This document shows, in pieces, positions 1 to 10,242 of a stretch of DNA of 10,242 nucleotides. The position numbers were made by a program, and so were the translations under genes. Under the pieces are notes generated by a model, which searched no databases, was not told the origin of the DNA, and was given only the letters and a program-made list of their open reading frames with translations. Positions within the stretch are counted from its first letter, which is position 1; every line of letters starts with the position of its first letter. Origin of the DNA: Promethearchaeota archaeon (GTDB lineage: Archaea; Asgardarchaeota; Lokiarchaeia; Sigyniarchaeales; SOKP01); NCBI GenBank assembly GCA_019058015.1, contig JAHLWH010000206.1, forward strand, positions 1-10,242, written 5' to 3'.

Positions 1-2
1 TA

Positions 3-119
3 AATGATTCTAATTGGAGAAAATATGTAATAAATTGGCAAGCACCGAAAGAAAGACAATTATGTAAACGAGAGCAAAAAAATATGGGTGAGCTCTTAGA
101 TTCAATTAGTGTTTTTTAC
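3..119 (+). CDS. 3' part of an unidentified gene entering from the left edge, interrupted by the IS after position 119; the original C-terminus probably lies at 1586-1621
   Basis: The frame is open from position 3 (NDSNWRKYVINWQAPKERQLCKREQKNMGELLDSISVFY). Removing 120-1585 continues it in frame as NKNRNYNIVDV* (TGA 1619-1621). With the IS present it ends HIIGRKPLPKGSG* at 161. Confidence 0.55.
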
Positions 120-133
120 CATATTATAGGTAG

Positions 134-157
134 AAAGCCACTGCCTAAAGGTAGTGG
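134..157 (+). repeat. IS left-end guide (AAAG) and subterminal hairpin, the TnpA binding site
   Basis: 8-bp stem with one G-T pair and a 4-nt loop. It closely resembles the right-end hairpin in sequence. Confidence 0.85.
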
Positions 158-228
158 ATGAATACCAATAAATCAATAAATTAGGGAGGTTATTTAGAAT
201 AAAAAGTAATTAAGCTATACTAACACCA

Positions 229-313
229 ATGCATTACAATCGAGAACCTCACAAAGTTTATTCATTGATTTATCATTGAAGATCAAATGGGGAAACCAGC
301 TCATGAAGATTAA
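229..313 (+). pseudogene. tnpA: Internally deleted Y1 HUH transposase remnant
   Basis: 229-276 encodes MHYNREPHKVYSLIYH, matching the TnpA N-terminal H-x-V-Y-x-L-x-Y-H pattern. In another frame, 275-313 encodes IEDQMGKPAHED*, matching the C-terminal (Y)IExQ helix, and overlaps the tnpB ATG at 303. Confidence 0.8.
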
Positions 314-1466
314 TAAAGCGATTAAGATTCGTATCTATCCCAATAAATATCAACAAGAGCTATTAGACAAGACTTTTGGATGCTGTCGGTTACTTTGGAA
401 TCAGATGTTGGCGGAACGGAATGAGGTTTATCGGAGGCTTAAAGATAATCCCGAAATCCTAAGAAATTATAGATATAAAACAGAAAAAGACTATAAAACT
501 CGGTTTAAATTTATGAAAGAAGTCGACAGTAAGGCTCTACAATCCACTACTCGAAACCTCATTGAAGCTTTTAAGAACTTTTTTAATGGTTTGAAGGAAA
601 TCCGTAAGGTCGGGTACCCAAGATTCAAATCCAAGAAAAATAAACAATCGTACACGACTTACAACGTTAACAACAACATTAAAATTAATTTTGAGCAGAA
701 GCGTATCAAACTCCCAAAAATTAACATGTGGATCAAATATAGGGATGAGCGAGTCTTTGTTGAGCTGATTCGTCACGTCACCGTTTCGAAAACCAAGAGC
801 GGTAAGTATTACGTGGCAATTTTAGTTGAGCAAGAGCTTGATGTGTATCCCTTAACTCAAGTTCATGAAAATCGCATTGGAGCCTTTGACATGTCCGCTT
901 CTGAGTTTTTAGTAAGTGAAAAAGAGCATTATATTAATCCCCGTTTCTATCGAAGCGCTGAGGCGAAATTAAGACGACTACATCGACAATTATCTGGTAA
1001 AAAGAAAGGATCGAAGAATCAATGGAAAGCACGTCTTCGGTTAGTACGCTATTATGAAAAAATTTATAAAAGAAAATACGATTGGGTTCATAAAAAAACT
1101 CTTGATCTTTCTCAAAGGCATGATGCGGTGATCTTGGAGGATCTCAATATTCGAGGAATGCAAAAATTTAATGGGGGATTATCCAAATCAGTTTCATTAG
1201 ATTTTTCATGGCATCAATTCAAGACTTTATTGGAATATAAGCTAAGATGGCGAGGAAAACATTATCAAGAAGTAGATCGGTTTTTTCCTTCAAGTAAAAT
1301 GTGTTCTGTCTGCGGTCATAAAAATGAGAACTTAACATTAGCAGATCGAGAATGGATTTGTCCCAAATGCGGCACTCAACACCAGCGGGATGAAAATGCT
1401 TCGGTGAATCTTAAGATGGAAGGAATACGCCTCTTACAAGAGAAAGATATCGTGGTCATTAGATGA
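303..1466 (+). CDS. tnpB: RNA-guided endonuclease TnpB (IS200/IS605 OrfB), about 387 aa
   Basis: N-terminal HTH (KAIKIRIYPNKYQQELLDKTFGCCRLLWN) and GYPRFKSKK. RuvC-I is GAFDMS, RuvC-II is VILEDL, the zinc finger is CSVC...CPKC and RuvC-III is RDENASVNL. ATG 303 is preferred over TTG 276, which lies inside the tnpA remnant. Confidence 0.95.
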   Translation: MKINKAIKIRIYPNKYQQELLDKTFGCCRLLWNQMLAERNEVYRRLKDNPEILRNYRYKTEKDYKTRFKFMKEVDSKALQSTTRNLIEAFKNFFNGLKEIRKVGYPRFKSKKNKQSYTTYNVNNNIKINFEQKRIKLPKINMWIKYRDERVFVELIRHVTVSKTKSGKYYVAILVEQELDVYPLTQVHENRIGAFDMSASEFLVSEKEHYINPRFYRSAEAKLRRLHRQLSGKKKGSKNQWKARLRLVRYYEKIYKRKYDWVHKKTLDLSQRHDAVILEDLNIRGMQKFNGGLSKSVSLDFSWHQFKTLLEYKLRWRGKHYQEVDRFFPSSKMCSVCGHKNENLTLADREWICPKCGTQHQRDENASVNLKMEGIRLLQEKDIVVIR

Positions 1467-1605
1467 TAACTCACCTACCGTGGGAACCACGGGAAGTCAC
1501 GCTTGTGGAGATCGTGTAAGACGTCCTTTTGGATGCAGTGGTCGAAGAAACAAGAATCCATCACCTGAAGGTGATGGTAGTTCAAAATAAAAACAGAAAT
1601 TATAA
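1467..1605 (+). ncRNA. Predicted TnpB omegaRNA (reRNA): scaffold to 1585 plus a guide of about 16-20 nt from the flank (AATAAAAACAGAAATTATAA)
   Basis: GC-richer structured tract after tnpB. It has the hairpin CCGTGG-GAA-CCACGG (1478-1492), complementary CTTGT/ACAAG segments, CGTCC-TTTT-GGATG and the terminal right-end hairpin. The 5' boundary is uncertain and may extend into tnpB. Confidence 0.75.
1554..1585 (+). repeat. IS right-end guide (GAAT), hairpin and cleavage site (TCAA)
   Basis: GAAT-CCATCACC-TGAA-GGTGATGG-TAGT-TCAA, with a perfect 8-bp stem. Confidence 0.9.
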
Positions 1606-1633
1606 CATAGTTGATGTATGAAATAAATTTTGC

Positions 1634-1656
1634 ATATTCAAAACTTCTTTGAATAT
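1634..1656. terminator. Possible hairpin or operator between convergent genes
   Basis: ATATTCAAA-ACTTC-TTTGAATAT is a perfect 9-bp inverted repeat just after the reconstructed stop at 1621. It is AT-rich, so it could be chance. Confidence 0.25.
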
Positions 1657-1710
1657 TATTTCAAATTAGAGAAATAAATATAAAAATATATTTTTTTAGA
1701 TTTATATCGG

Positions 1711-1846
1711 TTATTTCACGAAAAATTATCAATATTACTAAATTACAAATTCCTATGCTTTAAGATTTTCCTATAATTTTATTCAAGATTAGGCATTTTA
1801 TTGTATATTTCTTCCATTATATCTCTTAGAAAAATGATAAATTTAT
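1711..1846. repeat. 136-bp direct repeat, copy 1: an orphan copy of the abiEii 3' end and its downstream DNA
   Basis: Identical to 4320-4455 except G1836 versus A4445. Its edge overlaps the stop codon of the PIN gene (1843-1845). Confidence 0.95.
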
Positions 1847-2271
1847 ACTGGATTATCAAAAGCGAGTAGACCTAAATGATCAAAAGAAAAAAATCTTTTA
1901 TCATACGTCAATAGATAATTAGGTTCAATAACAAAATAAAATGAAAAGATAATTGAATCAACTACGCTTAAATCTTCATATTTTTTAAATACCCTTATCG
2001 CTTCATTAAACAAATCTTTAGAGGTATAAAATATATCAATTCTTCTATCGTTCTGGAACAATTCAATTACTTCATTGATAGATTTAGGAAAATTTCTTCC
2101 TTTTCTTTTTAGAAAAGTTAATGTTTCAGAAATTATAAAATCGTTAATTATTATTTTTACATTATCTTGTTCTCCAAGCCAATCAAAAAAATATTTACCT
2201 TTTTGATGATATTTATCTTTTTTAAGATAAACTGCAATCCATACACATGAATCTACTATGATTTTCTTCAT
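1843..2271 (-). CDS. vapC: PIN-domain ribonuclease, VapC-type toxin
   Basis: 142 aa with the canonical acidic tetrad in IIVDSCVWIA, IISETLTFL, LSVVDSII and LLTYDKRF. Confidence 0.9.
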   Translation of the reverse strand: MKKIIVDSCVWIAVYLKKDKYHQKGKYFFDWLGEQDNVKIIINDFIISETLTFLKRKGRNFPKSINEVIELFQNDRRIDIFYTSKDLFNEAIRVFKKYEDLSVVDSIIFSFYFVIEPNYLLTYDKRFFSFDHLGLLAFDNPV

Positions 2272-2301
2272 TTGTTTTTAATAACGTATTTTTTGTATAG
2301 A

Positions 2302-3078
2302 TTAAGTAATGAAGTCATGGTCTAATGCTCCATCAGTCTCATCTTCTGAATCAATCAATCCAACAAAATTTCTTAAATTATATTTTATTAGGTGTTCTTT
2401 TTCCATTTTCTCTAATTTTATTTTCTTTAATCTTTTTATCAGTTCAAGGTCTAATTCAGTTTTCTTTTTATTAATTTTTTTTAGTATTTTAGCCGGTTCT
2501 TTTATCTCATTTATTTCTAAGGATGAATATTCATCAATTTTTTTAATTTCTGACGTAGGATCTATTATTGAATTATTTGAAATTAATCCTTTAAAAAATA
2601 AGAAATAGGAATTATCTTTGAAATCCAAATCGAATTCGGAAACTTCTTTTTCATCCTGTAAATCTTTTATTTTTTCAAATTCTCTCTTCCTAAATGAATT
2701 AGTATTAATTTCTTCTTGTATTTTTAAATTTTTAAAATATAAATCACTTGAGGAATGAAAATCCGAAAGTTTATCAACATCATTAAGTATTCCTTTTATT
2801 ATTTTATATTTATTGATCTTTTTTTCTTTATCAAACTTCTCATCAAATAAATCTTTACCTTTTTTGGAAGATCTTCTACGAATAAGTTCCAATTTTTTCT
2901 TTTTGAATCTATCTAAACGATATGATAAATCTAAATCTTTAATTATTTGAAAATACGTTTCTATTATCAGATCTCCAATATTATTGATAATTTCATTGGT
3001 GGAATGTTCAGGATTCATGTCTTTTAAAAATCCAAAAATATCAATAATGTTGTCATTTACAGAACCTGATTCTGTCAT
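2302..3078 (-). CDS. Hypothetical highly charged protein (258 aa) with a VapB-like acidic C-terminal tail; possible extended antitoxin
   Basis: Long ORF with an ATGA overlap with the upstream gene (3075-3078) and GGAGG upstream of the start. It ends 30 nt before vapC. The C-terminus LRNFVGLIDSEDETDGALDHDFIT resembles archaeal antitoxin tails (recalled pattern, not searched). Confidence 0.7.
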   Translation of the reverse strand: MTESGSVNDNIIDIFGFLKDMNPEHSTNEIINNIGDLIIETYFQIIKDLDLSYRLDRFKKKKLELIRRRSSKKGKDLFDEKFDKEKKINKYKIIKGILNDVDKLSDFHSSSDLYFKNLKIQEEINTNSFRKREFEKIKDLQDEKEVSEFDLDFKDNSYFLFFKGLISNNSIIDPTSEIKKIDEYSSLEINEIKEPAKILKKINKKKTELDLELIKRLKKIKLEKMEKEHLIKYNLRNFVGLIDSEDETDGALDHDFIT

Positions 3079-3959
3079 TTATTTTCTCCCTCCAATTTTG
3101 AGGATATCAAATCAGATACCATTTCCCTTAAATCTTCTTTAACTATTTCAGGCATTGAAAAAGATTTTTCGATAAATTGGGGCTTTGGAAGTTCTAATAA
3201 CCGAATAAACATAAATCTCCATTCTCTACATACTTCAAAAATTAAATTGACTGTGGATTTTATATATTCATCGTTAATTTCAAATGATTCTATATTATTT
3301 GTTAGTTTTTCTTTATATTCAAAATATAATTTTTTCCATTTTTCTATTTTGCTTTCTGAAATTAAAATATACCTAAAATATTCTGAGAGTCTTCCAAAGA
3401 AACTCAAAAGCGTTTTTAATATTAATTGTTGACTTACAAAGCCAAAAGTTCTAATTATTCGGTTAAATTCACTTAAAATTCCATAAACTAAAACATCTAA
3501 GTTATGTGGCATCTCTTGATTTTTAATTTCGTCTTTAAAGGTATTTAATATGTATTTTGTGATATAAATTGAAAATGATTTATTTTCTTCATAAACTTCC
3601 ATCTCAGAAGTAATAATTTTTCTGAATTCATTATAATATTCGGAATATTTGCTTAAAATATAATTGATATCTGACTCATTTTTATTTTCTAGAAAATCCT
3701 CAACCATATTATGTAGATTTTCCTTGGCATCATCCAGAGCTATTTTTTTATTTTCAAAGAATCGATAATCGAAGGTAACATCCTTAAGGATAGTTCCAAT
3801 TAATGTATATTTTTTAGACTCTAAAATTACAGCGTCAGTTATTAAACGATTAGATATTATATTGCAAAAACCATAATCGTTCTTTTCTAATCCCTTTAAA
3901 TAAGACTTTAAGTCTTCTATTAGAATATTATTATAAATATTAATCAATTCATTTGACAT
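3075..3959 (-). CDS. Hypothetical protein (294 aa), probably mostly alpha-helical; first gene of the three-gene unit
   Basis: An ORF this long is unlikely by chance in such AT-rich DNA, and it is translationally coupled to the next gene. No catalytic motif was recognised. Confidence 0.75.
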   Translation of the reverse strand: MSNELINIYNNILIEDLKSYLKGLEKNDYGFCNIISNRLITDAVILESKKYTLIGTILKDVTFDYRFFENKKIALDDAKENLHNMVEDFLENKNESDINYILSKYSEYYNEFRKIITSEMEVYEENKSFSIYITKYILNTFKDEIKNQEMPHNLDVLVYGILSEFNRIIRTFGFVSQQLILKTLLSFFGRLSEYFRYILISESKIEKWKKLYFEYKEKLTNNIESFEINDEYIKSTVNLIFEVCREWRFMFIRLLELPKPQFIEKSFSMPEIVKEDLREMVSDLISSKLEGENK

Positions 3960-4319
3960 TTTTAATTATTCTTATTTTTAAATACTATTTTTAATAAAAA
4001 TGTCGTTATTTAAAAATTTAATTTGATTTTGACTTAATTTTACTTTGATAATTAGTATTATCAAATATAAATCAATTTTTTTTGTTGTTTTTATTTTATT
4101 ATGTTAAAATTAAATTAATGTATTTTTTATTAAATATTATAACTGAAATTAAAAAATCTTAGATTTGTTTTAAGATTTTGAAAATTTCCCAAAAAGTATA
4201 ATTTTACGGAAAAATGTTTATCTTCGAAGAAATTCAAGATTTTTATTATTAAATATTTAAATTTCAGTTAAATTATAATTCGCATCATGACATTGATATA
4301 AAATGAAACATAATAACAA

Positions 4320-4455
4320 TTATTTCACGAAAAATTATCAATATTACTAAATTACAAATTCCTATGCTTTAAGATTTTCCTATAATTTTATTCAAGATTA
4401 GGCATTTTATTGTATATTTCTTCCATTATATCTCTTAGAAAAATAATAAATTTAT
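4320..4455. repeat. 136-bp direct repeat, copy 2, containing the last ~21 codons and stop of abiEii plus 68 bp downstream
   Basis: Matches 1711-1846 at a constant offset of 2609 with a single mismatch. Confidence 0.95.
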
Positions 4456-5332
4456 CAATAAAATCATAAAATTCTGTATCATCAATTTTTATAAGTAATA
4501 ATTTTTTTTCTTCACCCCATTCGAAAATATCTCCTGAAATAATCATTTTTTTATTTTCTTTTAAATTTTTTTTGTATTTTTCATAGAGATTTAAGGAAAA
4601 TAAAGTCTTTTTGATAATGTAGTTTCTTATCTTTTTAAAATCAATTGGATTCTTTTTTAGTATAATATATATATCGATAAAATCTCCAGGTTTTGGACTC
4701 ATTCTTGTAAGAATAGCCCTAACTTTTTCGCAAAATATTTCTCTAATATTATATATTGGAAATGTTATTATTTTCGAGAATTCTTTAACCTCATAGGGAT
4801 ATAAAAATTTAAGCTCTTTATTTTCTGGAATTATACTTTGTAGTTTTCCTAATTTAGGTTTAAATTTTAGACATTCAATAAAATTAATTTGGATTTTTAT
4901 ATACATTTCAATATTTAAAATTTCAGAGATGAAATATAATTTAAAAGAAACCATTTTATTTCCACCACCAAATTCAAAATATCTTTCATTAGATTTATTA
5001 GCAACAAAATCCAAATTGTTTTTTTTACATATCTCTTCAATTATTAGGGCAATTTTGTCAATTAATCCGGACAAATCTCTTCTTAATTGATTTGCTGATT
5101 TATTTTTAAATACATTTTGATTTCTCCATGTAAAATCTATATCCTTAGAGAATCTATAATAATCAAAATAATTTTTTATTAGGCATGTTCCACCCTTAAA
5201 TAAAAAATTTCTACAAAAAAATTCATTTTGAGAAAGTGCAAAAAGAAGTTTGCTAAGTAATAAATCTACTTCTATTAATTCTCTATGTTCATTCTTCAGT
5301 AATTTACTTAATTCATCAATAAATTTCTTCAA
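4388..5332 (-). CDS. abiEii: AbiEii/AbiGii-family nucleotidyltransferase toxin (type IV TA, DUF1814-like)
   Basis: Motifs FLFKGGTCL, YYRFSKDIDF and EIFCEKVRAILTR...DFIDIY. The TTG start overlaps the abiEi TGA stop (TTGA, 5329-5332). Confidence 0.9.
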   Translation of the reverse strand: MKKFIDELSKLLKNEHRELIEVDLLLSKLLFALSQNEFFCRNFLFKGGTCLIKNYFDYYRFSKDIDFTWRNQNVFKNKSANQLRRDLSGLIDKIALIIEEICKKNNLDFVANKSNERYFEFGGGNKMVSFKLYFISEILNIEMYIKIQINFIECLKFKPKLGKLQSIIPENKELKFLYPYEVKEFSKIITFPIYNIREIFCEKVRAILTRMSPKPGDFIDIYIILKKNPIDFKKIRNYIIKKTLFSLNLYEKYKKNLKENKKMIISGDIFEWGEEKKLLLIKIDDTEFYDFIDKFIIFLRDIMEEIYNKMPNLE

Positions 5333-5958
5333 AATATTTCCTCAATTATATTCTTTACTGAATTAGGATAATTTTTAATATAATTTTTAATTTTTTTTTC
5401 TGATATATTTTTTAAATATTCAGATAAATCAATTATAATCTTTTTTCTAGGTTTGCTATTATATACCCAGAGATAAATAAAATCAAGAATAGTTTTTTCT
5501 AAGTCTGAATATCTAAATCCATTCTCTATTATTCCAAAATTGAATAAATTAGGTTTTAATTTTATAAATTTGAATTTGATACTGTTAATGTTTATTGGTT
5601 TATTTCTATACAAATTCTCACTTATAATATAATTTATAGTGAAATATTCGTGAGTCATATTATTTAATTTTAAAGCTGTATATAGACCAAAGTACCAATT
5701 CTTTATACCTTTTAAATCAAGACCTTTCGAAACAAGTTCTAAATTAGAATATTTTTTTAAGCCAAATTTCAATTCTTCTAAATTTTTAACATAAAAAATT
5801 CCTCTAAAAATTCTTAAAAGATATCCTCTCGAAATAAAATACCGAATTATATTATTATAATTTAAATTGAAATATTCGCAGTATTCTATAATTTCACTGG
5901 ATTTTATGAATTCTTTACCTTCAATATAAAACTTTTTTAAAAGAAATGTAGATTTCAT
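5329..5958 (-). CDS. abiEi: AbiEi-family antitoxin / transcriptional regulator (type IV TA)
   Basis: N-terminal wHTH ending GYLLRIFRGIFYV, then WYFGLYTALKLNNMT and YSDLEKTILDFIY. It is coupled to the downstream nucleotidyltransferase. Confidence 0.85.
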   Translation of the reverse strand: MKSTFLLKKFYIEGKEFIKSSEIIEYCEYFNLNYNNIIRYFISRGYLLRIFRGIFYVKNLEELKFGLKKYSNLELVSKGLDLKGIKNWYFGLYTALKLNNMTHEYFTINYIISENLYRNKPININSIKFKFIKLKPNLFNFGIIENGFRYSDLEKTILDFIYLWVYNSKPRKKIIIDLSEYLKNISEKKIKNYIKNYPNSVKNIIEEIF

Positions 5959-6001
5959 TTATATCACAATGTTATATTTTTTATTACATTATGATATAAA
6001 T
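5957..6001. promoter_or_regulatory. 20-bp inverted repeat, putative AbiEi autoregulatory operator
   Basis: ATTTATATCACAATGTTATA (5957-5976) matches the reverse complement of 5982-6001 (ATTTATATCATAATGTAATA) at 18/20 positions with a 5-nt spacer. It abuts the abiEi start codon and overlaps TATA-like TTTATA elements on the minus strand. Confidence 0.7.
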
Positions 6002-6117
6002 ATAAATTTTTTGATATAAATATATTTAATTTAATATTAATGATACAAAATTTTTAGTAATATTTTATGCAAAATATCAAAAATTAAAGGAAAATTCACT
6101 TTATTTAAATTATTGAA

Positions 6118-7485
6118 GTGAACATGAATAATTTAGTTAAAATTTTGGACATTTATGGACAAGATTATTACGTGTGTTCTAAGTGTCTTGGAAGGCTTTT
6201 CGCTGTTTTGGGTTCCGGACTTACAAATAAGACGAGAGGTGAGTCATTATTATTAGCCTTAACCTTAGAACTCCACAGAAAGATATTCTCAAAAGAACAA
6301 GATATTTCAAATGAAGGTTTAGAGGGAATAAAAATCCTTGCGAAAAAAGCTAATTACATAATTGCTCAAAATATCTTACGGAACAAAGATATTAAATTCC
6401 AACAATTTGATGATTCAAAAAAATGTTATTTATGTCAGGGTGTTTTTGATAATTTAAATCAATATGCATCAAAAGCAATGGTAGAATCTCAAGAAATTGA
6501 GTTTGAAAATTTTTTAGTTGGTTGTAGTTGTGATTTTATTATCAACAAAGAAGATAAATTTAAATCGGAATTTAACCTAACATATTCTGAATCCTTTAAA
6601 AATCATTTCAACCGAGAAGTAGGAAAACTTATTGAGAAAGGCATTACGAGACCAGTCGAATTTAAAAATCCTGAAATTTTATTTATTTTTAACCTCTATT
6701 ATGAGAAATTTAATTTATCTCTCCAAATTAACCCTCTTTTTATTTATGGCAGATATAGAAAATTTGAGCGAGGGATACCTCAAACTCATTGGTTCTGCAG
6801 AAATTGTAGGGGTCAAGGTTGTAAAGAGTGTAATGGAACAGGTAAACAATATCCAACGAGTGTAGAAGAGAAGATCTCTGATTTATTTGTAAAATATTCG
6901 AAAGCATCAGATTCAAAATTTCACGGAGCAGGACGAGAGGATATTGACGCTAGAATGTTAGGAAGTGGCAGACCTTTTGTTTTGCAATTAATTCAGCCAA
7001 AAATCAGAAAACTTGACCTTCGAAAATTGGAAAAAAAAGTTAATAAAAAAAATAAAAAGAAAGTTGAGATTTCTAATTTAAAATTTAGCACTCGCAGAAA
7101 AATGATTAATTTAAAGGCCAATGCAGAGTTTTCAAAAAAAATTTATCGAGCTTTTGTAGAGTTTGATGAAGATATTAATCAATCAATTTTTAAAGAGAAA
7201 TTAAATAAGTTAAAAGAGCAATTAGAAAATAAAATAATTTTACAAAAAACACCACAAAGAGTATTGCATAGAAGGGCGGATTTAACTCGTAAAAAAAAAG
7301 TATTTGAAATTAATGGTTCTTTAATTAATTCGAAACATGCTAATTTTACTATAAAAACCATTGGTGGAACATACATAAAAGAGTTAATTAATGGCGATGG
7401 GGGAAGGACAACACCGTCTTTAACTGAAATATTTGGTTTCCAATGTATATGTAAAGAATTAGACGTATTAAATGTAGAATATTAA
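6118..7485 (+). CDS. pus10: tRNA pseudouridine(54/55) synthase Pus10
   Basis: N-terminal CxxCLGR and CxxC, a THUMP-like region, GRYRKFERGIPQTHW, catalytic FHGAGREDIDARMLGSGRPF, QKTPQRVLHRR and GGTYIKELINGDGGRTTPS. The start is GTG 6118 or ATG 6124. Confidence 0.97.
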   Translation: MNMNNLVKILDIYGQDYYVCSKCLGRLFAVLGSGLTNKTRGESLLLALTLELHRKIFSKEQDISNEGLEGIKILAKKANYIIAQNILRNKDIKFQQFDDSKKCYLCQGVFDNLNQYASKAMVESQEIEFENFLVGCSCDFIINKEDKFKSEFNLTYSESFKNHFNREVGKLIEKGITRPVEFKNPEILFIFNLYYEKFNLSLQINPLFIYGRYRKFERGIPQTHWFCRNCRGQGCKECNGTGKQYPTSVEEKISDLFVKYSKASDSKFHGAGREDIDARMLGSGRPFVLQLIQPKIRKLDLRKLEKKVNKKNKKKVEISNLKFSTRRKMINLKANAEFSKKIYRAFVEFDEDINQSIFKEKLNKLKEQLENKIILQKTPQRVLHRRADLTRKKKVFEINGSLINSKHANFTIKTIGGTYIKELINGDGGRTTPSLTEIFGFQCICKELDVLNVEY

Positions 7486-7573
7486 GCAAGAAAAAGCGTA
7501 GATAAAAAATAAAACAATAAATATAACTTTACATTTTAAATTATACTTCATTGCTTCAGTTGAGAACTTAATC

Positions 7574-7807
7574 GTGCAATCCGAAAAAAGTTTGGAACGA
7601 TATACCCCTGATTTTAAGTCTATGATCCAGATCTTTATTTTTAATAGCTTAGGATTCTTTTTTTTAGAATTTATTATTCAATATTTTGCAAGTCAACAAT
7701 TAAATGCAACTGGTACGCAAATGGGTTTAATATTTTCCGTTCATGTTATTGGAAACCTGACGAGTTCTTTTTTTACTGGTATTTTAACTAACCGAATTAA
7801 ATCCTAA
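7574..7807 (+). pseudogene. Truncated MFS transporter (first two transmembrane helices only)
   Basis: Two hydrophobic helices, the loop LNATGTQMGLIFS and a motif-A-like GILTNRIKS followed at once by a stop. A complete MFS protein would be about 400 aa, and I saw no continuation downstream. Confidence 0.7.
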
Positions 7808-8200
7808 CTGAAAGATTTTCCATTCCGAATATTATTTCGGTGGTGGCTTTATCTTCTTTATCGCATTTTAACAACAATGCCAAATCTTCGATATTAAAGG
7901 CGTCCTCTCCCCTTTGGTAGAAGTTGCTCCTATTTGTAAATTTGTTAAATATTGTTTTTTTAACGAGATCATCCGTTCTATTTGATTTCTTTTAACGACC
8001 ATCTTCTATTCACCATTATCCTTATGGAAAAAATTCACAACTGTTATTCTGTGTTAGATATAATTAAATTAAAATGAAAATAAAATGAGAATATTTAAAG
8101 GAAAAAAGTTAAAATTTCTAATCATAAGAATTTGCTAAATACTAAACTAATAGGGAAATAAATTTTTGAAATTTGCAACCTTATTTTCAATTGAAATATA

Positions 8201-8299
8201 TTAATTCACATTAAATTTCTTTCTCATTTTTTTGCGAATGTAAAATAATATAAGTAGAGAAATGCCAATAAGAAATATGAGTGGATATCCGGAAATCAC
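8201..8299 (-). other. Loki-CTERM-like C-terminal sorting/anchor signal
   Basis: VISGY, then a hydrophobic helix (PLIFLIGISLLILFYI), then a basic tail (RKKMRKK). Confidence 0.7.
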
Positions 8300-10242
8300 C
8301 TGCTCCTTAGAATTCACAGTTACAATTACCACATCTTCCAATACCTCATCTCCATTATGCGCTTCAATACGATATTCACAACTTCCAACTGGAAGACCAT
8401 CAATGTTGATGACTACAGGAACGCCAGACTCCCATGAATTTGTGTCGTTCAATGTATTATTTCTATACACATAATAAATGGGATTTAAAAGGGAAACTCC
8501 AGTAATAATCCAGGTTATATTATTTCCAGTACTTCCAACATAATAAGTAATATCAGCAGGATGTGAAATTTCTATTTCACGTATTACAGTTCGATTCCAC
8601 TTGCACTCATAAAACAATATTATATCCAAAGCATTTGGCTGGAATCCAGTTAAATCCTTATGGTGAGCATAATATAATTTTGGAATATATCCAAACGCCC
8701 AAGGCTTGTCTACTTCAACGATTTGTTCTTGAATCTTGTTGTATAACTCTTGTCTTTTAGCCTTATCGGTCTCTACAACCGCTTCTTCCATCAAGAGCTG
8801 AACTTGCGGATTGTTGTATTGTACTCCATTAGATGCAACAGTTCTATTAGTGAACAATGGATTAATATAATTGAACGGATCGTTATAATCGGATGACGCG
8901 CCAAACCAGAAAAGTTGTAGGTGATTTCTGGTAAGACCTTCCATTTCATCTAATCTATCAGTAAAGCCTGACCATGTCATACCAGCATCAATTACTTTGA
9001 TTCCAATTTCTGGAAGATTATCCTGTAATAATGGCAACATAGCTTCCCGCGTTGGATTACCTATATTATATGTATAATTATAAGGCAAAAGTGGAGAAGA
9101 GGTTGCCAAATCTCTCCAATCACTATTTGTTTCTAGATTAGACATATTTAACATCACCGTCTCCGTTGGGAACATTGATCTCATGAGAAGCCTTGCCGAA
9201 TAAAGATCGTAGACGGAAACGTTTAAGGAATCGTTAGCATATAAAATACCACTTGGAATTGGCGATTTCAACCTGACAGCATTACCTTCCCTAACTTCCT
9301 CGATAATATAGCTATAATTGATCGCAGATGAGATTGCATGCCTTATTGTTTTATTAATTCTTACATTATTCATCCCAAGGTATTGAATAACATAACCCTG
9401 ATTTCCGGAATCTAAGACTGTGATATTGGGATTTGCTTCAAAGGTTGGCAACCAAGAAGTTAAAGGATCCCTTAAAAAGTCTATATCACTTGCTAATAAT
9501 GCTGCATTTCTAGCGTTCGAATCAGTTATAACTGAGAATTTCATTGTTTCTATCTCTGCTTTCCCCCGCCAGTAATTTACAAAAACGTAGAAATTTACTT
9601 CAACACCTGAGACATATCCATCATACACAAAAGGACCAGTGCCAACTAAATCTCCAGTAGCAATATCTATGGGCACAGTTGGATTAGTCGATGAAGGAGA
9701 TAAAATGTAGGAAGGACTTATACATAATAATGCATGGAATGGTGCATAGGGAAAGTTTAACACAAATTTTATAGTATATTCATCAATAATTTCTGTTCTA
9801 TTAATAATGAGTTTGAAATTATAATAATATAACTCCTCAATATTACAAAAACCTTGCTCAATAAAATAAGCCAATCTATCGAATGAAAATTTTACGGCTG
9901 TTGCATTGAATTTAGTTCCGTCATGGAATGTCACGTTTTGTCTTAACGTAACCGTATAATCTTTTTTATCTAAAGACCATACACCCTGTGTAGTTGCAAG
10001 ATTCGGTACAATTTCAAGTGAGGGATCTGACAAATTATATCTATATAAACCCTCACAAACCTGATTAATAACATCAAATGAATATAGATCTTCTGAAACG
10101 TGCGGATCAAGATCTTTGGCTTTATACATAACTCCAAGGATAATCGTGCTTCTGGATGGTGCATCACCGGACAGCGATTTTGCATTATATTGATGGGAAT
10201 AAGTGACATCGTTAAAACTCATAGAAAGCGACAATATAATAA
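8201..10242 (-). CDS. ABC transporter substrate-binding protein, family 5 (OppA/DppA-like), with C-terminal Ig-like domain and membrane anchor; 5' end lies beyond the window
   Basis: Motifs DLDPH, VCEGLY, PNLA, YTVTLRQNVTFHDGTKFNATAVKFSFDR, VGTGPF, IRHAISSAIN and YNNPQV...RQELYNKIQ. The frame stays open from TTG 10234 to the window edge. Confidence 0.93.
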   Translation of the reverse strand, partial: IILSLSMSFNDVTYSHQYNAKSLSGDAPSRSTIILGVMYKAKDLDPHVSEDLYSFDVINQVCEGLYRYNLSDPSLEIVPNLATTQGVWSLDKKDYTVTLRQNVTFHDGTKFNATAVKFSFDRLAYFIEQGFCNIEELYYYNFKLIINRTEIIDEYTIKFVLNFPYAPFHALLCISPSYILSPSSTNPTVPIDIATGDLVGTGPFVYDGYVSGVEVNFYVFVNYWRGKAEIETMKFSVITDSNARNAALLASDIDFLRDPLTSWLPTFEANPNITVLDSGNQGYVIQYLGMNNVRINKTIRHAISSAINYSYIIEEVREGNAVRLKSPIPSGILYANDSLNVSVYDLYSARLLMRSMFPTETVMLNMSNLETNSDWRDLATSSPLLPYNYTYNIGNPTREAMLPLLQDNLPEIGIKVIDAGMTWSGFTDRLDEMEGLTRNHLQLFWFGASSDYNDPFNYINPLFTNRTVASNGVQYNNPQVQLLMEEAVVETDKAKRQELYNKIQEQIVEVDKPWAFGYIPKLYYAHHKDLTGFQPNALDIILFYECKWNRTVIREIEISHPADITYYVGSTGNNITWIITGVSLLNPIYYVYRNNTLNDTNSWESGVPVVINIDGLPVGSCEYRIEAHNGDEVLEDVVIVTVNSKEQVISGYPLIFLIGISLLILFYIRKKMRKKFNVN

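Follow-up and report, generated by a model that had tools for sequence, protein, structure and literature searches.

The window considered here, the whole stretch of 10,242 nt analysed from contig JAHLWH010000206.1 of a Promethearchaeota archaeon, carries a compact set of three genes between two direct repeats. Its features, with gene positions from the open reading frame list, are:

1711..1846, no strand assigned: direct repeat copy 1 (136 nt), a relic that repeats the final 22 codons of abiEii and the next 68 nt, abutting the PIN stop codon
1843..2271, minus strand: gene C, ORF for a 142-aa VapC-like PIN-domain RNase, toxin candidate
2302..3078, minus strand: gene B, ORF for a 258-aa modular antitoxin candidate, with an ATGA overlap with gene A
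3075..3959, minus strand: gene A, ORF for the cassette's constant component, an acidic, all-helical protein of 294 aa
3960..4319, no strand assigned: 360-nt AT-rich non-coding leader upstream of A, read from the sequence, bounded by gene A and repeat copy 2
4320..4455, no strand assigned: direct repeat copy 2 (136 nt), which supplies the working 3' end of abiEii and the 68 nt that follow it
1847..4455, no strand assigned: segment of 2,609 nt (the cassette and one copy of the repeat) absent at the matching locus of a second genome, G002

The stop codon of A and the start codon of B share the sequence ATGA (...gaaaataaATGAcag...), and a 30-nt spacer separates the B stop codon (TAA) from the ATG of the PIN gene; the three linked minus-strand genes that a preliminary description of this DNA had picked out, overlap and gap included, are borne out at 1843-3959. 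The AbiE pair that it placed next to them is also real, with AbiEii at 4388-5332 (PADLOC E 1.5e-54) and AbiEi at 5329-5958 (PADLOC E 2.9e-56). The promoter is presumably located in the leader, which lies within the inserted segment and is missing at the empty site of G002. The window had no match in Rfam.

Gene C is the most readily placed of the three. Its product scores above the curated cut-off for the PIN domain (Pfam PF01850, E 2.6e-9), and the closest solved relative of its family profile is the putative VapC AF_1683 (PDB 1w8i, E 1.7e-10). All six cassette PINs compared have the acidic residues D7, E49 and D105, and five of the six, that of the window included, also have D124, so that the complete acidic quartet reported earlier is confirmed. 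Against the NCBIfam VapC equivalog C scores 16.9 bits where the cut-off is 80, and it is therefore better called PIN/VapC-like than a member of that equivalog. Its family membership and intact catalytic residues make it a candidate toxin.

Nothing significant was found for genes A and B in Pfam, NCBIfam, PADLOC-DB or PHROGs, and no solved fold was matched, in agreement with the earlier admission that the two large proteins could not be placed. In the predicted structure of B, residues 7-104 are modelled with pLDDT 80-92, and 116 of the 258 residues fall below 50. A basic, helical N-domain (about residues 7-104) is followed by a disordered stretch and then, at the C-terminus, by an acidic segment with the motif FVGLID, conserved in the alignment as [FIL][IVL]G[LFI][IV]D. 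In PIN-linked Bs the N-terminal 100 aa have pI 9.0-9.8 and the last 40 aa pI 4.6-5.3, the latter to be compared with cassette PINs of pI 7.8-9.6. The preliminary description had called B an extended antitoxin, and this architecture (basic folded N-domain, disordered middle, acidic tail) fits; the known VapB families (AbrB, RHH, HTH, Phd) are not represented, B being 258 aa long and having no match in Pfam plus NCBIfam at E<=0.1. A B profile found no match among PDB sequences, the best matches of the B model in the VIA wide structural search were coiled coils (Z 6.2), and a word-indexed search for relatives, a search that low-complexity words saturate, returned three matches.

At a 50% identity level the A family comprises about 258 clusters. 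A has to date been observed chiefly in the Loki-type Asgard class (Promethearchaeia) and, judged by its sequence, founds a new protein family. The AlphaFold2 model (pLDDT 86) has 11 helices and no strands. In the family alignment N37, R38 and R248 are invariant and E121, Y123, E164, R167 and W247 nearly so, and these polar residues resemble a catalytic or ligand-binding site more closely than they do the surface of a passive chaperone. Foldseek found nothing for A in the PDB at E<=0.001, a BFVD fold search gave no match, and the ESM Atlas had no usable match for A or for residues 1-115 of B; these fold searches with A exclude no family. The VIA search ranked highest a designed repeat protein and CheA P1/HPt four-helix bundles (best Z 12.2, rmsd 3.1, 110 residues aligned), a likeness that was set aside, being confined to residues 1-117 and no better than the noise that the tool states for helical bundles. 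When 37 A members were scanned against Pfam, the matches were scattered and weak, INT1_R3 in 7 of the 37 with a best E of 8.5e-4. Alignment of A against itself with hhalign gave no internal duplication (probability 1.1%), and a search for longer fused forms (537-2000 aa), rated as weak evidence, found none.

An A ORF is present at 39 distinct loci, 37 of which extend far enough downstream to be read; a profile scan of genome contigs with the 37-row alignment gave three loci. B directly follows A in all 37, as a separate gene in 36 and in one, L026, as a fused extension of A. That extension is proposed to be an A-B fusion from its position and its C-terminal LIGILGD motif; against the B profile it gives no match (E 0.61). 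Next comes a nuclease gene, PIN in 14 loci (10 full, one lacking a canonical start, three remnants) and HEPN in 16 (15 full, one split); in the remainder there is another small protein (three loci), no third gene (one) or the end of the contig (three). Because dozens of independent loci show this arrangement of genes, the A-B-C linkage is far above chance, and the trio is a conserved unit. The preliminary description had allowed that the two large proteins might fail to co-occur with each other or with PIN genes, or might turn out to be known housekeeping proteins; what is found is the reverse, with B after A throughout, nuclease toxins behind them, and no housekeeping family matched by either.

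Within this constant frame the third gene is exchanged together with its B. The type of B and the type of toxin agree in 29 of 29 loci (13 of 13 PIN loci with a separate B, 16 of 16 HEPN loci), a count that includes 17 of 17 metagenome loci, none of which had been used in building the profiles; between PIN-type and HEPN-type Bs there is no detectable homology. In a tree of A (33 rows) the HEPN loci form one clade (100/99), and two other toxin types are nested in the PIN clade beside the A of the window (97/98). The B of L002/L018 keeps the N-domain of the window's B (35% identity, residues 14-126, E 7.5e-13), while its C-domain and the third gene differ from those of the window. Most Bs of the HEPN clade (185-194 aa) lack the N-domain, the sole exception being L022 (hhalign E 2e-4, probability 46%), which implies either that A contacts B elsewhere or that the coupling differs between the clades. 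Loci L049 and L050 encode As that are 91% identical (dS 0.05), while B is 65% and C 67% identical (dS 0.40 and 0.93). For three PIN-type pairs, dN/dS lies between 0.05 and 0.31 for A, B and C, indicating purifying selection on all three genes, and B evolves fastest. Four loci have lost or truncated the PIN gene with A and B still intact, a decay that strikes the toxin first; A and B may thus also serve some purpose as a pair.

Mobility is indicated by the repeats and by an empty site. Copies 1 and 2 of the repeat differ by one mismatch and are the only full copies in the genome. G002, from the same genus, has the exact empty site with flanks about 99% identical: positions 1-1636 of its locus L060 correspond to window 211-1846 (99.0%), and positions 1494-2514 to window 4313-5333 (98.3%). 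The cassette is thus a presence/absence polymorphism between near-identical genomes. The genes flanking it are different at every locus examined, and several loci lie among housekeeping genes (MtrH, FTR, AFOR, TFIIB). The family is present in 16 of 400 genomes of the phylum; in the window's genus, among five genomes, one has a PIN-type cassette, one a HEPN-type cassette, and three have no match. The AbiE pair had earlier been taken to fit a defence island; recognisable defence or TA genes adjoin only about 7 of 17 examined cassette loci. The sequencing runs listed with this sequence are 16 DNA runs from seven studies and no RNA run.

Among known systems, the closest functional precedent is the bacterial toxin-antitoxin-chaperone (TAC) defence systems, which the cassette resembles while being built from unrelated proteins. 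As far as PMC5105189 describes them, one accessory chaperone family combines there with HigBA, HicAB or MqsRA units, and according to a preprint (bioRxiv 10.1101/2024.02.24.581848, as far as its account goes) the chaperone acts as a phage sensor and the units can be recombined. Like M. tuberculosis HigBA1-SecB(TA), E. coli HigBAC and CmdTAC, the cassette has three genes in one operon and joins one constant accessory family to unrelated TA units, A occurring alongside PIN, HEPN and two further kinds of third gene. In both, to the extent that the TAC sources describe it, the antitoxin is largely unstructured (45% of the window's B is low-confidence or disordered) and has an extra segment, in the candidate antitoxin B the conserved N-domain, beyond its presumed toxin-binding part. 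The differences are equally clear: the TAC chaperone is SecB-like, whereas A has no SecB or other Pfam match and an all-helical model; the accessory gene is last in TAC and first here; the extra antitoxin domain is N-terminal, folded and about 100 aa long in B but a short C-terminal ChAD peptide in TAC; the toxins are PIN or HEPN rather than HigB, HicA, MqsR or CmdT; and the cassette is archaeal (Asgard) rather than bacterial.

VapBC loci share with the cassette a last gene encoding a PIN toxin with an intact acidic quartet, a preceding gene with an acidic, disordered C-terminus, tight spacing, a patchy distribution and a mobile context. VapB is usually under about 100 aa, whereas B has 258 and belongs to none of the AbrB, RHH, HTH or Phd families, and the cassette always has a third, larger gene. 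The sister clade ends, like HEPN-MNT systems, in a small PF05168-type HEPN protein, but the gene preceding it is not a minimal nucleotidyltransferase, since HEPN-linked Bs have no NTP_transf_2, Polbeta or other match in Pfam, and gene A lies upstream. In omega-epsilon-zeta and paaR-paaA-parE a third gene is likewise encoded first in a TA operon; those third genes are small DNA-binding repressors, unlike the 294-aa, acidic, helical A with no DNA-binding signature. As described in the accessible part of PMC10440598, the hyperpromiscuous antitoxin domains of Panacea and NetFlax also pair a conserved partner with many unrelated toxin domains; there, on that account, the promiscuous element is part of the antitoxin, whereas here it is a separate protein and the toxin-specific part of the antitoxin varies with the toxin. 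A scan with the PADLOC-DB v2.0.0 HMMs gave no family for A, B or C at E<=1, with strong matches for the neighbouring AbiEi and AbiEii, which supports the earlier expectation of an unclassified system, and no description of the gene trio came up in full-text searches of the literature, supplements aside, or in passages of PMC12988326, PMC13700489 and PMC6393860. The interchangeable toxin, the presence/absence polymorphism and TAC as closest functional precedent all go beyond the preliminary description.

Taken on balance, the trio is probably an autonomous, horizontally mobile TA-type cassette with a third, constant component and a TAC-like mechanism. C would be the toxin, a VapC-like PIN RNase, and B its dedicated antitoxin, whose acidic C-terminal segment, disordered when alone, would fold onto the basic PIN protein and block it. 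The basic four-helix N-domain may be an addition through which B is linked to A, to nucleic acid or to the two together. A would bind the largely disordered B and stabilise or hold it, and would be kept while the B-C "warhead" is exchanged for one with a PIN, HEPN or other toxin. Were A diverted or B lost, for example upon a viral or stress signal or upon loss of the cassette, the RNase would be freed and growth arrested. A predicted complex of A against B plus C, run without controls, gave an ipSAE of 0.12 (mark 0.32), a value that speaks neither for binding nor against it. Toxicity of C, the contacts of B with A and with C, the direction of A's control and any antiviral role are the inferred elements of this picture. 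The best reading of A is as a constant antitoxin partner or sensor.

Another possibility is that A acts as a second toxin or other effector, perhaps enzymatic, with B acting bifunctionally (its N-domain against A and its C-terminus against the nuclease), or that A and B form an autonomous pair to which nuclease genes have been appended. The invariant polar residues of A would suit an active site, A and B stay intact where the nuclease has been lost, and B sits between A and the nuclease with two separable conserved ends; yet A matched no known toxin or enzyme fold, is kept although most HEPN-clade Bs lack the N-domain, and is the slowest-evolving and constant component, toxins being usually the swapped part of conflict systems. 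Nor does it look HEPN-like: the A profile aligned with the cassette HEPN profile at an hhalign probability of 0.2%, the A alignment has no conserved His after R38 or R167 to compare with the HEPN Rx4-6H motif, and no HEPN chain is among the fold matches listed for A, which may still be a remote relative. Either version of this reading seems rather unlikely. Three-gene TA operons with a separate regulator exist, and A, whose gene opens the operon and is coupled to B in translation, could be such a third component, like omega or PaaR, leaving B as a pure toxin-binding antitoxin. The A profile does find sigma-28 FliA among PDB sequences (1rp3, E 0.0021; the same entry ranks 29 in Foldseek), but that match is marginal and compositionally suspect and was treated as chance. 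A is acidic (pI 5.12; family median 5.62, n=72), about 290 aa long and without an HTH, RHH or AbrB match in Pfam across the 37 members scanned, and the N-domain of B, with its pI of 9.0-9.8, is a better candidate for binding nucleic acid, all of which makes a transcriptional regulator unlikely.

It might also be supposed that A, B and the nuclease form a housekeeping complex for RNA processing or RNA quality control in Loki-type archaea, with no conflict system involved. PIN and HEPN domains also work in RNA maturation, and the loci among MtrH, FTR, AFOR and TFIIB genes would be in keeping with this. A housekeeping complex is nevertheless hard to reconcile with presence in so few genomes of the phylum and absence from three of five in the genus, with a presence/absence polymorphism at about 99% flank identity, and with interchangeable nuclease types, frequent nuclease decay and variable flanks, and we regard it as very improbable.

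Returning to the TA-type cassette with A as partner or sensor, a bolder version, offered as a tentative idea, is that A is a new sensor/holder: all-helical and not SecB-like, it would play the part of the TAC chaperone and accept one warhead or another (PIN, HEPN or one of at least two unknown effectors). The cassettes would then make up an undescribed archaeal family, serving abortive infection or addiction and moving in units of 2.5 kb. The N-R...E.Y...E..R...W-R residues might then be the site that recognises the antitoxin or an invader-derived ligand.

Archaeal immunity and addiction beyond CRISPR and restriction-modification are, as far as the text of PMC12988326 goes, poorly charted. The cassette offers a clean, testable case of 2.5 kb and three genes, in which nature provides alleles with and without the insert as well as exchanges of the warhead. 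It defines two protein families, A and B, neither of which has a known fold or function, and at least two candidate new toxin families come with it, represented by the third genes of L018 and of L024. How does a constant accessory protein become wired to different RNase toxins? The cassette poses this question in the closest prokaryotic relatives of eukaryotes, and if A is a sensor, the logic of TAC systems would have arisen independently with unrelated proteins.

The three genes of the cassette, A (a helical protein), B (an antitoxin candidate) and C (a PIN toxin candidate), are open reading frames at exactly the positions proposed in the preliminary description, tightly packed on the minus strand, with ATGA common to the stop of A (TGA) and the start of B (ATG) and 30 nt separating the stop of B from the ATG of C. 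The PIN nuclease expected as last gene is borne out by a Pfam match of C (PF01850, E 2.6e-9) with its active-site residues intact (D7, E49, D105, D124). A and B, described as two large unplaceable proteins, indeed lack a significant match in Pfam, NCBIfam, PADLOC-DB and PHROGs, and C, too, is without a match in PADLOC-DB; the AbiE pair said to adjoin the trio lies directly upstream.

Features of the window (coordinates, strand, description)
276-1466, plus: TnpB-like gene (HTH_OrfB_IS605, OrfB_IS605 and Cas12f1-like TNB domains)
1843-2271, minus: gene C, ORF of 142 aa, PIN domain
2302-3078, minus: gene B, ORF of 258 aa
3075-3959, minus: gene A, ORF of 294 aa
4388-5958, minus: AbiEii/AbiEi pair, 4-nt overlap, strong PADLOC matches (E 1.5e-54 for AbiEii, 2.9e-56 for AbiEi)
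6118-7485, plus: Pus10 tRNA pseudouridine synthase (domain match), which points to an archaeal source; ordinary neighbour
7574-7807, plus: 77-aa ORF, perhaps a gene fragment (weak MFS_1 match under the curated cut-off), ordinary neighbour
8201-10234, minus: 677-aa family-5 solute-binding protein with hydrophobic C-terminal tail, ordinary neighbour

Genes of the A family came from 41 related genomes (match in 7), 400 genomes of the phylum (match in 16, and again in 16/400 with a broader profile) and metagenome contigs (24 loci); one related locus, from Candidatus Harpocratesius repetitus (Promethearchaeota, Promethearchaeia, Asgard/“Loki”), belongs, by kinship labels, to the same taxonomic order as the genome of the window. 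Scanning of 43 loci with profiles built in this analysis gave an A ORF in 42, or 39 distinct loci once the duplicates L029, L030 and L031 (of L003, L005 and L012) are set aside; in two of these the contig stops <230 nt past A, leaving 37 for gene order. B follows A directly in 37/37 (gaps -41 to +37 nt). Overall, comparison of genomes gives good support to the suggested three-part module in which the antitoxin is enlarged. B is a separate gene in 36 of the 37, and in L026 it takes the form of a 160-aa extension of A; the profile similarity of this extension to B (E 0.61) does not support calling it an A-B fusion.

Third gene of the cassette in the 37 loci
10 loci: full-length PIN
1 locus (L005): PIN frame intact, no ATG/GTG/TTG start
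3 loci (L026, L037, L038): PIN remnant
15 loci: full-length HEPN of PF05168 type
1 locus (L015): split HEPN
3 loci: unrelated small protein (L002 and L018, one family; L024, another)
1 locus (L033): none
3 loci: beyond contig end

The order A-B-nuclease is a fixed one, and in four loci that retain A-B with no working toxin (L026, L037, L038, L033) the toxin was the first part to decay. The start-less PIN of L005 (3181-3606, plus strand), in a closed Harpocratesius-type genome with no ATG, GTG or TTG after the preceding stop, could use an uncommon start codon, contain a sequencing error or be a toxin that has been silenced.

B comes in two types with no detectable homology to each other: the PIN type in 13/13 PIN loci with a separate B, the HEPN type in 16/16 HEPN loci. 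Because the profiles were built from genome-derived loci, the metagenome loci are an independent test, and in 17/17 of them (7 PIN, 10 HEPN) B type fits toxin type. A tree of the A proteins was inferred by maximum likelihood from 33 sequences, excluding the duplicates L029, L030 and L031, L015 (broken) and L043, L044, L047, L052, L054 and L055 (partial or at a contig end). HEPN-linked As form one clade in it (100/99), opposite the PIN-linked As; L002 and L018, with their “other toxin”, and the toxin-less L033 nest beside the window's A (97/98), and L024 falls within the PIN side. Genome G236 holds two HEPN-type cassettes (L012, L028), from different sub-clades of this tree.

Exchange of parts is visible in several loci. 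The L002 B retains the N-domain of the window's B (35% identity, residues 14-126, E 7.5e-13), joined to a folded C-domain unlike the window's and followed by a different third gene. The B of L022, the locus at the base of the HEPN clade, appears, with moderate support, to combine a PIN-type N-domain (hhalign E 2e-4, probability 46%) with a HEPN-type C-domain. The exchange is clearest between L049 and L050, where A is 91% identical (dS 0.05) but B and C are 65% (dS 0.40) and 67% (dS 0.93) identical: B and C are therefore exchanged together, as a pair, while the A in front of them is conserved. The third genes occupying the toxin position in L018 (51-488, minus), L002 (3380-3682, plus) and L024 (86-694, minus) have no match in Pfam, PHROG or PDB sequences, and are candidates for new toxin families; the Bs paired with such genes have folded C-domains of their own (e.g., the “NWNGEGSKAF” region in L002/L018).

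A is modeled confidently (AF2 pLDDT 86, pTM 0.81) as 11 helices in two bundles, for which fold searches gave no match above the tools' noise level; neither an internal duplication nor a relationship to HEPN was detected by hhalign. An exhaustive profile search assigns 258 clusters (50% identity) to the family at E<=1e-3, and 204 at E<=1e-10; among the 150 matches listed, nearly all are stand-alone proteins of 270-310 aa. The window's A is acidic (pI 5.12; family median 5.62), with N37, R38 and R248 invariant over 72 diverse members and E121, Y123, E164, R167 and W247 nearly so. The sole match seen by both sequence and Foldseek routes, a marginal one to sigma-28 FliA (PDB 1rp3; profile residues 151-280, E 0.0021; Foldseek rank 29), is probably compositional.

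In the model of B, a helical N-domain is predicted with confidence (residues 7-104, pLDDT 80-92), and 116 of the 258 residues are at pLDDT <50. B proteins are basic over their first 100 residues (pI 9.0-9.8 in 9/9), PIN-linked Bs are acidic over the last 40 (pI 4.6-5.3 in 6/6), and the cassette PINs are basic (pI 7.8-9.6). Common to the PIN-linked Bs is a C-terminal block that closes with [FIL][IVL]G[LFI][IV]D (FVGLID in the window). The nearest solved relative of C is the putative VapC AF_1683 (PDB 1w8i; E 1.7e-10 with the family profile); D7, E49 and D105 are invariant in 6/6 cassette PINs and D124 is present in 5/6, the window included. Purifying selection acts on A, B and C alike (dN/dS 0.05-0.31 in three PIN-type pairs), B evolving fastest.

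The three genes and their 360-nt leader are bracketed by a direct repeat of 136 nt (1711-1846 and 4320-4455), whose two copies differ by a single mismatch and are the only full ones in the genome. The repeat comprises the final 22 codons of abiEii and 68 nt beyond; the downstream copy, adjoining the PIN stop codon, is therefore a relic abiEii end, and the cassette sits within a duplicated 3' end of abiEii. In the same-genus genome G002 the TnpB-to-abiEii region is 98-99% identical, with a single repeat copy and no cassette (locus L060: 1-1636 = window 211-1846; 1494-2514 = window 4313-5333). The difference arose either by insertion of the 2.6-kb unit with target duplication or by its excision via the repeats; no recombinase is encoded in the cassette. 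The TnpB-like gene, ~99% identical in G002, has no TnpA beside it, and Rfam found no RNA downstream. Since G+C is 16-26% from 1500 to 6000, as against 32-38% in the outer genes, the AbiE pair and cassette look like a small low-GC accessory island.

The wider distribution, like the empty site, indicates that the cassette is mobile. Within the window's genus one genome (the window's) has the PIN type, one (G004) the HEPN type, and three have no match; flanking genes differ in each of 16 longer loci (Ras-like GTPases, MtrH, FTR, LRR proteins, AFOR, TFIIB). Recognisable TA or defence genes stand beside about 7 of 17 loci with flanks scanned (those 16 and L007): HepT+MNT (L030), DUF4411 with a Peptidase_M78 protein (L037), an Eco57I fragment (L036), RiboL-PSP HEPN (L050), AbiE (window) and DUF3800 (L049, 333-779, plus; L007, 212-1033, minus), the last just upstream of two HEPN-type cassettes and a possible recurrent neighbour. 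Direct repeats around the trio and one or two extra genes in L035 (215 nt, 82% identity, 1281-1495/5748-5962) and L051 (47 nt, 91%, 1813-1859/5809-5855) may mark the same insertion mode. A bracketing repeat was absent in 8 of nine other loci scanned; a pair in L031 (33 nt, 73% identity, extending into B) looks like chance.

As for function, B is antitoxin-like, its toxin-proximal part varying with the toxin. Together with the fixed gene order, the intact PIN active site, the toxin-first decay and the mobility, this is typical of type II toxin-antitoxin units (here B-C), to which A is added as a constant gene. Given these features and the closest working precedent, the bacterial toxin-antitoxin-chaperone (TAC) systems, we lean, if narrowly, toward a TAC-like mode of action: A would bind the disordered antitoxin B and hold or stabilise it, and the RNase C would be freed once A is diverted or B is lost. 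In TAC systems, one SecB-like chaperone family joins HigBA, HicAB or MqsRA units via an extra antitoxin segment (PMC5105189), and the chaperone can serve as phage sensor with exchangeable warheads (bioRxiv 10.1101/2024.02.24.581848). The cassette may act in the manner of TAC systems, yet it falls outside that class, since A is not SecB-like; similarly, it has a VapC-like PIN but no VapB of known family, and its sister clade a HEPN without the minimal nucleotidyltransferase of HEPN-MNT.

Several findings speak against the TAC-like reading: the N-domain is missing from most Bs of the HEPN clade, the invariant polar residues of A suggest a ligand or catalytic site, A-B survives the toxin in four loci, and profile similarity lends no support to an A-B fusion in L026. 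Among rival readings, that A is a second effector, which a bifunctional B neutralises, and that A is a separate transcriptional regulator are both unlikely; that the trio is a housekeeping RNA-processing complex we consider very improbable.

Full-text literature searches, together with passages from papers on archaeal or Asgard defence and dark matter, turned up no account of the trio. The cassette is best described as a tripartite one of toxin-antitoxin type that rests on two new protein families, those of A and B; it is known so far from Asgard archaea and sediment metagenomes only, and might, hypothetically, have a sensor or abortive-infection role.
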